IMG/VR virus record: IMGVR_UViG_2548876954_000009
Length of the DNA: 43,895 nucleotides
Strand: one strand, 5' to 3'
DNA from: a virus
Taxonomy: Duplodnaviria; Heunggongvirae; Uroviricota; Caudoviricetes
Part shown: positions 1 through 43,895 of the stretch, one piece after another
How the letters are laid out: each line of letters begins with the position of its first letter
Numbering within the stretch: the stretch's first letter is position 1
Notes under the pieces: model-generated
Databases searched by the model: none
Told to the model about the DNA's origin: nothing
Seen by the model: the letters and a program-made list of their open reading frames with translations, nothing else
Made by a program: the position numbers and the translations under genes

Positions 1-234
1 ATGAAATCAAAAGACACCCTAAAGTGGTTCCCTGCGCAGCTTCCTGAAGTCAGAATTATCCTGGGAGATGCTGTCGTGGAAGTAGCAAAACAGGGAAGAC
101 CTATCAATACCAGAACATTGCTTGATTACATTGAAGGAAACATAAAGAAAAAGTCATGGCTGGATAACAAAGAATTATTACAAACAGCGATATCAGTTCT
201 TAAAGACAACCAAAATTTAAATGGTAAAGTGTAA
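1..234 (+). CDS. Hypothetical protein, possibly 5'-truncated by window edge
   Basis: 77-codon ORF starting at base 1 with ATG; no recognisable motifs. Confidence 0.25.
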   Translation: MKSKDTLKWFPAQLPEVRIILGDAVVEVAKQGRPINTRTLLDYIEGNIKKKSWLDNKELLQTAISVLKDNQNLNGKV

Positions 235-612
235 TACCTCCCCTGAAAAATAATTTTTCAATGCATTAAAAAATATCAACAACTACGTTATTCCGCAACA
301 ACCTACTTTTTTTACCATTTTTCCACTTTAACAACATTTTGCTCCACTTTTCCACGACCAAACAACTTAAAATCTGGTTAAAATAACATACAACACTATT
401 ATTCGTCTTCCTCGAGTCCGCCCGGAGTTCGAAAAACAAACCGAGTTAAAGCCATTTTTCAAAAAATCGATTTTTGGTTACACCAAAATTACGGGACTGC
501 ATCCGAATTCGTTTATTTTCGAACGTATACATACAAATATGTACAATAATAAGCGAAATAATTTTTGGATATGCATTATGATATGTACACCAATTTCGTA
601 TAGAGTCTCACT

Positions 613-1203
613 ATGTCTCGAATTTTTGCTTACTGTCGGATATCAACGCTGGATCAGCCCCCCGAAAATCAACGCCGGGAAATCGAAAGTGCAGGTTTTA
701 AAATCAAACCTCAGCAAATAATCGAAGAACACATTAGCGGCTCAGCAGCAACCAGTGAGCGTCCTGGTTTTAACCGGTTGCTTGCTCGCCTGAAATGTGG
801 TGATCAATTGATTGTGACAAAACTGGATCGCCTTGGTTGTAATGCAATGGATATCAGGAAAACAGTGGAACAACTGACCGAAACAGGTATCAGAGTGCAT
901 TGCTTAGCATTGGGGGGCATTGACCTGACCAGTCCAACAGGAAAAATGATGATGCAAGTAATTTCAGCAGTCGCTGAATTTGAACGAGACCTTTTACTTG
1001 AACGCACTCATTCCGGGATAGTAAGAGCCCGGGGCGCAGGGAAACGTTTTGGTCGACCACCTGTGTTAAATGAAGAACAGAAACAGGTGGTATTCGAACG
1101 AATTAAGTCAGGTGTAAGTATAAGTGCCATTGCCCGGGAATTCAAAACCTCGCGGCAAACCATTTTAAGAACCAAAGCAAAACTTCAGACACCTGACATA
1201 TAA
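613..1203 (+). CDS. pin: Serine recombinase, Pin/Hin/Gin-family DNA invertase
   Basis: N-terminal catalytic Ser motif YCRISTLDQ, resolvase-type core and C-terminal HTH; 196 aa typical of DNA invertases. Confidence 0.9.
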
Positions 1204-1559
1204 AAAATAATCTCGGTGTGAGATGCTTTACGTCTTCCAAGCCCCCTTCCTTGCCGTAAATGGAAAGATACATCTAATTATAGAATTTATATGTTTTACC
1301 CTACGGCAGTGCTGGCCATTCAATATCCTGTGCAGTTGACGTATCAACACGGTTCAGCAATACCCGATACTTTTTCCAGGCTTCCCGCAATGAAGTCTCT
1401 TCCTCAATTACGATCTGCAGCATCCTGAAGTGGGGCGCACCACGCAAACATCACAAAATATTGTCGTTGTGATGGACCTGTGCAATAGTGAATCACGCTA
1501 CGTTTCTGTGTACAACGTACTGTAGTTTTCTTTACGATTTATAGCTGTACTGGTGAATC

Positions 1560-1889
1560 ATGAGCAATCTGAATCCATGCATGGTGTGTGGTGCCTGCTG
1601 TGCATTTTTCCGCGTCTCTTTTTACTGGGCCGAAGCCGATGATGCTGGCGGTACCATTCCCGCCAGACTCACTGAACAAATATCCCCTTATCATAGATGC
1701 ATGAGCGGTACCAATCAGAAAAACCCAAGATGTATTGCCCTTGCAGGAACCCCGGGAAAAAATGCCTGCTGTACGATATATGAAAATCGACCATCCACGT
1801 GCAGAGAATTCGCCATGTCTGGTGAGAACGGAGAAGTCAATGAGGCTTGCAATCGTGCAAGAGCTAAATATGGGCTGACACCGTTATAA
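1560..1889 (+). CDS. YkgJ-family putative zinc/iron-chelating CxxCxxCC protein (moron)
   Basis: CMVCGACC motif (CxxCxxCC) plus downstream Cys cluster; 109 aa; followed by a terminator. Confidence 0.65.
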
Positions 1890-1907
1890 ATATACAATAA
1901 TTGCACT

Positions 1908-1942
1908 GCCCCGCCAGCTGTAGTTGGCGGGGCTTTGTTTTT
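1908..1942 (+). terminator. Rho-independent terminator after ykgJ-like gene
   Basis: Stem GCCCCGCCA/TGGCGGGGC with 8-nt loop followed by TTTGTTTTT. Confidence 0.65.
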
Positions 1943-2026
1943 CAGGTACAACAAAACCGCTTCTCAGCAGATTTTATTCGGCGGAGCGTCACCCGGTCAT
2001 TCAATACCTGTATCGGTTAATATGAG

Positions 2027-4831
2027 TTATAACCCGGATAACTTCGCTTCAAGCTCCTCAACCCTTTTTGTCAGTTTCTGAATATGGTGAATGAGAGGAA
2101 CAACCAGACGATCATACATCACGCCTTCAGCAACCATCCCGTTCAGGGAAATATCTTCCGGGTCGTCGTCATCTACAGCCTCACGCCAGTGAACATATTG
2201 CGGTGCAATCTCTCCAACTTCTTCCGCAATAAGGCCATAATGCCCCCAGTCCTTTCTGTCCCTTTCACAAGTCGAGCGATACCATACAGGACGCAGTTTC
2301 AACAGTTCGTCCGCGTACCTGTTCTCTAAAGACTCGATATCCGTCTTGTATCGACGTGATGAAGTCGAACGAAATACCATGTTGTAACCAGCAATCGGAC
2401 TTACGAACATGTTAGGACTATCGGTTGTTGTCTGAACATCAAAGATCTGCAGACTGTAACAGCTTAACGTCTGGAATCCTGCATCCAAAGAACCAGACTC
2501 AAGTTTCGTTGACGTAACAAAGTTACGGGTCATCTGGTTTACTTCGGATATGCTGTAAGCGCCGATTTCAAGCGGTGTGGGCAGTTTCTTTGTGTTCAGT
2601 GCACGACGCCATCCGGGGGAATAAGCAGTACCGTTAAACACATAGATAAATTCCGCATTAGTGAGGGCGTCAGAGACACTTGTCGTCGTGGCTGTTGTTA
2701 TTCGAATGGTGTAATGCGTTGCACTGTGACTGAATACTTCTATCACAGCTCCTGCCAGTGGAATAATGCCGCACCCAGTTTCACTGTCTGGTATGGAGGC
2801 GCTGTCAGCGTATGCCCAGGCACAGCGTGCCACCCATGCTTTTGTATTAAATGCACCATTATTCTGCAATATCGTCACTAACTGAGCCGTCGTTATCGAT
2901 GCACCATTACTCCCTGTGCCTAACCAGCCGGTTGGAGATGCAGGGCAACCAATATTCGCCGGTGACAGCGAAATATTAGCCGTTCCGTCAAATGAGACCC
3001 CATTAATGGTGCATGCTGTTTGCAGTTTTGTGGCTGTAGCTGCATTACCATTCAATGAACCAGTTAACCCGCCTGTAACAGACAACGGACCTGAAACTGT
3101 TCCTCCGGTTGTTGGCAGTGCTCCAATATCTGACGGCGTCGGTTTCTGATGTGAACTATACATCGTATAAACAACACCATCGGTAACGCTGGAAGGCTTA
3201 CTCGCTGAATATGTTGGCGAGGTATAAACAGAAACTGACGCATTTGCGGTACAATCCCAATGGATATTTACACTCGTCGCATAATTGCCAGTCTCAACGT
3301 AAATATCATATGTATCGCCGGATGTGTTGTTCCAGGCGAAATTAGTTAATCCGACGGCTGTACGCTTCCACAAAGCCCCGGTAATCCCTTTGGGGTTTCC
3401 ATTGCCTGCTCGTAGAACCAGTTCTGAAATGCCTGCCTGCTGTGGGGAGCCGACGTTGTAACCAGCACCACCAATCAATGCGATGTAAACGATGGAACTC
3501 GCTTGTGGCATTGTAACCGTAGCCAGTTTGAACCATCCTGCCCCGCCAGAGAAAGACATCGTTACTGAATTTAAAGTACCAATATCTTTCGGCGTTAATG
3601 TGATATCCGCAGTCAGTGCTTTCCCGTTAACTTTTCGGTCAGATGGCACCCTGCTGTTCGCATTGTCATTTGCTGCTTTAACTGCCTTTGGCGTTGCGGC
3701 CAGCGATTCACTGGTGCTGTCGACAGCACTGCTAAGTTTCACAACACCTTTAGTGGTAAGGCTTGCGTCCTCCATCGCAACCGCACCGGCAATCTCTTCA
3801 GCACGATTGGCTGCAGCTTGTGCACGCGTTGCAGCGGATTCAGCAGCAGTTTTGCTCTGAGATGCAGCCGTCGCACTACCAGCTGCCTCTGTTGCCTTCG
3901 TGGATGCCGTCGTGGCACTGCCCTTCGCAGCTGACGCCTGCCTGATCGCCTCATCTTTTGAAGCGGACGCCGAGGTAGCTGATGCAGACGCAGAACTTGC
4001 AGATTCAGCAGCTGCCGACTTAGAGGAAGCGGCATTGTCTTCTGAAGTCTTTGCATTTGTTTCAGAGGTTTTTGCTGCCGATGCTGAATCTTTCGCGGCT
4101 GTAGCCTGACTCGTCGCCTCAGTCGCTTTTGCGGTAGCTGTTGTTGCCGATGACGACGCGCTTTCTGCTGATTTTCCGGCGGCGGTGGCACTGGCTGCGG
4201 CATTCGTTTCTGACATTTTTGCCGCACCGGCACTGGTGGCCGCCGCGCTTTTTGAGGACTCTGCAGCGGCAGCACTTTTTGATGCTTCAGTGGCCTTTGC
4301 TGATGCCGTTCCTGCGCTGGAAGACGCTGACTGAGCAGATGATGCAGCCTGTCCGGCTGACGTGCTGGCGGCACGTGCTGAGCCTGCAGCATCGGTTGCA
4401 TGAGTTGCCGCCTCGCTGGCTGATGCACTGGCATCGCTGGCTGATTTTTTCGCGGCTGCCGTATTCTGTGCAACCGCGGAGGCGTTACGCGCCACCTCTT
4501 CCACCATCAGTTCAAAACGGCGCAGTGCCTCCGGACGGGCATCATCCTCCGTCATTGCGCCGAGAAAATCATTCAGCGTACCCGGCTGAGAATCTTCATA
4601 CACGGTGATGGTCCCGGCATGTGACGGCGGGAATCCCTCCACCAACAGGATGACGCTGTACTGACCGTACTCAACGTCCATTGTGTAACGCCCGGCTTCA
4701 TCCGGGTTTTCTGAAGCCACCGTGTTCACCACCACCGTGGTGCTGTTGCGCCTGGCTTTCAGCTGAATGGTGCAGTTCTGTATTGGTTTTCCCGCACCAT
4801 CTTTCAGTACACCTGAAATCTTTACTGCCAT
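2027..4831 (-). CDS. stf: Side tail fibre protein (lambda Stf-like N-terminus, Ala/Ser/Thr-rich repeat stalk, C-terminal intramolecular chaperone/S74-like domain)
   Basis: N-terminus MAVKISGVLKDG... resembles lambda Stf; long A/S/T-rich repeats; C-terminal ...YKTDIESL...GLIAEEVGEIAPQYVHW... resembles auto-cleaving chaperone domains; ATG at 4831 with GGGGTGAG RBS (ORF track start at 4837 is GTG). Confidence 0.85.
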   Translation of the reverse strand: MAVKISGVLKDGAGKPIQNCTIQLKARRNSTTVVVNTVASENPDEAGRYTMDVEYGQYSVILLVEGFPPSHAGTITVYEDSQPGTLNDFLGAMTEDDARPEALRRFELMVEEVARNASAVAQNTAAAKKSASDASASASEAATHATDAAGSARAASTSAGQAASSAQSASSSAGTASAKATEASKSAAAAESSKSAAATSAGAAKMSETNAAASATAAGKSAESASSSATTATAKATEATSQATAAKDSASAAKTSETNAKTSEDNAASSKSAAAESASSASASATSASASKDEAIRQASAAKGSATTASTKATEAAGSATAASQSKTAAESAATRAQAAANRAEEIAGAVAMEDASLTTKGVVKLSSAVDSTSESLAATPKAVKAANDNANSRVPSDRKVNGKALTADITLTPKDIGTLNSVTMSFSGGAGWFKLATVTMPQASSIVYIALIGGAGYNVGSPQQAGISELVLRAGNGNPKGITGALWKRTAVGLTNFAWNNTSGDTYDIYVETGNYATSVNIHWDCTANASVSVYTSPTYSASKPSSVTDGVVYTMYSSHQKPTPSDIGALPTTGGTVSGPLSVTGGLTGSLNGNAATATKLQTACTINGVSFDGTANISLSPANIGCPASPTGWLGTGSNGASITTAQLVTILQNNGAFNTKAWVARCAWAYADSASIPDSETGCGIIPLAGAVIEVFSHSATHYTIRITTATTTSVSDALTNAEFIYVFNGTAYSPGWRRALNTKKLPTPLEIGAYSISEVNQMTRNFVTSTKLESGSLDAGFQTLSCYSLQIFDVQTTTDSPNMFVSPIAGYNMVFRSTSSRRYKTDIESLENRYADELLKLRPVWYRSTCERDRKDWGHYGLIAEEVGEIAPQYVHWREAVDDDDPEDISLNGMVAEGVMYDRLVVPLIHHIQKLTKRVEELEAKLSGL

Positions 4832-4841
4832 ACTCACCCCA

Positions 4842-4869
4842 CAAAAAAGCCCGCCTGAACCTGCGGGCT
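4842..4869 (-). terminator. Rho-independent terminator downstream of lom
   Basis: Stem AGCCCGC/GCGGGCT with 8-nt loop, T-tract on minus strand. Confidence 0.5.
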
Positions 4870-4895
4870 GTCATAACACTGTGTTACCTGGCTAA

Positions 4896-5495
4896 TCAGA
4901 ATTTATAACCGACACCCACGATGAAACCGTCAGTGCGCCAGTCACCACTGCCGGAGCCTTCATAAGCGACATCAACGGCCACGGATTCGGTCGGGTTAAA
5001 CTGCACGCCAGCCCCCCACGCCAGAGACGTGTTACTGTGGCGACCGTCATCACTTCCGGTCAGCACATCGTGCGTTTTCCCCTTGTTGTCAGTTACGCGG
5101 AGATAATCCCCGGAAAAAGCCGACACACGGCTGTAAGCCACACCCGCCATCGCATACGTGCTGAACCATTCATTCACGCGCACAGATGGCCCCGCCATCA
5201 CGCTGAACCAGCGGTTACGAACGGAATCTTCATGCCAGCGGGTATCGCTGTAATGGGTCAGCTGGCGATTCCTGTCTCCTGCATAGCTGAATGACGTCAC
5301 CACCCCCAGTGTGTCCGTAAACTCATAACGGTATTTCACGTTAATCCCGTTAAGCTCATCGCTGCCGGAAACGTTCGTCGGGGCATGAAGATAGCCCGCG
5401 CTCAGCGTGGACTGATGTTCAGACGCCCATGCAGGCGCACCGGATACGGCCAGACAAATGGCTGCGGACAAAATGGCTGCACAAACTTTACGCAT
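4896..5495 (-). CDS. lom: Lom/Ail-family outer membrane beta-barrel protein
   Basis: 199 aa, N-terminal signal peptide, C-terminal GYKF; position immediately after J as in lambda. Confidence 0.9.
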   Translation of the reverse strand: MRKVCAAILSAAICLAVSGAPAWASEHQSTLSAGYLHAPTNVSGSDELNGINVKYRYEFTDTLGVVTSFSYAGDRNRQLTHYSDTRWHEDSVRNRWFSVMAGPSVRVNEWFSTYAMAGVAYSRVSAFSGDYLRVTDNKGKTHDVLTGSDDGRHSNTSLAWGAGVQFNPTESVAVDVAYEGSGSGDWRTDGFIVGVGYKF

Positions 5496-5518
5496 AATTA
5501 CCTCTCGCTTTTCTGCAA

Positions 5519-5543
5519 TAAAAAAGGCGCCATTTCTGGCGCC
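5519..5543 (-). terminator. Rho-independent terminator downstream of J
   Basis: Stem GGCGCCA/TGGCGCC, loop TTTC, T-tract on minus strand. Confidence 0.5.
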
Positions 5544-5565
5544 CGTTATTAGGGTTATAAATATT

Positions 5566-8500
5566 TCAACGGATACTGATGCCGGAAGCCGCTTTTTTGG
5601 TCACAATCACCGTACAGTCGGTGATATTGCCTGCCCCCTGATTCCCTTTCTGGAAAATCTTAAACTCCAGAGTGACGCTTCCCCTGCCACCCGGCATATC
5701 AATAACCGCACTGTAACTACCGGGAATGGCCCCTTTAGTTTCTCTGGATGCGATTAATACGCCGTTTTTGCGAACTTCAAATCCATAACCCGTGTACCTT
5801 GTACCTCCCGGATTATTACCACTTCCCGGATCGGTATACGCTATACCGTTAAAGATAATGGGCGGGATAATAATCTGACGGTCAAAGTTATGATCATCGC
5901 TGATGGTGACTGTAACCGTCCCGTCTGGCGTTTCCGTGTTACCCCACGTACCGACTTTTTTCGGGAAGGCTTTTGATACAGCTTTAACGAAATCCCCTCT
6001 GACCTGGGTCGCCTCCAGCATGCCCTTAATCGTACAGTTCTCACTTATCGTGACATTGTTGAGCGTTCCTGAGTTCGCATTCACGTTACCGCTGATATCA
6101 GCGTTTTTCGCCGTCAGCCGCCCGTCCGGTGTCAGGGAAAATGCCGGAGGATTGCCGCCGCTGGTGATGGTCGGGGCCGTCAGACGCTTCAGGAACACGT
6201 CGTTCATGAATATCTGGTTGCCCTGCGCCACAAACATTGGTCGTGTGTTGCCATTAGACGGATCAATAAACGCAATACGGTTAGCGGCGACCAGAAACTG
6301 GCTCAGTTTGCCTTCCGGCGTGTCCTCCATGCTGAGGCCAAGTCCCGCGACATAATGTTTGCCGTCTTTGGTCTGCTCAATTTTGACGCCCCACATGGCA
6401 TTCCATTTATCACTGGCGTCCTTCCACTCTTTCGAAAACTCCTCCAGTCTGCTGGCGTTATCCTCCGTCAGCTCGACTTTTTCCAGCAGCTCCTTGCCGA
6501 GATGGGATTCGGTTATCTGGCCTTTGAAAAAATCCAGGTAACCTTCCGCATCATCGCTCGCCTGACCGACAGCCTCCACGAATACCGATTTGCCAACGGT
6601 GTTCACACTGCGGATATAAAAGTAGTAATCAGAACCCGGCTTAATATTGATACTGGCGGCTATCCAGTACATCCCCGTGCCAAGATAGCGCGCGCTGGTT
6701 TCAACCTGCCGGATATCGGCAATCCGCTTTTCCGAAAACCAGAACTCAAACTGTACCGTCGGGTCATAAACTGCAAGATGCGGCGTGGCGGTTATCTGAA
6801 AATAGCCCGGCGTCAGCTCAATCTGTGACGGCGCTGCCGGTGCGGCAATCCTGAACGATACCGACGCCGGGTCGCCCTGCTGTCCCCACGCATTTACCGC
6901 CCGGACTGTCAGCCTGTAGTTCCCTGGCGCCAGTTGCGTGAAGCGGTATGTGGTTTCCGTCGTCCTGGCCGTGCTGACCAGCCGCTCACTGCCGTCGTCT
7001 GCTGCCACAGTCAGGCGAAGCATAAAGCTCACCCCCTTCACCACCTTCGGCGTGTCCCAGCGCGCCAGTACCTGATATTCCCCGCTGTCTGCCGAAACTT
7101 CGGCGGTCAGGTGCTGCACCGCTGGCGGCGTGACACCGTTCACCGTGCCGCTCTGGTCGCCGTCAAAGTGCGCCCCGTTATCCACGATGGCTTCTTTTTC
7201 CGGTACATGCTGCACGGCAGTGATGGCATACGTGCCGTCATCGTTCTCACGGATACTCACACAGCGGAACAGGCGCTGGCGCAGCGTCGGCAACTTCAGC
7301 CCCCACACGCTGTATCCGGCAACGCCGTCAGGGATACGGTTCACTTTCACCTGCACGCCGTCGGTGACAGACTGGACCTCCACGCTGACCGGACTCCCCG
7401 TCCCGTCAACCAGGCTTATCAGCGTGGTACCGGAGGATGGCAGCGTGATTTCACGGTCGAGCGTCAGCGTCCGGGTCTGGCTGTTCACCGCCAGTACGCG
7501 CCCGCCGGTGCTGATACCCGCATAGTCATCATCGCAGATTTCAATGACGTCTCCCGGTACATGGCGAAGCCCTTCTGCACCCACGCTGAAATCCACGGTC
7601 TGCGTTTCCAGCAGTTCTGTTTTAATCAGCCACAGCCCGGCGCGGTGTGCCTGCCCCCGGCTGGTACAGCCAAAGGCATCCATCTTCGTGACGTTACGAC
7701 CGTAACGGGCAATGGCCTGCGTGTCCTCCACAAGCTCTGTTGCCGTCTCCCAGCCGTTGTCCGGGTCAATCCAGTTCACCTCAACGGCATTATGGCGGTC
7801 CTTCAGGGCGCTGAAGCTGTAGCGGAACGGCGCGCCATCATCCGGCATCACCACATTACTGCGGTTATAGGTCCACACCTTATCCGATGGCCGGTCCTGC
7901 ACGAACGTCAGCGTCTGCCCGTTCCATACCGGCATACAGCGCATCGCCGAGCAGAAATCACTGAGCACATCCCACGCCTTGCGCTGTGTGGTCAGGTACG
8001 CATTACAGGTGATGCGCGGCTCCGTGCCGCCAGAGCCATCCGGTACCGACTGGTCGCAGTACCGACCGATGGCATACAACGCCCATTTATCAACATCCGC
8101 CGCACCAAGACGTTTCCCCATGCCGTAGCGCGGGTGGGTCAGCATGTCCCACAGACACCAGGCCATGTTGTCGCTGTACGCTGGCCTGAACGTTCCGTCC
8201 CAGATACCGCTGTATTGCCGTGTTTGCGGGTTATAGTTCGACGGCACCTGCAGAATGCGCCCGCGCAGATGATAATTACGGCTCACCTGCTGGCTGCCGA
8301 ACTGCTCAGAGTCCACCTGCACGCCGACCAGTGCCGTGTTCGGGTAGCACTGTTTCACATCGATAATTTCGGTGTATGACGACCAGAGCGTTTTGTTCTG
8401 CAGCTGGTCTGTGGTGCTGTCCGGCGTCATCCTGCGCAGCCGGATATTGAACGGGCGCGGCGGCAGGTTATCCACCACCACCGAGGCCAGATACTGCGAG

Positions 8501-8979
8501 GTGGTTTTGCCCTTAATGGTGATGTCTTTTTCCGTCACCCAGCCACCATTACGTTGTATCTGAACCAGCAGGCGGACTTCCGACGGATTCCGGTCCCCCT
8601 TTGAAGTGGTTTCCACCAGTGCCTGCACACCGAAGGTCAGGCGCAGACGGTCGATGTTTGCCGACGTGATGGTGCGGGTAATCGGCGTGTCGTACTTCAC
8701 TTCCGTACCCAGCACCGTCTCGGAGCCGGAGGATTCAAATCCCTCCGGCGGTGTCTGCTCCTGCTCACCTGCCCGGAACACCACCGTGACACCGGAGATA
8801 TTGGTATTCCCCTCACTGTCCAGCACCGGCGTACTGTTCAGCAGCACGCTTTTTAATCCATCCACCGGACCTTCAATCGGCCCTTCACTGATGGCGTCTA
8901 TCACGCTCAGCAGCTGGGATGATTTCAGGTTGTCCTTCGCTTCGCGCGGGGTATGCCCCTTACTGCTGCCTTTACCCAT
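5566..8979 (-). CDS. J: Tail tip host-specificity protein J (central tail fibre)
   Basis: 1137 aa; N-terminus [20 protein letters not shown]... matches lambda J; fibronectin-like repeats; GAGGA RBS. Confidence 0.95.
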
Positions 8980-9039
8980 TCCTCATGCTCCATAAACGAC
9001 AAAACCGCCCTGAGGCGGTTTCACATAAAACATGTTCCA

Positions 9040-9711
9040 TCAGCGACCAATCACCACAACCTGACCACCGTCCCCCTCGTCTGCCGTGCTGATCTCCTGA
9101 GAGACAACACGTGACCCCACGCGCATTTCACCGTACAGAACAGGCAGAACATTGCCCTGGGCAACCATGTTGTCCAGTGACGAGAAATACGTGTTCTGCT
9201 TACCGTTATCCGTTGTTTGTGTGCGGGGAGTTCTGGGTTTAGGGGCCAGCATCTGGGCCACACCGCCAAGCACCATACTGGCACCGAGAGAAAACAGGAT
9301 GCCGGTCATACCACCGGCCCCAATGGCTGCCCCCCATGCTGCAAGAGTGGCTCCGGCAGTAAAGAATGATCCGGCAATGGCGGCAGCCCCCAGAACAATC
9401 TGGAATACGCCACCTGACTTGGCCCCGGCGACTCTGGGAACAATATGAATCACAGCGCCATCAGGCAGAGTCTCATGTAACTGCGCCGTTAATCCGGACG
9501 TGCTGACATCCTGCCCGGCAATCCGTACCTGATACCAGCCGTCGCTCAGTTTCTGACGAAACGCCGGGAGCTGTGTGGCCAGCGCCCGGATGGCTTCAGC
9601 CCCCGTTTTCACACGAAGGTCGATGCGGCGGCCAAATCGTTGTAAATCCCCGTAAAGGCAGATGCGTGCCATGCCCGGTGACGCCAGAGGGAGTGTGTGC
9701 GTCGCTGCCAT
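9040..9711 (-). CDS. I: Tail tip assembly protein I
   Basis: 223 aa, MAATHTLPLASPGMARICLYGDL... lambda I-like; overlaps K 3' end by about 100 nt as in lambda. Confidence 0.95.
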   Translation of the reverse strand: MAATHTLPLASPGMARICLYGDLQRFGRRIDLRVKTGAEAIRALATQLPAFRQKLSDGWYQVRIAGQDVSTSGLTAQLHETLPDGAVIHIVPRVAGAKSGGVFQIVLGAAAIAGSFFTAGATLAAWGAAIGAGGMTGILFSLGASMVLGGVAQMLAPKPRTPRTQTTDNGKQNTYFSSLDNMVAQGNVLPVLYGEMRVGSRVVSQEISTADEGDGGQVVVIGR

Positions 9712-10346
9712 TTTTCGGTATACCTCTCTCGTTTGCTCAGTTGTTCAGGAATATGGTGCAGCAGCTCGCCGTCACCACAGTAAATGGCGGCATGATTCGG
9801 CACCGATGAACCAAAACAGCACAGCAGCACATCGCCCGGCTGCGCCGCTGACAACGGCACCTGATACAGCCCTGTGGCCTCCAGATTATCCAGATAGAGA
9901 TTCTGACCGTTACGCCACCAGTCATCCTCACGATGAAAATCCGGCATCTCAATCCCCGCCAGATGGTAAGCATCCCGGAACAGCGTGTAACAATCTGTCA
10001 CCCCGTGCTCAAAGTGCCGCCCGGTGAGATGCGGCACACAGCGGAATTTATGAATCTCACCCCGGCAGACCAGCCACCACGGCAAATCACTCTGCACCTG
10101 CATCCGCCGGTCGGCCTCACTCAGCCAGGGCAGACCACCGGGGTGGCTGTGGACCAGCGCCACAATCTCACCCTGCATCTCTGCCTGCAGCCAGTCTTCC
10201 GGCGACATACGGAAATACGCCTCCGGCTCACCGGAGATATTCACGCAGGGGAAATATCTTTCCCCCTCCGGCGTGCTTACCACGAAGCCGCACGACTCCG
10301 CTGGCGCACATCGCCGGGCGTGCGCCAGAATCGCTGATTCTGTCAT
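9609..10346 (-). CDS. K: Tail tip assembly protein K (MPN/JAMM plus NlpC/P60-like); start taken at ATG 10346, alternative internal start at 10208
   Basis: JAMM motif HSHPGGLPWLSEAD; lambda K-like C-terminus; in-frame extension MTESAILAHARRCAPAESCGF upstream of the classical start. Confidence 0.85.
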   Translation of the reverse strand: MTESAILAHARRCAPAESCGFVVSTPEGERYFPCVNISGEPEAYFRMSPEDWLQAEMQGEIVALVHSHPGGLPWLSEADRRMQVQSDLPWWLVCRGEIHKFRCVPHLTGRHFEHGVTDCYTLFRDAYHLAGIEMPDFHREDDWWRNGQNLYLDNLEATGLYQVPLSAAQPGDVLLCCFGSSVPNHAAIYCGDGELLHHIPEQLSKRERYTEKWQRRTHSLWRHRAWHASAFTGIYNDLAAASTFV

Positions 10347-10350
10347 GGGT

Positions 10351-11049
10351 TTACTGCGAAAGTTTGTTAATGGAAAGGAAGCCGCCAAAGTTGCCGACGT
10401 TATTGCGAAACTTACAGCCGCTCAGGCATTTGCTGCATTTATCCTTCGTGATATCGGACGTTGGCTGGTCATATTCATCCGCGACCGCCGGACCGTGATA
10501 ACCGCACTCATCGCCGCGATAGGTCCAGGTGCAGGTGTTGGCCAGCATGATACGTCCCGGAAAAACAGCGCCGTCCGTTTCCGTCGGCGTGGACAGTACA
10601 AAAGAGGCACTGACCGCGCTCAGTTCGCTGCACTGCTCAATGCGCCAGCGGCTGATCACCTCCTGCTCCGGGTCTGCCTCGATGTTTCCGTTGACGAAGT
10701 TCACCGCATCCAGAAAACGGGCGTAAACCTTACGCCGGACCACCGTTCCGCCGACCAGACTCTGCATATCTTCCACCATGCCGGTGACCATACCGTACAG
10801 GTTAGAAACCGTCAGCGTGGGGCGCGTACTGGTGCCTTTGCCATTCAGTTCAAAACCACTCCCCTGAATGGGATACGGCTGATACTGTCGCCCCTGCCAG
10901 GTGACCGGCTCACCTTTTTCGTTCTGCTCATTGCAGAAAAAATAACGTTCTCCACCGACCTCTGTCAGGTCGATTTCCCAGAGCACCACGCTGGCCGACT
11001 GCTCCGCACGGGTGCATTCATTCAGTGTTTCCTGCCGGATATCCTGCAT
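10351..11049 (-). CDS. L: Tail tip protein L
   Basis: 232 aa, lambda L-like, Cys cluster near C-terminus. Confidence 0.95.
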   Translation of the reverse strand: MQDIRQETLNECTRAEQSASVVLWEIDLTEVGGERYFFCNEQNEKGEPVTWQGRQYQPYPIQGSGFELNGKGTSTRPTLTVSNLYGMVTGMVEDMQSLVGGTVVRRKVYARFLDAVNFVNGNIEADPEQEVISRWRIEQCSELSAVSASFVLSTPTETDGAVFPGRIMLANTCTWTYRGDECGYHGPAVADEYDQPTSDITKDKCSKCLSGCKFRNNVGNFGGFLSINKLSQ

Positions 11050-11378
11050 CAGTTCACCACCTGTTCAAACTCTGCGCTGAACTCAACACGCAGCATACTG
11101 ACCCGCGACGACCATTTTGCGCAGGTCACCTTTATCTGTCGCCACTCATAAGGCGGCGTCCACAGAAAGGCTTTCCAGCCCCCGTGCTCAGCCAGAAACG
11201 ACTCCAGCGCCGTGGCCTCCCGACGGGGAACAGAAAACGTCACGCTGTACGTTTTCAGGTTGGAATTCAGCCCGGCAGGCGCTCGCTGGGAATAGCCATC
11301 ACCAAAGCGCACCTTTCTTACGGAAGGGGCCGAAGCCACATCCATGCCGGGTTTCACTTTCCAGCGGAAGGTTTTCAT
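11049..11378 (-). CDS. M: Tail tip assembly protein M
   Basis: 109 aa, MKTFRWKVKPGMDV... lambda M-like. Confidence 0.95.
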   Translation of the reverse strand: MKTFRWKVKPGMDVASAPSVRKVRFGDGYSQRAPAGLNSNLKTYSVTFSVPRREATALESFLAEHGGWKAFLWTPPYEWRQIKVTCAKWSSRVSMLRVEFSAEFEQVVN

Positions 11379-14300
11379 CGTCCACCTCCGGAGAACAGGC
11401 CACCATCACGCATCTGTGTCTGAATTTCATCACGGGCACCCTTGCGGGCCATGTCATACACCGCCTTCAGAGCAGCCGGACCTATCTGCCCGTTCGTGCC
11501 GTCGTTGTTAATCACCACATGGTTATTCTGCTCAAACATCGCCATACCTGAACCACCAATATTTGCCACAACCCCCAGCTTACCGTCAGCACCACGGCGC
11601 AGTGGCAGAATGGCTTCAGGTCCCGCTTCCCCCATCACACCCGCGCCTTTTGCAAAAGCAAAAAACGTCGGTCGGTTAACCACCGTGCCGCTGTAGCGAC
11701 TCAAATCAGCCGACTGATAAACGCCACCATCAGCATTGGGCGTCACACTGGCAGCGGCTGCACTCCCCCAGCCAAACGCCGAACCAATCCCCTTCACCGC
11801 CTGCATCATGGCCATCTGCGCCATAATTTTTGCCAGATCGGAAAGGAGTGAGGCGGTAAAAGATTTGAAGTTCAGTTTTCCGGTGGTACAGAAGGTCGCC
11901 AGTGCATTACCAGCACTGTTAAATGCCGCTGTAAGCATCTGCTCAGCAGTGCCTGCCGCATTATCCGCATCTGCCGTGAAATTCTGAAACGCCCGCATGG
12001 CACCGTTTTTCCAGTTACCCTGAGCAATTTCAAGCTGTTGCCAGTAACGGCGATTCTCATTCAGTTGTCGGTTCAGGCTCTCCGTCAGCGCCTGCTCGGC
12101 CTTTCTGTAGTCATCCGTGTTATATGTCCCTTTCTGCTCACTATCCCGCCTCAACTGCTCCAGCTGTTGCTGGTATTTCTGGCGAAGACTCAGTTGTACC
12201 TGATATCGCTGCCGCTGCTGATCACCCATACCCACCGTGGCGATATCCAGGTCATGTTGCTGACGCTGAGCGCGCTCTTCTTCAGCCAGTTGACTGGTCA
12301 GCTGAATTGTTTTTTTCTTCAGATCGTTGAGTGCCGTCTGTTTCTGAAGCTCCTGCTGTTTTACATCCAGCAGCGTCAGTGCCTGAATCAGTTCATCTTT
12401 ACGGGCCAGCACACTCTTTTCATCTGCCGTCAGTTTTTTCCCGTCCAGATCGCTGATGCGCTGCTGCAGAGCCAGAAGCTGTTTATGCGCTTCTGTCATC
12501 CTGTCAGTGGCAATGCCTGCTGACTGTCTGGCAGCAGCAATCTGTCCTTCCACCTGTGCCTGTTGCTGGCTGTACTGCAGCAATAACCGGGTGGCCTCAT
12601 CATTACGGGTTTCGCGTGTTTTTTTCTTACCGGATGCCAGGGCTTTCTCGTAACGTTCATTTTCACGTTGTATCGCCGCATCCCTGACAGCCTGATCGGC
12701 GTACTGCATGGCATTAATACGCGCAATTTCACACTGATGTCGTGCAGCTTCCGTTTCATTCATCCGGTTCAGTGCAGCATTTTCAGCATTACGGCGTTTC
12801 TGTTGCTCCTGATAATTCCGCTCTGCCTGCTCTTTTGCATCCTGCAAATCCTTCTGGCGTTTTTTCTCCTGAAGATCGTTAAGACGCTGCTGATCGTATT
12901 CAACCTGAGAAGATGATGCCGTCCAGGGGAGTCTTTTCGCCCGCGACACTTTCTCCTGCAAAGTGGCAATCTGCGCATCCAGCGAGTCTTCACGACCAAT
13001 ATTCATGGCCGCATCCCAGAACTGCTTCCACCAGTCAGACAAGGTTTGCAGCGTACTACCCAGCGCATTGAGGTTATTATCAATATCCGCAGTACGCCGA
13101 CCGGTTTCCTCTGCCAGTGCAGACATGGCTATCCGTGCCGCATCACTGGACCGCCCCTGTTCCCCAAGGACGCGTATCTGCTCAAGCTGAGTGGCAGTAA
13201 GAAAATGCAGCTCATTGTCCAGAGCCTTCGCGGCATTTACAGGATCATCCTTCAGCCGCTTAAACTGATTTATGGTATCGCTGACCGACTGGCCAACCGA
13301 TCGCTCCATCTGTGCGGCAGCTTTCGCCACCATACCGATATCGTTTCCACGAAATGCACCACTCCCCACCACCTGAGCCAGCGCACCGGCTGCAGCATGT
13401 TGCGTAATACCATTCCCGGAAATAGCACGACTGAGCGTCCACAGCTGCCCGGCAGTGACTCCGGCATAATGCCCCGTCAGCGACAACTGGCGGTTAAATT
13501 CTTCCCCCTCCTTCTGACCATCATACCAGGCTTTACCCAGACCATAGACGGCCGCGGCAATACCGCCAATAACCGCTCCTGGCATCATGCCTTTCGGTGA
13601 CATCAGTGTGTCTATCCATCCGGCACGGTTAGCCAGCGTTATCCCGGATCCCCTCAGCGCACCTAAATTGCCACGAGCCAGTTCACCTATCAGAACGCCT
13701 ATCTCCTGGCGGGCCGCTGCACTTTTCAGACCCAGCGAATGCGTGGCTTTTCCTGCCTGCTCCATTTTGCGGATATACACTTCTGCAGCACTGCTTACCC
13801 CCAGCTGGGCAGCCTTAGCACGAAGCAACTCAGAAGAGGAAAGATTCTGGCGGGTTGCCTGCTCTTTAAGCTGACGGATAAACGCCACTTTCTGTCGGGT
13901 AGCCTCTGCCTCAGCCTGCGTAAGAACACGGGTTTTCGCCGTAACCTCAGAAATCAGCGCCAGATAATCCTGCTGACCAATCCCGCCACTGTTTCTGGCC
14001 TGTCGGATCTGCTGCTGAATACGCTGTAATTCCTGCAGCCCCGCACTGGCCTGTTTCACACTGTCAATCTGACGATAAAACGCGGCAGCCGCTTTATCCT
14101 GAGCCTCCGCCAGAGCCATGGCCTGCGCCTGTTCCTCGCGCATTTTCTGGCTCAGTGCCTCCATACGCTGGCGGGTTTGCTCCACCTCGCGGGCCATGCG
14201 TTCATGAGCCTGTGCGCTCTTCTCCACCGTCTGCGCATGGACGGATGCGGCTGTTGCAGCCGAAGAAGCCGCCTGCATTGTCTGCCGGGCGGCCTGAGTC

Positions 14301-14449
14301 TGACGCTCCATAAAACGCTGCATACGGGCAGAAGACCGTTCTGCATCGCTGGCTGCACCATTCAGAAGGTTTTTGATACGGGGAATTTCATTTTTAAACT
14401 CTGCCGCATCAATCCCCAAATCAATGACCAGGTTGGCTATCTGGTCCAT
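11375..14449 (-). CDS. H: Tail tape measure protein H
   Basis: About 1024 aa from ATG at 14449 (ORF track start 14458 is GTG); coiled-coil-rich; C-terminus ...FEQNNHVVINNDGTNGQIGPAALKAVYDMARKGARDEIQTQMRDGGLFSGGGR matches lambda H. Confidence 0.9.
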   Translation of the reverse strand: MDQIANLVIDLGIDAAEFKNEIPRIKNLLNGAASDAERSSARMQRFMERQTQAARQTMQAASSAATAASVHAQTVEKSAQAHERMAREVEQTRQRMEALSQKMREEQAQAMALAEAQDKAAAAFYRQIDSVKQASAGLQELQRIQQQIRQARNSGGIGQQDYLALISEVTAKTRVLTQAEAEATRQKVAFIRQLKEQATRQNLSSSELLRAKAAQLGVSSAAEVYIRKMEQAGKATHSLGLKSAAARQEIGVLIGELARGNLGALRGSGITLANRAGWIDTLMSPKGMMPGAVIGGIAAAVYGLGKAWYDGQKEGEEFNRQLSLTGHYAGVTAGQLWTLSRAISGNGITQHAAAGALAQVVGSGAFRGNDIGMVAKAAAQMERSVGQSVSDTINQFKRLKDDPVNAAKALDNELHFLTATQLEQIRVLGEQGRSSDAARIAMSALAEETGRRTADIDNNLNALGSTLQTLSDWWKQFWDAAMNIGREDSLDAQIATLQEKVSRAKRLPWTASSSQVEYDQQRLNDLQEKKRQKDLQDAKEQAERNYQEQQKRRNAENAALNRMNETEAARHQCEIARINAMQYADQAVRDAAIQRENERYEKALASGKKKTRETRNDEATRLLLQYSQQQAQVEGQIAAARQSAGIATDRMTEAHKQLLALQQRISDLDGKKLTADEKSVLARKDELIQALTLLDVKQQELQKQTALNDLKKKTIQLTSQLAEEERAQRQQHDLDIATVGMGDQQRQRYQVQLSLRQKYQQQLEQLRRDSEQKGTYNTDDYRKAEQALTESLNRQLNENRRYWQQLEIAQGNWKNGAMRAFQNFTADADNAAGTAEQMLTAAFNSAGNALATFCTTGKLNFKSFTASLLSDLAKIMAQMAMMQAVKGIGSAFGWGSAAAASVTPNADGGVYQSADLSRYSGTVVNRPTFFAFAKGAGVMGEAGPEAILPLRRGADGKLGVVANIGGSGMAMFEQNNHVVINNDGTNGQIGPAALKAVYDMARKGARDEIQTQMRDGGLFSGGGR

Positions 14450-15148
14450 AACGCACACCTCCGGAAATACCTTCCCCTAGATGCATCAGTTCTTCGTCCG
14501 TTCGCTCCGGTATCCCGTTCTCTTCCGGTAAAAGGCTGAAATCAGCCACCGCAGCATCACTGCTACCGGACACCATTCTCACGATCAATGCCTTCAGCGA
14601 GGCAAACTGCGCATCCATCCACACATCACTGAAGCTCTGCATCCGGAAATAATCGCCCCACTCACCAAGCTCAGTGGCCGACATTTCCGACAGCATCCGC
14701 CGCCAGTCTGCCCGCCGGAACTCCCGGGCAAGCCGCATGACAAACTGCATTTCCCGCGTCAGGACTTTTCCGGCGTCAGCACCTCATGCTCCAGATCCCC
14801 GGCATTCTCAATGGCTCCCATACCGCTCAGCGACAGAACCATCTCCGCCCCCGCTCCCAGGGCATCATACGACCATGTTGTAATAACGGATGCGCAAAGC
14901 GTCTCAACATCCTGAGACTGTTCCGCATTCCACAGTGAGCGGGAAACCAGCCAGGCATTGATATCCATCCCCATCCGCAGAAAAGCAATCTGTCGTTCAG
15001 CCTCCGGCAGTTCTCCCTCTTCGGCATCAAACTTTGCCGTTCGCTGCTGAACAAACGCCAGATATTCAATTCTCTGCAGCCCGGACAGCTCACTGAGCAC
15101 CACGGACTGCTTTTCATAATTAAACGTGCCCTGTTTCAGAAACATCAT
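14421..15148 (-). CDS. T: Tail assembly chaperone G-T fusion via programmed -1 ribosomal frameshift (T portion 14421..14783)
   Basis: T-frame ORF is in -1 frame relative to G and open across the last 22 nt of G; GGAAAAG near G stop resembles lambda GGGAAAG slip site. Confidence 0.6.
14759..15148 (-). CDS. G: Tail assembly chaperone G
   Basis: MMFLKQGTF... lambda G-like; ATG at 15148 with GGTGGAG RBS. Confidence 0.9.
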   Translation of the reverse strand: MMFLKQGTFNYEKQSVVLSELSGLQRIEYLAFVQQRTAKFDAEEGELPEAERQIAFLRMGMDINAWLVSRSLWNAEQSQDVETLCASVITTWSYDALGAGAEMVLSLSGMGAIENAGDLEHEVLTPEKS

Positions 15149-15160
15149 GTTCTCCACCTG

Positions 15161-15185
15161 CAAAAAAGCCCCGGATAACCGGGGC
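15161..15185 (-). terminator. Rho-independent terminator between V and G
   Basis: Stem GCCCCGG/CCGGGGC, loop ATAA, T-tract on minus strand. Confidence 0.5.
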
Positions 15186-15205
15186 AAATGATGAGTATCG
15201 TCCTG

Positions 15206-15949
15206 TTAACCTGCGGCGCTGACAGCCACCGCAGCCACTGCCACAAAATCGCCGTCAGAAGTCATGCCCACAATGCTGACACTGCCCTGCTTCACGCCTT
15301 TCACCGTGGCCACAAGCCCGTTCAGGGTCACCGTGGCAGTCTGTGGATCTGTCGAATGCACACTGATCGCTTTGTCACTGGCTCCGTCAGGTTTTACTGT
15401 AAAGGTCAGCGTGGTGGTTGCTCCCACTTTTACACTGGCAGATGCCGGTGCCACCGTCAGCCCGGTAACGCTCACGGTTTCAGTGCCTTCCTCTGCCAGA
15501 TACGGACGCCCCACACCGCTGATTTTCACAGTGCGGGTCATCACGTCTTTTGAGGCAATGGTTTTACCCAGTGAGCTCAGCCAGCCGCGGAAAACATCAA
15601 CAGTACCGTTGGGATATTTGATACGAAACGCGCAGACTTCACCGGAGTCGAACAACTGAACCAGTTTTTTCTGCCCGCTGTCACCCGGACGCCAGGCCAG
15701 CGTCGCCGAAGTATCACCAACGGATTTCTGCCCCTGGGTTGTCGTTTTCCAGTCTGCATCCTCATCATCGAGATAAGTGTCATCTTCTGCATCAGCGGTC
15801 ATTTCGCCAGGTTGCAGATCCTTCACCATCGCAAGACGCAGCCAGTCAGTGTCCGACAAAGGGTTCGCAAACGCATCGCCGTTGCCGGTATACATCCAGA
15901 ACGTCGTCCCCGCACCTTTCGTCTTTGCCAGTGGATTTGGTGTGGTCAT
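15206..15949 (-). CDS. V: Major tail tube protein V with C-terminal Ig-like domain
   Basis: MTTPNPLAKTKGAGTTFW... lambda V-like; ATG 15949 preceded by GGAGGTGG RBS. Confidence 0.95.
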   Translation of the reverse strand: MTTPNPLAKTKGAGTTFWMYTGNGDAFANPLSDTDWLRLAMVKDLQPGEMTADAEDDTYLDDEDADWKTTTQGQKSVGDTSATLAWRPGDSGQKKLVQLFDSGEVCAFRIKYPNGTVDVFRGWLSSLGKTIASKDVMTRTVKISGVGRPYLAEEGTETVSVTGLTVAPASASVKVGATTTLTFTVKPDGASDKAISVHSTDPQTATVTLNGLVATVKGVKQGSVSIVGMTSDGDFVAVAAVAVSAAG

Positions 15950-15959
15950 TACCACCTCC

Positions 15960-16361
15960 TTAATTCGTGTACGTGATCTGGTACGTGATTTCCGCCATCG
16001 CCCAGGTGGCCATCTCATTATCACGTTGATAGTTAAAACCGAGTGGGATCAGGGTGTCGATGAGTCCGGAAAGTGCCGGTACATCATTCAGGGCCGGGAA
16101 AATGGTGCTCTCCATCCACATATCCAGCTCTGAATCCGGTGCCTGTGCCCGGATGAAGACAGCAATATGCAGAACAGCCTGCCAGTCATCTTCATCCGTC
16201 ATTTTTCCGGTGTACTGAGCATCACTCAGCCACACCGCCACGGCAGGCAGTTCCTGCGCATCAACAAATGCCGGAAGCCCGTCAAAAAACGTGGCGCTGT
16301 CTCCACACTGTTCCCGAAGGCGTGCCAGTACGGCCTGGCGGATTTGTGTATGTCGGTTCAT
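15960..16361 (-). CDS. U: Tail terminator protein U
   Basis: MNRHTQIRQAVLARL...ATFFDG... lambda U-like; ATG overlaps Z stop (ATGA). Confidence 0.9.
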   Translation of the reverse strand: MNRHTQIRQAVLARLREQCGDSATFFDGLPAFVDAQELPAVAVWLSDAQYTGKMTDEDDWQAVLHIAVFIRAQAPDSELDMWMESTIFPALNDVPALSGLIDTLIPLGFNYQRDNEMATWAMAEITYQITYTN

Positions 16362-16936
16362 CGGGTCAGCCATAACCTCAGTTGTTGTTTCAGTGCATAC
16401 CCCAGCTGTTTCGGCATTTCCGCAGCAATGATGCGGTCGCGGGCATCTTCAAATGCCTGTGTCAGCGGTCCGGAAAGCGGGATTTTCACCACATCAATGG
16501 GGTAACGATTTTTGCCATCAATACGCCGCATCACATGCCAGCGACCATTCGCCAGTTGCTGAATAAACGCATCCCGGAAAAGATATTTACCCACCTTCAG
16601 CACACTGCCACGGTACTGCAGTTTTCCACCACGCCGGGCCAGTCTGACCCGGGCTGTCCCCAGCTTAATGGCGGGCAGATTGCCCCGGTTAACGCGGATC
16701 CTGGCCGTCATTTTTCCTGACGGACTGGCTTTAAACACCCGGACACGCTGACGTACCAGTTTCAGGGGGATCCCTTTCACCTGGTTATCTCCCGCAACGG
16801 TATTCCCGGCAACCTGCCGGGTGGCAACCGAGACCGCTTTCTGTGCCACACGGTTTATCGCCCATGCGCTGGCCTGTGGCACCATACGGGTATCAAGGCT
16901 GTTCAGATTGCGGATGGCATTCTCAAGCCCCTTCAT
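16358..16936 (-). CDS. Z: Tail completion protein Z
   Basis: 192 aa, same length and position as lambda Z. Confidence 0.85.
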   Translation of the reverse strand: MKGLENAIRNLNSLDTRMVPQASAWAINRVAQKAVSVATRQVAGNTVAGDNQVKGIPLKLVRQRVRVFKASPSGKMTARIRVNRGNLPAIKLGTARVRLARRGGKLQYRGSVLKVGKYLFRDAFIQQLANGRWHVMRRIDGKNRYPIDVVKIPLSGPLTQAFEDARDRIIAAEMPKQLGYALKQQLRLWLTR

Positions 16937-16947
16937 CCCACACCTCT

Positions 16948-17223
16948 TTACTCAATAAAGATCATTGGCTTACCGTTAAAGCGTTCATGCCGTGTGACCG
17001 TCCATTGTTGTCCGTCATAAACAACGCGATCCCCGCGCCGTGGGCGGTATCCCGAAGAAAACACCACCAGAGAGACCGCAGGTCCGGACAGAGCATTCAG
17101 CTCTGCCAGTGTTTCTCCCGGGATCACAGTCATATCGACATCATTAATCGAGGCTGTCTTTCCCATCTTTCTGACCGTGATAGCATCCATACGCGCTGCC
17201 AGCCGGGAAAAGGGATCAGACAT
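16948..17223 (-). CDS. Putative head-tail joining/head completion protein
   Basis: 91-aa ORF in the FII-equivalent position between head and tail genes; no motif recognised. Confidence 0.4.
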   Translation of the reverse strand: MSDPFSRLAARMDAITVRKMGKTASINDVDMTVIPGETLAELNALSGPAVSLVVFSSGYRPRRGDRVVYDGQQWTVTRHERFNGKPMIFIE

Positions 17224-17539
17224 TGAGTTTTACCGGCACTTCTTCTGCACTGGTTCCGGCATCTGCCCAGACAACCCCGACCAGCGGATCAGAGCCGCTG
17301 TTAGTCAGCTGAACTTTTCCTGACTTCAGATAAACCTTCTTACCCGTTTTCATGTCATCCGTTTTCAGCTTAGGCAGGATAAACACACCTTCGGTCATGC
17401 CGTCGCCTGTTTCACCCTGTGGAATATCGGTCAGCGCCACCGCAAAAACATCGCCCACCTGCACCAGATCTCCGCTGCTGATGGCTGCACTGGCAACAAT
17501 CGCCACCGTTTTTCCTTCTTCTACAAAATTCTTTGCCAT
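17216..17539 (-). CDS. Small phage head-associated protein (DUF2190-like, possible decoration protein)
   Basis: MAKNFVEEGKT... 107 aa from ATG 17539 with GGAGA RBS; directly downstream of capsid gene. Confidence 0.4.
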   Translation of the reverse strand: MAKNFVEEGKTVAIVASAAISSGDLVQVGDVFAVALTDIPQGETGDGMTEGVFILPKLKTDDMKTGKKVYLKSGKVQLTNSGSDPLVGVVWADAGTSAEEVPVKLNV

Positions 17540-17625
17540 AACTGTCTCCGCACAGCCCCGTTCAGGGGCTGATTTCAGGTACAAAAAAAGCCCTTACGGG
17601 CCATCAGAGTTGTTGTCTGCGACGT

Positions 17626-19584
17626 TTACGCCGTACATTTCACCAGACCGCGGTGATCAACTGGCGCGACACCGGCGTCAATACGCACTTTCGTTGTCAC
17701 GCCATCCACACTGAAGCCCTCCATCTGATCAATATATGGCGTATCCACACCGTTGAGATAAGCCACTTCAATCGTATCGGAGCCTTTTGACGCAGCCAGG
17801 TAGAAGGTGGTCTGGCTGTTATCATCAAGACGAGGCTCTGCAATAACGGTCGCAAAATCTTTCACCGGGTTAATAATACCGGCGTTAATGTCAGCCCCCT
17901 TGACACTTGAGGAGCGAATGACCTGGTTAGCAACAGACTCCATCGCCGTCGGTACCAGTACGAACGCAGGACGAATATTCAGATGACGCTCCCCCTCTTT
18001 CTGAACGCGCATCAACTGGCGGGCTTTATCCAGCGATGCCACGTCCATTGCAGCGCTCTCCAGTACGTTTGCGTGTTTCGCTTTATCGAACAGACTTACA
18101 TTATCTGTGGAGATTTTCGGGTTAGACGTCAGAATGGCATAAACCAGATCGGCAATAGTGGATTTCGCCGCACGGCCCAGTTTCATCGGGACATCAGTCA
18201 GCATATTCAGATCATCATTGATAATGGCCTGACGGGTGATACTGAACAGCTCGCCATAGGTCGCCAGTGCAATAGTGGCCTGTTTATCTCCGGTGGTGAC
18301 GTATTTATATTCCGCCCCTTCACGCACCTGACGCAGAGCACTGAAGCCCCCCATACCCACACGATGGGCAATTTTAAAATCAGACAACTGACCTTTCCGC
18401 GTCCACTGTTCATAGGTTTCAGGGGCATCTTCCCAGCCCTGCAGAATGGCTTTGTTCGCAACATCCAGCAGAATATTACCGAAGTCAGACGTACTGTGTG
18501 TGAACGCCGCACCGACCATCTGCATCGGGTTATAACCGGAAACCCCAATACCCCGTTCAGTCAGTGACATACGGGCATATTCACGCAGGGTCATCCCGTT
18601 GTAGACATTATCACGTTCGGTTTTTTCAAATCCGGCACGCGCCATCAGCGCCTGGCGGATCCCGTCCCCCACAAAATTACCGTTACCGGCATAAATATGA
18701 GCCGGGATATTTTTATTGGATGGCGTGGACTCGCGCCCCATTTCGTTCAACAGCTTTTCACGGGCCTGCTCCAGCGAACATTCAGGATCGGCAAGACACT
18801 GAGCCTGCAGCGTCTGATAACGCCCGCCAAACATGGCAAACAGATCATTAATACCGTTTACACGCGCTTTTTGCTCTGCCAGTACCTGCGCACGGATACT
18901 GTTTTCATCCACCACGGGGGCTGCTGCCTGCACTGGCGTCCGGGAAGCTGCAGGTTCATTATCCTGTACGCGTGGAGCACTGTTGCGTGGCGGAGTAATC
19001 ATGTTTCGAATGGATTCCGGCATCTTTTTAAATTCCTCTGTACGTTTTGACTGAATACATGCCATTGCCTTAACGGCTGGCGTTACCTGATCAGCAAATC
19101 CCTGTGCCAGACATTCGGCACCGGACATCCAGGTCTCATCCGCCAGCATGGCAGCAATTTCATCGGTGGTTTTCCCGGTTTTCTGTGCATAAGCGGGTAA
19201 CAGAACCGCCTCAACCTTATCGAGCAGGTCGGCATAGGTGCGCATGTCCTCCGCATCACCGCCCGTAAAGCCAAATGGTTTATGAATCATCATGAAAGTG
19301 TTTTCCGGCATAATGACCGGGTTTCCCACCATCGCAATGACCGACGCCATTGACGCCGCCACACCGTCGACATAAACGGTAATGGACGCACCATGTGTTT
19401 TCAGTGCATTAAAAATGGCGATGCCTTCAAAGACATCGCCACCCGGTGAATTGATATGGAGATTAATGTGGGTGATATCGCCCAGTGCATTCAGATCACT
19501 GATAAACTGCTTCGCTGTAACACCCCAGAAACCAATCTCGTCATAAATATAAATATCCGCGTCACTCTGGTGACCAGCCTGCAT
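17626..19584 (-). CDS. Prohead protease (ClpP/S14-like) fused to major capsid protein (HK97-fold type)
   Basis: N-terminal ClpP-like region (...INSPGGDVFEGIAIFNAL...MMIHKPFGFTGG...), C-terminal capsid-like domain; ATG 19584 is 13 nt after portal stop. Confidence 0.8.
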   Translation of the reverse strand: MQAGHQSDADIYIYDEIGFWGVTAKQFISDLNALGDITHINLHINSPGGDVFEGIAIFNALKTHGASITVYVDGVAASMASVIAMVGNPVIMPENTFMMIHKPFGFTGGDAEDMRTYADLLDKVEAVLLPAYAQKTGKTTDEIAAMLADETWMSGAECLAQGFADQVTPAVKAMACIQSKRTEEFKKMPESIRNMITPPRNSAPRVQDNEPAASRTPVQAAAPVVDENSIRAQVLAEQKARVNGINDLFAMFGGRYQTLQAQCLADPECSLEQAREKLLNEMGRESTPSNKNIPAHIYAGNGNFVGDGIRQALMARAGFEKTERDNVYNGMTLREYARMSLTERGIGVSGYNPMQMVGAAFTHSTSDFGNILLDVANKAILQGWEDAPETYEQWTRKGQLSDFKIAHRVGMGGFSALRQVREGAEYKYVTTGDKQATIALATYGELFSITRQAIINDDLNMLTDVPMKLGRAAKSTIADLVYAILTSNPKISTDNVSLFDKAKHANVLESAAMDVASLDKARQLMRVQKEGERHLNIRPAFVLVPTAMESVANQVIRSSSVKGADINAGIINPVKDFATVIAEPRLDDNSQTTFYLAASKGSDTIEVAYLNGVDTPYIDQMEGFSVDGVTTKVRIDAGVAPVDHRGLVKCTA

Positions 19585-19597
19585 CCTGAACCAGGAA

Positions 19598-21106
19598 TTA
19601 TTCTTCGAACTGGTCGTCGGTGTGCTGCGGATCCTGTCGTTTCGTTGCGGCACTGCTGCCTCCTTTATCACTGGCCGGATCGGTATCAAATACCAGATCC
19701 AGCTTGCGGTTTTCATCAATTTCGGCCTTGCGCCGACGTTTGACATCATCCGGATTACGACCACCAGCACGTACCCAGTCTGATTCTGTCGCCGCTCCAC
19801 CACGAATCTGGATTTTCCAGGCCTCAGCCTCCTTAACAGGGTCAATCCACGGCATCACTGGTCCGGAATACACCGCGGTATACAGTGAAGAACGGTCAAG
19901 ATCGCGGGGTAGCCTGATAACACCGGATGCCACAGCCTGTTTCAGCCAGGCACGATACATCGGGCGGGTGACGGCACCAATAAACCAGTCCTGCAGGATC
20001 AGGTAGCCATCAGTAGACTCAACCAGTTCCTGACGCTGGGCGCTGTAAGTGCCGTTATAGTTGCGTGCCGTACTGGAAAAACTCAGACGACTGCCCGCCG
20101 CCACGGCACGCAACTGACCATTACGAAAAGTTTCAAGGTTAGGATTGGGACGATCCGACTTCACCATTCCGATTTCTTCGCCGGGTTTCAGATCGTCGTA
20201 AATAATGCCTGGCTGAATGGTAAGCTCGCGTTCATTCTCCTTGCTGTCATTACCATCCGTTTCATAGCTCTGTCCGTCGCCTTTCCGGATGTACATCCCC
20301 AGAGCAGCGGCGATCCTTGCTGCAGTCAGCTCAGAATCTTCATACTCTTTCAGGGCGCTGAGGCGGATCAGCACACCGGACAATAAAGACGTCCCGCGCA
20401 TCTGGTGCAGACGGCGAACAAATTTAAGATGCAGCATTCGCTCTGCATCCACTTCTTTGGTTTCCATCTGCCGTCCGGATATGGGACGGCTTTTATACAC
20501 CAGATATTTTTCGGGACGCCCCCAGTCATCAACAAACACGCCCTGATTCAGCCTGTTGCTCTCATCACTGGTCATGGGAATAAAGTCCGGCTCGAGCGCC
20601 TCCAGCCAGAAATGAACACCGGCAGAAGGCGTCAGGCTGTTTATGCGCCCGGAAACCATCTGGGCAAACACCTCACCATCGCGCAGCCAGGTACGCAGCA
20701 TCAGACGTTCCAGCATCGGACGGGTAAACTGCCCGGTGACTTCCGGACTGACAGACCATTCACTCCATCGGGTGCGTATCTCCGCTGCCAGATCACGGGC
20801 AATGGCCCCATTGCGTAATACCGGATGTGGCTCGACAATAATCCCGTTTTTCCCCACCACCCGTTCTTCCAGCTTGTCAAATACACCAATGACCAGATCG
20901 TGGTTGTTATCAAGGTAACGGGCCTGCTCACGTAACGACACGGCCCCGTACTGGCTTAACTGGTCGGCAGTTCGGTTCTCCCGCCGGGCTTTGTGTGTCC
21001 GCGTCGTTTTTACGGCCTCATAAGCCTGGATCACCGCACGGGAACGCAGCCTTGCCGCTTTCCATCCTGGTGAAAAAACGCCAATCACATCATCAAGAAT
21101 TGCCAT
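19598..21106 (-). CDS. B: Portal protein (lambda B family)
   Basis: About 502 aa from ATG 21106 overlapping W stop (TGATG); position between W and capsid. Confidence 0.85.
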   Translation of the reverse strand: MAILDDVIGVFSPGWKAARLRSRAVIQAYEAVKTTRTHKARRENRTADQLSQYGAVSLREQARYLDNNHDLVIGVFDKLEERVVGKNGIIVEPHPVLRNGAIARDLAAEIRTRWSEWSVSPEVTGQFTRPMLERLMLRTWLRDGEVFAQMVSGRINSLTPSAGVHFWLEALEPDFIPMTSDESNRLNQGVFVDDWGRPEKYLVYKSRPISGRQMETKEVDAERMLHLKFVRRLHQMRGTSLLSGVLIRLSALKEYEDSELTAARIAAALGMYIRKGDGQSYETDGNDSKENERELTIQPGIIYDDLKPGEEIGMVKSDRPNPNLETFRNGQLRAVAAGSRLSFSSTARNYNGTYSAQRQELVESTDGYLILQDWFIGAVTRPMYRAWLKQAVASGVIRLPRDLDRSSLYTAVYSGPVMPWIDPVKEAEAWKIQIRGGAATESDWVRAGGRNPDDVKRRRKAEIDENRKLDLVFDTDPASDKGGSSAATKRQDPQHTDDQFEE

Positions 21107-21324
21107 CAGAACCTCGCCAGCCGGTACCCGGGATGCCCCCGTCGTCGTGTAATCAGAGCCGCAAGGCGGCGCTCCCACTCCTGCCGCCCCTGCCGGATCT
21201 CAGATAAGTTTTCCATGGTCATCTGCTGACCATTAAAAGTGACGGATTTTCCGTCCAGCACCGCCATTTCAGCTTCCGTATAACGCTGAATCATGGCTTC
21301 AATATCATTCTGATTCATAACCAT
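21106..21324 (-). CDS. W: Head-tail joining protein W
   Basis: 72 aa, gpW-like, ends ...RRRGHPGYRLARF; between terminase and portal. Confidence 0.8.
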   Translation of the reverse strand: MVMNQNDIEAMIQRYTEAEMAVLDGKSVTFNGQQMTMENLSEIRQGRQEWERRLAALITRRRGHPGYRLARF

Positions 21325-23414
21325 CCTCCGGAAGTCAGCCAGGGGTTAACATCGTCAGTTACTGTTTTCTTCCGTTTTTGTTTTTTAACAGGCGTGGATA
21401 CCGGTTCCGGTGAGGGTGACGGTTCGGTACTGTCCGGGACACACTCCAGCCAGGTTTCCCGGCTCGCCCACTCCGGTGCATCCGGCCAGCGGATCTTTTC
21501 GTATCCATGCAGAATGACCAGAGCCTCGGCATACACCATCAGGTCAAAAGCTTCGTTGGCACCGCGACCCGGTTTACTCCATTTCCCGTCACTGCTCCGC
21601 TCTTCATACGTCAGTTCGTCGTAAAACCAGCTCCCCAGCCAGTCAGGGAAATGCACATAGCCGGGACCTGGCGAGTCACGCCATAACGCGTTATTCACCC
21701 GGTCTTTCAGGGCATCCGTCTGAAGAAGCCAGAGCGGCACATCACCTGCGGCCTGCGCCCGTCGGCCCGTTCGTCCGGTGTTATCAGGGAATGTACGGCT
21801 GATCAGTTTTGCGCGCCGGATGCTGTCGCCCTTAAACAGGTAAATACGTTTACCAAGGCCATCACGACGGCAACGACGCCAGAATTTATAGGCATTATCA
21901 GTGACCCCGTCTTCACCGCCGGAGTCCACCGCCATTGCCATCAGTCGCATTTGTTGAGAAGGATCGGAGGCCAGCGGCCAGCTTTTATGAAAAACATCCG
22001 TCAGCAGGACATCCCAGTCTTCCGGATAGCTGGCCGGATCAATTCGCTGGCTCTCCCCGTCGCTGTCACCGCGCAATGACTGCGTGATGTTGTAACGATC
22101 AATAATCCAGCGTTCGCCACGGCTGCCATAGCCCGTTACCTGAACCACAAAACGGCGATGACGTCCCGCCTGCACATCCACTGCCGCCACAAGGAAATTA
22201 ACGCCATCCGGCACACTGCGGGAAGGAACTGGCTCTGCCCGCTGCTCAAGCAGTTCACTTTTTCGTTGCTCCATGCTGGCGCGGGGAAGATAAGGCAATC
22301 CCCAGTCGGTATTGATAACCGCCCTGAGTGTTTCTTCGCTTCCTGTCGCTTCATACTCCTGTTCTGCAGTCAGTAATTTGTAAACCAGTTGCGCCCAGGT
22401 CTGATACGCAGCAGCTGGCCCTTCCATCCAGAAACTGGCGATACGGGAGCGGCGCGGTTCACCGGAAACGTTGCCGTTACGATCAATGACCTGACCTTCA
22501 CGCAACCAGACTCCTGCACTATTGAGCTCACGCTTTTTCTCCGCAGTGATAATGCCGCTGCAGTGCGGGCAAAGTAGATACGCCGCCTCACTGGCTTTAA
22601 AGGGATCCGGTTCATTACGGTAGCCGGTCATGGCATCCATGGCTGGCTGAAAATATTCACCGCAGTGCGGACATGGCCAGTACCAGCGGCGGCGGTCACC
22701 ACGATTGTAAAGGGAAAGAATACCAGTCGTCGGTGGCGCTTCATGAGGCGACTTACGTCGCCATTTGCTGTCGCAGATGTCACGTCCCGGCGAGCTCTCC
22801 ACCAGAGTCATCCCGGCGGACATAAATGTGGTGGTACGTTTTGAGGCCAGGGAGAAACCATCACCCTCGCTGTCGATATTCTCCGGAAAACGGTCGTAAT
22901 CGGTTAAGGCGACAAACCGGTAATCCGACGACGACATAATGTTGACCGAGGGCCAACCAATTTTAAGGAACGAGCCATCCCTGAACGTCTTATCATGAAC
23001 ATTATTGTCGTTACGACGTGGACTCATTCTTTTCTTTACCGCCGCACTGCTTCTGAACGTTCTGTCGAGGCGCTTTTTAGAATGCTCGCGGGCCTTATCT
23101 TCGGTCATCTGCACAACGAGCATGTCCGAAGGATCGCAAACGATGGTATAGACAATCCATCCATCGATCAGACCAATGGTCTTCCCTGTTCGCGCAGGAC
23201 CAACAAAAATCACCGCATCGTATTCACGCGATGCCAGGCAGTTCATGGGCTCAATGATGTAGGGTGTCAGTTCAGGATCCCATGGCACAGAGTTACCAGC
23301 CCCCTTGGGAACACGCATGAATTTTTTAACAGCCTCCGAAATCGGCATGCGACGTGGTGGGGAAAATCCTGCCGATATGTCCCTTCCCAAATTTCGGGCT
23401 GATGAAAAACCCAT
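21315..23414 (-). CDS. A: Terminase large subunit (GpA family)
   Basis: 699 aa; Walker A GPARTGKT; Cys-rich CPHCGEYF...CPHCSG zinc-finger-like region; position after Nu1. Confidence 0.95.
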   Translation of the reverse strand: MGFSSARNLGRDISAGFSPPRRMPISEAVKKFMRVPKGAGNSVPWDPELTPYIIEPMNCLASREYDAVIFVGPARTGKTIGLIDGWIVYTIVCDPSDMLVVQMTEDKAREHSKKRLDRTFRSSAAVKKRMSPRRNDNNVHDKTFRDGSFLKIGWPSVNIMSSSDYRFVALTDYDRFPENIDSEGDGFSLASKRTTTFMSAGMTLVESSPGRDICDSKWRRKSPHEAPPTTGILSLYNRGDRRRWYWPCPHCGEYFQPAMDAMTGYRNEPDPFKASEAAYLLCPHCSGIITAEKKRELNSAGVWLREGQVIDRNGNVSGEPRRSRIASFWMEGPAAAYQTWAQLVYKLLTAEQEYEATGSEETLRAVINTDWGLPYLPRASMEQRKSELLEQRAEPVPSRSVPDGVNFLVAAVDVQAGRHRRFVVQVTGYGSRGERWIIDRYNITQSLRGDSDGESQRIDPASYPEDWDVLLTDVFHKSWPLASDPSQQMRLMAMAVDSGGEDGVTDNAYKFWRRCRRDGLGKRIYLFKGDSIRRAKLISRTFPDNTGRTGRRAQAAGDVPLWLLQTDALKDRVNNALWRDSPGPGYVHFPDWLGSWFYDELTYEERSSDGKWSKPGRGANEAFDLMVYAEALVILHGYEKIRWPDAPEWASRETWLECVPDSTEPSPSPEPVSTPVKKQKRKKTVTDDVNPWLTSGGWL

Positions 23415-23422
23415 TATTCCTC

Positions 23423-23962
23423 CTAGAGACTCTCTCCTTCCTCATCAGGAATTAATTCAGCAGCACAAGCCTCGTAGGATTTTTCCTGAAGAGTGTATCG
23501 CAGGTCATCAATGGCCTGCTGTACAACGCCGACGGCCTGAGGAGTCAGGGCGCAATCGCGTTCAAGAACATCCGGAATTGTCTCCAGAACCTGGACGACA
23601 GCCTTTCTCATGGACGAATAGACGATGACTACTTCATCAACTGGGATGAGTTTTCGCTGCTCCTTTTCCAGCTTGATCCTTTCATTTTCAGACTGGTACC
23701 AGTCCTTTCTCTCTTTCGGCTCCATACGGGATGGATCATGAACAGAGTCTGCTGCCTCATGCTTCACACTAAACAGGGCGGGCCCGACATGCTGCAGGGC
23801 GTAAACGGGGTTCCCCCTGACAGTCGCAGCCACAGGAGTGTTGGCCGCGAGGAGCCGTTTTTTTACTGTGTCCCGGTGAAGCCCAAAGGCCTCGGCGATT
23901 TTAAAAACACTCCAGTAATAAGCATCACCGATCCCGCTCACATTTGACATAAGCAACTCCAT
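23423..23962 (-). CDS. nu1: Terminase small subunit (Nu1-like)
   Basis: N-terminal HTH (DAYYWSVFKIAEAFGLHRDTVKKRL), 179 aa, immediately upstream of terminase large subunit. Confidence 0.8.
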   Translation of the reverse strand: MELLMSNVSGIGDAYYWSVFKIAEAFGLHRDTVKKRLLAANTPVAATVRGNPVYALQHVGPALFSVKHEAADSVHDPSRMEPKERKDWYQSENERIKLEKEQRKLIPVDEVVIVYSSMRKAVVQVLETIPDVLERDCALTPQAVGVVQQAIDDLRYTLQEKSYEACAAELIPDEEGESL

Positions 23963-24059
23963 CTGGCAGGTGAAAATCAGGTTTATTTATATATTTCAAT
24001 TAATTGCAAACTGGTCTAATGACAGGGAGAAAAAAATATTGTACAGGTGAAAAGAGAAA

Positions 24060-24160
24060 TAACTTTTAATTATCAATAAATTACTAAACATGCTGCCGCC
24101 GCCATGGAAATGCAAAAACTAGCCTTTTTCCGCGACGCTCCCGCCCCGTGGCAAGCCCCC
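24060..24160. other. Putative cos region (cosN-like core with cosB/IHF-like AT-rich segment toward Nu1)
   Basis: Minus-strand ACGGGGCGGGAGCGTCGCGG resembles lambda cohesive-end region ACGGGGCGGCGACCTCGCGGG (recalled from memory), followed by AT-rich stretch up to Nu1 start. Confidence 0.4.
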
Positions 24161-24466
24161 CACCGGGAGGACCCGTCAGCCTGACAGCTCTGACGAACGT
24201 CTGATACCGCGCCTTGCATGAATGGCATCGGGATAATCCAGAAAGGTATAGCATCGTACCCACAAGAATCTGTGTGAGTGTCCTGTTTCTTCCACCCCCG
24301 CACAGGACTGGCGAGCATGAGGGACAAACCCGCGAATCATTAGCGCGGTAAAAACCCGGTGTGCATCGTTTTTGATTATTCCCGCACACTCACGCAAAAG
24401 GAGTTCCCCGTCGGGCTACGGTCATGGTTAATGCAGGAATACAGCGACGATACAGCGCATGATGTG

Positions 24467-25021
24467 TCAGGCTTGAATCCCCTTATCGAATCCCGGTAAT
24501 AAAAACTGTCCCTGTCTCTCCAGGCGTTTCAGCTTTGCAAGCAATTGAGGTTTTTTCGTTCTCCCCCAGCGATTGAGCAGACGGCCTGACATGCTGGCGA
24601 CATCCTTCTCTTTCATGTACTCCAGCATTACGGCATTTCTCTCTTCTTCAAATTGACGATGACCAACCTGAAGCATGGCGTACATCCAGTTAAATGCGTT
24701 GATATAAGCAATTTTGATACGCATTGCTTCTTTTTTGGTGTAGGACATAACCAAAAGCATCAACCCATCCTTGCGGAGACGGTAGAATTTTTGCGGCTTA
24801 CCATTCTGTAACTCATTGTTTTTATAGCAAAGCTCAAAGTTGAGCTTTGTATCAAACTCAGGAGGGCAAGCTTCTATGGTTCGTTCAATGTCACGAACTA
24901 CGTTCTTCGGCAGCTTTCCAAATGCTTTTGCCACCATAAAAGAATCTGTAACCGGATCGTTGTTTGCCACAAAAATCAGATCTCGGAAATCGATGCCGTT
25001 AACGATAGTTGGATAATTCAT
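24467..25021 (-). CDS. Rha-family phage regulatory protein
   Basis: N-terminal ...VTDSFMVAKAFGKLPKNVVRDIERTI... typical of Phage_pRha family. Confidence 0.65.
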   Translation of the reverse strand: MNYPTIVNGIDFRDLIFVANNDPVTDSFMVAKAFGKLPKNVVRDIERTIEACPPEFDTKLNFELCYKNNELQNGKPQKFYRLRKDGLMLLVMSYTKKEAMRIKIAYINAFNWMYAMLQVGHRQFEEERNAVMLEYMKEKDVASMSGRLLNRWGRTKKPQLLAKLKRLERQGQFLLPGFDKGIQA

Positions 25022-25224
25022 CAGTGCTCACCTTTTAGTGATGAACCTTGTCACACAGGATTCCGGCCCACAGAAAGGCACCGATCACCAAACCGGCATC
25101 CTCAAGGGTCATCCTGAAAGGTTCTGTGTTCATAAGTCGCGCGTGTGAAGCGCGTTTACTGCGGACATAAAAAAGCCCCGCATCGCGAGGCTCATTAAAT
25201 TGACTTTGTGATTTGCAAAAAAAA

Positions 25225-25662
25225 TTATTTCAGGCATTGCGTCCTGATGTACTCCTGCAGGTAGTTAACCTGCGCGGTTATCCTGTCGATTCCACTTCGG
25301 AGACGGTAATAATTGAGTTCAGCATCTGCTGTAAGTCTTGGGCTTTCTCCATCGCCCATGCTGCTGGCTCCGGTCGTTGACTTTGCACAGGTGGCGGTGA
25401 CTTGCAGGCGCTTACGCCCAGCAGAAACATCAGCACGTAGACTTTCGATAGTCGCGTTAGCATCAGCAAGCTCCTTTGTGTATCTGGCATCGAGTTCTGC
25501 TACATCACGTTGACGCTTCTGCATGTCAGCGATGATGTACGTGGCTTTATCGCGCTGTTCTTTATAGGTAATGGCGTTATCACGGTAATGATTAACAGCC
25601 CATGACAGACAGACGATGATGCAGATAACCAGAGCGGAGATAATCGCGATTAATCTGTTCAT
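25225..25662 (-). CDS. Rz: i-spanin Rz
   Basis: [34 protein letters not shown]... lambda Rz-like TM anchor plus coiled coil; ATG overlaps endolysin stop (ATGA). Confidence 0.9.
25278..25463 (-). CDS. Rz1: o-spanin Rz1 (lipoprotein) embedded in +1 frame within Rz
   Basis: Signal peptide with lipobox LLGVSAC followed by Pro-rich mature region [14 protein letters not shown]; fully nested in Rz. Confidence 0.75.
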
Positions 25663-26156
25663 TGCTGCCCCCACAAACAGACTTCACGCTCAATCTCACG
25701 ACGAGTCATCAGGCCTTTCCATTGCTTACCGCCAGCGTATGTCCAGCGACGTAGTTGGTCACATGCGCCTTTGATATCCCCCTGGTTTATTTTGCGAAGA
25801 AGCGTCGATGTTCTGAAATTGCCAGCACCCACGTTGTAAACGAACGAGTAAAGAGCGCCGCGCGTTGTTTCCGGTATATCGACTTTAATGTACGGGTTAA
25901 TTTGTCTGGCGACCGTGGCAAGGTCTTTATTCAGGAGGGCTTTGCATTCTGCTTCGGTATACGTTTTACCGAGCATAATGTCTTTTCCGGTGTGCCCGTA
26001 ACATACAGTCCATACGCCAACGATATCTTTATATGGTATGTAGCTGACACCTTCCAGACCATCGTCACCACTCGGACCAGTGATGAGCACAGACGCTATG
26101 GCAACAGCCCCACCACCAATAGCAGCTGCAACAGCCTTGCGTAATGATGGCGACAT
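25659..26156 (-). CDS. R: SAR endolysin (phage 21 R-type lysozyme)
   Basis: N-terminal SAR domain [21 protein letters not shown]; catalytic-region sequence very close to recalled P21 R. Confidence 0.95.
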
Positions 26157-26371
26157 TATTCACCTCTCGCAGCCTTACGCTTATCTTCTTTAATCTTGAA
26201 ATAAAGGTTTGTCAGGTACGTCAGCAAGCCAAATACCAAGCTCCCCAGCACACCAATTGCAGCCCACTGTGACGGAGTTACTTTATCGAGTAACTGCAGT
26301 GCCCAGAAGCCGGCATTACCTGCCGATGTGCCATAGGCGACACCTGTTGTTAACTTATCCATTGATTTCAT
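26156..26371 (-). CDS. S: Pinholin S21 with dual start (antiholin S71 / holin S68)
   Basis: MKSMDK... dual start at Met1 and Met4, two TM segments, charged C-terminus; GGTGAGG RBS. Confidence 0.95.
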
Positions 26372-26592
26372 ATCCTCACCCCGATGTACACGGATGGTGC
26401 AATATGTTTGAAAAGATCGGAGTCTACGGGTTAGTTTTTACAGCAAACGTTGTTCTCAACGACGCTCAAAAAATAGAAGCTTAAAATAATGCGGTTAAAT
26501 ATTTTAAAAGAAAAACCATCTATTAAATAATAATGCGGGATATATTTTTCTATTTAGTGTACTATATACGGCTATTTATACAGGAAAAGCCT

Positions 26593-26763
26593 ATGTCAGA
26601 ACGTAAAAACTCAAAATCACGCCGTAATTATCTCGTTAAATGTTCCTGCCCAAACTGCACCCAAGAGTCAGAACACAGTTTTTCAAGAGTACAAAAAGGT
26701 GCCCTTTTGATCTGCCCTCATTGCAACAAAGTATTCCAGACAAATCTTAAAGCTGTAGCCTGA
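26593..26763 (+). CDS. YdfK/YnaE-family small zinc-ribbon protein (cold-shock associated moron)
   Basis: MSERKNSKSRRNYLVKCSCPNCTQESEHSFSRVQKGALLICPHCNKVF...; CxxC...CxxC; ATG 26593 with AGGA RBS. Confidence 0.65.
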   Translation: MSERKNSKSRRNYLVKCSCPNCTQESEHSFSRVQKGALLICPHCNKVFQTNLKAVA

Positions 26764-26811
26764 TTGATTTTATTAATTGCAAGTGTTTTTATATTTTATA
26801 AATCAGATAAT

Positions 26812-26834
26812 AAAAAACCCGCCTGAGCGGGTTT
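26812..26834 (-). terminator. Hairpin terminator (minus-strand T-tract) between ydfK-like and cspB-like genes
   Basis: Stem ACCCGC/GCGGGT with loop CTGA, flanked by A6 on plus strand. Confidence 0.4.
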
Positions 26835-27115
26835 GATATTGTGGTGCTTTTTGTGGGAGTCATCCACTTACGCACTTTGTTTTTCTATACCAGCAGTTAG
26901 CTTCTGCTGTAAAACTATTCATGCAGCAAACCTGCACTTCACCACGATGGTTAGCATACTTTTCCTGATTAAGATCTTGCCAAATATGCTTGCCATTATT
27001 TCATGCATTGAACATCCTTACTTTTTATTAAAGATATCCAATATTCGCCACTCTGTCTGTATCTCCACTCAGGCATCAGCCTTCTTCGTTATCGTATACA
27101 GACGAGCTATGAATT

Positions 27116-27331
27116 TTAATCAGTAATAATGACATTTGCTGCTGCAGGACCTTTAGCACCACTCTCTATAGAGAAGATAACCTTTTGACCTTCAAATAAG
27201 GTTCGATAATTATCATTCTGAATTGCAGAAAAATGCACAAACACATCTTTACTACCATCAACAGGAGAAATAAAGCCAAAACCTTTATCAGCGTTAAACC
27301 ATTTTACTAAACCAGTCATTTTATTTGACAT
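27116..27331 (-). CDS. cspB: Cold shock protein, CspB/CspI-like
   Basis: [23 protein letters not shown]... with RNP motifs; 71 aa. Confidence 0.9.
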
Positions 27332-27631
27332 TCTACATTCCTTAACTTGAGCCTTTCGGCATAAATGATTTGTATAACAGAAACGACTTCGTACTTAATT
27401 GGAGAGACTCAAAGAAGGAATAAGTGAATAACACCTGAAATGAGAACTGCTTTAGTAAACTACTTCGTATATCGTCTGTTCTTCAAACCGACGCAATCAT
27501 TAACGCATAGTTGAACATATGAAGCAATGTTTATTTTAGACATCCAGCCATCTTCAACCCCATCAAAAAACTATAGCTTTCTTCAGGAAGGTGTGTATAG
27601 TGCGCCCAGTTATCAGTATTAAGGAATTTTT

Positions 27632-27844
27632 TTGTCCCGTAAAATGACAGGAATTGTCAAAACCTTTGACGGCAAAAGCGGCAAGGGTCTTATCACCCCA
27701 TCCGATGGTCGTATCGATGTCCAGCTTCATGTTTCAGCGCTCAATCTCCGCGATGCAGAAGAAATTGCCACCGGATTACGCGTGGAATTTTGCCGGATAA
27801 ATGGTCTGCGTGGCCCTTCAGCTGCCAATGTTTACCTTTCATGA
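27632..27844 (+). CDS. cspF: Cold shock-like protein, CspF/CspH-like (TTG start in ORF track)
   Basis: [26 protein letters not shown]...[13 protein letters not shown]; 70 aa. Confidence 0.8.
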
Positions 27845-27898
27845 GCTATATTAAAGCTTTAATTTCAGACCCCATCGAATCAAACATGGAGAGTTTTC

Positions 27899-27988
27899 AT
27901 GAATAACCCCGTCTGTCTTGATGACTGGTTGATTGGCTTTAAAAGCTTATGCTGTACTTTGACCGTAATAGCTCTGCTAATAATGTAA
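27899..27988 (+). CDS. Small hydrophobic ORF (29 aa) with strong RBS, unknown function
   Basis: GGAGAG 6 nt upstream of ATG; [29 protein letters not shown]. Confidence 0.3.
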
Positions 27989-28130
27989 TAAGCAGACTCA
28001 TTGTATCTAGGGACATTGTACTGGAAGAAAACATTTTAAACATCAGGCAGAAAACAAAGTCACCCGATAAATAATAAGTAAACAAACATGAATCCCGAAA
28101 TGAGATTCAACATCTCTATTACCCTATTTA

Positions 28131-28158
28131 AAGCACAAAAACCCGCTCATCAGCGGGT
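28131..28158 (-). terminator. Putative tR' terminator of the Q-dependent late transcript
   Basis: Stem ACCCGC/GCGGGT, 6-nt loop, T-tract on minus strand, about 50 nt downstream of predicted PR' start. Confidence 0.55.
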
Positions 28159-28206
28159 TTTCTACTTTTTCTTAACGTCGGGTATACAAAGCCCATCGTT
28201 GAAAAA

Positions 28207-28235
28207 ATTTTATCCATATTTTTTGAAAAATGCAA
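28207..28235 (-). promoter_or_regulatory. Putative late promoter PR' (TTGCAT-N17-TAAAAT) immediately downstream of Q
   Basis: Minus-strand -35 TTGCAT (28235..28230), 17-nt spacer, -10 TAAAAT (28212..28207). Confidence 0.5.
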
Positions 28236-28266
28236 GCATTACGTCGCCATCTTCGGCGAAAATCAT

Positions 28267-29019
28267 TTATCTCGTCACTTTTCTTAATTGCACCTCAGCA
28301 TATGCTTCTTCCTGCCAGCACTTTGTAACCAGTTTATCAATGACATCTGCATATCCTTTGTACCACTGATAATCCGTCAGGTCTGGTACCAGCTTCTTGA
28401 CATGAAGCCGCGCCAGTGTGGTTGGTAAACGGCTAAACCGGTTTCCATTGCAACGCCCACAAATCTTATAAACAGGCGTGCCATGAAGCCGGGTTCTTTT
28501 TTCATCCAGGACAATACCTTTACCCTTACACCCTCTGCACGCTGTGCTGACTTCTCCCTTACCATGACAATACTGACATAGTTCCTTCACCCACTCTTCC
28601 TTGATAACAGACTCCCCGCTTCTGGAGTGTTTCACCACTTCGCGCAATACATTATGAAATCCAGTACCAGAACAACGCTCACAGCGAGCCTTACTTGCCG
28701 CAGACCTGGAATAATCAGCAAAGGCAAAATTCACAAGGTAAGGAATGATCTGTAGCCGGGTTTCTTCACTCAATTTATTCAATGTCGGGTTATCCAGTGC
28801 CATCGCGTAATTGAGCAGACCTTCAATCGCAAACTGAGGATCCTGAACACCAACTTTTGCCAGGAATAAGGCAAACCCAAGCGGTGCTTTCGACTGCACC
28901 ATCCCCTGCGCAGCCATTACATCCGTAATTGTTAAACCACCAGAGCCTGTCGCCGGTGCGTCATCGCTCAATTTTGGAGATTTTGGGGAGTAATATTTTG
29001 GTAAGGCTTCAAGGTTCAT
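28267..29019 (-). CDS. Q: Late gene antiterminator Q (QuuQ-like)
   Basis: 250 aa with multiple CxxC zinc-finger pairs (CERCSGTG, CQYCHGKG, CRGCKGKG, CGRCNGNR); upstream of lysis cassette. Confidence 0.8.
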   Translation of the reverse strand: MNLEALPKYYSPKSPKLSDDAPATGSGGLTITDVMAAQGMVQSKAPLGFALFLAKVGVQDPQFAIEGLLNYAMALDNPTLNKLSEETRLQIIPYLVNFAFADYSRSAASKARCERCSGTGFHNVLREVVKHSRSGESVIKEEWVKELCQYCHGKGEVSTACRGCKGKGIVLDEKRTRLHGTPVYKICGRCNGNRFSRLPTTLARLHVKKLVPDLTDYQWYKGYADVIDKLVTKCWQEEAYAEVQLRKVTR

Positions 29020-29032
29020 GCTCGTTCTCCAC

Positions 29033-30028
29033 TTACGCCAGTACGCCTATTGCCAGCGCACGATCGATAAAACGAAATATCAGCTCCAGCTGGGAGCCAT
29101 ACTTCTCTTCAAATGCCACGGTATCCGCATGCAGCTCGTCGTGATGCTTTCTGCACAAAGGCAACACAAAGAGGTCATGCGCTTTTGTACCCATTCCACC
29201 CTGACCGTGACCTATCAGGTGGTGGGGATCATCAGCAGGCTTTCCACAACATGCACACGGCTGTGTCTTAACCCAGCGTGTGTACTTTTCATTAACCCAG
29301 CGGCGACGTTTTGGGCGTAACATAAAAGACTCCGGCGACTCCGGATCCACTTTCAGCGCCAGCACCTTTTTTGCCTTATCCTGGATGATGCTGGTGGCAG
29401 GAACCGAAGGCACAAGGTCACTTTCCCGGGTGACAGACGGCACAACAGGCTTTGGTAATCTCAGTGCTTTACGGGCTGCACTTTCCGGTAAGGCATCCGC
29501 CAGGTCATTACGAATCAGCCACCAGCACAGTTCCGGCATTGTCACAACGTGACTATCATCAAAACCGAGATCCCGACGCACAACAGACAACACCCAGCGG
29601 GCACAGTTATCCGTTGCCATTGATTCCAGCCGTTCCGTGAACTGATCGCGCAGCTGGTTATCACAGTGCCAGCACAGACGGATTGCGCCCGGAGCGTGTC
29701 GCATTGTGGTCATGTTCTCGCTGTGCCAGTCGGAATGAGGCCACTGGCAGCCTTTTTCACGAAGTAACCAGCTTTCAAGACATTCCACGCCACCAGCACG
29801 ACGGATCACTGCCTCATTGCGGAACACGGCCCGAACAGCAGGATCATCCGCCAGCGGTTGTGATGCCGCGGGAACGGCACCACTGGCGAAAGATGAATAA
29901 CGTTCCGGCTCAGGCTCCAGCAGTACACGCCCCTGCATAAACAGGGGCATCAGCTCTGAACCAGGTCTGAACAATACGATCCCCATACGCGGGGCAATTT
30001 CAGGGGTCAGTAGTGCTCTCACGGTCAC
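29033..30028 (-). CDS. DUF968/YdfU-like protein (Cys/His-rich C-terminus); GTG start or internal ATG at 29986
   Basis: C-terminal ...CACCGKPADDPHHLIGHGQGG...LCRKHHDELH; position upstream of Q as in Qin. Confidence 0.6.
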   Translation of the reverse strand: MTVRALLTPEIAPRMGIVLFRPGSELMPLFMQGRVLLEPEPERYSSFASGAVPAASQPLADDPAVRAVFRNEAVIRRAGGVECLESWLLREKGCQWPHSDWHSENMTTMRHAPGAIRLCWHCDNQLRDQFTERLESMATDNCARWVLSVVRRDLGFDDSHVVTMPELCWWLIRNDLADALPESAARKALRLPKPVVPSVTRESDLVPSVPATSIIQDKAKKVLALKVDPESPESFMLRPKRRRWVNEKYTRWVKTQPCACCGKPADDPHHLIGHGQGGMGTKAHDLFVLPLCRKHHDELHADTVAFEEKYGSQLELIFRFIDRALAIGVLA

Positions 30029-30029
30029 C

Positions 30030-30845
30030 TCAATGAACGGTATCGAGCAGCTTTAACAGCTCAGGGAATCGGGATTCGAAGAAATGCGGCTGCGTCTCGC
30101 GCGGATTTGCAGGACTGGTGATGTTCTTGCCGAACATGCAGCCTTTCGCGGTCAGCGACCAGAATTTTTTGATGTTGTTAATCGCGGTACGACTGTATCG
30201 TTCGCGTTGTTCAACGATCCCCAGCTTCGCCATCTGGTGATATGCCTGATTAGCCGTCAGGCGGATACCATACTGCTTCAGCAGTGCACTCAGCGACAGC
30301 GTAGGGCGGCTTGAACCATCTGGCGCATCAGCAGGTGCATCAATGGCATAGATCGGCATAAGTTCAGGAAGACCAGCTACCTTTGATAATTTCTGGTATG
30401 CACCAAGTTTCGAGGAGTTTGACAGATTTAGAGTCTTTGCTGCTGATTCAAGCAGAATGACCCCGGATTTAATTTTGTCGGATGTGGTTTCTTCTGGTGA
30501 TGAATTATGAAGCGCATCAAAAGTACGTATCACTTTTAAGCTGAATGCCGGGCTGATCCACATTGCATATGCATAGACCAGCTCTTTACAGACATACGTC
30601 CCACCATTGCGCCCCTGAATGGTGATGACAGGAATACTACGGGAATCTCCCGTAGTTTCTTCTTCCAATAATTCCACAAGAGCCTTCGTTTCAGGACGAC
30701 GCATAAACTCGTGAACTTCCAGCGAACGGGAGGAGCGATTCTCACCAGCGGCAAGAAGAGCAGCTTTCTGAAGGTCGTTAAGACAGTAGTTAGATTCGAA
30801 GTACTGGCGCACAGAAACGCCATCAATTACAAGCAACTGATTCAT
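30030..30845 (-). CDS. KilA-N domain protein
   Basis: N-terminal KilA-N/APSES-like signature (...GRNGGTYVCKELVYAYAMWISPAF...); ATG 30845 with GGAGA RBS. Confidence 0.65.
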   Translation of the reverse strand: MNQLLVIDGVSVRQYFESNYCLNDLQKAALLAAGENRSSRSLEVHEFMRRPETKALVELLEEETTGDSRSIPVITIQGRNGGTYVCKELVYAYAMWISPAFSLKVIRTFDALHNSSPEETTSDKIKSGVILLESAAKTLNLSNSSKLGAYQKLSKVAGLPELMPIYAIDAPADAPDGSSRPTLSLSALLKQYGIRLTANQAYHQMAKLGIVEQRERYSRTAINNIKKFWSLTAKGCMFGKNITSPANPRETQPHFFESRFPELLKLLDTVH

Positions 30846-30942
30846 TGGTTTCTCCACAAATTTTTATCCACGAGCGGGACTGCACTCCCTTTTCGTTGAT
30901 GCCGGATGAACTTACTGCGATTTTTAATAGTTATCAAGGATA

Positions 30943-30962
30943 CACTGTTCATAAATACAGTA
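30943..30962. promoter_or_regulatory. Near-consensus LexA/SOS box (CTGT-N8-ACAG) upstream of kilA-N/DUF968/Q operon
   Basis: cACTGTtcATAaATACAGTA, 16/20 match to TACTGTATATATATACAGTA with invariant CTGT and ACAG intact. Confidence 0.55.
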
Positions 30963-31007
30963 TCTTTAACGAGGTAATACCCAAATTTAGGGTGTTGCTC
31001 AATTCCG

Positions 31008-31403
31008 TTACCGAGTTGCTAATTTGCAACTCGCTTTTTCGTACTTACTGATAGTGATCTCGACCTTCCCCTCCGGGATAACCGGTCCCCACTCCACCAG
31101 CATTCTTTTCACCTGACTGTCGTCTTCCCACACACCCGCGTGGGTCAGGGCGTCAAACAGCGCCTTGTTATAGTTGTCCAGATCGCGGATCCGGTTATCC
31201 GGAGGAAACAACACGATCTCCACTGAAGCAGGTGCCGACGTTGGTTTCGGCAGACGACGTAACTGCTCAACTATTGCTGCACACGCCGCGCTCTGGAATT
31301 TTCGCCCCGCCGCGCTTATCAGGCTCTTACCAGCAAACGCCCCTTTGTTGGGGTGTCGCCAGTACGTGTTCACGCTGGGCGGAAAAGGCAGAATCAGCTT
31401 CAT
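31008..31403 (-). CDS. rusA: Holliday junction resolvase RusA
   Basis: 131 aa, ...RIRDLDNYNKALFDALTHAGVWEDDSQV... RusA signature. Confidence 0.9.
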   Translation of the reverse strand: MKLILPFPPSVNTYWRHPNKGAFAGKSLISAAGRKFQSAACAAIVEQLRRLPKPTSAPASVEIVLFPPDNRIRDLDNYNKALFDALTHAGVWEDDSQVKRMLVEWGPVIPEGKVEITISKYEKASCKLATR

Positions 31404-31726
31404 ACTTTCAGGCCTCTCTCATGTAACCAATGGGCTGCACGCAGCCTGGCGTTTTCCTCACCGGCAAGCAGTGAGCGGATAATCCCGACCGCCTCGCTGT
31501 CGTCGTCCTTCACCACGGTATGAAGCGTGATCCCCCGGGCCACACCACGCTTTATCGTGATGACGCCTTTTTTCTCCAGTGCGCGAAGATGCTCCACCGC
31601 TGCATTCACTGAACGGTATCCCAGCATGATTGCCACCTCCTGATTGGTTGGCGGGAAGCCACGTTCTTTCTGATAAGAAATCAGCATATCCAGCACCTGC
31701 TGCTGGCATTGAGTTAACGTCGTCAT
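31400..31726 (-). CDS. LexA N-terminal DNA-binding domain homologue lacking the S24 autocleavage domain
   Basis: QQQVLDMLISYQKERGFPPTNQEVAIMLGYRSVNAAVEHLRALEKKGVI..RGVARGITL aligns with LexA residues about 5-70 including recognition-helix S-x-N-A-A; only 108 aa. Confidence 0.75.
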   Translation of the reverse strand: MTTLTQCQQQVLDMLISYQKERGFPPTNQEVAIMLGYRSVNAAVEHLRALEKKGVITIKRGVARGITLHTVVKDDDSEAVGIIRSLLAGEENARLRAAHWLHERGLKV

Positions 31727-32376
31727 GCCGCCATCTCCCTGACCAGTTTTTCCGCCTGCTGGCGAACCTGCGCCAGAAACGCCTCACCACATGCCTCAAG
31801 TTCATCGCGCCCGATGTAGCTGATTGCCGGTCCCTTCCAGGTCTTGTCGAAAACAGCAATAGCACCAGCGAAGAAAGCGCCTGTCGGCACCTGCTTCTCA
31901 TCTTTCGGGATAAACCAGGCAGGCAGTTCAAAACCAATACGCCCGCGAATAAAAGCAATATGATCTGCATCTTCCGGCCACCACACTTCGCTGGTGGCAG
32001 CTTTGATCAGGAAAACATAGCGCCCGCCTTTATCACGCATGGCACTGGCATGCTTCATGATGTAACGCATGCCGGTGATGTATTGCCCCTCATGCTGACT
32101 GGCGCGGCTGTATGGGGGATTACCAAAGGCAGCACCTTTAAGCTCCGCAAGACGTTCTGACCAGTCATGCGCCAGCGCGTTGTCTTCCGCCGTGTAATAC
32201 GCGGCACATTTGGTGTTATCACCGTCAGTGAACAGATCCAGAACAAACGGGCCAAACAGGGTGTTAATTCCCCAGAAAATGTTGTCCGGCGTGCGCCACT
32301 GATCGCCCACTTCCTTCAGTTCATGGGCTGGTTTGTTCCGCAGTTCCACCAGCGCCTGGCAATATTTATTACTCAT
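31723..32376 (-). CDS. Phage DNA N6-adenine methyltransferase (orphan Dam-type)
   Basis: NPPY motif (FGNPPYSRA); ATG 32376 overlaps upstream stop (TAATG). Confidence 0.8.
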   Translation of the reverse strand: MSNKYCQALVELRNKPAHELKEVGDQWRTPDNIFWGINTLFGPFVLDLFTDGDNTKCAAYYTAEDNALAHDWSERLAELKGAAFGNPPYSRASQHEGQYITGMRYIMKHASAMRDKGGRYVFLIKAATSEVWWPEDADHIAFIRGRIGFELPAWFIPKDEKQVPTGAFFAGAIAVFDKTWKGPAISYIGRDELEACGEAFLAQVRQQAEKLVREMAA

Positions 32377-32864
32377 TAAGCCCCCACGTAATTCCCTGAC
32401 AGATACCACTCTTCACCCGATGCAGCGCGCTTGCTGCTTTTCCGTAAGCACCGCTCACGACGCGCCAGAAAATTGTTTCGTTCTGGCTGGGAGTGGCTTT
32501 CACGGAATGCCGCCATCCACACCGTTGCAGCACGACGGTATAAGCCCCTGGACTCCAGTTCTTCAGCCTGGCGGGTCAGGCACAAAATCTCCCGCGGGTC
32601 GTTAGTGCCGACATAGAAATTGCGCACAGGTCTGGTTTCACGAACTGGTTGCGGTTCCGCCTCCTGCGCTCTCTCAGTCAGGCGCGGGAAATGTCTGCGT
32701 GTATCCCCTTCACAACGGTGAGCCACACGACCACTCTGACGTAACTTGCTTGCTGACTGCAGAACGCGCTGCCGTGAGTAACCTGCAAAAGCATCCGCAA
32801 TGTCTCCGGAAGTACACCCCGGATGGGCTTCAATGTATTTCTGAACTTCATTCAAAAGACTCAT
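32376..32864 (-). CDS. Putative PerC-like transcriptional regulator
   Basis: C-terminal ...AEELESRGLYRRAATVWMAAF... resembles PerC family; ATG at 32864. Confidence 0.35.
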   Translation of the reverse strand: MSLLNEVQKYIEAHPGCTSGDIADAFAGYSRQRVLQSASKLRQSGRVAHRCEGDTRRHFPRLTERAQEAEPQPVRETRPVRNFYVGTNDPREILCLTRQAEELESRGLYRRAATVWMAAFRESHSQPERNNFLARRERCLRKSSKRAASGEEWYLSGNYVGA

Positions 32865-32866
32865 GA

Positions 32867-33685
32867 TCACCCCCTGAATCCTGCCGGGATCTGGCTGTAG
32901 TCCACGTTGTCGTAACTGGCTTTGAAGTACGGGTCCTCGCGTCTGGCTGCAGATACCACAGGAACTTCCCAGGATTCTTCGAAATGACGATCCGGACCAA
33001 AGAACGTGACAGCCTGTTTCACAAATTGTGTGCCGCTGTTACCCATCGCAGATACCCAGCCCGCATAGCGTTTCACACCTTCCAGCATGGTTTCGGGGTT
33101 TACCCCCTCATTCAAACGGGCTTTCCAGGCTTTGAAGGCTGCAGATTTTGAATTGCCACCAGCACGTTTGGGATATGCCAGCCATGCCTGCTCAAACTCC
33201 GGAGAGTATTCCGGTCGGTTTGAACGAACTCGCACAGACTCATCAGCAGATGCACCAACAGCTATTGGTTCATTGACTGGTTCTTTGGCTGGTTCAAAAG
33301 AGTGACTGGTTCTGGGTGAATCTCCTGCACTACCCCCTGGTGCAACTCCTGCACTACCTGGTGAATTTGCTGCACCAGATAGTGAATTATTTGCACTACC
33401 CCCTAGTGAATCTCCTGCACCATCAAGATGAAGGAGATAGATATTACTTGAGTTACCTTTTTCACCTTTCCGGGTGACTTTTTTTACCAGCCCGGAATCA
33501 CAAAGGGCCGCAATATGATTCATCACAGAACGTTTGCTAATCTCGCACTGGTCAGCAATATGCTGGTAGCTGGGCCAGCACTCACCCTGATCGCTGGCAT
33601 TATCAGCCAGCTTGATCAGAACCAGTTTTCGCAATGGATTACCCACTCGAATTTTCATCGCTTTAACCATCAGCTCCATACTCAT
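32867..33685 (-). CDS. Putative replication initiator/replisome organiser (HTH N-domain, Gly/Ser-rich linker, YdaU/O-like)
   Basis: N-terminal HTH (...SYQHIADQCEISKRSVMNHIAALCDSGLV...), linker encoded by iteron-like repeats, GGAGG RBS before ATG 33685. Confidence 0.5.
   Translation of the reverse strand: MSMELMVKAMKIRVGNPLRKLVLIKLADNASDQGECWPSYQHIADQCEISKRSVMNHIAALCDSGLVKKVTRKGEKGNSSNIYLLHLDGAGDSLGGSANNSLSGAANSPGSAGVAPGGSAGDSPRTSHSFEPAKEPVNEPIAVGASADESVRVRSNRPEYSPEFEQAWLAYPKRAGGNSKSAAFKAWKARLNEGVNPETMLEGVKRYAGWVSAMGNSGTQFVKQAVTFFGPDRHFEESWEVPVVSAARREDPYFKASYDNVDYSQIPAGFRG
33316..33427. repeat. Five tandem 21-24 bp direct repeats (iteron-like; candidate ori) inside the replication gene
   Basis: Units GTGAATCTCCTGCACTACCCCCTG / GTGCAACTCCTGCACTACCTG / GTGAATTTGCTGCACCAGATA / GTGAATTATTTGCACTACCCCCTA / GTGAATCTCCTGCACCATCAAG. 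Confidence 0.55.
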
Positions 33686-33918
33686 GCTGCACCTCCGAGA
33701 TGCTTCATGTTTTTTCCGGAGCAAAAGGCTATAAGCGGCATACTGATGCGGTAATTACGGCCCAGCGGTTCACAAATCACCTTCTGACATTCACGGTCAA
33801 CCAGGCTAACACGTAGAACATGCCCTGCAGGCGTGGTGTACCACTGCCCAACTGTAGGAATTGATGTTTTTTTACGCTTAAGCAAACGGCAAATATTGAG
33901 GATCAACGGATTAAGCAT
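33682..33918 (-). CDS. Small basic hypothetical protein, translationally coupled to replication gene
   Basis: 78 aa; GGAGGG RBS; stop overlaps downstream ATG (ATGA). Confidence 0.4.
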   Translation of the reverse strand: MLNPLILNICRLLKRKKTSIPTVGQWYTTPAGHVLRVSLVDRECQKVICEPLGRNYRISMPLIAFCSGKNMKHLGGAA

Positions 33919-34747
33919 GACGATGCCCTCCGCGGATATTCAGGAGACGGTGAATATGAAAATTAGCCTTATCCGCCAGACGAATACGTTCAGCTTGCAA
34001 GTTAAGAAGGGTTTCTACCAGAACCTGATGCGCCTGCGGATCCGAAAGAGTTACCTTGCGCAGAGCACGTAGTGCAGTCGTTACATAACTGAGTTTATGT
34101 AAGTCTTCATCATTCAGACGAGTGAGGGCTGGGACAGTAGCCATGATGGCAGCCTCCTTGATCGGTGAAATACTTCCACCACCGGAAACGCCAATTTCGC
34201 TGGTGGTGAACTGAACGGGGTTGGCGTAACCGGTGATCAAGGAAACCGGCGCATCTTTCGATGCCCCCGCCCAGCCCACCATAACTTTGATGTGAGCAAA
34301 TGCGGACGATAAAAAAGACGCTGGCGCGTCATATATCGCCTTGATCAATTCCAGGACGCCAATCCCGGCACCCGCTTTATAAGGTGCCTGAACAGTGTAA
34401 CGTCCCGGAATGGCAGAATCAATGTGCTGGTGGTCCTTCACACTCAACAAAATCACGCCTGAATTTCCACAAAGGACTAAAGCACTCATGCGGGTAGTCT
34501 TTGCGAAGATAGATAACGCGCTGTGTTTCTGGCTCCCAACGAATAACATGAACATAAAGTCCTCTTCCGTCACGAAACCAGCGGTTAAGTTCCTGCACAA
34601 CTCGCCCCCCACAGTCAGGTAAAGTTCTCTGTGGTTACTTACAGCCAGGTGATTTGGTAATCTGCATTCATGCCGTAACAACAGGTGTTCAGCGACGCTG
34701 ACCACCAGCTGTTGCGACAAACGGTTATTTGCCGTTAAACTGTTCAT
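33911..34747 (-). CDS. Hypothetical protein (278 aa) in early-right operon
   Basis: ATG overlaps upstream stop (ATGA); no recognisable motif, no Walker A. Confidence 0.4.
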   Translation of the reverse strand: MNSLTANNRLSQQLVVSVAEHLLLRHECRLPNHLAVSNHRELYLTVGGELCRNLTAGFVTEEDFMFMLFVGSQKHSALSIFAKTTRMSALVLCGNSGVILLSVKDHQHIDSAIPGRYTVQAPYKAGAGIGVLELIKAIYDAPASFLSSAFAHIKVMVGWAGASKDAPVSLITGYANPVQFTTSEIGVSGGGSISPIKEAAIMATVPALTRLNDEDLHKLSYVTTALRALRKVTLSDPQAHQVLVETLLNLQAERIRLADKANFHIHRLLNIRGGHRHA

Positions 34748-35307
34748 GCGTTAGTTTCTCCACAGACACAAAACGCCACGACGCCCGGAGCTGCACACTC
34801 GCGGGCGTCACTCTTTTCTGGAGCGCAAAAGATTTTGTAGACCAGTGCTGCATGCTCCTGGAGCTTCGAAATTGACAGATACAACTCATCATTAATTGCT
34901 GTCTGCTCGTGTGGCTCCACGACCCCATCTTCGATTGCCGAACGAATCTGCTTTGAGTAACTCCCGATCTGTTCGATGACTTCCAGCAGGCGCTGGTTTA
35001 TATCGGCATTCTCTACTTCCTCAATTTCAGGAAGCGATACAAACACCCCACCAGCAGACTGTGCGACAGCATCCGCAATGTAGTGAGTGCCAGCCGCGCG
35101 CTGTAAAATCATTGCCCATCCCAGCGGGAAAATCTGATCGCCATCTGCACGAAGGCGGTTGAATAAAGCGTTCTCTGTTACATCCAGCCACTCAGCAGCT
35201 TCAGCGTAACCCCCCGGCAACGCCGCGATAGTTTTCCTGACAGCTTTCACGTACCACTCAGGCTGTTTTTCTATTTTCCAGTGATGCTTACCCACGATTA
35301 GCCTCAT
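34744..35307 (-). CDS. Putative CII/YdaT-like regulatory protein
   Basis: 187 aa immediately downstream of cro-like gene, the position of cII/ydaT. Confidence 0.35.
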   Translation of the reverse strand: MRLIVGKHHWKIEKQPEWYVKAVRKTIAALPGGYAEAAEWLDVTENALFNRLRADGDQIFPLGWAMILQRAAGTHYIADAVAQSAGGVFVSLPEIEEVENADINQRLLEVIEQIGSYSKQIRSAIEDGVVEPHEQTAINDELYLSISKLQEHAALVYKIFCAPEKSDARECAAPGVVAFCVCGETNA

Positions 35308-35338
35308 CGTTCTGTGGTTAAAAATTGAAAGTGTTCTG

Positions 35339-35539
35339 CTAATCTTTCGGATAGATATCCGGTCTTAAGTCAGATTTCGTAATTGCACCTGACGTGCATT
35401 GCTCAAGTTTTTTAGCCAGCACAAAACTGGCTTTTTTATAGCCATTGAAAACCAGCCGTAAGTAGCCAGGTGTTGAGCCAACTTTTCCGGCCAACTCGCC
35501 CTGCTGTTCTTTGGTTAAAGAGTCCCAATACGCTTTCAT
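35339..35539 (-). CDS. cro: Cro/YdaS-like HTH regulator
   Basis: 66 aa from ATG 35539 with GGAGG RBS; ...GSTPGYLRLVFNGYKKASFVLAKKLEQCTSGAITKSDLRPDIYP HTH; divergent from cI. Confidence 0.75.
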   Translation of the reverse strand: MKAYWDSLTKEQQGELAGKVGSTPGYLRLVFNGYKKASFVLAKKLEQCTSGAITKSDLRPDIYPKD

Positions 35540-35544
35540 ACAAC

Positions 35545-35623
35545 ATGTACCTCCGGTATACATATTACATGATTGAAATGAACCTTCAAGATACTTGTAC
35601 CTTAACGGTACAAGGGTTTTAAT
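35545..35623. promoter_or_regulatory. OR region: two palindromic operators plus candidate PR (minus) and PRM (plus)
   Basis: Operators ATGTACCtccGGTATACAT (35545..35563) and CTTGTACCttaacGGTACAAG (35594..35614); PR -35 TTGAAG/-10 TAATAT on minus; PRM -35 TTGTAC/-10 TTTAAT with near-leaderless cI start. Confidence 0.5.
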
Positions 35624-35629
35624 TTCGTT

Positions 35630-36304
35630 ATGAAAACAATCCATGACATCCGGCGGTCTAACGCCAGAAAACTGAGAGATGGTGTTGGCGGGAATTCTTC
35701 CTTTGCCACTATGATTGATCGCGAGCCAACCCAGACCAGCAGGTTTATGGGAGATGGTGCTACTAAAAATATCGGTGACAGCATGGCACGACACATCGAA
35801 AAATGTTTCGACCTGCCTGTCGGATGGCTCGATCAAGAACACCAGACAACGAACATCACAAAAAAACCTGATGTTTCAATCACTAATAAACAAATCACAT
35901 TAGTCCCTGTCATATCATGGGTACAGGCCGGAGCATGGAAAGAAGTTGGATATTCTGAGGTTGATTTGAGCACAGCAGAAACGTATCCCTGCCCTGTACC
36001 CTGTGGGGAAATGACTTATATCTTGCGGGTGATAGGTGATTCAATGATTGATGAGTACCGCCCGGGAGACATGATTTTTGTCGATCCTGAAGTACCTGCC
36101 TGCCACGGTGACGACGTTATTGCATTGATGCACGATACAGGTGAAACCACCTTCAAAAGGTTGATAGAAGATGGGACACAGCGTTATCTCAAAGCGTTAA
36201 ACCCAAACTGGCCTGAGCCTTACATTAAGATCAACGGTAATTGCTCTATAATTGGAACTGTGATTTTCTCAGGAAAACCAAGAAGATACAAAATCAAAGC
36301 CTAA
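35630..36304 (+). CDS. cI: CI-type repressor (N-terminal HTH, C-terminal S24 LexA-like peptidase)
   Basis: 224 aa; C-terminal ...VIGDSMIDEYRPGDMIFVDPE... S24 signature with catalytic Ser and downstream Lys (FKRL); divergent from cro. Confidence 0.9.
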   Translation: MKTIHDIRRSNARKLRDGVGGNSSFATMIDREPTQTSRFMGDGATKNIGDSMARHIEKCFDLPVGWLDQEHQTTNITKKPDVSITNKQITLVPVISWVQAGAWKEVGYSEVDLSTAETYPCPVPCGEMTYILRVIGDSMIDEYRPGDMIFVDPEVPACHGDDVIALMHDTGETTFKRLIEDGTQRYLKALNPNWPEPYIKINGNCSIIGTVIFSGKPRRYKIKA

Positions 36305-36316
36305 TCAATGTTTATG

Positions 36317-36340
36317 AACCTGCTTCGGCAGGTTTTTTTA
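36317..36340 (+). terminator. Rho-independent terminator after cI
   Basis: Stem AACCTGC/GCAGGTT, loop TTCG, followed by T7. Confidence 0.7.
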
Positions 36341-36343
36341 TAC

Positions 36344-36380
36344 TTGACAATGTACCCATGAGATACATAATGTACCCAAG
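36344..36380 (+). promoter_or_regulatory. Putative PL promoter with OL operators
   Basis: TTGACA (36344..36349), 16-nt spacer, CATAAT; overlapped by ATGTACCCATGAGATACAT and a second ATGTACCCA copy sharing the OR half-site. Confidence 0.5.
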
Positions 36381-36456
36381 AGAAACAACAAACAGGCAGG
36401 ACGCCCACGAAGTAGCCGCCAGGGGCATATGAAGTCCTGGATGATTCGTTAGTAAC

Positions 36457-36480
36457 AAAAAAAGCGTCGTACAGGACGCT
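36457..36480 (-). terminator. Terminator after the exported-protein moron
   Basis: Stem AGCGTC/GACGCT, loop GTACAG, T-tract on minus strand. Confidence 0.5.
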
Positions 36481-36504
36481 TCGCTCTTTAACAATCTGGA
36501 TGAC

Positions 36505-37020
36505 TTATCGGTCAGATTTAAACTGGGGTTCTGGCAAAACTGGTGGTGTTGAATCTTCAAATCGTAACCAGTGTTCCCAAATATCATGTGTTCGTAATTT
36601 CTGTAGACTAATTTGACGCGATGCAATTGCGGAATTAGTGGTTACTCCACCAGAAGCATCGCTCTCTACTGACGTTGAGGCTTTTTCTACTAATTCTGAC
36701 CAAGCTTCACTTTCTGCGTCAAAAGCTTCTGTTAAGTCCCGCAGACGCTGTGGCTCATTTTTATGGTCTTCCTTCAAACGATTCAAAGCGGCAGTTGAAT
36801 ACTTATTCCTGACCCATTCGATCTGAGTTAGCTGAATCCGCAGACAATTATCTATATCAATGGTTGTGTTCTGAGGCATGTCAGAACAAGAAATATAAAA
36901 GGTCACAACTCCACCGTTCAAACTACTGCCCGGTTCGATTAAAACATTAGAGGAATTTGACGTAGTCGGCAATATTAATGCTAACGACAAAACCACATGT
37001 TTAACAGAAATCGCACCCAT
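36505..37020 (-). CDS. Hypothetical exported protein (N-terminal signal peptide); moron antisense to PL
   Basis: MGAISVKHVVLSLALILPTT... signal-like N-terminus; own terminator; convergent with cI. Confidence 0.5.
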   Translation of the reverse strand: MGAISVKHVVLSLALILPTTSNSSNVLIEPGSSLNGGVVTFYISCSDMPQNTTIDIDNCLRIQLTQIEWVRNKYSTAALNRLKEDHKNEPQRLRDLTEAFDAESEAWSELVEKASTSVESDASGGVTTNSAIASRQISLQKLRTHDIWEHWLRFEDSTPPVLPEPQFKSDR

Positions 37021-37354
37021 TTAAATTGCCCTCTAAAGAACAAGGTCATCCAGATTAACCGAAACCTGGTTATTGGGGAATAACCAAATCCACCTCGCCT
37101 GATGTGGCTAAAAGCAGGCACATAACAGCTAAGTATTTTCAACCAGAGAGAATCCTTAGCGTTGTGGTGAATGCGCAGGCTGATGCGCGAAAGACATTGC
37201 AGCTATTGCGGAAAAGAGCTGTTCGGCGGAGCAATTAAATGCCCGTGAGAGTCTGAAATAACCGCAAGCCGGAGATCAGCATCGGTCACCACAACAGCCA
37301 CTGCTTTGGCGGTACCAGTTTGTACACTTGCTTCCGGCTGGTACCGCTCTTTTT

Positions 37355-37443
37355 ACAAAACAGAGAAGAACATCATCGGACGACGGGCTCATAACCCAAT
37401 CCATCCGGGCGGCGGCCACCACAGGTGTTCTTCTCTGTTTTGT
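37355..37443. repeat. Perfect 18-bp inverted repeat separated by 53 bp
   Basis: ACAAAACAGAGAAGAACA (37355..37372) and TGTTCTTCTCTGTTTTGT (37426..37443). Confidence 0.7.
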
Positions 37444-37491
37444 GGAGAAACTAATAGGCCTTGCAGGGTCGATATGATGAGGAGCAGCAAA

Positions 37492-37854
37492 ATGGCTAGC
37501 GAACGCAGTACTGATGTACAGGCATTTATCGGGGAGCTGGACGGCGGCGTATTTGAAACCAAAATCGGCGCAGTTCTCAGTGAAGTCGCTTCCGGTGTGA
37601 TGAACACGAAAACCAAAGGTAAGGTCTCGCTCAACCTGGAAATTGAACCATTTGATGAGAACCGTGTGAAAATCAAACACAAACTCTCATATGTTCGCCC
37701 AACTAACCGCGGGAAAATTTCCGAAGAAGACACTACCGAAACGCCGATGTATGTCAATCGCGGTGGTCGCCTGACTATTCTGCAGGAAGACCAGGGACAA
37801 TTACTGACTCTTGCCGGTGAACCTGACGGAAAACTCCGCGCAGCAGGTCGTTAA
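37492..37854 (+). CDS. YfdP-like protein (CPS-53-type early gene)
   Basis: 120 aa from ATG 37492 with GAGGAG RBS; first gene of yfdP/Q/R/S-like block. Confidence 0.5.
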   Translation: MASERSTDVQAFIGELDGGVFETKIGAVLSEVASGVMNTKTKGKVSLNLEIEPFDENRVKIKHKLSYVRPTNRGKISEEDTTETPMYVNRGGRLTILQEDQGQLLTLAGEPDGKLRAAGR

Positions 37855-37919
37855 TATCGTTCTTAATAAACTGATTATTTATCTCATCACTGAATATCTT
37901 TGTATAGTGAGGACTTATT

Positions 37920-38744
37920 ATGTCTCAGAACTTAGACGCAACCGCAATTAATCAAATCCATGCCCTTATTTCTGCTCAGGGTGTTAATGAAATTATCAGT
38001 AAGATTGGTGCCGACGCAGTGGCATTACCTGAAAATTTCCGCATTCATGATCTGGAAAAATTTAATTTAAATCGCTTCCGTTTCCGTGGTGCGCTTTCCA
38101 CTGCCAGCATCGATGACTTTACCCGTTATTCTAAAGATCTTGCAGATGAAGGCACCCGCTGCTTTATCGATGCCGATAATATGCGAGCCGTCAGTGTGCT
38201 TAACCTAGGCACTATTGATGAACCTGGTCATGCAGATAACACCGCCACTCTCAAACTGAAAAAGACAGCACCGTTCTCTGCTCTGTTGTCTGTTAATGGC
38301 GAGCGTAACTCCCAGAAGTCACTGGCAGAATGGATTGAAGACTGGGCCGACTACCTTGTAGGCTTTGATGCTAATGGTGACGCTATTCAGGCAACAAAAG
38401 CGGCTGCGGCTGTCCGTAAAATCACGATTGAAGCAAACCAGACCGCTGATTTTGAAGATAATGACTTCAGCGGAAAACGCTCCCTGATGGAGTCTGTCGA
38501 AGCGAAGACCAAAGATATTATGCCAGTGGCATTTGAATTTAAATGCGTTCCGTTTGAAGGTCTGAAAGAACGTCCGTTTAAATTACGCCTCAGCATTATC
38601 ACTGGCGATCGTCCTGTACTGGTTCTGCGCATTATTCAGTTGGAAGCAGTCCAGGAAGAAATGGCTAACGAATTTCGTGATCTGCTTGTTGAGAAATTCA
38701 AAGACAGCAAAGTAGAAACCTTTATTGGTACTTTCACCGCCTGA
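37920..38744 (+). CDS. YfdQ-like protein (DUF2303)
   Basis: 274 aa, [20 protein letters not shown]...; same length as recalled YfdQ. Confidence 0.65.
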
Positions 38745-38871
38745 TTTCATTACTGCAAATGCCCCTGCGGGGGCATTTATGGAAACGTAATTTACTCAAT
38801 AATCGCCGGATGGTAAGGGATTCTTTTTACCAGAATTCAGCGCGGTGCAGCGCATATACGTGGAGAACAAA

Positions 38872-39408
38872 ATGTCATTTATTAAAACTTTTTCCGGGAA
38901 GCATTTTTATTATGACAAGATAAATAAAGATGACATCGTTATTAACGATATCGCGGTTTCCCTTTCAAATATCTGTCGTTTTGCAGGACATCTTTCACAC
39001 TTCTACAGTGTCGCCCAGCATGCGGTGCTTTGCAGCCAGCTGGTGCCGCAGGAATTTGCTTTTGAAGCGTTAATGCATGATGCAACAGAAGCGTATTGCC
39101 AGGACATCCCCGCACCACTGAAACGCCTTCTTCCTGACTATAAACGGATGGAAGAAAAAATAGATGCCGTAATCCGTGAGAAATACGGGTTACCCCCGGT
39201 TATGAGCACGCCCGTGAAATATGCCGATCTCATCATGCTGGCAACCGAACGCCGCGATCTCGGGCTTGATGATGGCTCTTTCTGGCCTGTATTGGAAGGT
39301 ATCCCGGCAACAGAGATGTTCAAAGTGATTCCACTGGCTCCAGGCCATGCCTACGGGATGTTTATGGAACGTTTTAACGAGTTATCGGAGTTACGCAAAT
39401 GCGCATGA
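38872..39408 (+). CDS. HD-domain phosphohydrolase, YfdR-like 5'-deoxynucleotidase
   Basis: MSFIKTFSGKHFYY...; HD motif (ALMHDATEAY) and upstream His; ATG 38872 with GGAG RBS. Confidence 0.7.
   Translation: MSFIKTFSGKHFYYDKINKDDIVINDIAVSLSNICRFAGHLSHFYSVAQHAVLCSQLVPQEFAFEALMHDATEAYCQDIPAPLKRLLPDYKRMEEKIDAVIREKYGLPPVMSTPVKYADLIMLATERRDLGLDDGSFWPVLEGIPATEMFKVIPLAPGHAYGMFMERFNELSELRKCA

Positions 39409-43895: not shown

Follow-up and report, generated by a model that had tools for sequence, protein, structure and literature searches.

A Pin recombinase beside a lambdoid tail fibre is probably a relic of a Tn3-family transposon

Gene content of the locus

We analyzed a 43.9 kb stretch of viral DNA (IMGVR_UViG_2548876954_000009, hereafter the window), which in its entirety is a lambdoid prophage running from int to ydfK. 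The presence of lom and J puts the locus of interest at the tail end of this prophage, where the following features lie (coordinates count from the first nucleotide of the window).

1-234, plus strand: ydfK/ynaE-like gene, 77 aa (phrog_2718; PF27475 YnaE; cold-shock protein YdfK in RefSeq annotation)
235-499, no strand: AT-rich spacer without transposon homology, with a 62-63 bp indel polymorphism at 237-299 and a near-perfect 18-bp palindrome at 459-476 (CAAAAAATCGATTTTTGG)
500-602, plus strand: degraded res-like region of a Tn3-family transposon (BLAST homology from 533; footprint of 21 transposon copies)
500-525, plus strand: remnant of res site I, CATCCGAAT-N8-TTTCGAACG, followed by a 14-bp spacer
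540-571, plus strand: res site II, TGTACAATA-N14-TTTTGGATA, followed by a 12-bp spacer
584-602, plus strand: res site III; subsite spacing equals that of functional copies
613-1203, plus strand: pin, PinR/PinQ-type small serine recombinase, 196 aa (Pfam Resolvase, E 1.4e-35, plus HTH_7)
1204-1246, no strand: remnant of the transposon right terminal inverted repeat, beginning right after the pin stop and ending CCCC(C), where transposon homology stops
1301-1436, minus strand: tfa 3' remnant, the last 39 codons plus stop (codons 1304-1420, stop 1301-1303; 5' truncation at about 1436)
1496-1958, plus strand: ykgJ block (gene plus terminator), sharing 91.4% identity with the E. coli chromosome at ecpE-ykgJ-yagU
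1560-1889, plus strand: ykgJ coding sequence, 109 aa (PF03692 CxxCxxCC, E 4.5e-12)
1908-1943, plus strand: intrinsic-terminator-like hairpin and T tract 3' of ykgJ (hairpin 1908-1933, 11-bp stem, 9 GC)
2027-4831 (ORF to 4837), minus strand: side tail fibre gene stf, 934-936 aa, probable ATG at 4831
4430-4831, minus strand: phage_tail_N at the Stf N-terminus, followed by an Ala/Ser-rich shaft
2561-2962, minus strand: Mu S/S'-like domain of Stf, aa 626-759
2030-2362, minus strand: C-terminal S74 intramolecular chaperone of Stf, aa 826-936 (Pfam PF13884)
4896-5495, minus strand: lom (Ail/Lom outer-membrane protein)
5566-8979: J

The four elements that an initial annotation had described at 613-4831, namely pin, ykgJ with its terminator, stf and an absent Din-type site, were all confirmed there.

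Pin is most closely related to transposon resolvases

The window recombinase is the well-known PinR/PinQ gene of Rac-type prophages. It differs from PinR of K-12 Rac at 3 of 196 residues (98.5% protein identity), through A187T and the rare T16P/T17P variant, and it fits the PinR/PinQ orthologue group of Rac/Qin-type lambdoid prophages by its identity (>97%), its ydfK-pin-tfa neighbourhood and the adjoining lambdoid tail-fibre end. In E. coli K-12, Rac pinR and Qin pinQ have the same ydfK-pin-tfa surroundings, upstream res-like region and post-stop repeat remnant. Farther downstream the window departs from K-12 Rac: tfa is cut to 39 codons, and the distal half of stfR together with tfaR is replaced by ykgJ and an S74-type fibre tip. 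The ydfK gene always accompanies prophage pin and never occurs with the transposon copies described below.

'Pin-type invertase' is a label inherited from annotation, not a tested property, and 'DNA invertase' is attached to PHROG 125 and many records. Window Pin shares 37% identity over 183 aa with the true invertase PinE (given as 38% in PMC12529663) versus 83% protein identity with TnpR of the Tn3-family transposon at locus L086. Its recognition helix is of the transposon-resolvase type (TSRQTILR), not the Hin/Gin type, and its DNA-binding domain is almost unchanged relative to functional transposon enzymes. In PDB sequence comparison the best match is Gin (102 bits), ahead of gamma-delta or Tn3 resolvase (81 bits); this ranking and the 12-2-12 layout of the family's site I indicate that this TnpR clade lies near the invertases.

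The relative is a compact (3.8 kb) Tn3-family transposon that is frequent on enterobacterial plasmids (loci L086-L091). In L086, a divergent gene for a 994-aa DUF4158+DDE_Tnp_Tn3 transposase lies 160 bp upstream of tnpR (P0014, the protein 83% identical to Pin), and a Tn3-family tnpA is found 155-161 bp upstream in 24 of 72 species-level relatives (63-80% identical). The terminal repeats are 53 nt long and 96% complementary, the L090 copy is flanked by a 5-bp target duplication, and 1,802 plasmid records contain matches to the transposon, including 186 with at least 80% of it in one place. This transposon is genuine and mobile. It probably belongs to what we take to be the Tn5403 group; the annotation string 'Tn5403-pinR' occurs in the literature (PMC13253593).

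The flanks of pin match one end of the transposon

A single DNA alignment joins the window to the transposon over 533-1242 at 82.6% identity and includes non-coding sequence on both sides of the gene (80 bp 5' and 39 bp 3'). Upstream, the footprint of the 21 transposon copies comprises three conserved subsites, whose spacing the window reproduces. Site I is the most eroded: the remnant has 11 mismatches in 26 positions versus 0-7 (median 0) in functional copies, with P about 2e-4 for that register, and under a strict matrix it scores no better than shuffled sequence; what identifies it as homologous is its register with respect to sites II and III. Site II has lost the invariant CG from both half-sites and differs between the window and K-12 Rac at 9 positions. 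The res-like part as a whole is the segment most diverged from K-12 Rac, at 88.5% identity versus 99% for coding sequence. Sites II and III overlap a TATAAT box in the transposon family; no consensus promoter was found upstream of pin.

Downstream, 36 of 48 positions following the pin stop match the L086 terminal repeat and end at the repeat tip; in the plasmid transposon, too, the terminal repeat directly follows the tnpR stop codon. In the window, by contrast, both the transposase and the left repeat are missing, site I is degraded and Pin carries Cys at the Arg71 position. A tnpA fragment or left repeat was found neither in the window nor in the Rac flanks, so the transposon is recognized from one end only; of the terminal inverted repeats and transposase of a complete element, one repeat remnant is left, which makes the locus a relic and not a transposon.

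Plasmid copies show natural exchange at res site I (L089), and one window-type prophage locus (L174) contains a gene-conversion tract 100% identical to the plasmid transposon that begins inside site II. The initial annotation had proposed the AT-rich region upstream of pin as a possible target of the recombinase. That proposal holds insofar as 500-602 is homologous to the resolvase's own res, and fails insofar as the crossover subsite is degraded and the res is single, with no second res-like site or other partner in the window.

The locus contains no invertible segment

No paired gix/hix-like sites had been recognized by the initial annotation, and a search for Din-type 26-bp sites over the whole 43.9 kb likewise found nothing. 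The pattern TTNTCNNAAACCNNGGTTTNNGANAA gave 0 matches at up to 3 mismatches, the best window score with a hix/gix/cix/pix half-site matrix was 15.6 (genuine sites score 27-32, shuffled sequence up to 19.1), and no meaningful inverted repeats were present. Of 5,426 complete E. coli genomes, 2,676 carry a colinear ydfK-pin-tfa' block, as do 80 of 80 IMG/VR loci, and no inversion isomer turned up among those 2,676 genomes or 80 viral contigs; no inversions are reported in Rac or Qin (PMC12529663). With neither paired crossover sites nor isomers, there is no local invertible segment for the recombinase.

These results bear on whether Pin is a Din-family invertase (as are Gin of Mu, Cin of P1, Hin and PinE of e14) that has lost its tail-fibre segment, or one that inverts an unrecognised local target such as 235-612. 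Din-family members share the small serine recombinase fold with C-terminal HTH and adjoin phage tail-fibre genes, as pin adjoins stf/tfa; the crossover site of Pin's family is also 12-2-12, and both the 'DNA invertase' labels and the Gin match in the PDB would suit such an origin. Gin, Cin, Hin and PinE are, however, roughly 60% identical to one another or more, far above the ~37% of Pin, which also has a different recognition helix and neither flanking 26-bp inverted sites nor an invertible segment. Din-family invertases also have a Fis-dependent enhancer, which most often lies within the 5' portion of their own gene. The orientation of pin relative to the fibre genes is opposite to theirs, its 3' and not its 5' end facing the fibre with a transposon terminal repeat in between, and its closest relatives are transposon resolvases accompanied by tnpA. 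Together with the absence of sites and isomers, this evidence largely refutes the Din-family reading in either form, which we regard as highly improbable. The initial view of Pin as a Pin/Gin/Cin-family invertase turned orphan accordingly gives way to kinship with TnpR, the res-like region and the right repeat both having been kept.

A catalytic arginine is replaced in a lineage under purifying selection

Window Pin retains the nucleophile Ser11 as well as Y7, R9 and R73, and the equivalent of Tn3 D36 is Glu throughout the family. Cys76 falls where Tn3/gamma-delta resolvase has its catalytic Arg71 and Gin the corresponding Arg, which leaves the serine-recombinase active site (Y6, R8, S10, D36, R68 and R71 in Tn3 numbering) incomplete. 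Cys occupies this position in 80 of 80 viral copies, in 8 of 8 genomic prophage copies and in the sister prophage lineage, versus Arg in all 72 loci from other species. In Tn3 resolvase, R71A and R71K abolish recombination and lower cleavage about 1000-fold while DNA binding and synapsis are kept (PMC2794168). Since the Arg71 equivalent is Cys across the prophage lineage, we infer that residual recombination by Pin would be weak.

The gene is not simply decaying: the reading frame is intact in all 19 distinct prophage pin coding sequences. Relative to the sister prophage lineage, dN/dS is 0.42 (25 synonymous and 37 non-synonymous changes), which lies below neutrality at P about 0.001 by our own binomial estimate from those change counts.

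The tail fibre and ykgJ are mosaic cargo

The 109-aa product of ykgJ belongs to the YkgJ/CxxCxxCC family (PF03692, UPF0153; 46.9 bits versus a cut-off of 23), with the cluster C7-x2-C10-x2-C13-C14; no PHROG or PADLOC family was found for it. Identity to chromosomal E. coli ykgJ extends beyond the gene by 64 bp on the 5' side and by 69 bp on the 3' side, where it takes in the terminator, but the window copy sits within a prophage, between the tfa remnant and stf. Among complete E. coli genomes, the tfa'-ykgJ-stf' junction was seen only in two closely related ones (H35/H36, strains 2022H047 and 2022H048), at 96%. The earlier description of a CxxCxxCC moron with its own terminator between pin and stf is therefore sound, and the moron is of host origin.

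The claim that the tail fibre carries its own chaperone domain is likewise supported. Peptidase_S74 (PF13884) matches aa 826-882 at 33.7 bits versus a cut-off of 22, at the extreme C-terminus of Stf, whose last 140 aa align with the C-termini of at least 10 PHROG families of tail fibres. S826 falls at S74 profile position 1 and K831 at +5, the Ser/Lys spacing of the autocleavage dyad, which we take these residues to be from the endosialidase literature. Known chaperones of this type include those of K1F endosialidase and the T5 L-shaped fibre; unlike them, the window domain is combined with a Mu S-like domain and the N-terminus of a lambdoid Stf, and its cleavage, the autoproteolytic release that follows trimer folding in such fibres, is a prediction.

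A separate tfa gene had been reported absent. No intact copy exists, but a 3' remnant of 39 codons does, agreeing with TfaR aa 153-191 at 34 of 39 residues. This remnant points to replacement of the original fibre tip and its chaperone by an S74-type tip plus ykgJ, and a self-chaperoning S74 tip would make tfa dispensable. The neighbouring tail fibre and ykgJ are ordinary mosaic cargo.

Discussion

The most convincing overall explanation, and in our judgement a probable one, is that Pin is a transposon relic rather than a Din-family invertase, and that the distal fibre module was exchanged separately. The homologies, the site geometry, the substitutions, the colinearity and the mosaic joints are direct observations; the order of events that we infer is as follows. 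A compact Tn3-family transposon with the arrangement tnpA<-res->tnpR may have entered an ancestor of Rac/Qin-type lambdoid phages, landing 54 bp downstream of the tail-fibre assembly gene tfa. Window 500-1246 would be its right-hand end, comprising res, tnpR and the right inverted repeat; the transposase, the left repeat and a usable crossover site were presumably lost afterwards. The tnpR that remained would be the gene annotated as pinR/pinQ; it presumably never controlled this tail fibre and would have no cis substrate in the prophage. Pin would then be an orphan because it is a transposon relic and not because it lost an invertible segment, and none is to be expected beside the leftover resolvase end of a transposon. 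Kinship with TnpR, the res-like region and the right repeat all suggest that its position beside tail-fibre genes is an accident of insertion, not the remnant of a fibre switch. In an independent event, a crossover at about 3014 within stf and a second at about 1436 in the conserved tfa 3' end (the left joint) may have replaced the old fibre tip and tfa by a tip with a C-terminal S74 chaperone and predicted self-cleavage at S826, the captured host ykgJ cassette and its terminator arriving together with the new tip.

On the transposon-relic reading, any action of Pin would occur in trans or through DNA binding at its own promoter-overlapping accessory sites. A single activity has been reported for PinQ/PinR, in 2025, namely that they invert the P segment of e14 in trans. 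When PinQ is overproduced, P-segment inversion climbs to 88% from a starting level of about 30% (Kirigo et al., NAR 2025, PMC12529663); the inversion creates a chimeric StfE2 that blocks T2 adsorption, a phenotype that requires stfP/stfE, and PinR is 99% identical to PinQ (PMC12529663). Whatever its origin, Pin might now have an anti-phage role in which it inverts an e14-type P segment at another place on the host chromosome, a possibility we entertain with some reserve. By inspection, 9 of 11 positions agree between the family half-site TGTCCGAAACC and that of pix, TCTCCCAAACC, and the Cys76 lineage is under purifying selection. Yet the P segment is locked in a pinE mutant (PMC12529663), so native PinQ/PinR do not invert it by themselves; the half-site cores are 2 bp closer in pix than in family site I, the recognition helix is that of a transposon resolvase and not of Hin/Gin, and the window contains neither a P segment nor a pix-like site. 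Cys at the Arg71 position predicts roughly 1000-fold catalytic loss, and conversely, 88% inversion under overproduced PinQ is hard to reconcile with so severe a defect.

If Pin acted instead as a domesticated, non-catalytic DNA-binding protein, repressing or serving an architectural role at sites II/III and possibly elsewhere, purifying selection despite Cys76 would be explained. DNA binding and synapsis survive in Tn3 resolvase mutated at R71 (PMC2794168), the overlap of sites II/III with the TATAAT box in the family is as expected for autoregulation, and dN/dS and the intact frame of all copies fit; against it stand the missing consensus promoter upstream of pin and the 9 site II differences from K-12 Rac, which argue against a conserved operator. 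We hold this role to be unlikely. It is less likely still, and distinctly improbable, that Pin is a functional resolvase acting in cis on its own res (500-602), resolving circular phage genome dimers or recombining with a res in another prophage or plasmid. The res-like layout directly upstream of the gene, the nearly unchanged DNA-binding domain and the natural exchange at site I on plasmids (L089) would favour such activity, but site I is eroded far beyond the functional median, the invariant CG is gone from both site II half-sites, the res-like part has diverged most from K-12 Rac, Cys76 occupies the active site and a second res-like site is missing from the window.

Tentatively, the transposon-relic reading can be extended to PinR/PinQ generally: they may be domesticated Tn3-family (Tn5403-like) resolvases that lost their transposon and crossover site, fixed the Cys and yet stayed under purifying selection, acting either by weak or non-canonical catalysis on foreign pix-like sites or purely by DNA binding. 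PinR/PinQ-type proteins are found in about half of E. coli genomes and have recently been promoted as the first 'recombinase-activated' anti-phage system. Were they indeed domesticated resolvases, inversion of e14 as reported would either need PinE or be an indirect effect.

Organization of the pin region

The whole window is a complete lambdoid prophage, in which the integrase is followed leftwards by a cI-like repressor, a Q antiterminator, head and tail genes, J, lom and the pin region. The relevant features are:

42672-43895 (-): integrase gene, at the right end of the window
1-234 (+): ydfK/ynaE-like gene
235-612: AT-rich gap, 33-37% GC
613-1203 (+): serine recombinase gene pin, 196 aa, Pfam Resolvase and HTH_7 domains
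stop codon 1301-1303 (-): tail fibre assembly (tfa) 3′ remnant of 39 codons, 34/39 residues identical to TfaR 153-191
1560-1889 (+): ykgJ, a CxxCxxCC protein of 109 aa
1908-1933: terminator, 11-bp stem
4831-2027 (-): side tail fibre gene (stf), phage_tail_N at its start and Peptidase_S74 at aa 826-882
beyond stf in the 1-5500 order: lom

The initial annotation had described an orphan Pin-type invertase and a YkgJ-like moron beside a tail fibre carrying its own chaperone domain. This account of the locus content was correct, with the tfa remnant as the single addition. NCBIfam and PADLOC searches with pin, ykgJ and ydfK returned nothing informative.

Several further elements were observed. A 62-63 bp stretch of the ydfK-pin spacer (237-299) is also present in loci L006-L010 and in the E. 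coli chromosomal prophage locus L174, and is missing from the K-12 Rac-type allele, which is that of most loci. Adjoining the integrase, 41381-42400 (+) encodes a possible defence moron, a 339-aa DUF4365 protein that lacks a PHROG family and is weakly matched by the PADLOC model Aga_REase-PNTD (E 9e-9). Two Rfam matches fell below threshold: IS009 at 1335-1551 (-), covering the tfa remnant and the region upstream of ykgJ over the full model length (70 bits versus a gathering score of 117, E 7e-15), and isrG at 3805-4209 (+), antisense to stf (39 bits versus 100).

Absence of an invertible segment

The initial annotation found no paired crossover sites, and our searches agree. A degenerate hix/gix/cix/pix pattern allowing up to three mismatches gave 0 matches in 43.9 kb. 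A Din half-site matrix was assembled from established sites, including both pix sites of e14 as taken directly from MG1655. Genuine sites score 27-32 on this matrix and shuffles reach 19.1; the best score over the window was 15.6, leaving nothing above chance. Inverted repeats in 1-6000 were limited to short pairs of 71-88% identity, no better than chance. One pair resembling a gix half-site (TGGATAA), 161-179 and 557-575, was rejected: it misfits the 12-2-12 layout and the segment is inverted in no genome.

Sequenced genomes constitute a natural experiment, and their colinearity agrees with the absence of crossover sites. The ydfK-pin-tfa′ block is colinear in 2,676 of 5,426 complete E. coli genomes, counted where at least 80% of the block lies in one place, and, without exception, in the 80 IMG/VR contigs that the Pin protein recovered. 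Phages that have been induced and sequenced, among them mEp460, 2H10 and Tritos, carry it as well.

Pin belongs to a family of transposon resolvases

Pin differs from K-12 PinR by three residue changes (T16P, T17P and A187T) and shares 37% identity with PinE, the true invertase of e14; the pin gene itself is already known. In a search of ~5.8 billion proteins, the relatives that come next share 75-85% identity with Pin and occur widely on Enterobacterales plasmids. The commonest of these (P0014, 83% identical to Pin) is the TnpR of a compact transposon with a divergent 994-aa DUF4158/DDE_Tnp_Tn3 transposase 160 bp away in four of six loci (L086-L091). This element ends in 53-nt inverted repeats with 96% complementarity, and the L090 copy is flanked by a 5-bp target duplication. 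In PLSDB, it matched 1,802 plasmids, of which 186 hold at least 80% in one place. Among loci drawn from one genome per species, a Tn3-family tnpA begins 155-161 bp upstream of 24 of 72 relatives (63-80% identical), which is the classic tnpA<-res->tnpR layout. As a provisional assignment, the P0014-type element probably belongs to the Tn5403 group; Tn5403 is a Tn3-family transposon without passenger genes.

Two sequence variants of Pin were also recorded. Codons 16-17 (658-663) encode a rare Pro-Pro variant (LDQPPENQ), found in 4 of 89 prophage copies and mostly Thr-Thr elsewhere, between the equivalents of catalytic Q14 and Q19. K61 (793-795) occupies the position of Tn3 resolvase Glu56 at the 2-3′ interface, and engineered hyperactive resolvases carry E56K among their mutations. 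The equivalent E61K change was rejected as a lineage marker: it is present in the window and K-12 PinR, but the large cluster representative P0001 has Glu.

Transposon remnants flank the prophage gene

Comparison of the window with the transposon gave one BLAST alignment, 533-1242 at 82.6% identity, which therefore includes 80 bp upstream of the pin start codon and 39 bp past the stop. The post-stop sequence (1204-1246) shares 36 of 48 positions with the right terminal repeat, and homology stops exactly at the CCCC tip of the repeat, which is also the point where transposon copies diverge from one another. Only the closest, L086-type transposon is usable for this comparison because passenger DNA follows tnpR in other family members, and a cross-species downstream alignment was discarded as a repeat test.

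Alignment of the 160-bp intergenic region from 21 transposon copies revealed a clean res footprint:

site I: TGACCGAAACCG-GT-CGGTTTCGTACA, 12-2-12 layout
site I/site II spacer: 14 bp, variable
site II: TGTCCGAAA-N14-TTTCGTACA
site II/site III spacer: 12 bp, contains TATAAT
site III: adjoins the start codon

The window keeps these subsite spacings at 500-525, 540-571 and 584-602. Its site I remnant has 11 mismatches in 26 positions, versus 0-7 (median 0) in transposons; in fixed register it scores far better than random sequence (P about 2e-4), and under a strict matrix it is not separable from shuffles. A matrix scan found no second res site I in the window, and searches of the window and Rac flanks for the transposase (tblastn) and terminal repeat (BLAST) recovered no transposase fragment and no left repeat. 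Between the window and K-12 Rac, the res-like part is the most diverged segment (88.5% identity); the coding sequence is 99% identical and the repeat remnant 100%. Pin's DNA-binding domain is nearly identical to those of the functional transposon enzymes, so protein-site co-evolution does not explain the degraded sites.

Upstream of the res-like region, the AT-rich spacer contains a near-perfect 18-bp palindrome at 459-476, CAAAAAATCGATTTTTGG, which is retained with small changes in K-12 Rac and the sister prophage lineage (L172).

The chromosomal locus L174 combines window-type flanks with a tract, from mid-site II to codon ~180, that is 100% identical to the plasmid transposon. The prophage and transposon loci are therefore homologous throughout and still exchanging sequence, documenting ongoing gene conversion from a plasmid transposon into a chromosomal prophage gene. 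This tract lies at 6900-7540 of L174 (CAJVAH010000001.1), and the prophage proteins P0004-P0008 are TnpR/PinR chimeras in which the transposon tract restores Arg76. A colicin/microcin plasmid (L089) carries the same tnpR without tnpA; at 5860-5911, its sequence diverges from the transposon copy L086 in the left half-site of res site I, which is what natural exchange at the crossover site would produce.

The orphan status proposed in the initial annotation stands; decay of a fibre switch as its cause does not, and Pin is an orphan as a transposon relic. For this window the result is deflationary, as a hidden tail-fibre switch is absent.

A mosaic tail fibre locus

Relative to a Rac-type locus, the window matches over 1-1436, 3014-4201 and from 4194 onward, with 1437-3013 being foreign. 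S74-type fibres from other E. coli prophages (L003) share 88% identity with the distal fibre at 2025-3049. A degraded prophage end (L002), found in two closely related complete E. coli genomes (H35 and H36), has 96% identity to 1314-2103, a block that extends from the tfa remnant across ykgJ into the 3′ end of stf. Viral loci have many different breakpoints within 1405-1436, and the conserved tfa 3′ end is therefore a recombination hotspot. The junction 30-mer (1424-1454) had no match among one genome per species, where no further copies of the exact mosaic were found, and neither the complete E. coli genomes nor the IMG/VR loci contain pin-tfa′-ykgJ-stf(S74) as a contiguous block. The mosaic around pin joins known modules in a new way.

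The chaperone-like end proposed for the fibre is borne out by Pfam, PHROG and the S826/K831 pair, which fits the S74 dyad; the last 140 Stf residues match the extreme C-termini of at least 10 PHROG tail-fibre families. An AlphaFold model of the C-terminus made with no alignment was too poor to use (pLDDT 38). There is no intact tfa gene, as noted initially, yet the 39-codon remnant persists; the predicted self-cleaving chaperone would make tfa dispensable, which fits its truncation. Residues 626-759 of the distal shaft (2561-2962, -) resemble Mu tail fibre S/S′ (PDB 8ju3, E 8e-27), a further sign of fibre mosaicism across families.

Terminator included, the ykgJ cassette at 1496-1958 shares 91.4% identity with the chromosomal ecpE-ykgJ-yagU interval, and the hairpin at 1908-1933 supports a terminator of its own for ykgJ. 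The cassette has no PHROG or PADLOC family and no flanking repeats. A ykgJ-like fragment of 82% DNA identity, annotated 'ferredoxin' and 'capsid protein', lies at L003 2228-2616 (E. coli CP039404.1), 2.3 kb past a different S74-type stf, so cargo resembling ykgJ is recurrent at this end of these prophages. Overall, the gene order is ordinary for a phage mosaic, with a transposon relic, an exchanged fibre tip and a moron of host origin.

A catalytic arginine replaced by cysteine

Cys76 of Pin aligns unambiguously (KLDRLGC versus KLDRLGR) with Arg71 of γδ/Tn3 resolvase and the equivalent Arg of Gin. All 80 viral and all 8 genomic prophage copies have cysteine here, as do K-12 PinR and the sister prophage lineage (P0009/L172, 83% identical), whereas 112 of 120 family clusters and 72/72 non-prophage species loci have Arg. 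One transition, CGT to TGT, accounts for the change. Recombination was abolished and cleavage lowered ~1000-fold in the Tn3 resolvase mutants R71A and R71K, with DNA binding intact (PMC2794168).

Nonetheless, pin is not simply rotting, as all 19 distinct prophage coding sequences are intact. Differences inside the Rac-type lineage are too few to inform dN/dS, and the sister Cys lineage was used instead. This comparison afforded a dN/dS of 0.42 (25 synonymous and 37 non-synonymous changes), below neutrality with P about 0.001 by our own binomial estimate on those counts. Constraint is weaker than in the comparison with the transposon gene, for which dN/dS is 0.17-0.19.

Implications for PinQ and PinR

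Kirigo et al. (NAR 2025, PMC12529663) described PinQ and PinR as uncharacterised proteins 38% identical to PinE. Their BLAST of genome databases with Rac and Qin sequences revealed inversions only in e14 and none local to Rac or Qin, and overproduced PinQ is reported to invert the e14 P segment in trans. According to these authors, P inversion yields a chimeric StfE2 that blocks T2 adsorption, and a pinE mutant is locked in one orientation. That paper makes no mention of transposon resolvases, res sites or Cys at the catalytic arginine. Our full-text literature search for pinR with Tn3, resolvase and Rac found nothing linking PinR to a transposon origin or Cys, the nearest trace being the annotation string 'Tn5403-pinR' in a plasmid paper. 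The transposon origin of Pin and the Cys76 observation are modestly new.

By inspection, 9 of 11 positions agree between the family half-site TGTCCGAAACC and the pix half-site TCTCCCAAACC; the distance between the two cores is 2 bp shorter in pix than in the family site. Because of this half-site agreement, cross-binding of Pin to pix-type sites would have some plausibility. Judged from sequence, Pin catalysis is most likely now weak or absent, with a trans role of the published type or a DNA-binding role.

'Pin' invertase labels on Rac/Qin-type prophages mislead, as they lead readers to expect invertible segments. The transposon origin and the cysteine bear directly on testing the trans-inversion and defence model of PMC12529663.

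What the first reader, a model, noticed from the sequence alone, without database searches (positions are those of the whole stretch)
14421..15148. G/GT frameshift window carries GGAAAAG rather than the canonical GGGAAAG
The T-frame ORF is -1 relative to G and is only open across the final 22 nt of G, so any frameshift must occur there. That window contains CCGGAAAAGTCC. Relative to the G frame (CCG GAA AAG) this does not fit X-XXY-YYZ perfectly, so either slippage tolerates a P-site mismatch here, the efficiency differs from lambda, or the shift is at another position.
Basis: seen in the sequence. Interest (0 to 1): 0.45.

Follow-up and report, generated by a model that had tools for sequence, protein, structure and literature searches.

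The report
Known GGAAAAG tail-chaperone frameshift site
This lambda-like E. coli phage very probably makes its G-T tail-assembly fusion protein by a ribosome slipping back one base on GGAAAAG, which is the commonest slip sequence in this gene family and is already annotated as such in phage N15, so the finding is real but ordinary.

Summary
On the minus strand, the G gene (15148..14759) ends CCG GAA AAG TCC TGA. The T frame is -1 relative to G and opens only at 14783, 22 nt before the G stop. The only slip-prone sequence in that stretch is G_GAA_AAG (14771..14765).

The window is an mEp460/Ayreon/cdtI-type lambdoid phage. The same module is in 1848 of 5426 complete E. coli genomes.

The heptamer sits exactly where lambda has G_GGA_AAG, and the difference is a single base. 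Across 27 lineage representatives:
- the AAA core is invariant;
- heptamer base 1 always equals base 2;
- base 3 is free (A 17, C 7, G 3).

Exact GGAAAAG is the majority form (15/27). The N15 record labels this same heptamer, at the homologous site, "slippery sequence for -1 translational frameshift".

Most likely mechanism: tRNA-Lys slips from AAG to AAA while tRNA-Glu re-pairs from GAA to GGA with a central G·U. In the dnaX context, A_GAA_AAG still gives 20% against 57% for G_GGA_AAG.

I found no significant downstream structure and no Rfam match. An upstream GAGG 10 nt from the heptamer is only weakly supported as a stimulator.

No fusion protein was measured here. Verdict: already known, low interest. 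The practical point is that most records do not annotate the slippage.

The parts
15206..15949 (-). Major tail tube gene (lambda V homologue with a C-terminal Ig-like domain), immediately upstream of G
   Evidence: Pfam PF16461 Phage_TTP_12 (4.9e-67) plus PF02368 Big_2. Annotated as major tail protein in mEp460 and Ayreon.
15168..15185 (-). Terminator-like GC hairpin followed by a T-run, between V and G
   Evidence: Pattern scan. The mEp460, Ayreon and N15 records annotate a terminator or stem-loop at the equivalent place. Its function was not tested.
14759..15148 (-). G gene (tail assembly chaperone G), 129 aa, 0 frame, stop TGA at 14761-14759
   Evidence: Translation. PF06894 Phage_TAC_2 1.8e-39. 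NCBIfam equivalog TIGR01674 phage_lambda_G 9.7e-57.
14780..14785 (-). Shine-Dalgarno-like GAGGTG; 10 nt separate the GAGG core from the heptamer. It overlaps the T-frame stop TGA at 14786-14784. Possible upstream stimulator, not established.
   Evidence: Searches show a peak of anti-SD complementarity at spacers of 9-12 nt across 19 lineage representatives. The synonymous-codon shuffle gives only a weak excess (family P about 0.024, window alone 0.17). The element is absent in N15 and phi80.
14762..14783 (-). The 22-nt stretch in which both the G frame and the T frame are open, so any shift must occur here
14765..14771 (-). Slip site G_GAA_AAG: P-site codon GAA (Glu), A-site codon AAG (Lys); in the -1 frame these read GGA AAA
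   Evidence: Read directly from the sequence. Conserved in relatives. Identical heptamer annotated as the slippery sequence in N15. Positionally homologous to lambda GGGAAAG.
14421..14765 (-). T-frame part of the GT fusion. Base 14765 is read twice. 114 codons (VLTREMQFVMRLAREF...) then TGA at 14423-14421. Predicted GT = 128 + 114 = 242 aa.
   Evidence: Conceptual fusion. PF06223 Phage_tail_T. TIGR01715 phage_lam_T 4e-40. One continuous alignment with lambda GT across the junction, E 4e-42.
14748..14750 (-). ATG used by database annotations as the start of a free-standing 109-aa T protein; probably not a real start
   Evidence: Annotated this way in mEp460 and RefSeq. The ATG is not conserved: Gifsy-1 and Fels-1 have CTG, and Klebsiella and Kluyvera have other codons. 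T-frame coding conservation runs upstream of it to the heptamer.
11375..14449 (-). Tape measure gene (lambda H homologue), overlapping the end of T
   Evidence: PF06791, PF09718 and PF24622. mEp460 annotation.

Best explanation
This is the lambda-type programmed -1 ribosomal frameshift that produces the tail assembly chaperone fusion GT from the overlapping G and T genes. It uses the near-cognate heptamer G_GAA_AAG.

Most ribosomes read ...CCG GAA AAG TCC TGA and release the 129-aa G protein. A minority slip back one nucleotide, with tRNA-Glu on GAA in the P site and tRNA-Lys on AAG in the A site.

- tRNA-Lys (anticodon mnm5s2UUU) moves from AAG to the better-matched AAA. This is the driving step in E. 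coli.
- tRNA-Glu (anticodon mnm5s2UUC) re-pairs with GGA. It keeps the first-position G-C pair and the third-position A pair, and has G·U in the middle instead of A-U.
- Translation then continues GTC CTG ACG..., giving a 242-aa protein with the junction ...LTPEK|VLTREMQF...

Shown here:
- the frame geometry;
- the family identity of V, G, T and H;
- positional homology with the lambda site;
- conservation of the heptamer, and the rule base 1 = base 2 plus an AAA core.

Inferred, not shown:
- that the fusion is actually made;
- its efficiency. My estimate is within about 3-fold of lambda's roughly 4%;
- whether the slip is tandem, A-site only, or a P-site slip after translocation. All three give the same protein.
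For: 1. Gene order is V-G-T-H with curated family matches: PF16461, PF06894/TIGR01674, PF06223/TIGR01715 and the TMP domains.
2. T is in the -1 frame and open for only 22 nt before the G stop.
3. The conceptual fusion aligns with lambda GT in one HSP through the junction, PEK|V against AGK|V, E 4e-42. The T-frame peptides align without gaps from the heptamer onward in lambda, N15, phi80, Fels-1 and the window.
4. In 27 lineage representatives, the AAA core is present in 27/27 and base 1 = base 2 in 27/27, although the preceding codon encodes six different amino acids (P, L, M, A, S, D). Base 3 is A 17, C 7, G 3. Exact GGAAAAG is found in 15/27.
5. Five relatives have a 13-nt overlap that contains little besides the heptamer.
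6. The N15 record marks GGAAAAG at the homologous site as 'slippery sequence for -1 translational frameshift'. The Gifsy-1 record calls T 'part of ... gpG by translational frameshifting'.
7. Published dnaX-context efficiencies: A_AAA_AAG 81%, G_GGA_AAG 57%, A_GAA_AAG 20%, A_ACA_AAG 22% (Tsuchihashi & Brown data tabulated in the supplement of PMC6787027).
8. A_AAG is by far the most slip-prone tetramer in E. coli (PMC4066793). It is used naturally with unmatched P-site codons, for example IS1222 G_CGA_AAG (PMC5009743).
9. PRFect lists a 'twofour' motif class and notes GAA-to-GGA re-pairing through G:U (PMC10885494).
Against: - No protein or reporter measurement exists in this analysis. I found no paper that measures G_GAA_AAG itself, and it is not in the dnaX mutant table.
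- Without stimulators, A_AAG tetramers alone are barely above background in the reporter of PMC4066793 (about 0.15%). I found no convincing stimulator: the downstream fold z-scores are -0.96 and +0.32, and the upstream SD-like element is statistically weak.
- Relatives with G_GCA_AAA have almost no P-site re-pairing. So the contribution of the G·U re-pairing of tRNA-Glu is uncertain.
- Most databases annotate T as an independent ORF.
Confidence: 0.85

Rival explanations
1. Single-tRNA slippage. Only tRNA-Lys slips on A_AAG, either in the A site or in the P site after translocation. tRNA-Glu contributes nothing specific, so the site is effectively a tetramer or hexamer motif rather than a relaxed heptamer. 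The protein product is the same as in the main explanation.
For: A_AAG is a functional minimal motif in E. coli. Relatives with CTG_GCA_AAA_TAG keep the Lys codon but have essentially no P-site re-pairing. In the dnaX context, A_GAA_AAG (20%) and A_ACA_AAG (22%) behave alike.
Against: Heptamer base 1 equals base 2 in 27/27 lineages although the codon that carries it encodes six different amino acids. This points to selection for first-position re-pairing of the P-site tRNA. G_GGA_AAG (57%) outperforms P-site-mismatched variants (20-22%) in the dnaX context.
Confidence: 0.25
2. T is an independent gene translated from its own ATG at 14750, as annotated in mEp460, cdtI and RefSeq, and no frameshift product is needed.
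For: An ATG exists and the database records call a 109-aa ORF there.
Against: - The ATG is not conserved in relatives.
- T-frame amino-acid conservation (GK-x-L-x-R-E-x-x-F) begins at the heptamer, upstream of the ATG.
- The only purine-rich stretch before the ATG (GGGAA) directly abuts it, leaving essentially no spacer.
- The T frame is closed just upstream, so the overlap with the end of G is only 13-82 nt in every lineage examined.
- In lambda, T sequences are made only as GT (established knowledge, Levin et al. 1993, cited).
Confidence: 0.05
3. The frame change is made at the RNA level by transcriptional slippage on the A run, or it reflects a sequencing error or pseudogene.
For: The site contains a short homopolymer (AAAA).
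Against: Four A residues are far below the run lengths stated for programmed transcriptional realignment: more than 7 A or more than 8 T (PMC3711429). The identical sequence is present in hundreds of independent assemblies and in about 1850 complete E. coli genomes. That excludes a sequencing error.
Confidence: 0.02

Closest known systems
Phage lambda G/GT programmed -1 frameshift (G_GGA_AAG; Levin, Hendrix & Casjens 1993)
   Same: Same V-G-T-H gene order, same G and T protein families (NCBIfam equivalogs), same -1 direction and the same codon position. The T-frame peptides align without gaps from the heptamer onward. The A-site Lys AAG-to-AAA slip is the same.
   Different: Heptamer base 3 is A, not G. 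The P-site codon is therefore GAA (tRNA-Glu, mnm5s2U34) instead of GGA (tRNA-Gly), and re-pairing has a central G·U rather than a third-position change. The G stop follows after one codon here, against five in lambda. The T domain is shorter (GT 242 aa against 279 aa).
Phage N15 gene 14/15 frameshift, also HK225, phi80, mEp213, Fels-1 and Gifsy-1
   Same: Identical heptamer GGAAAAG in the same phase at the homologous site. The N15 record explicitly annotates it as the slippery sequence. The Gifsy-1 record notes the frameshift.
   Different: The preceding codon is GCG in the N15 group and CCG here. In the N15 group the G frame continues for five more codons. The upstream GAGG element is absent there. 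T identity to the window is only about 43-46% for the N15 group.
E. coli dnaX frameshift signal (SD-like element, A_AAA_AAG, stem-loop)
   Same: Same A-site event: the single tRNA-Lys slips from AAG to AAA. The window has a GAGG 10 nt upstream of the heptamer, the same spacing as I recall for dnaX.
   Different: No significant downstream hairpin. The SD-like element is not statistically secure. The expected efficiency is a few percent, not about 50-80%. The outcome is an extended product, not a truncated one.
A_AAG tetramer and NNA_AAG hexamer sites (IS1222 G_CGA_AAG; B. subtilis cdd A_CGA_AAG)
   Same: These sites rely on Lys AAG-to-AAA slippage with an imperfectly re-pairing P-site tRNA.
   Different: Here the P-site tRNA can still form G-C, G·U and A-U in the -1 frame, so the site lies between a tetramer and a canonical heptamer. 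No pseudoknot or stem-loop stimulator was found.

Membership tests
Lambda-type tail assembly chaperone G/GT frameshift module | Two ORFs lying between the major tail tube gene and the tape measure gene | tested here: met
   V homologue 15949..15206, G 15148..14759, T frame 14783..14421, tape measure gene 14449..11375.
Lambda-type tail assembly chaperone G/GT frameshift module | Upstream ORF belongs to the gpG family and downstream ORF to the gpT family | tested here: met
   PF06894 and TIGR01674 for G; PF06223 and TIGR01715 for T. All scores are far above the curated cut-offs.
Lambda-type tail assembly chaperone G/GT frameshift module | Downstream ORF is in the -1 frame and overlaps the 3' end of the upstream ORF, with a slip-prone sequence in the overlap | tested here: met
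   22-nt overlap containing G_GAA_AAG. The same geometry is seen in 27 lineages.
Lambda-type tail assembly chaperone G/GT frameshift module | Fusion protein GT actually produced at a low fixed ratio to G (about 1:30 in lambda) and required for tail assembly | not testable with these tools
   Needs immunoblot or mass spectrometry, a reporter and phage genetics. Only the conceptual fusion was checked.
Canonical X_XXY_YYZ slippery heptamer | Bases 1-3 identical and bases 4-6 identical, in 0-frame phase | tested here: not met
   Bases 1-3 are G, G, A (14771..14769). Bases 4-6 are AAA. It fits XX_YYYY_Z, the 'twofour' class of PRFect.
Z_ZZN minimal (tetramer) -1 slip motif | [quoted passage not shown] | tested here: met
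   A_AAG at 14768..14765 in G phase. It ranks as the most efficient tetramer in E. coli.
dnaX/IS911-type stimulated -1 frameshift signal | Shine-Dalgarno-like element about 10-14 nt 5' of the slip site | tested here: inconclusive
   GAGGTG at 14785..14780. The family-wide anti-SD profile peaks at spacers of 9-12 nt. The signal is mostly explained by a conserved Glu codon. The synonymous shuffle gives P about 0.024 across non-independent lineages and 0.17 for the window alone. The element is absent in the N15 and phi80 lineages.
dnaX/IS911-type stimulated -1 frameshift signal | Stable stem-loop or pseudoknot starting about 5-9 nt 3' of the slip site | tested here: not met
   Folds of the 65-nt and 100-nt downstream stretches are no more stable than shuffles (z +0.32 and -0.96). 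No Rfam family matches.

The most novel reading that the evidence does not exclude
In this GGAAAAG class, both slipping tRNAs (tRNA-Glu and tRNA-Lys) carry mnm5s2U34. In lambda only the A-site tRNA-Lys does. The G:GT ratio, and hence tail assembly, could therefore be more sensitive to the host 2-thiouridine/IscS sulfur network than lambda's is.

In the mEp460/Klebsiella sub-lineage, the GAGG 10 nt upstream may also act as a dnaX-like stimulator that compensates for the weaker P-site re-pairing.

Neither idea is excluded by my data and neither is demonstrated. The module is present in about a third of complete E. coli genomes.
Probability: 0.15. Interest if true: 0.35.

Novelty: already known. 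Interest (0 to 1): 0.12.

Why it matters
Scientifically it matters little. The site is one more instance of the conserved tail-chaperone frameshift, using a heptamer that the N15 record already marks.

Two practical points remain.

1. RefSeq/PGAP and most phage records (mEp460, cdtI, Ayreon) annotate T as a free-standing ORF starting at an unconserved ATG, with no ribosomal-slippage join. The module is in 1848 of 5426 complete E. coli genomes, including O157:H7, so the 242-aa GT protein is missing from many proteomes.
2. The family comparison gives a compact empirical rule for these sites: base 1 = base 2, an AAA core, base 7 a purine, and base 3 free. Tools that search only for X_XXY_YYZ will miss most of them.

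Tried and rejected
- **Downstream stimulatory structure.** MFE folds of the 65-nt and 100-nt stretches after the heptamer are no better than dinucleotide shuffles, and there was no Rfam hit. A hairpin about 33 nt downstream appears in single folds of N15, phi80 and lambda. It is too far away, is not shared by the window, and was not tested further.
- **Upstream SD-like stimulator.** This looked striking in the positional profile. It largely dissolves once the amino-acid sequence is held fixed, and it is missing in N15-type relatives that have the same heptamer. I left it as inconclusive.
- **Another slip site in the 22 nt.** None has repeated bases, and relatives with 13-nt windows exclude it.
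- **+1 shift at TCC_TGA.** The +1 frame is not the T frame.
- **Transcriptional slippage or sequencing error.** Rejected on the run length of four A residues and on the identical sequence in very many assemblies.
- **Searches that added little.**
  - The first viral-contig scan and the lambda-T scan returned only near-identical copies and no new diversity.
  - Licznar et al. 2003 (NNA_AAG hexamers) and Xu et al. 2004 could not be read.
  - Text searches for GGAAAAG returned only unrelated papers in the listed hits.
- **Not done.** I made no structure prediction, because the family assignments were already unambiguous.

Full report
**What is in the sequence**

The genes lie on the minus strand. 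The order is:
- a lambda-V-type tail tube gene with a C-terminal Ig-like domain (15949..15206; PF16461 and Big_2);
- a terminator-like hairpin (15185..15168);
- G (15148..14759; PF06894, TIGR01674 equivalog);
- a T-family ORF (PF06223, TIGR01715);
- the tape measure gene (14449..11375).

G ends ACG CCG GAA AAG TCC TGA, with the stop at 14761-14759. The T frame begins one base 5' of the G frame, so it is -1. It is closed by TGA at 14786-14784 and is therefore open for exactly 22 nt (14783..14762) before the G stop. In G phase the heptamer is G_GAA_AAG (14771..14765).

**Where the window comes from**

The 1-kb region is 97-99.6% identical to Escherichia phages Ayreon, mEp460, cdtI and relatives, and about 68-70% identical to the Salmonella prophages Gifsy-1, Gifsy-2 and Fels-1. 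The same G-T module is found in 1848 of 5426 complete E. coli genomes, including O157:H7.

The mEp460 and Ayreon phage records and the one RefSeq E. coli record I opened annotate G and T as separate genes, with no slippage join. The Gifsy-1 record describes T as part of gpG by translational frameshifting.

**Comparison with relatives**

I collected T homologues, aligned them, and fetched DNA loci from genome and viral collections. I also fetched thirteen annotated phages, including lambda, N15, phi80, HK225, mEp213, Fels-1 and Stx phages. For each locus I located the T-frame opening, the G stop and the overlap.

The forms found at the end of G, in G phase, were:
- NNG_GAA_AAG followed by one to five sense codons and then a stop: E. 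coli mEp460 type, Gifsy-1, Fels-1, Citrobacter, Klebsiella, N15, HK225, phi80, mEp213, Kp4865-4;
- TTG or CTG_GAA_AAG followed directly by a stop: Proteus, Providencia heimbachae;
- CTG_GCA_AAA_TAG: Kluyvera, Ewingella and others;
- CTG_GAA_AAA_TAG;
- ATG_GGA_AAA_TAG;
- GCG_GGA_AAG: lambda and an Stx2a type;
- TCA_AAA_AAG: CP-1639 and an Stx1 type;
- GAC_CCA_AAA: a Vibrio phage.

I anchored 27 lineage representatives on the heptamer. The results were:
- bases 4-6 are AAA in 27/27;
- base 1 equals base 2 in 27/27 (GG 25, AA 1, CC 1), although the codon carrying base 1 encodes Pro, Leu, Met, Ala, Ser or Asp;
- base 3 is A in 17, C in 7 and G in 3;
- base 7 is G in 18 and A in 9.

Exact GGAAAAG is the majority form (15/27). 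Lambda's GGGAAAG is a minority form.

In five relatives the overlap is only 13 nt and still contains the heptamer, which pins the site. T-frame coding conservation (Gly-Lys-x-x-x-Arg/Gly-Glu-x-x-Phe...) starts right at the heptamer. That is upstream of the ATG that annotators use for T, and that ATG is not conserved.

**Homology with the lambda site**

- Lambda reads GCG GGA AAG and its T frame continues GK VFDGELSFALKLARE.
- The window reads CCG GAA AAG and its T frame continues GK VLTREMQFVMRLARE.

The two align without gaps. The conceptual fusion is 242 aa, made of 128 residues from G and 114 from the T frame. It aligns with lambda GT in a single HSP across the junction (E 4e-42) and carries both Pfam domains. 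The two heptamers differ by one base, at position 3.

**Prior recognition**

The N15 record carries a misc_feature 'slippery sequence for -1 translational frameshift' at record positions 10027..10033. Its sequence is GGAAAAG, in the same phase and at the homologous position. The non-canonical heptamer was therefore already recognised by the annotators of N15.

The PRFect paper lists a 'twofour' motif class among annotated phage frameshifts. It also notes that tRNA-Glu can re-pair from GAA to GGA if G:U pairs are allowed (PMC10885494).

**Mechanism**

[quoted passage not shown] A_AAG is used naturally with unmatched P-site codons, for example IS1222 G_CGA_AAG. Its efficiency depends on the two 5' bases (PMC5009743).

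On G_GAA_AAG, tRNA-Lys moves from AAG to AAA. tRNA-Glu (anticodon written 3'-CUS-5', where S is mnm5s2U) moves from GAA to GGA. It keeps G-C at position 1 and A·S at position 3, and changes A-U to G·U at position 2.

The Tsuchihashi & Brown dnaX mutant series, as tabulated in the supplement of PMC6787027, gives:

| Heptamer | Frameshifting |
|---|---|
| A_AAA_AAG | 81% |
| G_GGA_AAG | 57% |
| A_GAA_AAG | 20% |
| A_ACA_AAG | 22% |
| G_AAA_AAG | 20% |

G_GAA_AAG itself is not in that table. Relative to A_GAA_AAG it restores the first-position pair. I therefore infer an efficiency between roughly one third of G_GGA_AAG and equal to it. That would be about 1-4% if lambda's roughly 4% (PMC3296357) is the reference. 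This is an inference, not a measurement.

The invariance of base 1 = base 2 argues that first-position re-pairing of the P-site tRNA is selected. The G_GCA_AAA relatives show that the other two P-site positions are dispensable. Tandem slippage, A-site-only slippage and P-site slippage after translocation would all give the same junction, ...LTPEK|VLTREMQF... Protein sequencing therefore cannot separate them.

**Stimulators**

The 65-nt and 100-nt stretches downstream fold no better than shuffles (z +0.32 and -0.96), and no Rfam family matches.

Upstream, GAGGTG (14785..14780) puts a GAGG 10 nt from the heptamer. That is the spacing I recall for dnaX (from memory, not checked here). Across 19 lineage representatives of the closer sub-family, anti-SD complementarity peaks at spacers of 9-12 nt (mean duplex energy about -3.5 kcal/mol, against about 0 elsewhere).

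Most of this signal comes from a conserved acidic codon five codons upstream of the P-site codon, which is GA at positions -14/-13 in 25 and 22 of 27 lineages. With the protein sequence held fixed and synonymous codons resampled, the excess is small. The observed mean is -4.59 against -3.43, P about 0.024 with non-independent lineages, and for the window alone 17% of resamplings do as well. The N15, phi80 and mEp213 lineages have the same heptamer without any SD-like element. I treat the SD-like element as unproven.

**Rivals**

- Independent initiation of T at ATG 14750 is unlikely. The ATG is not conserved, coding conservation runs upstream of it, and the only purine-rich stretch (GGGAA) directly abuts the ATG, leaving essentially no spacer.
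- Transcriptional slippage on four A residues and sequencing error are excluded by the run length and by the identical sequence in very many assemblies.
- A +1 shift at TCC_TGA leads into the wrong frame.

**Verdict**

The idea that the shift lies elsewhere is rejected, and the efficiency question remains open.

The feature is not new. It is the commonest slip sequence of the lambda-type G/T family, it is annotated in N15, and the phage carrying it is a published and very widespread type.

The remaining points of modest interest are:
- the annotation gap;
- the empirical family rule (base 1 = base 2, AAA core, base 3 free);
- the untested idea that a site using two mnm5s2U34 tRNAs could respond more strongly to host tRNA thiolation than lambda's site does (PMC3296357).

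Noticed in passing
window 14780-14785 (minus strand); relatives L001-L174: An SD-like GAGG lies 9-12 nt upstream of the heptamer in most lineages of the closer T sub-family (E. coli, Klebsiella, L137, L009, L144, L157), matching the spacing I recall for dnaX. It is mostly explained by a conserved Glu codon followed by a G-initial codon. The synonymous-shuffle excess is weak, and the element is absent in the N15, phi80 and mEp213 lineages.
   Followed up: partly
L008, L009, L138, L139, L144, L157 (junction about 1500 or 2500 in each locus): A whole branch of relatives (Kluyvera, Ewingella and others) ends G with CTG_GCA_AAA_TAG. The Lys codon can slip perfectly, but tRNA-Ala has almost no -1 re-pairing, and the 0-frame stop directly abuts the heptamer. 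This suggests a slip in which the stop codon or termination pause plays a part.
   Followed up: partly
window 15168-15185 (minus strand): A 7-bp all-GC hairpin followed by TTTTTT lies between the tail tube gene and G. The equivalent place is annotated as a terminator or stem-loop in the mEp460, Ayreon, N15 and HK225 records. It may lower transcription of G, T and the tape measure gene relative to V.
   Followed up: no
window, 16 sites (for example 6727-6733 and 23663-23669, minus strand): GGAAAAG occurs 16 times in the window against 7.1 expected (0 of 100 shuffles reach 16). In-phase G_GAA_AAG copies lie inside a 1138-aa open frame (6733..6727) and a 187-aa open frame (23669..23663). There a -1 slip would only truncate the product, so the heptamer does not appear to be avoided elsewhere in the phage.
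   Followed up: partly
27-lineage alignment, positions -14/-13 relative to heptamer base 1 (window 14785-14784): A GA(R) acidic codon five codons upstream of the P-site codon is conserved in nearly all lineages, including lambda and N15 (G 25/27, A 22/27), although the surrounding residues vary. I did not examine whether this reflects G protein function or a nascent-peptide or mRNA effect on slippage.
   Followed up: no
L260 (N15), L261 (phi80), L095 (lambda), about 33-70 nt after the heptamer: A strong predicted hairpin (GGCGCG...CGCGCC, within the LAREFGRPDWRAM coding stretch) appears in single-sequence folds of the 80 nt downstream (-36 to -41 kcal/mol). It was not tested against shuffles or for covariation. 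It is too distant to be a classical stimulator and is not shared by the window.
   Followed up: no
L005 (JAEWTL010000010.1) and L006 (JAGTSE010000010.1): Metagenome-assembled genomes labelled 'Bacillota bacterium' and a soil 'Proteobacteria bacterium' carry this E. coli prophage module with a T protein 98-100% identical to the window's. Mis-binning or contamination is the likely cause.
   Followed up: no
window 14421-14750; RefSeq example L176 (NZ_CP062746.1): PGAP/RefSeq and most phage records annotate T as a free-standing 109-aa (or shorter) protein and do not join G and T by ribosomal slippage. The predicted 242-aa GT protein is therefore absent from the annotation of a module found in about a third of complete E. 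coli genomes.
   Followed up: partly

Follow-up and report, generated by a model that had tools for sequence, protein, structure and literature searches.

A Qin-type ynfU-cspB-cspF-ynfS cassette between the late antiterminator and lysis genes of a lambdoid prophage

The Qin prophage of E. coli K-12 carries the gene string essQ-ynfU-cspB-cspF-ynfS-ydfT(quuQ) (b1556-b1559, b4776, b4750); hokD sits 3 kb away in the same prophage. The smallest of these genes, ynfS, belongs to a described family of 29-aa proteins (Pfam PF23697; VanOrsdel et al. 2018, Weaver et al. 2019). The K-12 protein has been seen by immunoblot of a chromosomally SPA-tagged form, which was present in exponential as well as stationary cultures in LB (PMC6001520), and ribosome profiling gave strong retapamulin and Onc112 peaks at its start codon (bioRxiv 10.1101/511675). 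We analysed a window of 43,895 nucleotides (IMG/VR virus record IMGVR_UViG_2548876954_000009) in which positions 26593-27988 form a four-gene cassette with the same genes, order and strands as in Qin: ynfU (+), cspB (-), cspF (+) and ynfS (+), the last in the same synteny as the described family. Q (28267-29019, -) flanks the cassette on one side, and the P21-type holin, lysozyme and Rz genes (26371 down to 25225, -) lie on the other. Our overall reading, to which we give a probability of roughly 0.85, is that this is a Qin-type cassette in a phage cargo slot, that YnfS is a known small protein which inserts in the membrane, that cspF and ynfS form an operon and that no type I toxin is involved. 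The features on which the analysis rests are as follows.

26156..26371, - strand: holin S, class II (P21-type); Pfam Phage_holin_2_1, E 6.7e-34
26593..26763, + strand: ynfU, 56-aa zinc-ribbon protein with two CxxC pairs; Pfam YnfU PF23499, E 3.5e-31
26834-26815, - strand: cspB intrinsic terminator, GC-rich hairpin; scan, 8-bp stem with 5 GC pairs
27074..27492, - strand: cspA-type thermoregulator mRNA element; Rfam RF01766, 157.3 bits against a gathering score of 78
27116..27331, - strand: cspB, canonical CspA-family cold-shock protein; Pfam CSD, E 4.8e-31
27632..27844, + strand: cspF, atypical CSD protein with a TTG start and AAGGA before it; Pfam CSD, E 6.9e-22
27888..27893, + strand: ynfS Shine-Dalgarno sequence GGAGAG, read from the sequence; ATG 5 nt downstream
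27899..27988, + strand: ynfS, 29-aa small protein; Pfam YnfS PF23697, E 1e-21
28138..28161, both strands: bidirectional intrinsic terminator, tR' on the - strand; scan on the + strand, 10-bp stem
28207..28235, - strand: putative late promoter pR', TTGCAT and TAAAAT with a 17-nt spacer, found by eye
28267..29019, - strand: late antiterminator Q, phage 82 / Qin type; Pfam Antiterm PF03589, E 7.7e-54

The cassette and the late control region

The ynfU/cspB/cspF/ynfS cassette is well-known cargo of Qin-like lambdoid E. coli prophages, in which it occupies the interval from Q to the lysis genes. Neither the genes nor their order nor the small protein is new, all of them being in the K-12 reference annotation and in Pfam already. 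The DNA of the cassette is ~96% identical to that of the best-matching E. coli genomes. At its left border lies the holin gene, the first of the lysis genes, whose product is 98.6% identical to K-12 EssQ; Q is 93% identical to K-12 YdfT. The two prophages nevertheless differ in state, Qin being a decayed remnant, whereas the lambdoid prophage in the window seems complete and has a SAR-endolysin cassette of the P21 type. The window also carries another DUF968 allele, 57% identical to K-12 YdfU.

The right border of the slot is the hairpin at 28138-28161, which is followed by CTACTTTTTC on the + strand and by TTTTTGTGCTTT on the - strand. It would end the cspF-ynfS transcript in one direction, and it serves as tR' in the other. 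The homology of SfV and mEp460 to this region starts exactly at the hairpin (query position 1738), and the SfV record has a terminator annotated at the same place. The putative pR' follows the Q stop codon at a distance of 30-60 nt; its assignment is tentative because the site did not reach the threshold of the consensus scan. SfV and mEp460 have the same Q-pR'-tR' arrangement but carry orf47 and a DNA methyltransferase gene in the slot. The cassette occupies the cargo ('moron') slot of this lambdoid prophage, with tR' on one side and the holin gene on the other, as it does in Qin. In the lytic cycle, polymerase modified by Q would pass tR', run antisense over ynfS and cspF and then reach the lysis genes. 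We count two of the four cargo genes as opposed to the direction of late transcription.

The cassette is found in other surroundings as well. In Citrobacter sp. FP75 it adjoins an unrelated, lambda-type Q, and in C. braakii it lies in a non-phage chromosomal context, between an FMN reductase and a GmrSD nuclease.

ynfU and the cold-shock genes

The first gene of the cassette had been labelled YdfK-like in the sequence-only reading. Its product is YnfU, identical to the K-12 protein in 56/56 residues and also matching NCBIfam NF038384 (zinc_YnfU_fam), and it is without similarity to YdfK: BLASTP of YdfK (b1544) against the product of 26593-26763 returned no alignment at E <= 100. The consensus scan placed a weak promoter-like site near the gene, at 26503-26531.

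The presence of CspB- and CspF-type genes with signals of their own between Q and the lysis genes, as described earlier, was borne out. CspB is 98.6% identical to its K-12 counterpart, and in the alignment its RNP1 (KGFGFI) and RNP2 (VFVHF) motifs are intact. The RF01766 match on the same strand spans the full model (1-428) and covers the cspB 5' UTR (27332-27492) as well as the coding region. At the other end, TTTATTATCT comes after the stem of the terminator hairpin and forms a T-run on the - strand. With a thermosensing 5' UTR and its own terminator, cspB would be a self-contained, cold-inducible unit on the late strand.

CspF, which is 97% identical to the K-12 protein and matches NCBIfam CspF with 159 bits against a cut-off of 111, is an atypical member of the CSD family because the aromatic residues of RNP1 and RNP2 are replaced (SGKGLI and VQLHV); the alignment showed the same in K-12 CspF and CspH. 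No cspA-type UTR was matched by Rfam on the + strand at cspF, and therefore cold induction of cspF-ynfS is not implied. The consensus scan returned no promoter for cspF itself. Membership of the cassette in a defence system was considered and rejected, as only generic CSD hits below threshold came up.

YnfS and its conservation

The 29-codon ORF at the end of the cassette is genuine and already on record: it is the small protein gene ynfS. The Pfam match scores 76.7 bits against a cut-off of 27 and covers residues 1-29 of 29, and 27/29 residues (93%) are identical to K-12 b4750, the two differences, A22T and I29M, both being C-terminal. MG1655 and NZ_CP099752 share the position of the gene between cspF and Q, on the cspF strand. 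The identical YnfS sequence occurs on at least 1000 public contigs, under the UniRef name 'Protein YnfS', and is also in NCBI; ynfS DNA was found in 1410/5426 complete E. coli genomes. An annotated CDS lies beneath the match in 12/12 cases among the matches listed, PGAP has the gene as a 'hypothetical protein' CDS in all the related genomes of the listing, and it annotates a CDS in each complete E. coli genome checked. The sequence-only reading was therefore right about the ORF at 27899..27988 and its GGAGAG, and wrong to call it unannotated, as it is ynfS b4750 in MG1655 and a PGAP CDS elsewhere. Taken as a whole, that reading is confirmed in part: the ORF coordinates, ribosome-binding site and hydrophobicity stand, and the YdfK label and 'unannotated' fall.

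By itself a 29-codon ORF is not beyond chance, because the ORF list for 5 kb of this DNA has 88 entries of 20 aa or more. The significance of ynfS comes from homology and conservation, and not from its length. The 14-mer GGAGAGTTTTCATG at its start occurs once in the window. The protein has a polar N-terminus of ~10 residues followed by a hydrophobic segment that runs to the C-terminus, with a mean Kyte-Doolittle value of 2.19 over residues 11-29 (1.5-2.5 in the 9 representative variants examined). A gene for a small hydrophobic peptide with a strong Shine-Dalgarno sequence is thus indeed present after cspF. The translation suggested for it has been found for the K-12 orthologue by the tagging and profiling studies cited above (PMC6001520; bioRxiv 10.1101/511675); for the copy in the window itself, the conserved Shine-Dalgarno sequence and constraint at the protein level support translation.

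In Citrobacter spp., loci chosen by cspF alone carry a 29-codon ORF with a GGAGAG Shine-Dalgarno sequence in the same place after cspF, at 48-52% protein identity. GGAGAG is kept in all E. coli and Citrobacter homologues, while the remaining cspF-ynfS spacer mostly is not, and homology between E. coli and Citrobacter ends right after the ynfS stop codon. The 9 representative variants examined all keep the ynfS frame open, which is true of none of the other five frames. Between the clades, synonymous sites are near saturation (pS 0.57-0.94) and the flanking DNA is unalignable; the uncorrected pN/pS is 0.26-0.67. We applied the observed number of differences at random in 100,000 trials; the ORF stayed intact, with identity and tail hydrophobicity both equal to or above the observed values, in 53, 13 and 0 of them (at most ~5e-4). 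Among 80 loci selected through cspF, the 29-codon ORF was intact in 79 and interrupted by a premature stop in 1; in L027 and L028 the gene was lost by deletion. The constraint is nonetheless weak, because YnfS diverges far faster than its neighbours, with 48% identity between genera against 82-88% for YnfU, CspB and CspF. Because the DNA pattern used to gather part of the homologue set prescribes residues 9-16, conservation of that motif looks inflated. Adjacency and co-inheritance are with cspF-type and not cspH-type genes, and ynfS is missing downstream of cspH and cspF homologues in many other Enterobacteriaceae. A search for a paralogue after chromosomal cspH found none, and this candidate was dropped, as were two ORFs overlapping ynfS, 27939-28085 (-) and 27949-28074 (+), both of which are interrupted in Citrobacter.

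As a discovery the locus is of small significance, translation of ynfS being experimentally known in K-12. What the analysis adds is the correction of the YnfU/YdfK mislabel, the finding that a type I toxin reading is unsupported, and the protein-level constraint on YnfS and its co-inheritance with cspF, both within prophages and away from them, in Escherichia and Citrobacter. YnfS is now a slightly better candidate for functional study alongside CspF.

Role of YnfS and comparison with known systems

The sequence fits the small membrane protein proposed earlier: YnfS most likely has a C-terminal membrane anchor, and its gene is most likely transcribed together with cspF. The 54-nt spacer between cspF and ynfS is without a terminator, and the scan found none on the + strand from cspF until 28138; the two genes would form a two-gene operon on the strand opposite cspB. 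In the lysogen, ynfS may be translated from its own strong Shine-Dalgarno sequence independently of prophage induction, and residues ~11-29 would insert in the inner membrane, leaving the short N-terminus in the cytoplasm or periplasm. The hydrophobic stretch contains the invariant Lys15 and Ser16 and is not flanked by positive charges, so it would be a marginal transmembrane segment. The conserved D9, G13, S16 and T20 share one helix face, which suggests packing between helices; the YnfS helix may pack against a second copy of YnfS or a larger membrane protein, in the manner of other characterised small proteins of bacteria. Membrane insertion, topology, partner and co-transcription with cspF are all predictions. 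A more specific proposal, that cspF-ynfS is a functional module, within a four-gene cassette that travels between chromosomes and lambdoid phages whose Q proteins are unrelated, and pairs a CSD protein lacking the nucleic-acid-binding aromatics with a 29-aa membrane anchor or modulator, YnfS tethering or regulating CspF or a host membrane protein, is speculative and rather unlikely. Strict adjacency, co-inheritance and protein-level constraint are what speaks for it; if it were true, candidate roles would be cold or envelope adaptation, or exclusion of other phages. Several other assignments were rejected. A partnership with the P21-type pinholin is at odds with Citrobacter prophages and the C. 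braakii locus, which have ynfS without that holin. A lipoprotein or signal peptide would need features that are absent: the conserved Cys18 is not preceded by a lipobox, and the N-region lacks positive charge. For a hairpin sequestering the Shine-Dalgarno sequence, or an RNA thermometer, the candidate anti-SD in codons 5-7 is not conserved in L010 and L029 (by eye); the fold z-score of the ynfS start region is only -1.95.

The gene might instead be a chance ORF in the cspF 3' UTR that is translated pervasively into a peptide without function. That its function is uncharacterised, with a place in the 2024 y-ome, its 48% identity between genera, its occasional deletion or truncation and its absence after the cspH/cspF homologues of many other Enterobacteriaceae would all be expected of such an ORF, yet length, start, stop, Shine-Dalgarno sequence and hydrophobicity have been kept despite the near-saturated synonymous sites (pS 0.57-0.94) and unalignable flanks. 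Random mutation rarely yields this outcome (at most ~5e-4), and only the ynfS frame stays open in all 9 representative variants examined, which makes the account unlikely. It is very unlikely that ynfS has a role in cis in which the act of translation, and not the peptide, tunes cspF mRNA stability or termination at tR'. A short ORF with a strong, conserved Shine-Dalgarno sequence between cspF and the terminator that the late promoter also uses would suit such a role, but in E. coli 150 nt separate the stop codon from the terminator downstream of it, both the distance and the sequence to the next hairpin are wholly different in Citrobacter, and identity and hydrophobicity are conserved beyond the needs of mere translation.

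The suggestion that the peptide might be a type I toxin, which would depolarise the membrane and be silenced by an antisense or overlapping small RNA, draws on its small size and hydrophobic C-terminal segment, on its prophage location and on the late transcript from pR', which would be antisense to ynfS if it continued past tR'. Such transcripts, however, have to pass first tR' (28161-28138) and then a second hairpin (28109-28089) to reach ynfS. The consensus scan, which may miss a weak promoter, found no promoter-like site on the - strand in 27880-28137, Rfam gave no sRNA on either strand at ynfS, and no conserved antitoxin gene is visible, because the ynfS flanks differ between clades and cannot be aligned between E. 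coli and Citrobacter. The Pfam scan matched only YnfS and not Hok, Ldr, Ibs, TisB or other toxin families, and NCBIfam, PHROGs and PADLOC returned nothing linking YnfS to a toxin family. Type I toxins are normally kept untranslated. K-12 YnfS, in contrast, is translated and accumulates in LB in exponential and stationary phase (PMC6001520; bioRxiv 10.1101/511675). The gene is also the second after cspF and not a stand-alone locus. A full-text search of the relevant papers naming YnfS turned up no report of an overexpression assay for growth arrest or membrane damage. The toxin idea finds no support in an antitoxin RNA signal or in family similarity, and constitutive translation in K-12 speaks against it; we regard it as very unlikely, and YnfS is probably not a type I toxin.

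Compared with known small proteins, YnfS resembles Hok, Ldr, Ibs, TisB, ShoB and DinQ in size, hydrophobicity and location in a prophage or island, and it differs from them in having no antitoxin RNA signal and no sequence similarity, in being constitutively translated and in being the apparent second gene of an operon. AcrZ, MgtS, MgrB and proteins of the SgrT type are characterised small membrane proteins of E. coli with a single helix, regulators of larger membrane proteins. YnfS is like them in having fewer than 50 aa, one predicted hydrophobic helix, its own Shine-Dalgarno sequence and a place beside a larger gene, and in that its character is conserved more than its sequence; unlike in these proteins, its hydrophobic segment reaches the C-terminus and includes the invariant Lys-Ser. 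As for the cassette, Stx phages carry stx as cargo in the slot from tR' to S. The ynfU-cspB-cspF-ynfS cassette, like stx and the cargo of SfV and mEp460, uses an insertion slot directly downstream of tR', and it differs from them in that it also exists outside prophages, in C. braakii.

The ynfU-cspB-cspF-ynfS cassette and its neighbours

Four small genes lie between the lysis genes and Q, and the coordinates proposed for all four from sequence alone were exact.

Features between Rz and Q: coordinates, strand, feature (basis)
25225-25674, minus, Rz (Pfam scan)
25659-26156, minus, lysozyme (Pfam scan)
26156-26371, minus, P21-type holin (Pfam scan)
26593-26763, plus, ynfU, 56 aa (ORF list and sequence)
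26834-26815, minus, terminator of the cspB side (terminator scan)
27074-27492, minus, cspA thermoregulator of cspB (Rfam RF01766, 157 bits, full-length match)
27116-27331, minus, cspB, 71 aa (ORF list and sequence)
27632-27844, plus, cspF, 70 aa, TTG start preceded by AAGGA
27899-27988, plus, ynfS, 29 aa, GGAGAG upstream with a 5-nt spacer
28138-28161, both, strong hairpin, putative late terminator tR' (plus strand, terminator scan; minus strand, T-rich tract after the hairpin)
28235-28207, minus, candidate late promoter pR', TTGCAT-17-TAAAAT (read by eye; below the promoter scan threshold)
28267-29019, minus, antiterminator Q (Pfam Antiterm, E 7.7e-54)

Pfam assigned the product of 26593-26763 to YnfU (E 3.5e-31), those of 27116-27331 and 27632-27844 to CSD (E 4.8e-31 and 6.9e-22) and the 29-aa product, over its full length, to YnfS (PF23697, E 1e-21); the NCBIfam names are YnfU-family zinc-binding protein, CspA/CspG-type protein and CspF. 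The Qin prophage of E. coli K-12 MG1655 has the identical arrangement, essQ - ynfU - cspB - cspF - ynfS (b4750) - ydfT, with identities of 56/56 residues for YnfU, 98.6% for CspB, 97% for CspF, 27/29 for YnfS and 93% for Q. The cassette is also present in the isolated temperate phages 2H10, PhiR42_1, PhiR63_1 and HannyBb. DNA matching ynfS was found in 1410 of 5426 complete E. coli genomes, with an annotated CDS beneath it in 12/12 among the matches listed, and the exact window peptide, named 'Protein YnfS' in UniRef, occurs on at least 1000 public contigs. YnfS and the cassette are already known objects, and none of them is new. The sequence-only reading was accurate except for two labels. 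The gene at 26593-26763, called YdfK-like, is ynfU, and BLASTP of its 56-aa protein against K-12 YdfK gave no match; the 29-codon ORF, called unannotated, is annotated in MG1655 and is a CDS with the same peptide in the closest complete genome, NZ_CP099752 (96.5% over a 1.9-kb region). CspB and, weakly, CspF matched the PADLOC CSD_V and NCBIfam retron Se72 effector models below their cut-offs; the similarity is generic to cold-shock domains and gives no evidence of a defence role.

By size and order, the long minus-strand ORFs listed in the remainder of the window are what one would expect of structural genes in a complete lambdoid prophage. There is a single copy of the 14-mer GGAGAGTTTTCATG in the window. 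The endolysin (25659-26156, minus) has a hydrophobic, Gly/Ala-rich N-terminus and adjoins the P21-type class II holin; the lysis cassette is predicted to be of the pinholin/SAR-endolysin type, and its endolysin differs from the K-12 Qin lysozyme, with only 33% identity. In the early region, adjacent matches above the Rfam gathering score to C4 antisense RNA (34199-34286, minus, 82 bits) and the Hfq-binding RNA isrK (34311-34387, minus, 64 bits) look like a P1/P7-type C4/IsrK-like antisense control module in a lambdoid phage.

Expression and conservation of YnfS

In K-12, SPA-tagged YnfS expressed from the MG1655 chromosome, with cspF/ydfT given as flanking genes, was detected by immunoblot in LB cultures, and ynfS gave a signal in tetracycline-arrested ribosome profiling (VanOrsdel et al. 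2018, PMC6001520). With retapamulin and Onc112, YnfS 'has strong start peaks' (Weaver et al. 2019, bioRxiv 10.1101/511675); according to the same study, the YnfU of prophage Qin is a zinc-knuckle protein. The ribosome profiling or translational fusion proposed for the 29-aa ORF has therefore already been done, with a positive result, for the K-12 orthologue. A full-text search for 'YnfS' found no functional study, and a 2024 y-ome survey places it among uncharacterised proteins (PMC11551758).

Related loci were retrieved by CspF alone, one genome per species. Citrobacter sp. FP75, C. braakii and C. pasteurii each have a 29-codon ORF behind GGAGAG, 63-68 nt past the cspF stop, encoding peptides 48-52% identical to window YnfS; a 29-codon ORF also lies beside a truncated cspF in C. 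meridianamericanus. Among the retrieved loci, ynfS was absent at chromosomal cspH-type loci and beside cspF homologues of several other genera. A DNA pattern scan of viral contigs added further alleles and brought the total to 124 intact copies with 17 distinct DNA sequences; every one has 29 codons. In the aligned representatives the cspF 3' end, SD, start codon and ORF are conserved, the spacer is mostly divergent and no alignable sequence follows the ynfS stop codon.

These comparisons indicate a protein-level constraint that is real but weak. Of the six frames, that of ynfS alone is uninterrupted in each of the 9 representative variants examined, and 79/80 viral contigs chosen via CspF carry an intact ORF (1/80 has a premature stop). 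Uncorrected pN/pS is 0.26-0.67, or 0.41-0.67 without the eight codons fixed by the search pattern, with synonymous sites near saturation between genera. In simulations of random mutation that matched the observed difference counts, the ORF stayed intact, with identity and tail hydrophobicity no lower than those seen, in 53, 13 and 0 of 100,000 trials. Between genera YnfS is 48% identical, against 82-88% for YnfU, CspB and CspF.

Losses were also seen. In E. ruysiae (L027/L028, 3001-3300) a deletion removes ynfS, joining the 3' end of a frameshifted cspF to the tR' region. The same E. coli-like DNA is found under the labels Veillonella parvula (L028) and Mucilaginibacter (L018) in MAGs, which looks like binning contamination. 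In C. meridianamericanus (L029, 1907-2589) a deletion truncates cspB and cspF while ynfU and ynfS are kept; the ynfS tail there is less hydrophobic (TTLSVI), possibly a sign of decay.

Membrane protein or type I toxin

The classical Kyte-Doolittle threshold for membrane helices is 1.6, and YnfS residues 11-29 lie at or above it (mean 2.19 in the window allele; 1.5-2.5 in the 9 representative variants examined). L7, D9, W10, L11, G13, K15, S16, C18, T20 and L26 are invariant, that of residues 9-16 being partly forced by the search pattern, and a helical-wheel calculation places D9, G13, S16 and T20 within ~60 degrees on an alpha-helix. From this hydropathy and clustering we favour YnfS as a small inner-membrane protein that would be anchored C-terminally and have either itself or a larger membrane protein as its packing partner.

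The ORF had been likened to small membrane proteins or type I toxins. Its small size and hydrophobicity hold, and they are the only features that fit a toxin, a reading we consider very improbable. The consensus promoter scan found no promoter-like site on the strand opposite ynfS, Rfam gave no match to a known sRNA family there, and the flanks are unconserved between clades. Two terminators separate pR' from ynfS, YnfS resembles no toxin family or defence model in Pfam, NCBIfam, PHROGs or PADLOC, and the K-12 orthologue is expressed constitutively (PMC6001520; 10.1101/511675).

Transcription and the cargo slot

The Rfam scan found no cspA-type UTR at cspF. Because the terminator scan found no plus-strand terminator between cspF and the 28138-28161 hairpin, we infer a bicistronic cspF-ynfS transcript, from which YnfS would be made in the lysogen. 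The hairpin is probably tR', because a T-rich tract follows it on the minus strand and it lies ~45 nt downstream of the plausible late promoter. Q-modified transcription would run antisense over ynfS and cspF, sense over cspB and antisense over ynfU.

The cassette is a unit that is not bound to a single phage. In FP75 (L007, 1914-4072) it occupies the Q-to-lysis slot between lysozyme and a lambda-type Q (PF06530, 152 aa) unrelated to that of the window, and the FP75 holin has no tblastn match to the P21-type S. In C. braakii ATCC 51113 (L009, 1924-3365) the whole cassette has an FMN reductase on one side and a GmrSD-type restriction nuclease on the other, and no phage gene lies within 3 kb. 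YnfS is therefore unlikely to serve the holin or Q of this prophage as a cofactor, and the non-phage setting suggests that the phage cargo came from a chromosomal island or was exchanged with one.

In SfV and mEp460, homology to the window is confined to the hairpin through Q, and between tR' and S these phages have a small ORF and a DNA methyltransferase instead of the window's cassette. Because their cargo there is different, the tR'-S interval is a cargo-swap slot, which makes 'inserted in the late operon leader' a fair description of these genes.

Follow-up and report, generated by a model that had tools for sequence, protein, structure and literature searches.

In bacteriophage lambda, the first A of the sequence AACGAT is the +1 position of the late promoter PR', and the same sequence is the sigma70-dependent pause element (SDPE), where the early elongation complex is retained by sigma70 for the loading of Q. 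The lambda Q-binding element (QBE) sits between the −35 and −10 hexamers of the promoter. The general mechanism of Q-lambda antitermination has been set out previously (PMC9388147). The cassettes of phage 21 and phage 82 follow the same logic of Q gene, PR', pause, terminator, and late genes; they use other binding elements and Q proteins of families apart from Q-lambda, PF06530 in phage 21 and PF06323 in phage 82 (PMC9388147). In lysogens of the Stx1 and Stx2a phages, a constitutive PR' transcript ends at tR', and the StxS RNA of these phages is a 74-nt Hfq-binding sRNA that is processed from a longer precursor and has demonstrated targets (PMC7547250).

How does the corresponding locus of a new lambdoid phage compare with these systems? 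We analyzed the 43,895-nt stretch of viral DNA IMGVR_UViG_2548876954_000009, referred to in its entirety as the window. Judged by similarity to phages, the window resembles a full-length lambdoid prophage that extends from an integrase-side early region through the terminase and portal genes. A preliminary description of this DNA had placed a Q-antiterminated PR'/tR' unit directly after Q, and this proposal is strongly supported by homology to lambda PR', by conservation and covariation among relatives, and by an RNA 3' end mapped in Escherichia coli K-12. We conclude that positions 28235..28131 of the minus strand are very likely the late regulatory cassette of a Q-lambda-type lambdoid prophage.

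The locus resembles the Q, PR', qut, and tR' arrangement of lambda, the source of the 6S RNA, in its Q family, in its site after Q, in its spacings, in the nonamer AACGATGGG, and in having the terminator before the lysis genes. It departs from lambda in its weaker −35 hexamer, in an insertion of about 39 residues within Q, and in the antisense and sense morons that separate tR' from the holin gene. Moreover, the lambda terminator lies near +194 and the lambda RNA is 194 nt long, whereas in the window the terminator lies at +40..+67, about 130 nt closer, and the RNA is predicted to be about 67 nt long.

The Q gene and the predicted late promoter

The Q antiterminator gene was identified as an open reading frame of 250 codons at 28267..29019 on the minus strand, with its stop codon at 28269..28267. 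The protein belongs to Pfam family PF03589 (Antiterm, the Q-lambda family; E = 7.7e-54, 180 bits against a cut-off of 26.7), which rules out both a phage-82-type and a phage-21-type Q. It is 34.5% identical to lambda Q and aligns to the lambda Q structure (PDB 7ubm; E = 2e-37) in two blocks that flank the insertion of about 39 residues. The insertion is an extra zinc-ribbon segment and contributes an additional CxxC pair to the DNA-binding arm. Because of this additional pair the contacts between Q and the promoter spacer need not equal those of lambda Q, and they may well be unlike them.

The −35 hexamer begins 31 nt past the Q stop codon, and from the stop codon onward the minus strand reads TAA, ATGATTTTCGCCGAAGATGGCGACGTAATGC, TTGCAT, TTTTCAAAAAATATGGA, TAAAAT, TTTTTC, AACGATGGGCTTTGTATACCCGACGTTAAGAAAAAGTAG, AAAACCCGC, TGATGA, GCGGGTTTT, and TGTGCTTT. 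We assign TTGCAT (28235..28230) as the −35 hexamer of a putative PR'; it agrees with the consensus at three of six positions and with the lambda hexamer TTGACT at four. TAAAAT (28212..28207), which agrees with the consensus at five of six positions, is assigned as the −10 hexamer. The 17-bp spacer between them, TTTTCAAAAAATATGGA (28213..28229), is a candidate QBE, placed by the position of the lambda element, and the stretch TTCAAAAAAT forms part of it. By analogy with lambda, the predicted +1 is the A at 28200, and AACGAT followed by GGG (28192..28200), a nonamer identical to that of lambda, forms the putative SDPE.

The similarity to lambda extends over the whole promoter. Lambda PR' reads TTGACT-TATTGAATAAAATTGGG-TAAATT-TGACTC-AACGATGGG, and the window reads TTGCAT-TTTTCAAAAAATATGGA-TAAAAT-TTTTTC-AACGATGGG. 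From −35 to +9 the two are identical at 32 of 44 positions (11 of 17 within the spacer) and equal in both spacings, the 17-bp spacer and the 6 nt from the −10 hexamer to +1, so that AACGATGGG stands at +1..+9 at the same distance from the −10 hexamer in each. The DNA past +9 is unrelated to lambda. When the lambda 44-mer was compared without gaps to both strands of the entire window, the top match was 28235..28192 with a score of 32; the next-best score was 25 and the background was 11.0 ± 2.9, which places the top match 7 standard deviations above it. Likewise, with up to two mismatches allowed, the window contains a single instance of the pattern TAAAAT-N6-AACGATGGG, where 0.11 would be expected.

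The agreement with the sigma70 consensus tells a different story. The preliminary description had called TTGCAT-N17-TAAAAT after Q a good sigma70 promoter; the sequence and its position are as described, but "good" is an overstatement, as the two hexamers together reach 8 of 12 consensus positions, fall below the threshold of a consensus scan, and are absent from the list of sites returned. That scan found six sites in the region where shuffled sequences gave 8.7, and so no excess. The key evidence for the predicted promoter is thus its homology to lambda PR' and not its match to the consensus, which is weak when considered alone. At the level of sequence, AACGAT has the form of an SDPE, and a pause is predicted there.

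Ahead of the −35 hexamer, after the Q stop codon, lies a small hairpin (28257..28244) that has a counterpart in lambda. It was considered as a conserved structure and rejected; it is only 79% paired in the relatives, with many disrupted cells.

The terminator and the predicted short RNA

The promoter is followed by the intrinsic terminator tR' (28131..28161, minus strand), which we assigned from folding, a terminator scan, compensatory changes in relatives, and the K-12 Term-seq data described below. Its stem pairs 28161..28153 with 28146..28138 in the arrangement AAAACCCGC-TGATGA-GCGGGTTTT, where TGATGA is the loop, and the tail TGTGCTT occupies 28137..28131. The hairpin begins 45 nt past the −10 hexamer and spans +40..+63. 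A hairpin with a T-tract within about 50 nt of the promoter had been noted before, and folding bears it out: the hairpin and tail at 28161..28131 lie within a minus-strand RNA, 28175..28125, with a folding energy of −21.3 kcal/mol (z = −5.96) that none of 200 shuffled sequences equaled. The U-tract is short and interrupted, with five U in the window and four in K-12. Among the relatives the stem is 92% paired, and compensatory changes occur at four of its nine pairs. About 30 nt past tR' lies another hairpin, a weak one whose tail is rich in T (28080..28109, minus strand; eight pairs, three of them GC; −9.1 kcal/mol, z = −2.5); it is a possible back-up terminator.

The same hairpin can be read from the other side. 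The plus-strand RNA has a folding energy of −14.4 kcal/mol (z = −5.4) and a U-rich tail, and it was on the plus strand only that the terminator scan returned the hairpin. On this modeling, tR' read on the plus strand is a plausible terminator for the cspF-ynfS transcript that converges on it (see below). In a lysogen, tR' would probably stop the short PR' RNA on one strand and the cspF-ynfS transcript on the other, keeping moron transcription out of PR' and Q.

The short PR' RNA is predicted to be constitutively terminated, about 67–68 nt long (28133..28200, minus strand), and the counterpart of the lambda 6S RNA. Its 5' end is placed by analogy with lambda and its 3' end by aligning the K-12 Term-seq position to the window. 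The entire predicted RNA, taken as 28200..28131, has a folding energy of −26.2 kcal/mol (z = −5.2). Besides the terminator, it is predicted to form a 5' stem-loop at +1..+27 (28174..28200, minus strand) in which the pause element pairs with a downstream complement. In the 23 relatives 98.4% of the cells of this stem are paired, with one compensatory pair, and an AACG/CGUU repeat akin to the stem-loop is present in lambda, SF6, YeP1, and a Klebsiella phage. Among the relatives, the short RNA is least conserved from +28 to the terminator. Directly before the terminator the RNA carries the A-rich stretch AAGAAAAAGUAGAAAA. A search of Rfam with the short RNA returned no family at the gathering score, only weak, terminator-driven matches to leader families.

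Conservation among relatives

We scanned viral contigs and recovered 80 loci with Q proteins 97–98% identical to that of the window; together with SfV, Ayreon, 2H10, and K-12, these gave 84 loci for clustering. Column-level conservation was taken from an alignment of 23 distinct versions of the cassette. The cassette is present at every one of the 84 loci, in all of which Q is at least 93% identical, and it is conserved as far as the terminator.

Within the promoter, the spacer is better conserved than either hexamer and contains 11 positions that are invariant in the 23 relatives. The −35 hexamer occurs as TTGCAT, TTGCGT, or TTGTGT, and at the place of the −10 hexamer we find TAAAAT, TAAGAT, TTAGGAT, or TAATAT. 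A conserved spacer flanked by variable hexamers is the pattern expected if a protein binds between them. In the SDPE only the third position varies (AACGAT, AAAGAT, AATGAT); A2 and T6, the key pair of −10 positions, do not change in any relative examined. Most relatives differ from the window in having TAAGAT as the −10 hexamer and a longer U-tract. Most also carry T17-G18, which together with G8 fits the elemental pause consensus, whereas the subgroup formed by the window, K-12, and 2H10 carries T17-A18 and so is without a T-G step at +17/+18. Because this step is absent, the position and the strength of the pause in the window are uncertain.

What happens on the far side of the terminator? 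Clustering by k-mers placed the promoter part of 76 of the 84 loci in one main group, whereas the 105 nt directly past the terminator fell into 16 unrelated groups; at least 15 unrelated modules follow the cassette. SfV, Ayreon, 2H10, and the Stx2c phages all resemble the window in having a Q 97–98% identical to its own and the same promoter, pause element, and terminator position, and the corresponding hairpin bears a terminator annotation in SfV and Ayreon. 2H10 also resembles the window downstream, where it carries cspF and cspB. The Stx2c phages share with the window the whole early region, Q, PR', and tR' through position 28138 and diverge at 28137, the first base past the stem; from this base on their cargo differs from that of the window, with a lipoprotein gene, a methylase, two tRNAs, and stx2A of the stx2c toxin genes. 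Because the cassette is conserved through the terminator while the modules downstream differ, we conclude from these comparisons that Q-PR'-tR' is apparently one inherited module and that the terminator is the recombination boundary at which late-region cargo is exchanged.

The arrangement also reaches more distant members of the Q-lambda family. In phages whose Q is only 36–42% identical to that of the window, namely Salmonella SF6, Klebsiella phages, and Yersinia YeP1, a −10 hexamer is followed after 6–8 nt by AACGAT, AACGCT, or AAGGAT and then GGG. A close GC-rich terminator is found in YeP1, in a Klebsiella phage, and in an Erwinia phage, and SF6 has a long RNA like lambda 6S. Since distant phages have close terminators, the compact PR'/tR' unit is a common variant within the Q-lambda family and no peculiarity of the window.

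The Qin copy in E. coli K-12

The Qin prophage of K-12 carries a near-identical cassette, in what is a defective remnant as opposed to the full-length-looking prophage of the window. Its gene order, ydfT(quuQ)-ynfS-cspF-cspB-ynfU-essQ, and the orientation of these genes are the same as in the window. The aligned region is 96% identical, and from the −35 hexamer to the terminator the sole difference is one T fewer in the K-12 T-tract. In the K-12 RefSeq record the cassette carries no annotated promoter, terminator, or RNA.

Published Term-seq data provide an RNA end at this site. Adams et al. (2021) list an "orphan" 3' end on the minus strand at K-12 position 1642356 (PMC7815308, supplementary file 1). 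The position occurs three times in the file, which covers three growth conditions, and its flank is given as AAAACCCGCTGATGAGCGGGTTTTGTGC|TTT (PMC7815308). It lies 8 nt past the stem of the K-12 hairpin, and with a +1 placed as in lambda (1642422) the corresponding RNA would be 67 nt long. The short transcript that the preliminary description had suggested looking for is thereby found as far as its 3' end is concerned. For the plus strand, the Term-seq list contains no 3' end at the K-12 hairpin (PMC7815308), and an RNET-seq study of sigma70 pausing lists nothing at the K-12 locus. The 3' end implies that a promoter upstream of it is active; in principle, it could come from transcripts initiated further upstream than PR'.

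Genes between the terminator and the lysis genes

A late transcript that passed tR' would cross several genes before reaching the lysis genes, and we find these to be arranged somewhat differently from the preliminary description. Its two nearest genes stand as described, on the strand opposite to the late transcript, with reading frames and Pfam matches in agreement. The 29-aa reading frame is ynfS (27899..27988, plus strand; Pfam PF23697, E = 1e-21), which is annotated in K-12 and convergent with PR', and whose protein has been detected experimentally in K-12 (PMC6001520). The other is cspF (27632..27844, plus strand; Pfam CSD), which is annotated in K-12 and in other E. coli. The third gene, formerly called ydfK-like, is a different one: it encodes YnfU, a 56-aa zinc-ribbon protein (26593..26763, plus strand, antisense to the late transcript; Pfam PF23499) whose sequence matches K-12 YnfU at 100% identity and does not align to YdfK.

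The description of the cold-shock morons as antisense holds for cspF but not for cspB, which had been omitted. This second cold-shock gene (coding sequence 27116..27331, minus strand; Pfam CSD) is co-directional with the late transcript, and together with its complete cspA-type 5' UTR thermoregulator (Rfam RF01766, 157 bits) it spans 27074..27492. The path to the lysis genes was also incomplete in having overlooked a second strong terminator. This terminator, found by the scan between cspB and ynfU, is bidirectional (26834..26815, minus strand; −14.6 kcal/mol, z = −5.4), and the late transcript must pass it as well to reach the holin gene. The lysis genes follow, with a class II holin (26156..26371, minus strand; Pfam PF04971) and a lysozyme-type endolysin (25659..26156, minus strand; Pfam PF00959); beyond them, as judged by similarity to phages, come the terminase and portal genes.

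In total, a late transcript would meet two convergent units, cspF-ynfS and ynfU, on its way from PR' to the holin gene. The isolated phages 2H10, PhiR42_1, and HannyBb share this layout, as do 1410 of 5426 complete E. coli genomes (26%). Since it occurs this widely, and in K-12 Qin as well, the layout is plainly compatible with phage function.

Proposed mechanism and alternative explanations

Our reading builds on the architecture of the locus, its homology to lambda PR', the conservation of the module, the covariation of the terminator stem, and the K-12 RNA 3' end at tR'. We propose that sigma70-RNA polymerase would initiate at PR', at the A at 28200, and that sigma region 2 would then re-bind the −10-like AACGAT at +1..+6, so that the polymerase would pause in the initially transcribed region. 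When Q is missing, the polymerase would escape, terminate at tR' (+40..+63), and release an RNA of about 67 nt. Q made after induction would bind the conserved spacer, the candidate QBE, and load onto the paused complex. The modified polymerase would be resistant to terminators and would pass tR', the antisense ynfS and cspF, the sense cspB and its terminator, and the antisense ynfU to reach the holin and endolysin genes. This mechanism is that of a textbook Q-lambda-type late switch and reveals no new one.

Could the hairpin instead be a mere terminator of the convergent cspF-ynfS operon, with the "promoter" a chance match and no PR'/tR' unit at all? The plus-strand RNA does fold well and end in a U-rich tail, the scan lists the hairpin on that strand, ynfS is expressed in K-12, and the promoter reaches only 8 of 12 consensus positions. 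Against this, the unit follows Q where cspF and ynfS are not downstream, in SfV, Ayreon, the Stx2c phages, and at least 14 other modules; the K-12 Term-seq end is on the minus strand, with none listed on the plus strand; and the match to lambda PR' is specific. We regard a chance promoter as highly implausible. It is less far-fetched, if still improbable, that the minus-strand 3' end belongs to an early or Q message started upstream, so that the hairpin ends the Q operon and no short PR' RNA is made. The 5' end of the K-12 RNA is, after all, placed only from lambda. However, the 3' end is prominent under each of the three growth conditions in uninduced K-12, where repression of the Qin early operon would be expected; the conserved architecture of a −10 hexamer and a pause element at +1 would have no role; and the homologous unit of lambda yields the 6S RNA (PMC7547250).

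Two further proposals concern what a Q-lambda-type cassette might do in addition, and we consider either of them unlikely. One, which is compatible with the late switch, is that the PR' RNA of about 67 nt also acts in lysogens as a trans-acting or antisense regulator. Like StxS, the predicted RNA is a PR' transcript ending at tR', and short PR' RNAs can regulate, as StxS does in binding Hfq and activating RpoS (PMC7547250); the abundant K-12 3' end, the conserved 5' stem-loop, and the A-rich stretch before the terminator could be read in the same way. Nevertheless, the segment from +28 to the terminator is the least conserved among the relatives, the U-tail has only four or five U, and no Rfam family matches. 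A U-tail this short is poor for Hfq binding. We also take the StxS cassette to have a Q of a different type from that of the window. Were there regulation by the RNA, it might take the form of a trans role like that of StxS or of an action on the ynfS-cspF message through the shared bidirectional terminator; we are doubtful of both. The other proposal, raised in the preliminary description as interference between moron expression and lysis, is that convergent late and antisense transcription meaningfully couples expression of the cold-shock and other morons (cspF-ynfS, ynfU) to the timing of lysis. The two convergent units truly lie between PR' and the holin gene, and a minus-strand 3' end in K-12 falls within the region antisense to ynfS. 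Yet Q-modified polymerase is processive over kilobases and ignores terminators and pauses (PMC9388147), the layout is a stable one, shared by isolated phages and 26% of the complete E. coli genomes, and the cold-inducible cspB, which carries the thermoregulator, runs in the direction of the late transcript; in a lysogen tR' separates the two units. A meaningful coupling therefore strikes us as rather improbable.

Implications

This allele of the cassette does not seem to have been dissected by experiment to date. For a Q allele that is very common among E. coli prophages, our analysis locates the putative late promoter, the pause site, and the terminator to the base. The allele is found in K-12 Qin, in SfV, and in the Stx2c-converting phages, in which the cassette lies upstream of stx2c. 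In K-12, the cassette explains an "orphan" RNA 3' end in published Term-seq data.

If the short RNA did prove to be a regulator, it would be a prophage RNA carried by roughly one in four E. coli genomes, K-12 included, even though it is unannotated there, and its 5' stem-loop, built from the pause element, would stabilize it. Finally, at the terminator hairpin the cargo is swapped, and what is exchanged there ranges over cold-shock genes, toxin genes, and methylases.

Divergence beyond the tR′ stem and the Q protein

Where does the similarity between the window and the Stx2c-converting phages end? The two are ~96% identical from the integrase-side early region through the antiterminator gene Q, the late promoter PR′, and the stem of the intrinsic terminator tR′. 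The identity ends between 28138 and 28137, the latter being the first base past the tR′ stem, and beyond this stem the Stx2c phages carry a lipoprotein gene, a DNA methylase, tRNA-Met, tRNA-Arg, and stx2A. In the early region of the window, upstream of the Q operon and on the same strand, Rfam identifies the C4 antisense RNA (34199..34286, minus strand, 82 bits) and, adjoining it, the Hfq-binding RNA isrK (34311..34387, minus strand, 64 bits).

The window Q protein (28267..29019, minus strand), which belongs to the Q-lambda family, contains ~39 amino acids that are extra in comparison to lambda Q, at residues about 121-159. There are four CxxC motifs in all, the second pair being contributed by this insertion, which also supplies a weak match to the DnaJ motif CXXCXGXG. 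The additional CxxC pair together with the DnaJ-like match makes it probable, as judged from the sequence, that the DNA-binding arm of window Q is a two-zinc module, whereas the arm of lambda Q is a single zinc ribbon.

RNA 3′ ends and reading frames beyond tR′

E. coli K-12 contains a Qin prophage copy of the cassette, and Term-seq of this strain (Adams et al. 2021, PMC7815308) places one more RNA 3′ end on the minus strand, at 1642188, equivalent to about window position 27965. This end lies 9 nt past the hairpin CTGCTTATTA(C/T)ATTATTAGCAG (window about 27965..28005, minus strand), and the hairpin maps antisense within ynfS, towards the 3′ end of the gene; ynfS encodes a small hydrophobic protein. 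The 1642188 end could result from tR′ read-through or, alternatively, could belong to a separate antisense RNA to YnfS. Another minus-strand 3′ end, at 1641634, falls inside the cspB 5′ UTR (window about 27410), and a very abundant end follows cspB at 1641224/6 (PMC7815308); together, these ends suggest that transcripts are terminated early or processed within the cspA-type leader of cspB. Finally, we note that the mechanically called 76-aa ORF at 26533..26763 (plus strand) contains ynfU. The conserved protein is YnfU, 56 aa in length with its start at 26593, and the first 20 codons of the ORF are probably untranslated.

Stem-loops flanking the PR′ hexamers

The stretch separating the Q stop codon from the −35 element includes a small hairpin, TCGCC-GAAGAT-GGCGA (28244..28257, minus strand), and lambda has the hairpin TTGCCA-CGGA-TGGCAA at the equivalent position. 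As a conserved structure the window hairpin is unsupported: it is 79% paired and often disrupted in close relatives.

The 5′-terminal stem-loop of the nascent PR′ RNA (28174..28200, minus strand) is 98% paired across 23 relatives. It is an inverted repeat in which AACG(A) of the sigma70-dependent pause element is always one half and a (U)CGUU partner follows 15-20 nt downstream. Judged by eye, a comparable repeat is found in lambda, SF6, a Klebsiella phage, and YeP1, with an apparent compensatory G:C swap in YeP1. One candidate role is that this 5′ stem-loop may stabilize the RNA.

Follow-up and report, generated by a model that had tools for sequence, protein, structure and literature searches.

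A candidate host LexA operator upstream of the kilA-N/DUF968/Q genes of a lambdoid Escherichia coli prophage

Ahead of the kilA-N gene of a lambdoid E. coli prophage lies a palindrome resembling an SOS box, and two genes upstream is a gene for a protein resembling the DNA-binding domain of LexA. The locus therefore raises the question of whether the host SOS response acts directly on the kilA-N, DUF968 and Q genes, and whether the truncated LexA has a part in this. In the stretch of DNA analyzed (43,895 nucleotides; the window), the early-right genes are on the minus strand in the order Dam, LexA-N, rusA, the gap with the box, kilA-N, DUF968 and Q. This matches the annotation and agrees with the original prediction, which placed a 108-aa LexA-N gene two genes upstream of a kilA-N operon ending in Q; E. 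coli 2013C-4974 has a near-identical gene order with the same annotation. The gene for a cI-like repressor is followed by cro/cII-like genes and a P1-type C4/isrK RNA region overlapping an Ash-family ORF, then by a replication gene and a PerC-like gene before the phage Dam methylase gene. The box itself is found in the nin region, ∼4.7 kb from the cI-like gene and outside the immunity region.

35630-36304, plus strand: cI-like repressor gene with an S24 domain (Pfam)
31723-32409, minus strand: phage Dam methylase gene
31400..31726, minus strand: LexA DNA-binding-domain-only gene (LexA-N), 108 aa, overlapping the Dam gene at its start and rusA at its stop
31008..31403, minus strand: rusA, the last ∼9 codons of which fall within a mosaic segment
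30030..30845, minus strand: kilA-N, 271 aa from the ATG, with a GTG at 30857 also open
29033..30028, minus strand: DUF968/YdfU-type His-Me (HNH) nuclease-like gene (Pfam DUF968, E 3.5e-81; HNHc_6; PHROG 96)
28267..29019, minus strand: antiterminator Q gene, Qin/YdfT type (Pfam Antiterm, E 7.7e-54), 13 nt after DUF968

DUF968 accompanies kilA-N in every related locus, and here its start overlaps the kilA-N stop. In the KilA-N protein the DNA-binding fold alone is recognizable. It has the N-terminal KilA-N (APSES-like) DNA-binding domain in common with P1 KilA and the KilA-N family (Pfam PF04383), with 37% identity to the P1 KilA N-terminus (tblastn), whereas its C-terminal two-thirds are unrelated to any annotated domain. 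P1 kilA, which is controlled by C1 and is not known to be controlled by LexA, is annotated as non-essential in one record and as encoding a putative host-killing protein in another.

LexA operators consist of a 16-bp core, CTGT-N8-ACAG, inside the 20-bp palindrome TACTG(TA)5CAGTA. The 20-mer CACTGTTCATAAATACAGTA, read on the plus strand in the noncoding gap between rusA and kilA-N, contains this core with both half-sites perfect and is identical to the consensus TACTGTATATATATACAGTA at 16/20 positions.

30943..30962, no strand (palindrome): SOS (LexA) box CACTGTTCATAAATACAGTA, identified by its motif, matrix score, chance expectation and core conservation

The gap is 162 bp long (the rusA stop is at 31008), and the box lies 98-117 nt upstream of the kilA-N ATG (30845). 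CTGT-N8-ACAG has three matches in the 43.9-kb window, two of them inside ORFs, so that CACTGTTCATAAATACAGTA is the sole match outside an ORF. The 20-mer was scored by the Berg-von Hippel/Lewis formula (heterology-index style) with a LexA matrix of our own, for which 24 known E. coli SOS boxes were used; this is not the published Lewis/Fernandez de Henestrosa matrix, and the scores are not directly comparable with published values. The score of 5.08 is mid-range for proven boxes and well within their spread, the training boxes scoring 0.9-13.4 when each was left out in turn and 10 of the 24 scoring better. Given the base composition of the window, 0.002 sites scoring 5.08 or lower are expected by chance on its two strands, and this expectation together with the score argues for a real site rather than a chance match. 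Scanning the whole window for further boxes yielded no second strong one: the next best site, at 42049-42068, scored 10.2 and was rejected because it lies inside a DUF4365 ORF and ∼0.4 such sites are expected by chance. The strong LexA-box match originally claimed at this position thus withstood both scoring and scanning. Like the E. coli chromosomal SOS boxes (recA, sulA, dinI, uvrB and others), CACTGTTCATAAATACAGTA combines CTGT-N8-ACAG with an AT-rich center and a score in the proven range; unlike them, it lies upstream of the predicted -35 element and not across the core promoter. We regard it as a credible operator to which host LexA would be expected to bind, and hold the model as a whole, including SOS control of the operon, with moderate confidence.

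The palindrome itself is directionless, and the promoter used and its direction are predictions from the surrounding sequence. Promoters were sought with a looser position weight matrix of our own (background 90th percentile 8.8), and the best candidate in the gap by this matrix faces kilA-N.

30909..30937, minus strand: best predicted sigma-70 promoter to kilA-N, TTGATA (30937-30932), 17 bp, TAAGTT (30914-30909), score 10.7 with our own matrix

Transcription from this promoter would start near 30902, placing the box at about -60 to -41. The box ends 5 bp from the predicted -35 element, which it touches without overlapping. Repression by LexA from such a position, upstream of -35 and clear of the core promoter, would be unusual, and here lies the model's main weakness for this copy; a stricter promoter scan, which found no promoter in the gap, also counts against it. 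Downstream, the genes are tightly packed and no convincing minus-strand terminator was seen between the box and Q, so transcription would be expected to reach Q.

These features suggest that the 20-mer serves as a host LexA operator in a lineage-specific mosaic insertion in the nin region. In the lysogen, LexA would keep the kilA-N promoter shut; after DNA damage, RecA-stimulated LexA cleavage would permit transcription without the need for CI inactivation. The kilA-N gene and the translationally coupled DUF968 gene, and probably Q too, would then be under direct SOS control through the adjacent promoter, in addition to being reached by read-through from the CI-controlled early operon. The kilA-N/DUF968/Q operon is likely to receive an SOS input, read-through into Q is predicted, and Q probably belongs to the SOS-controlled unit; a lineage-specific LexA-repressed promoter for kilA-N/DUF968, and probably for Q, is on balance the reading that we favor. 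If SOS drove Q in an uninduced lysogen, cells would be at risk of lysing without producing phage; this argues for some limit on read-through. An antirepressor in cis is not needed, since the resident repressor has an S24 domain and is presumably cleavable.

The box and its surroundings form a mosaic segment, at which homology to related phages is interrupted. Homology to SfV, mEp460, SfII, cdtI and Stx2c phages ends at ∼31033, inside the last rusA codons, and homology to SfV-type phages restarts near KilA-N residue ∼95.

30560..31035 (approximate), no strand: mosaic segment comprising hairpins, box, promoter and a variant of the kilA-N N-terminal domain, delimited by homology breakpoints

This segment of ∼470 bp was found in 186 of 5426 complete E. 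coli genomes (strains of O104:H4, O111:H8 and O157:H7 among them), in the phages SfIV and PhiR49_1 and in ∼35 IMG/VR contigs; SfIV has the same box, and the copies of the segment in SfIV and in O104:H4 strains are 99.3-99.5% identical to that of the window. No box is present upstream of kilA-N in SfV, mEp460 or Stx2c phages, in which rusA is joined directly to kilA-N; in SfV, just 19 bp separate rusA from the kilA-N homologue. The CTGT/ACAG core is unchanged in all ∼40 related copies, and only two variants of the box occur, C1 to T (towards the consensus; score 3.9) and T14 to C. With 2/20 columns variable, the box is about as variable as the rest of the gap, and conservation alone is therefore weak evidence.

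More distant relatives are more informative. LexA-like palindromes reappear before kilA-N homologues of 50-59% identity whose upstream sequence is unrelated to that of the window.

L071: box AACTGGTTACATAAACAGTA (score 4.7), overlapping the -35 element of GTTACA-17-TATAGT
L057 and L061: near variants of the L071 box, overlapping the -35 element of GTTACA-17-TATAGT
L072: box GATTGTATATTTATACAGTC, overlapping the -10 element of TTGCCC-17-TATATT
L040: box TGCTGGATAAATATTCAGAT, overlapping TGGATA-17-TATGTT
Providencia phage PSTCR8lys: box GACTGTATGTTAATCCAGTG (score 6.7), 71 nt before the start codon
L058/L056: box ACCTGTACGTT(A/G)ATCCAGTG (scores 9.5 and 12.2), 71 nt before the start codon

Since an upstream region of 200 nt would by chance hold ∼0.002 sites with a score of 10.2 or better, the recurring boxes suggest that SOS control of kilA-N/DUF968 arose repeatedly. 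This recurrence in unrelated contexts is the strongest comparative argument for LexA control. The box is absent from six loci with 72-80% identical KilA-N proteins (Citrobacter, Kluyvera, a Cedecea-like sample, Pantoea, Leclercia and Kosakonia), which keep the order methylase, LexA-N (in 5/6), RusA, gap, KilA-N, DUF968 and Q. Taken with the SfV-type phages, these six box-less genera indicate that SOS control is dispensable for the operon.

The LexA-controlled loci of the Gifsy prophages are the nearest documented parallel to the kilA-N/Q box; in these, dinI and an antirepressor gene are driven from a LexA box that follows a terminator-like palindrome and is located 1.3 kb downstream of the genes for replication (PMC3121763). 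Gifsy-1, -2 and -3 and Fels-1 (Lemire et al. 2011, PMC3121763) resemble the window in several respects: outside the immunity region and downstream of the genes for replication, they have a host LexA box that comes with a promoter of its own and follows a terminator-like palindrome. In these prophages a phage operon responds directly to SOS, and Fels-1 has both a cleavable repressor of the CI type and an antirepressor gene induced by DNA damage (PMC3121763). The genes controlled are different, being those for DinI and a small antirepressor there and, in the window, those for a 271-aa KilA-N DNA-binding protein and a DUF968 nuclease-like protein. The window differs from the Gifsy prophages further in that its operon runs on into Q and its palindrome has no T-run in the sense direction. 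Phage genes directly repressed by host LexA, as is predicted here, are also known from coliphage 186 (tum) and phage N15 (antC), both encoding antirepressors (PMC3121763), but these belong to other phage families and occupy other genome positions. LexA-controlled prophage accessory operons are thus an already known class. A description of this particular arrangement was not found in the searchable literature, in which nothing relevant, binding and expression data included, linked a LexA/SOS box with KilA-N or DUF968.

An alternative role for the box is suggested by the DNA on its rusA side, which appears to be structured on the plus strand.

30973..31040, plus strand: structured stretch with a 10-bp hairpin (30973-30999), then a terminator-like hairpin (31012-31033) followed by CTTTTTC

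The box could control, alone or together with the kilA-N promoter, a plus-strand RNA of ∼80-110 nt ending at 31012-31033, that is, an SOS-regulated small RNA antisense to the 3′ end of rusA and to transcripts that read through into kilA-N/Q. All of the elements needed are inside the mosaic segment. The hairpin at 30973-30999 contains three G.U pairs, so it forms on the plus strand only, and the hairpin at 31012-31033 with its T-run would act as a terminator on that strand only. Folding of the plus strand at 30963-31042 gave z = -5.2, and natural variants in the stretch (C to U or A to G, opposite G or U) preserve plus-strand pairing, but they amount to 3-4 substitutions only. In L072, too, an antisense-facing terminator lies directly upstream of the box, whereas the other box-bearing homologues have none. 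The plus-strand promoter candidates are weak, the best scoring 7.95 and 6.3 against the background 90th percentile of 8.8, and Rfam gave no match to 30700-31200, whether gathering thresholds or E values of up to 10 were applied. Such an RNA is considered unlikely to be what the box controls, although it could coexist with the LexA-operator model, which remains the preferred reading.

A second alternative concerns the 108-aa protein as the ligand of the box. The original description of this protein, as a LexA N-terminal domain without the S24 autocleavage domain, was borne out. Its match to the Pfam model LexA_DNA_bind spans the entire domain (1-65/65, E 9.8e-19); identity to residues 1-86 of E. 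coli LexA is 43%, and among solved structures only LexA entries matched (1lea, 3jso; E 1e-15). The AlphaFold model (mean pLDDT 78) has three helices and a two-strand wing and superposes on the LexA N-terminal domain (1lea, 3jso) at 1.1-1.3 Å; this winged helix is followed by a floppy linker and then by helices at 75-87 and 93-103. The protein ends at residue 108 with no match to the S24 protease domain (Peptidase_S24), and it scores 69 bits on TIGR00498, short of the cut-off of 111, both of which mark it as a truncated paralogue and not a LexA, although the NCBI annotation in E. coli 2013C-4974 is 'LexA family transcriptional regulator'. Four of the five residues reported to contact DNA in LexA (Ser39, Asn41, Ala42, Glu44 and Glu45; PMC13416735) are kept, Glu44 being replaced by Val. 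Within the family, Ser39 and Asn41 are invariant and Glu45 varies in distant members. The two-helix tail (∼38 residues), retained even in family members of 44-49% identity, could provide for dimerization, judging from the model. The family comprises two clusters of 2527 and 782 member sequences from Escherichia, Citrobacter, Salmonella and Hafnia.

A dedicated pairing of this protein with the box, as first proposed, did not hold up, because gene and box each occur with and without the other. The LexA-N gene is at the same place in SfV, mEp460, cdtI and SfII and is found in five further genera, in every case without a box upstream of kilA-N. Conversely, no LexA-N gene was found in the 1.5-2.5 kb upstream of the box-bearing kilA-N homologues of L029, L040, L057, L058, L061, L071, L072 and PSTCR8lys. 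The 108-aa gene is best regarded as an early gene in its own right, widespread and independent of the box, with its translation coupled to that of the Dam gene and rusA; it overlaps both neighbors and so is probably expressed with the early operon. Of the SOS-linked checkpoint on late genes that had been suggested, a credible operator before kilA-N/DUF968/Q with no convincing minus-strand terminator up to Q is thus retained, and the tie to the LexA paralogue is not. A looser association was looked for by scanning five complete LexA-N phages for SOS boxes, and a strong box was found somewhere in all five.

SfV: strong box in the first codons of the DNA methylase gene downstream of Q
mEp460: strong boxes at the same methylase gene, two at dinI and one inside the cI linker
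cdtI: strong boxes at dinI and the methylase gene
SfII: near-perfect box inside cI
SfIV: the kilA-N box

In phage lambda, which has no LexA-N gene, the best site scored 9.1. The five LexA-N phages share ancestry, so the boxes in all five are only a hint; by analogy with gp6 of phage GIL01, a general link of the truncated LexA with phage or host SOS boxes is possible.

In its specific form, this alternative holds that the 108-aa protein occupies the box after host LexA has been cleaved, timing kilA-N/Q by repressing again or by activating. Truncation as such has a precedent in phage GIL01, whose truncated LexA homologue, gp6, binds over the -35 element of the late promoter P3 and so activates it (Fornelos et al. 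2018, PMC6182141). In both phages the protein is essentially the LexA winged-helix domain; the late functions of GIL01 are linked to LexA boxes, and the geometry in the window is suggestive in that the box abuts the predicted -35 element. However, GIL01 is a Gram-positive tectivirus without a CI-type repressor, and the extension of gp6 is 14 residues long, whereas the 108-aa protein has the longer two-helix tail and is encoded in a lambdoid early operon. The matching fold, the retained contact residues, the possible dimerization through the tail and the boxes in the scanned phages all favor such a ligand. Against it are the independent occurrence of gene and box and the variation of Glu45 in distant family members. 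In addition, the isolated LexA N-terminal domain is a weak DNA binder. Occupation of the box by the 108-aa protein is accordingly judged quite improbable, and the same low probability is given to the broader proposal that the protein, in thousands of enterobacterial prophages, would be an uncleavable LexA stand-in that re-occupies SOS boxes after induction, switching the kilA-N/Q promoter (by repression or activation) and shutting the host SOS regulon.

The palindrome might instead be a chance match or a relic with no regulatory function. It is missing from most relatives of the operon, its right half ATGAACAGTG is already present in the Kluyvera and Kosakonia loci, and its variability is not below that of the rest of the gap. 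The low number of such sites expected per window, the invariance of the CTGT/ACAG core across copies and the reappearance of boxes at homologous positions in unrelated sequence contexts speak against this, and we consider it very unlikely. A decoy titrating host LexA, also put forward in the original prediction, can be dismissed with near certainty on stoichiometry, since nothing beyond the good site itself favors it, the window has no second strong box, and one site per prophage copy would face ∼1300 LexA molecules per cell (PMC6590174).

Prophage accessory operons with a LexA box are in themselves nothing out of the ordinary, this being a known style of prophage control. If the operator favored here works as read, however, DNA damage would reach an operon ending in Q while bypassing the CI repressor. 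The prophages affected would be a subset of those of E. coli and Shigella, including those of O104:H4, O111 and O157 strains and the serotype-converting phage SfIV, for which the view of induction thresholds and lysis timing would change. An SOS-induced role would also be given to the very common, uncharacterized KilA-N/DUF968 gene pair. The truncated LexA is likewise very common, and the one analogue studied so far comes from a Bacillus tectivirus.

The leader of kilA-N contains a further conserved element, which is found with or without the box.

30870..30896, minus strand: leader hairpin ACGA-AAA-GGGA-GUGCAG-UCCC-GC-UCGU, with an N-UGCAG loop and covarying stems

This hairpin lies ∼20 nt before the kilA-N Shine-Dalgarno sequence and has an inner stem GGGA/UCCC and an outer stem ACGA/UCGU. 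It has no Rfam match, and no other N-TGCAG hairpin (nut-like site) in a regulatory position was found in the window. Among 17 distinct sequences, picked as TGCAG occurrences upstream of kilA-N and so subject to some selection bias, 84.7% of stem cells pair, compared with 52.7% in shuffles, and the covariation score is 0.784, compared with 0.208 (0/500 shuffles reached 0.784). Covariation of the stems extends over loci from Escherichia, Salmonella, Klebsiella, Citrobacter, Kluyvera, Leclercia, Pantoea and Kosakonia. The N-UGCAG loop is kept, with wholly different stems, in SfV-type phages, Klebsiella phage Kp4866-6, Salmonella phage 118970_sal3, many IMG/VR loci and all six of the box-less genera.

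The 108-aa protein, which consists of a LexA DNA-binding domain without the S24 protease domain, has the residues LLAGE at positions 85-89 (window 31460-31474), and these align with VAAGE of LexA, the segment that includes the Ala84-Gly85 self-cleavage site. Because of this alignment, and because the TIGR00498 match of the protein extends to residue 91, the gene looks in sequence like a LexA gene truncated directly after the cleavage region.

LexA-like boxes within coding sequences were found in several of the related phages compared (lower scores indicate better matches).

SfII, 29167-29186: near-perfect SOS box TACTGTTTTTATATACAGTA, score 0.64, within the coding sequence of a CI-like repressor
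mEp460, 31970-31989: near-perfect SOS box TACTGTTTTTACATACAGTA, score 2.4, within the coding sequence of a CI-like repressor
SfV, 34170-34189; mEp460, 41021; cdtI, 44083: strong SOS box TACTGTAAAAATAAACAGTG

The boxes in the repressor genes of SfII and mEp460 map to the linker separating the HTH and S24 domains. The third box is identical in SfV, mEp460 and cdtI. In these phages a DNA methyltransferase gene is positioned between Q and the lysis genes, and the box spans its codons 3-9; it could be a second point at which LexA acts on their late region.

Further features of the window.
41381-42400, + strand: DUF4365 ORF, adjoining the integrase
30963-31042, + strand: strongly structured stretch (z = -5.2)
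30870-30896, - strand: hairpin with an N-TGCAG loop, immediately upstream of kilA-N
28138-28161, about 100 nt downstream of Q: perfect 10-bp hairpin AAAACCCGCTCATCAGCGGGTTTT, with an A-run and a T-run on its flanks
34199-34387, - strand: two Rfam matches, isrK at 64 bits and C4 antisense RNA at 82 bits

The second-best LexA-like site in the matrix scan of the window (42049-42068, score 10.2) falls within the DUF4365 ORF and is probably a chance match. Phage lambda, scanned with the matrix, gave as its best site TACTGGATCTATCAACAGGA (38660-38679, score 9.1), which is placed in the short cII/O gap; this site is weak and may have arisen by chance.

The structured stretch comprises, in order, a 10-bp hairpin that includes three G.U pairs, a terminator-like hairpin and CTTTTTC. 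It could be an RNA of about 80 nt that points away from kilA-N and is complementary to transcripts of the rusA 3′ end. A search of Rfam returned no match for the N-TGCAG hairpin, which is present upstream of kilA-N in at least eight genera with a conserved loop and fully covarying stems. The same hairpin was seen in L001/L090 (SfV), L087, L089 and L096-L101 among the related loci, as well as in many IMG/VR loci, and kilA-N loci carry it both with and without an SOS box.

The hairpin downstream of Q is probably the terminator that Q overrides. Qin-like cold-shock genes follow it, and a cspA thermoregulator match (27074-27492) lies with these genes. The C4 and isrK matches overlap an Ash-family ORF (33911-34747); here, with the cII-like genes on one side and the replication genes on the other, an immunity-like module of the P1/Gifsy antisense-RNA type has been inserted.

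What the first reader, a model, noticed from the sequence alone, without database searches (positions are those of the whole stretch)
33316..33427. Iteron-like direct repeats inside the replication gene with no helicase-loader gene nearby
Five head-to-tail 21-24 bp repeats (consensus about GTGAATCTCCTGCACTACC) lie inside the putative replication protein gene, encoding its Gly/Ser/Ala/Pro linker. This mirrors lambda, where ori iterons sit inside O. I could not recognise a P- or DnaC-type helicase loader or a helicase in the early-right operon; the neighbours are unassigned 278-aa and 78-aa ORFs, so the initiation mechanism may differ from lambda O/P.
Basis: seen in the sequence. Interest (0 to 1): 0.5.

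Follow-up and report, generated by a model that had tools for sequence, protein, structure and literature searches.

The report
Phage replication origin inside initiator gene
The five repeats are real binding-site repeats (iterons) of a lambda-style replication origin sitting inside the phage's own initiator gene, in a type of lambdoid phage that carries no helicase-loader gene and whose way of recruiting the host helicase is still unexplained.

Summary
The replication gene (minus strand, 32867..33685, 272 aa) is 98% identical to phage SfV orf39. It holds five 19-bp imperfect palindromes, T-R-GTGMA-N5-TKCAC-Y-A, spaced 21 or 24 bp apart. They occur nowhere else in the window.

The repeats are constrained as DNA. 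The same motif sits at the same place in 42 of 80 related genes from other Gammaproteobacteria. In 29 of these the copies lie in more than one reading frame, and in 19 in both orientations. The other 38 loci carry different palindromes there, and the recognition helix changes with them. A 15-nt element follows the iterons in 73 of 80 loci, whatever the iteron type.

No loader or helicase gene is present. Close orthologues with other C-terminal tails are followed by DnaC-like and DnaB-like genes. A 2025 paper calls such O-only modules "not yet understood".

The protein ends in SQIPAGFRG; host DnaT ends in SQIPPGFRG. Twelve initiators with this tail were examined. Each is followed by a DnaC-like gene or by no loader at all. 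I infer, without proof, that the tail recruits host DnaB-DnaC.

The origin is an ordinary lambda-type design. The loader-less variant is the interesting part.

The parts
32867..33685 (-). Replication initiator gene (272 aa; SfV orf39 type); its ATG overlaps the stop codon of the upstream 78-aa ORF (ATGA)
   Evidence: ORF list. 98% DNA identity to SfV orf36-40, annotated 'replication protein'. PHROG 270 'replication initiation protein', E 2.7e-88. Pfam HTH_36, E 2.8e-11.
33422..33685 (-). Codes for the N-terminal winged-helix DNA-binding domain (aa 1-88); the recognition helix is about aa 48-58
33406..33420 (-). Iteron 1 (first in the direction of transcription): GTGCAGGAGATTCAC
33382..33396 (-). 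Iteron 2: GTGCAAATAATTCAC
33361..33375 (-). Iteron 3: GTGCAGCAAATTCAC
33340..33354 (-). Iteron 4: GTGCAGGAGTTGCAC (its arms are a perfect palindrome, so it matches on both strands)
33316..33330 (-). Iteron 5: GTGCAGGAGATTCAC
33266..33315 (-). Conserved post-iteron element. Coding strand: CCAGAACCAGTCACTCTTTTGAACCAGCCAAAGAACCAGTCAATGAACCA. It contains 12-nt GAACCAG... repeats and is a candidate unwinding or accessory element of the origin.
   Evidence: TRF period-12 array at 33266..33296. In 15 diverse loci the third codon positions are as conserved as the first and second (0.72 against 0.79 and 0.76), whereas the N-domain gives 0.41. The core AGAAYCAGTMASTYT is present in 73/80 loci, including 33/38 with other iteron types, with 0 hits elsewhere in 656 kb.
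32990..33214 (-). Codes for the helical C-terminal domain (aa 158-232; FEQAW...FFGPDRHFEESW)
   Evidence: AF2 helices 162-170, 180-192, 197-214 and 221-229, pLDDT about 60-80. PHROG 1701 'DnaD-like helicase loader', PHROG 9327 'primosomal protein'. No Pfam or PDB sequence match. The same domain occurs on other N-domains: Tritos_36 and Stx 75/02 gp15.
32870..32941 (-). Codes for the C-terminal tail REDPYFKASYDNVDYSQIPAGFRG (aa 249-272); its end matches the C-terminus of E. coli DnaT
   Evidence: 8/9 identity to DnaT 171-179, both at the C-terminus. An almost identical tail occurs on the unrelated initiator SfII_41, and related tails on mEp390_042 and others.
33682..33918 (-). Context: 78-aa ORF upstream of rep (PHROG 1153, function unknown); not a loader substitute
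   Evidence: A homologue (57% identity) precedes rep in L083/L084, which also encode DnaC-like and DnaB-like proteins.
33911..34747 (-). Context: 278-aa Ash-family (antirepressor-type) ORF
   Evidence: PF10554, E 1.3e-18; PHROG 3960. Its Ash domain also occurs upstream of rep in L083.
32376..32870 (-). Context: 164-aa PerC-family ORF in the position where relatives carry a loader gene
   Evidence: PF06069, E 7.5e-9; PHROG 1324 'transcriptional activator'. It also follows rep in SfII and ST64B, but not in other loader-less modules: mEp390, SPN1S, Tritos.

Best explanation
The five repeats are the iterons of the phage's replication origin. The origin lies inside the initiator gene, at the junction between its two domains, as in ori-lambda and gene O.

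Shown directly or by comparison:
- Each site is a 19-bp imperfect palindrome. Sites are spaced 21 or 24 bp apart.
- The sites are conserved as DNA, independently of the peptide they encode.
- Their sequence co-varies with the recognition helix and wing of the N-terminal winged-helix domain.
- A nearly invariant ~50-bp element follows the last iteron, whatever the iteron specificity.

Inferred:
- Dimers of the N-terminal domain bind the five sites and form an O-some-like complex.
- DNA opens beside the array, most likely at the conserved post-iteron element.
- Transcription from the early-right promoter passes through the origin, as it does in lambda.
- The phage encodes no loader or helicase, so the C-terminal half of the initiator must bring in the host DnaB-DnaC complex directly. 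The most likely contact is its DnaT-like C-terminal tail (...SQIPAGFRG).

The confidence given is for the core claim, that these are initiator-binding iterons of the origin. The helicase-recruitment step is less certain (see the novel case).
For: Motif confined to the five sites: 5 observed, 0.32 expected.

In 80 related loci from one-genome-per-species contigs:
- 42 have 3-7 copies of GTG[CA]A-N5-T[GT]CAC at the same position in the gene, spaced 21-24 bp.
- 29 of these have copies in more than one reading frame (peptide VVQEIHQG in place of GSAGDSPG).
- 19 have copies in both orientations.
- There are 0 hits elsewhere in 656 kb.

The other 38 loci have different palindromic repeats at the same place and spacing. 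Their recognition helix (aa 48-58) and wing differ by iteron class, while aa 1-47 stay nearly invariant.

Third-codon-position identity is 0.72 in the post-iteron element against 0.41 in the N-domain. The post-iteron core is present in 73/80 loci.

AF2 predicts the iteron-encoded residues as a disordered linker between a winged-helix domain and a helical domain.

The C-terminal halves fall into at least 7 swapped classes, paired with lambda-P-like, DnaC-like or DnaB-like downstream genes. This is the lambda O/P logic.

No loader in the window or in SfV. Orthologues with other tails are followed by DnaC-like and DnaB-like genes.

DnaT-like tail. Tail-bearing initiators are followed by a DnaC-like gene or by no loader, and never by a P-like or DnaB-like gene, in 12 of 12 examined.
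Against: - There is no experiment: binding, unwinding and autonomous replication are untested.
- There is no lambda-like strongly AT-rich tract. The weakest duplex nearby (33420-33470) is only at the 97th percentile of the window and lies on the other side of the array. The post-iteron element is at about the 70-80th percentile.
- Near-identical prophage initiators carry 1 to 9 repeats. Copy number is therefore loosely constrained, or some copies are defective.
- The globular C-domain has no detectable relative of known function.
- The tail match to DnaT is only 9 residues in this protein. The function of the DnaT tail is not described in the papers I could read.
Confidence: 0.8

Rival explanations
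1. The repeats are only a low-complexity Gly/Ser/Ala/Pro linker that expanded by slippage. The DNA sequence itself has no function.
For: The repeats encode a predicted disordered linker. Copy number varies from 1 to 9 among near-identical proteins.
Against: The 15-bp core is conserved across genera in different reading frames (29/42 loci) and in both orientations (19/42), giving quite different peptides. Within the window the arms show no synonymous change, while the 5-bp spacers change amino acids. There are no hits elsewhere in 656 kb.
Confidence: 0.02
2. The repeats are binding sites of the initiator-like protein, but they serve autoregulation, exclusion or copy control. Genome replication starts elsewhere, or depends mainly on host recombination and replication restart.
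For: The phage has no loader. The window is rich in Chi sites (13 against 2 expected) and has no recombination module. It resembles phage LLS, whose growth is enhanced by RecBCD (PMC12315714).
Against: No other iteron-like cluster exists in the window. In relatives the same N-domain, iterons and post-iteron element are coupled to P-like, DnaC-like or DnaB-like genes, which is the classic origin-initiator-loader layout. Regulatory sites would be expected at a promoter and not inside the coding linker.
Confidence: 0.1
3. A helicase loader is encoded nearby but is unrecognisable. Candidates are the 78-aa ORF, the 164-aa PerC-family ORF in the loader position, or another small early gene.
For: The 78-aa ORF has no known function. 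The PerC-family gene sits where relatives have a loader and overlaps the rep stop codon. In Pseudomonas relatives a conserved 246-268-aa partner protein has no Pfam match, so unrecognised partners do exist.
Against: Homologues of the 78-aa ORF and of the Ash domain also precede rep in prophages that do carry DnaC-like and DnaB-like genes. Loader-less modules do not share a common downstream gene: PerC-like in SfV, SfII and ST64B; LexA-DBD-like in mEp390; DUF1064 in SPN1S; a 140-aa hypothetical protein in Tritos.
Confidence: 0.08
4. The module is incomplete. It depends on a loader supplied in trans by a co-resident prophage.
For: E. coli strains often carry several lambdoid prophages. DnaC-like genes such as ydaV exist in cryptic prophages.
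Against: The same module is present in many sequenced phage genomes: SfV, mEp460, Ayreon, 2H10, cdtI and Stx2c phages. It occurs at >=80% coverage in 897 of 5,426 complete E. coli genomes. By my own knowledge, not tested here, SfV and the mEp phages are plaque-forming.
Confidence: 0.05

Closest known systems
ori-lambda inside gene O of bacteriophage lambda (O/P system)
   Same: Several ~19-bp iterons with internal dyad symmetry lie inside the initiator gene. They code for the flexible linker between the N-terminal DNA-binding domain and the C-terminal recruitment domain. The gene is in the early-right operon after cII. Relatives with the same origin module are followed by a lambda-P-like gene. 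The lambda facts are from established knowledge.
   Different: The iteron sequence differs. The Pfam match is HTH_36, not Phage_rep_O. No strongly AT-rich tract is present. There is no P gene. A conserved non-AT-rich 50-bp element follows the iterons.
'O-only' replication modules of lambdoid phages (phage LLS and 34 of 314 Enterobacterales lambdoid phages; Zheng et al., Genome Res 2025, PMC12315714)
   Same: There is a single O-type initiator gene and no helicase or loader. The phage lacks a recombination module and has many Chi sites. The LLS immunity proteins are closest to those of an mEp460 variant (mEp460_4F5), and phage mEp460 carries this same rep region.
   Different: That paper describes the gene content only and states that the mechanism is not understood. 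I did not verify that the LLS initiator is this same sequence type.
E. coli DnaT (primosomal protein I) and the dnaT-dnaC operon
   Same: The extreme C-terminus is shared: SQIP[P/A]GFRG. Other phage initiators share the longer RDVNxxSxPDxxIPxGFRG. Several tail-bearing initiators are followed by a DnaC-like gene, as dnaT is by dnaC (the operon is mentioned in PMC13377028).
   Different: The rest of the protein is not DnaT-like (hhalign probability 1.5%). DnaT acts at forks with PriA and PriB, not at an origin.
DopC/DopE, domesticated O/P-like pair in bacteria (Brezellec et al. 2017, PMC5509034)
   Same: An HTH_36 N-domain is combined with a DnaT C-terminal motif.
   Different: The authors found no iterons in dopC, and it is paired with a P-like gene. 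Here iterons are present and no partner gene exists.
Iteron-type plasmid origins (for example RK2 oriV/TrfA, pPS10 RepA)
   Same: Tandem initiator-binding repeats lie next to a region with short direct repeats. Specificity of initiator and iterons co-evolves. The plasmid facts are from established knowledge.
   Different: No Rep_3 or WH1-WH2 fold match was found. The origin lies inside the coding sequence. No DnaA box was recognised by eye; this was not searched systematically.

Membership tests
Lambda-type phage origin embedded in the initiator gene | Three or more tandem ~19-bp repeats, each with internal dyad symmetry | tested here: met
   Five copies of T-R-GTGMA-N5-TKCAC-Y-A at 21 or 24 bp spacing.
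Lambda-type phage origin embedded in the initiator gene | The repeats lie in the initiator gene, between the DNA-binding and C-terminal domains | tested here: met
   They encode aa 88-125, between the winged helix (1-88) and the helical domain (158-232).
Lambda-type phage origin embedded in the initiator gene | The initiator binds the repeats specifically | not testable with these tools
   Indirect support only: the recognition helix and wing co-vary with iteron class across 80 loci.
Lambda-type phage origin embedded in the initiator gene | An AT-rich unwinding region next to the iterons | tested here: inconclusive
   There is no strongly AT-rich tract. The least stable 40-mer (33430-33469) is at the 97th percentile of the window. 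The conserved post-iteron element is only moderately unstable.
Lambda-type phage origin embedded in the initiator gene | A cognate helicase-loader gene (P) immediately downstream | tested here: not met
   The next genes are PerC-family, Dam, LexA-DBD-like, RusA, KilA-N, DUF968/HNH and Q.
Lambda-type phage origin embedded in the initiator gene | The fragment supports autonomous replication | not testable with these tools
   Needs a plasmid replication assay.
Lambda O protein family (Pfam Phage_rep_O) | Significant match to the family profile | tested here: not met
   Pfam reports HTH_36 (43.5 bits) and sub-threshold DnaD_N (23.2 bits, cut-off 27), and no Phage_rep_O match at E<=0.01. PHROG labels are 'O-like'.
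HTH_36 / PHROG 270 phage replication initiators | Profile match above threshold | tested here: met
   PF13730 at 43.5 bits (cut-off 25); PHROG 270, E 2.7e-88.
DnaT (primosomal protein I) | DnaT C-terminal three-helix ssDNA-binding domain (residues 84-153) | tested here: not met
   hhalign probability 1.5% between the C-domain alignment and DnaT. BLASTP aligns only the last 9 residues.
DnaT (primosomal protein I) | C-terminal tail ...SQIPPGFRG | tested here: met
   SQIPAGFRG at the C-terminus, 8/9 identical.
DnaD-like proteins (DnaD_N plus DnaB_2/DDBH2) | DnaD N-terminal winged helix and a C-terminal DDBH2 domain | tested here: inconclusive
O-only lambdoid replication module (PMC12315714) | An O-type initiator with no helicase or loader gene in the genome | tested here: met
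   Pfam and PHROG scans of the early-right ORFs and of the early-left and integrase-region ORFs find none; the structural region was judged from ORF sizes only. The SfV annotation, covering 53 genes, has none.

The most novel reading that the evidence does not exclude
The ~20-residue C-terminal tail is a portable docking peptide that phage initiators share with host DnaT. Its consensus is RDVNxxSxPDxxIPxGFRG; here it reads ...SYDNVDYSQIPAGFRG. Through it the origin-bound initiator would recruit an E. coli-type DnaC loader carrying host DnaB. That would make a phage-encoded loader dispensable, and it would explain how 'O-only' lambdoid phages start replication. It would also assign a function, DnaB-DnaC recruitment, to the uncharacterised tail of DnaT.
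Probability: 0.35. Interest if true: 0.72.

Novelty: new variant of a known kind. Interest (0 to 1): 0.55.

Why it matters
The origin itself is a textbook design, so that part mainly improves annotation. The repeats, the 19-bp consensus and the conserved flanking element define the origin for a very common prophage replication module, found in about one in six complete E. coli genomes at >=80% coverage. They also define a family of initiator-iteron specificity pairs spread across Gammaproteobacteria.

The loader-less variant matters more. A 2025 survey states that replication of such phages is not understood. Three comparative results turn that open question into direct experiments:
- the same origin module is coupled to P-like, DnaC-like or DnaB-like partners elsewhere;
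- the loader-less and DnaC-coupled forms carry a DnaT-like tail;
- the tail is confined to Enterobacterales phages.

The same experiments bear on the unresolved step of how DnaT hands DnaB-DnaC to a restart fork. This module also occurs in Stx2-converting and serotype-converting phages.

Tried and rejected
- PDB sequence search with the full-length alignment and with a C-domain alignment gave only chance-level hits.
- A Pfam scan of 12 C-domain sequences found nothing meaningful.
- NCBIfam gave nothing for rep, the 278-aa, the 78-aa or other early ORFs.
- hhalign of the C-domain against DnaT showed no domain homology, probability 1.5%.
- A nearest-neighbour stability scan found no clear AT-rich unwinding element.
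- I could not obtain the SfV genome paper (Allison et al. 2002) by DOI or by a guessed PMC id. I therefore cannot say whether the repeats were already noted there.
- Literature searches for a described origin in SfV-type phages found nothing.
- The supplements of PMC12315714 are not held.
- The papers read on DnaT do not describe a role for its last ~25 residues.
- I considered that the PerC-family gene or the 78-aa ORF replaces the loader, and rejected both as unlikely.

Full report
**What the window is.** The region around the finding is 98.3% identical over 3.1 kb to Shigella phage SfV (orf36-orf40). It is 96-98% identical to many E. coli phages and Stx2c-converting phages. The SfV record annotates the gene containing the repeats as orf39, 'replication protein'. 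The gene lies on the minus strand at 32867..33685 (272 aa from the ATG). It sits in an early-right operon that reads:
- cro-like
- CII-like (PF06892)
- 278-aa Ash-family ORF (PF10554)
- 78-aa ORF
- rep
- PerC-family ORF
- Dam
- LexA-DBD-like ORF
- RusA
- KilA-N ORF
- DUF968/HNH ORF
- Q

The rep gene is present at >=80% coverage in 897 of 5,426 complete E. coli genomes.

**The observation.** Tandem Repeats Finder reports the array at 33316..33420. On the coding strand the five units share the core GTGCA-N5-T[G/T]CAC, with spacing of 24, 21, 21 and 24 bp. The pattern matches only these five places in the window, against 0.32 expected. The repeats encode residues 88-125. Within the window the two 5-bp arms are invariant, including their synonymous positions. 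The central 5 bp varies and changes amino acids (GD, NN, AN, GV, GD). That is the pattern expected of a dimer-binding DNA site and not of a protein repeat. Over 124 distinct sites from relatives, the site extends to a 19-bp imperfect palindrome, T-R-GTGMA-N5-TKCAC-Y-A.

**Are they DNA sites or just linker coding?** I fetched 80 related loci from one-genome-per-species contigs.
- 42 carry 3-7 copies of GTG[CA]A-N5-T[GT]CAC at the same position in the gene. Hosts include Pseudomonas, Aeromonas, Shewanella, Marinomonas, Marinobacter, Vreelandella, Microbulbifer, Zymobacter, Wohlfahrtiimonas and Kosakonia.
- Spacings are 21-24 bp.
- In 29 loci the copies lie in more than one reading frame. For example, 23+22-bp spacings give the peptide VVQEIHQG.
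- In 19 loci both orientations occur (ESPAP against AGDSP).
- The motif has no other match in the 656 kb of these loci.

The peptide changes while the DNA site stays the same, so the constraint is on the DNA.

**Initiator and iterons co-vary.** The 38 loci without this motif have other palindromic repeats at the same place and with the same 21/24-bp spacing. Examples are GGGCA-N5-TGMCC, GTGCC-N5-TGGCA, GTGAC...GTCAC and GTAGGC-type repeats. Phage SfII, whose initiator has a different N-domain, has GTCA-N5-TGAC repeats at 15-bp spacing. Residues 1-47 of the initiator are almost invariant across all classes. The predicted recognition helix (aa 48-58) and the wing differ by iteron class:

| Iteron class | Recognition helix |
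|---|---|
| GTGCA | ISKRSVMNHI |
| GGGCA | IGRSTVKxHxR |
| GTAGGC | IDRSTVRKHIK |
| GTGCC | CSKSAVRNHI |

This is the signature of cognate initiator-iteron pairs. Near-identical E. coli, Shigella and Salmonella proteins differ in repeat number from 1 to 9 (lengths 242-302 aa).

**A second conserved element.** The ~50 bp after the last iteron (window 33266..33315) reads, on the coding strand, CCAGAACCAGTCACTCTTTTGAACCAGCCAAAGAACCAGTCAATGAACCA. It contains 12-nt repeats. In 15 diverse loci its codon positions 1, 2 and 3 have mean pairwise identities of 0.79, 0.76 and 0.72. The N-domain gives 0.76, 0.83 and 0.41. The core AGAAYCAGTMASTYT is present after the iterons in 73 of 80 loci, including 33 of the 38 with other iteron types, and nowhere else in those loci. 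The element is therefore part of the origin module and is independent of iteron specificity. Its role is inferred: it may be the unwinding site, a single-strand contact or a host-factor site. A nearest-neighbour stability scan shows no lambda-like AT-rich tract. The least stable 40-mer near the array (33430-33469, 97th percentile) lies on the other side of the array.

**Protein architecture.** The AF2 model shows:
- a confident winged helix at aa 1-88
- a disordered stretch at aa 91-157 that includes the iteron-encoded residues
- a four-helix domain at aa 158-232
- a disordered tail

**The missing loader.** Among the 80 loci, the C-terminal halves behind the same origin module fall into at least seven unrelated classes. 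They are followed by lambda-P-like, DnaC/IstB-like or DnaB-like genes, or by a conserved 246-268-aa protein with no Pfam match. Close orthologues of the window protein (67-76% identity) end in ...NW or ...NF/TF. They are followed by a DnaC-like gene and a DnaB-like gene. The window/SfV type has neither. Homologues of the 78-aa ORF and of the Ash domain also precede rep in prophages that do have DnaC-like and DnaB-like genes, so they do not replace a loader. Loader-less modules share no common downstream gene. Zheng et al. [quoted passage not shown]

**The DnaT-like tail.** The protein ends ...DYSQIPAGFRG. E. coli DnaT (verified against PDB 9zbt chain D) ends ...PDSQIPPGFRG. The match is 8/9 and both lie at the C-terminus. 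The rest of the C-domain is not DnaT-like.
- An almost identical ~25-aa tail (96% in tblastn) sits on the unrelated initiator architecture of SfII_41. A more diverged version sits on mEp390_042. A 67%-identical version sits on ST64B sb42, which has the window's own architecture.
- A longer consensus, RDVNxxSxPDxxIPxGFRG, links DnaT with Rac YdaU, the Gifsy-2 O homologue, Stx phage 75/02 gp15, SPN1S_0046, Tritos_36 and two genome loci.
- SPN1S_0046 also shows, by eye, sequence resembling the whole DnaT C-domain.
- I examined twelve tail-bearing initiators. Four are followed by a DnaC-like gene: Rac, Gifsy-2, 75/02 and L045. Eight have no loader: the window/SfV, SfII, mEp390, ST64B, SPN1S, Klebsiella phage ST11-OXA245phi3.2, Tritos and L016. 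None is followed by a P-like or DnaB-like gene.
- Significant tail hits are confined to phages of Escherichia, Salmonella, Klebsiella and Shigella.
- Brezellec et al. 2017 (PMC5509034) had already noted an HTH_36 plus DnaT-C combination in a domesticated O-like protein.
- The papers on DnaT that I could read assign no function to its last ~25 residues, and they leave DnaB-DnaC recruitment open.

From this I infer, without proof, that the tail docks an E. coli-type DnaC loader with host DnaB. The tail is absent where lambda P uses DnaB without DnaC, and where a phage brings its own helicase. That pattern favours DnaC over DnaB as the partner.

**Most likely mechanism.**
1. Dimers of the N-terminal winged helix bind the five iterons (comparative support only).
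2. A nucleoprotein complex forms, and the DNA opens beside the array, probably at the conserved post-iteron element (inferred).
3. The C-terminal domain and tail bring in host DnaB-DnaC directly (inferred).
4. Later replication may lean on host recombination. The window has 13 Chi sites against 2 expected, 11 of them in 29.3-35.1 kb, and it has no recombination module. This matches the class described in PMC12315714.

**Verdict.** The origin is a new member of the well-known lambda-type design. The loader-less arrangement is a recognised but unexplained variant, for which the comparative data give a specific, testable hypothesis. Nothing here is experimental. I could not read the original SfV genome paper to check whether the repeats were already noted there.

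Noticed in passing
window 29390..35055 (11 sites), also 19761 and 39567: There are 13 Chi sites (GCTGGTGG) against about 2 expected, and 11 of them cluster in the early-right region. The early-left operon has no recognisable recombination module (DUF2303/YfdQ-like, YfbR/YfdR-like and DUF551 ORFs). This matches the 'no Rec module, high Chi' class of lambdoid phages described in PMC12315714.
   Followed up: partly
window 37920..38744 (+) and 38845..39408 (+): These ORFs are homologues of CPS-53 YfdQ (DUF2303) and of a YfdR/YfbR-like 5'-deoxynucleotidase. A paper title (PMC4776307) reports that YfdR binds DnaA and that the yfdQRST cluster inhibits oriC initiation. This suggests a possible link between the phage and host replication control.
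   Followed up: no
P0001-P0042, aligned to window 33316..33420: Iteron copy number is polymorphic among near-identical initiators of E. coli, Shigella and Salmonella prophages. It ranges from 1 to 9 repeats (protein lengths 242-302 aa). Prophages with one or two repeats may have a defective origin.
   Followed up: partly
L005:4893-5699, L025:4897-5637 and about 20 other Pseudomonas/Halomonadaceae loci: A conserved 246-268-aa protein with no Pfam match follows the initiator in most of one C-terminal class, usually with overlapping stop and start codons. It sits where other loci have a P-like or DnaC-like gene, so it is a candidate for an undescribed helicase loader or partner.
   Followed up: partly
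L093 (Rac ydaU-ydaV); E. coli K-12 hits (query bases 1-76): E. coli K-12 cryptic prophages carry the same DnaT-like tail. Rac YdaU ends ...LPDSAIPPGFRG and is followed by the DnaC homologue YdaV. The gene upstream of yfdN in K-12 matches only the last 76 bp of the window's rep gene, which is the tail-coding part.
   Followed up: partly
L064, L066, L072, L074, L077 (Aeromonas): Aeromonas prophages have the same N-domain and GTGCA-type iterons, a different C-terminal class ending ...YDDSTPL, and no recognisable loader or helicase downstream. This is a second, unrelated kind of loader-less module.
   Followed up: no
window 36349..36387: There is a direct tandem duplication of a 20-bp unit (AATGTACCCAAGAGAAACAT, 89% match) just downstream of the cI-like repressor gene (35630..36304). 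Its function is unknown.
   Followed up: no
window 41381..42400 (+): A 339-aa DUF4365 protein lies between the early-left genes and the integrase (42672..43895, minus strand). It is probably an accessory (moron) gene.
   Followed up: no

Follow-up and report, generated by a model that had tools for sequence, protein, structure and literature searches.

A probable lambda-type switch in the e14/SfV immunity region of a tailed phage, with predicted operators at OR and OL and a structured RNA in the PL leader

Results

The repressor locus of the virus record IMGVR_UViG_2548876954_000009 (Caudoviricetes; the 43,895 nucleotides analyzed are called the window) is the already described immunity region of e14 and SfV and not a new immunity type. 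It very probably works as the lambda-type lysis/lysogeny switch of this immunity group. Its features were located in the window (Table 1) and compared with those of related loci.

Gene layout and relatives

cI and the cro-like gene diverge from a short control region, an arrangement characteristic of lambda-type switches. An earlier note, made from the sequence alone, had described an S24 repressor gene and a YdaS/Cro-like gene divergent over 90 bp. The coordinates hold and the Peptidase_S24 domain is present, with the qualification that the YdaS_toxin match of the cro-like ORF is weak, as is its HTH_3 match, both lying below the curated Pfam cut-offs. RefSeq names the equivalent of this gene ymfT, and CroE has been listed as the regulator of the croE operon (PMC8249747).

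Table 1. Positions of switch features and neighboring elements in the window
Feature	Position	Strand	Sequence or type	Basis or remark
C4 antisense RNA	34199-34286	-	RF01695	82.3 bits; gathering score 45
isrK-like RNA	34311-34387	-	RF01394	64.2 bits; gathering score 50
CII-like regulator, second gene of PR operon	34744-35307	-	Phage_CP76, YmfL type	ORF and Pfam
cro-like lytic repressor gene	35339-35539	-	YmfT/CroE type, 66 aa	ORF
cro/cI intergenic control region	35540-35629			exactly 90 bp
Predicted OR1-like operator	35546-35562		TGTACCTCCGGTATACA	directly after PR -10; about -6 to +11 of PR
Candidate PR	-35 35590-35585; -10 35568-35563	-	TTGAAG, 16-bp spacer, TAATAT	read from sequence
Predicted OR2-like middle operator	35579-35595		TGAACCTTCAAGATACT	overlaps PR -35; centre -43 from cI start
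PRM	35595-35630 (-35 35595-35600; -10 35618-35623)	+	TTGTAC, 17-bp spacer, TTTAAT	
Predicted OR3-like operator	35596-35612		TGTACCTTAACGGTACA	perfect dyad, 0 mismatches; -34 to -18 of PRM, including -35 TTGTAC
cI repressor gene	35630-36304	+	224 aa	
Intrinsic terminator of cI	36316-36335	+	hairpin	terminator scan; conserved in relatives
PL	36344-36371	+	TTGACA-N16-CATAAT	11/12 matches; predicted start near 36378
Predicted OL1 operator	36351-36367		TGTACCCATGAGATACA	PL spacer, about -27 to -11; half-sites conserved, N5 variable
Predicted OL2 operator, weaker	36371-36387		TGTACCCAAGAGAAACA	2 mismatches; about -7 to +10 of PL
Structured PL leader RNA	36388-36449	+	about 62 nt	starts about 10 nt after predicted PL start
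Hairpin, then exact boxA	36461-36482; 36483-36494	+	boxA GCTCTTTAACAA	

CI is 100% identical over 224 aa to YmfK (CohE) of E. coli K-12, the e14 repressor, and the cI of SfIV also shows 100% identity. YmfK is listed as an SOS-sensitive repressor (PMC8249747). Peptidase_S24 covers residues 93-212 (Pfam, E = 1.5e-26), and alignment with lambda CI places Ala100-Gly101, Ser138 and Lys176 where S24 self-cleavage needs them; the C-terminal fold matches lambda CI, LexA and UmuD. The recognition helix comprises residues 33-40, PTQTSRFM, of an N-terminal helix-turn-helix domain, with TQTSR falling in helix 3 of that domain in an AlphaFold model. This domain gave no Pfam match at E values up to 0.01. 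There is a weak resemblance to Rep of Salmonella phage SPC32H (5d50), a protein for which a literature search found no operator information relevant here.

The window shares both repressor and operators with e14, whose K-12 operators were read directly. Like the window, e14 has OR1, OR2, OL1, OL2 and PL as well as the leader RNA, the stretch from OR3 to the cI ATG is identical, cI is leaderless and the prophage repressor is SOS-sensitive. K-12 departs from the window at two bases within or beside OR1 (window GGTATACA, K-12 GGTGTACA) and in the OL1 spacer. Downstream of PL, K-12 carries ymfJ, whereas the window has an opposite-strand ORF followed by yfdP/yfdQ. In the case of the Shigella flexneri phage SfV (U82619; cI, cro, orf36 and orf37), gene order is the same, DNA identity is 98.7% over window positions 34700-36453, and the 'putative operator region' of its GenBank entry corresponds exactly to 35545-35613. 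The homology ends at 36453, and SfV has orf33 where the window has the hairpin, the boxA and the opposite-strand ORF.

OR, PR and PRM

The earlier note had seen two palindromes in the control region. Both are there, ATGTACCTCCGGTATACAT at 35545-35563 and CTTGTACC-TTAAC-GGTACAAG, a perfect 8-5-8 dyad, at 35594-35614; its total of two sites did not stand, as the middle site had been overlooked. OR is tripartite, with predicted sites beginning at 35546, 35579 and 35596 whose positions are conserved in relatives. Several dyad operators lying over PR and PRM are expected of a lambda-type switch, and the overlaps with the promoters are predicted from sequence.

Within the OR1 spacer, the - strand reads GGAGG, the Shine-Dalgarno sequence of cro, and in each of the 31 relatives OR1 precedes the cI ATG by 84-88 nt. 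The candidate PR has only 8 of 12 consensus matches and so was absent from the consensus promoter scan. Its pattern TTGnnG-16-(T/C)A(A/T)(T/A)AT is kept among relatives, as is the divergent ...TTTCAT start of the cro-like gene. Start-site data from a K-12 lysogen list no transcription start at either PR or PL, which in the case of PR is expected of a repressed promoter. OR2 fits poorly in the window (3 mismatches, 9/12 matches). Of the 31 relatives, 23 have a site with no more than 3 mismatches at this position, 51-53 nt ahead of the ATG, mostly as TGAACCnnCAAGGTACT with 2 mismatches; in the remaining 8 the aligned sequence is more degenerate. Part of this conservation could come from the PR -35 inside the site.

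The half-sites of OR3 are invariant across relatives and its N5 spacer varies freely. Transcription from PRM starts on the A of the cI ATG, as placed from the identical K-12 ymfK, for which dRNA-seq gave a leader of 0 nt (PMC4681348 Table S3). In relatives, cI lacks a Shine-Dalgarno sequence and a TnTAAT is conserved 6 nt ahead of its ATG. The suggestion that the cI mRNA is nearly leaderless is thereby borne out. OR3, the best dyad, covers the PRM -35. Since K-12 lysogens nevertheless show clear PRM activity, either occupancy of OR3 is partial or OR3 is mainly the site of Cro.

PL, OL and the leader RNA

Behind the cI terminator, which is annotated in SfV and in phage Ayreon, lies the best promoter match within 34600-38000; Ayreon carries a promoter annotation here as well. 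The earlier note had ATGTACC recurring twice over this promoter, and copies were indeed found at 36350 and 36370. Its proposal of an OL/PL at this place is further strengthened by conservation: the order terminator, TTGACA, A, TGTACC-N5-GrTACA, TAAT is kept behind cI in relatives of 57-100% identity. OL2 has the same geometry at PL as OR1 at PR; its left half is conserved and its right half is degenerate and lost in several relatives. Homology with phage cdtI stops at 36387, the exact end of OL2. Lambda-type switches are further marked by such an early-left promoter behind cI with operators of its own.

The RNA that follows consists of a closing helix, P1 (36388-36392 with 36445-36449), and two hairpins, P2 (36395-36397 with 36403-36405) and P3 (36417-36423 with 36436-36443). 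The single-sequence fold is not significant (z = -1.06), so support for the structure comes from covariation only (0.42, compared to 0.108 in shuffles). The RNA was found on at least 120 viral contigs, as 67 distinct sequences (97.2% paired), and an exact boxA often comes after it. Phages with other types of repressor carry it too, likewise behind the repressor gene, and its carriers e14, SfV, SfII, ST64B, ZF40, SPN3UB, mEp237 and YeP2 have different repressors and no N gene. No relevant Rfam family was found at the gathering threshold or at E values up to 10, and the covariance model found no second, putR-like copy behind PR in the window.

The putL RNAs of HK022 and HK639 were considered as homologues of the leader and rejected. 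Like it, they lie immediately downstream of PL in lambdoid phages without N, are of similar size (about 60-70 nt), and are multi-helix and strongly conserved. However, putL is built of two adjacent stem-loops and put needs no boxA, the putL sequences differ from the leader when read directly, and the covariance model had no match in either phage, in HK639 even with filters off. The AgvB and EcOnc anti-sRNAs, located in the late region behind PR', were rejected as counterparts, as were the Pas sRNAs, which lie among late and structural genes (Q, holin/lysozyme, capsid, tail). We suggest, tentatively and with the odds rather against it, that the leader represents a class of processive antitermination RNA not described before, acting in cis or through Nus factors. 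If so, it would let PL transcription pass the terminators of the early-left operon.

It is improbable that the promoter behind cI is not the early-left PL and drives only a short non-coding RNA ending at the hairpin 36461-36482. A conserved, structured RNA that begins so close to the predicted start, a hairpin with a U-containing tract some 85-115 nt downstream, and a next ORF on the opposite strand would all suit such a transcript. However, same-strand early genes directly follow the leader in K-12, SfV, SfII, ZF40, ST64B and others. Read on the + strand, the hairpin has a poor U-tract, UUCGCUCUUU; it makes a far better terminator when read on the - strand, and the boxA behind it suggests read-through. 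The lack of a PL start in the K-12 lysogen data further argues against a constitutive small RNA.

Conservation of the predicted operators and the CI recognition helix

Conservation of the operators was assessed in 31 loci/genomes (167.7 kb) whose CI homologues share 43-100% identity. With at most 1 mismatch to TGTACC-N5-GGTACA allowed, the two regulatory regions hold 87 sites compared to 4 elsewhere, and 30 distinct upstream sequences keep the GTACC...TACA half-sites in the same columns while the 5-bp spacers vary. The sites follow the recognition helix of CI: all 31 loci with REPTQxSR have them (2-3 sites each), compared to 0 of 49 loci with a different helix. This footprint upholds the assignment of OR/PR/PRM and OL/PL in the earlier note. 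In the searchable literature, no binding, footprint or reporter data for these operators and no matches to the operator sequences were found.

The binding of CI to the dyads is inferred, and it might be that CI recognizes something else, leaving the dyads wholly or chiefly to the Cro-like protein or to a different regulator of phage or host. Cro is likewise a helix-turn-helix protein, and the perfect dyad covers the PRM -35, where lambda Cro binds first. We consider this quite unlikely. The presence of the sites tracks the CI helix across 80 loci, the same dyads stand at PL, beside cI and about 0.8 kb from cro, and no other conserved dyad is visible in the control region. In lambdoid switches CI and Cro share operators, which would make Cro binding a refinement of CI recognition rather than an alternative to it.

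The same conservation pattern bears on the notion that the palindromes act in RNA, as hairpins or terminators. The terminator scan lists 35594-35614 as terminator-like, a stem followed by GGTTTTAATT. Among relatives, however, the arms are invariant and never show compensating changes, and the loop is variable, which is the signature of a protein recognizing DNA rather than of pairing in RNA. The T-run corresponds to the PRM -10, and the stem is outside the cI mRNA since that transcript starts downstream. A role in RNA is therefore very unlikely.

Clustering of the motif by chance or through composition, such as GTAC-rich sequence, has already been refuted: although bare ATGTACC is not enriched in the window (6 copies, 3.8 expected; 18 of 100 shuffles reach 6), a window-wide motif search, which the earlier note had proposed as a check, found the dyad TGTAY-N7-RTACA 3 times (0.08 expected; 0 of 100 shuffles), each time inside the switch region (35546, 35596 and 36351), where its position is kept across genera and follows the CI recognition helix.

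Discussion

The arrangement suggests how the switch probably works. A CI dimer would bind 17-bp dyads of consensus TGTACC-N5-GGTACA through its PTQTSRFM helix, the three OR sites lying within 67 bp shared with two back-to-back promoters. Binding at OR1, after the PR -10, and at OR2, over the PR -35, would turn off the cro/cII-like/replication operon, and binding at OR3 would let CI limit its own synthesis from PRM, which yields the leaderless mRNA. OL1 in the spacer and OL2 at the start site would block the near-consensus PL, predicted to read rightward into the early-left operon. Cro, of the YmfT type, presumably uses the same sites with the order of preference reversed. Upon DNA damage, RecA-stimulated self-cleavage of CI at Ala100-Gly101, with Ser138 and Lys176 as catalytic residues, would release both promoters. 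Cooperativity and an ordered filling of the sites by CI are inferred; OR2 and OR3 abut, with 17 bp (about 1.6 helical turns) between their centres, a distance poorly suited to cooperative contacts between adjacent dimers.

As in lambda, cI and cro diverge, OR is made up of three 17-bp dyads overlapping both promoters, PRM gives a cI mRNA without a leader, and PL follows cI in the same orientation, together with its own operators. The S24 C-terminal domain likewise has the Ala-Gly, Ser and Lys triad. The middle site is centred near -43 of PRM, and lambda OR2 near -42. In contrast, the N-terminal DNA-binding domain is unrelated in sequence to that of lambda CI and the operator consensus differs. 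Sites are spaced 33 and 17 bp apart instead of 24 and 23 bp, two OL sites are recognized instead of three, and OL lies about 0.8 kb from OR instead of 2.4 kb. Both rex and an N gene are lacking, and a different leader RNA takes the place of lambda nutL.

Covariance models further point to a second, RNA-based immunity module of the C4/isrK type at 34199-34387. The C4 RNA scores above the curated threshold for the antisense RNA of P1/P7 immunity, and both RNAs lie inside the ORF annotated in SfV as orf37, 'immunity region'. The ORF that they overlap belongs to the Ash family. A passage of PMC3475682 cites Roberts et al. (2007) for a second immunity locus in SfV.

A 2.6-kb query from cro to yfdP (35300-37900) matched, in part or as a whole, 3012 of 5426 complete E. 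coli genomes, and the immunity region is also found in serotype-converting Shigella phages, Stx2c phages and a cdt phage. Since the region is this common, a precise operator map, three OR and two OL sites of the form TGTACC-N5-GGTACA tied to the recognition helix REPTQxSR, can help to predict homo- and hetero-immunity of these prophages as well as their SOS inducibility. The switch introduces no new principle, being lambda-like with different spacing. The unannotated structured RNA in the PL leader is the more interesting lead.

Architecture of the immunity switch

The earlier note had placed cI and a cro-like gene on either side of an intergenic region with two palindromes, and a promoter (PL) overlapped by the same half-site behind cI. 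On re-reading of the window its coordinates were correct. The two genes diverge across exactly 90 bp, both palindromes lie between them, and ATGTACC occurs at 36350 and 36370, each copy overlapping PL, which is the top promoter match within 34600-38000. The observation is confirmed and its interpretation supported: conservation upholds the OR and PL sites and promoters, but a third OR site (OR2) had been missed.

Features of the switch, the PL leader and the neighbouring RNA locus
Feature	Position	Strand	Remarks
C4 antisense RNA	34199-34286	-	Rfam, 82 bits
isrK-like RNA	34311-34387	-	Rfam, 64 bits; tandem with C4
cro-like ORF, 66 aa	35339-35539	-	weak YdaS_toxin and HTH_3 matches, both under Pfam cut-offs
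Palindrome ATGTACCTCCGGTATACAT	35545-35563		cro-cI intergenic; predicted OR1, 35546-35562
Putative PR: TTGAAG, 16 bp, TAATAT	35590 to 35563	-	from reading of the sequence
Predicted OR2, TGAACCTTCAAGATACT	35579-35595		3 mismatches to TGTACC-N5-GGTACA
Perfect dyad CTTGTACC-TTAAC-GGTACAAG	35594-35614		cro-cI intergenic; predicted OR3, 35596-35612
PRM -10, TTTAAT	35618-35623		window version of TnTAAT
cI, 224 aa	35630-36304	+	Peptidase_S24 at residues 93-212
Terminator-like hairpin	36316-36335		after cI
PL, TTGACA-N16-CATAAT	36344-36371		after cI; 11/12 match; predicted OL1, 36351-36367
Predicted OL2, TGTACCCAAGAGAAACA	36371-36387		2 mismatches to TGTACC-N5-GGTACA
Structured leader RNA, ~62 nt	36388-36449	+	about 10 nt after predicted PL start
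Hairpin, then exact boxA GCTCTTTAACAA	36461-36494; boxA 36483-36494	+

The bare 7-mer ATGTACC is not enriched across the window (6 copies, 3.8 expected; 18/100 shuffles reach 6). A window-wide dyad search, proposed in the earlier note, gave enriched matches confined to the switch: TGTAY-N7-RTACA occurs three times against 0.08 expected (0/100 shuffles), all within the cro-cI-PL region. Two further sites, OR2 and OL2, were gained by allowing mismatches to TGTACC-N5-GGTACA. A match inside cI, TGTACCCTGTGGGGAAA (35995-36011, +), with a perfect left half-site and a poor right half (2 mismatches), is probably due to chance.

Operators and the recognition helix of CI

CI and YmfK of E. coli K-12 share 100% identity. 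The C-terminal domain of CI, aligned to lambda CI, retains both the cleavage site and the catalytic residues (Ala100-Gly101, Ser138 and Lys176 for lambda A111-G112, S149 and K192), and sequence and fold searches match lambda CI, LexA and UmuD. For the N-terminal domain, Pfam gave nothing at E up to 0.01, and its likeness to Rep of Salmonella phage SPC32H (5d50) is only weak. PMC8249747 lists YmfK as a repressor sensitive to SOS and assigns regulation of the croE operon to CroE.

Full-length homologues of CI form a graded series, from which 80 genomic loci were compared. In 31 of them (CI identity 43-100%), ranging from E. coli, Serratia, Proteus and Rosenbergiella to Halomonadaceae, the region upstream of cI holds three sites at fixed distances of about -84, -51 and -34 from the ATG. 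Half-sites TGTACC and GGTACA of the proximal site are essentially invariant around five variable central bases (TTAAC, TTTAA, AACAA, CAAGA, ACAGA and others). The distal-site spacer is held to CCTCC, the cro Shine-Dalgarno on the opposite strand, and the middle-site spacer contains CAAG, the TTG of a minus-strand -35. Reading the palindromes as RNA hairpins was rejected because their arms never change in a compensating manner in relatives.

Across the 31 loci (167.7 kb), the two regulatory regions contain 87 sites with at most one mismatch, and the remaining sequence contains 4. All 4 come from the four Halomonadaceae loci (L030-L033), distant relatives in which they lie about 1.6-2.2 kb beyond cI on its downstream side. 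These loci are without a PL/OL set directly behind the cI homologue, and each has one such downstream site, of the form TGTACC-N5-GGTAC(A/T). In L033 such a site at 4717 is followed by an exact boxA at 4770. The downstream sites are probably displaced OL/PL regions, with genes inserted between them and cI.

Two or three upstream sites were present in 31/31 loci whose CI carries the motif REPTQxSR, and in 0/49 loci where a more distant CI has a different, SYLSQVR-like helix. The AlphaFold model of CI (mean pLDDT 79) has a four-helix N-terminal domain in which PTQTSRFM forms helix 3 (residues 33-40), just after helix 2 (residues 22-28), and is the predicted recognition helix of a helix-turn-helix. 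Computationally, the case that CI reads TGTACC dyads is made most strongly by the agreement of helix and site over the loci. No published binding experiment for CI on these operators turned up in the literature searched.

Promoters and the leaderless cI mRNA

A PRM -10 of the form TnTAAT is conserved 6 nt before the cI ATG in nearly all relatives, and a Shine-Dalgarno is absent before cI in these upstream regions. TTGTAC lies 17 bp upstream of the -10, within the proximal operator. The earlier note had judged the cI mRNA to be nearly leaderless, and mapping in K-12 bears this out. Differential RNA-seq placed ymfK among only five leaderless mRNAs: transcription begins on the A of the ATG, giving a leader of 0 nt (PMC4681348, Fig. 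2E, Table S3). Since YmfK and the K-12 stretch from OR3 to the ATG are identical to their counterparts here, a leaderless start is experimentally established for the identical sequence.

The putative PR is kept in relatives as TTGnnG-16-(T/C)A(A/T)(T/A)AT; OR1 runs from the final base of its -10 to about +11, and OR2 overlies its -35. At PL, OL1 fills the spacer, and OL2, which begins at the final base of the -10, is placed just as OR1 is at PR. Behind cI, the succession of terminator, TTGACA, A, TGTACC-N5-GrTACA and TAAT is kept down to 57% identity. Homology to phage cdtI ends at 36387, the exact end of OL2, and therefore the operators travel with the immunity module. In the start-site list of a K-12 lysogen (PMC4681348), neither the PR nor the PL position has an entry, which fits repression.

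A lambda-like bistable switch is the best-supported model of the region. CI would repress PR at OR1 and OR2 and PL at OL1 and OL2, and would limit PRM at OR3. Cro would compete for the same operators, and induction would proceed through RecA-stimulated self-cleavage of CI. Lambda CI activates PRM from position -43; the centre of the predicted OR2 also falls at -43 relative to PRM, and the site may, by analogy, share that role. Five features set the switch apart from lambda. Its sites are spaced by 33 and 17 bp, symmetry is greatest at the site over PRM and not at one over PR, two OL sites were recognised instead of three, some 0.8 kb separates OL from OR, and the DNA-binding domain and operator consensus are unrelated to those of lambda.

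A second immunity locus

The C4 and isrK-like RNAs both lie inside a 278-aa Ash-family ORF (33911-34747), equivalent to SfV orf37 ('immunity region'), which also matches Pfam Phage_ASH over the same DNA. Either this DNA encodes an RNA as well as a protein, or the protein family is partly built on translated RNA genes. Evidently the locus is SfV's second immunity system, which is RNA-based and attributed to Roberts et al. 2007, as cited in PMC3475682. Elsewhere (27074-27492, -), the cspA thermoregulator 5'UTR (RF01766) is matched over its full length with 157 bits, which implies that the window holds a cold-shock gene of the cspA family.

The PL leader RNA

The leader RNA also stands behind unrelated repressor genes, in SfII, YeP2, ZF40, ST64B, mEp237 and SPN3UB, and its invariant 18-mer was found in at least 120 IMG/VR contigs. 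RNAalifold gave a closing helix and two hairpins. Covariation over 18 sequences was 0.42; shuffles gave 0.108 (0/500), and slid partners gave no more than 0.10. With 67 distinct sequences, in an alignment fitted to the model and so biased towards the structure, 97.2% of cells were paired, with a covariation of 0.50 against 0.14. Compensatory changes are numerous in helices P1 and P3; the unpaired stretches, CACGAAGUAG and the GAUGA region, are invariant. No Rfam family matched the leader.

The antiterminator RNA putL of HK022 and HK639 occupies the same position. Homology of the leader to put was ruled out, no leader copy being found in either phage. Just upstream of putL in the PL region of HK022 (L084, about 700-760, -) are GTAC-containing dyads, TGTACTATTGGTACT and AAGTACAT.

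The exact boxA occurs once in the window and in 22/212 fetched loci. In the leader-bearing loci checked, it lies on the leader's strand and follows the leader by about 24-35 nt in the 3' direction, which points to a possible antitermination role for the leader in these phages without N. The hairpin before boxA would be a good intrinsic terminator if read on the minus strand, and the pair suggests a nut-like, Nus-factor-dependent element.

Converging on PL, between the leader and yfdP/yfdQ, is a 171-aa ORF (36505-37020, -) with a signal-peptide-like start and an LprI match below threshold. Because it has no counterpart at that position in K-12 e14 or SfV, it seems to be an additional gene that was inserted, one that PL transcription would cross antisense.

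Relation to annotated loci

Positions 34700-36453 share 98.7% DNA identity with phage SfV, whose GenBank record annotates cI, cro, the terminator and a 'putative operator region' (35545-35613 here); the phage Ayreon record annotates the post-cI promoter. RefSeq names the cI and cro equivalents in E. coli genomes ymfK and ymfT, and part or all of a 2.6-kb cro-to-yfdP query matched in 3012 of 5426 complete E. coli genomes. Given these annotations and gene names, the locus was already known. The present analysis adds the third OR site, a consensus for the operators, their link to the recognition helix, and the promoter geometry. The residual interest of the locus lies in the PL leader RNA.
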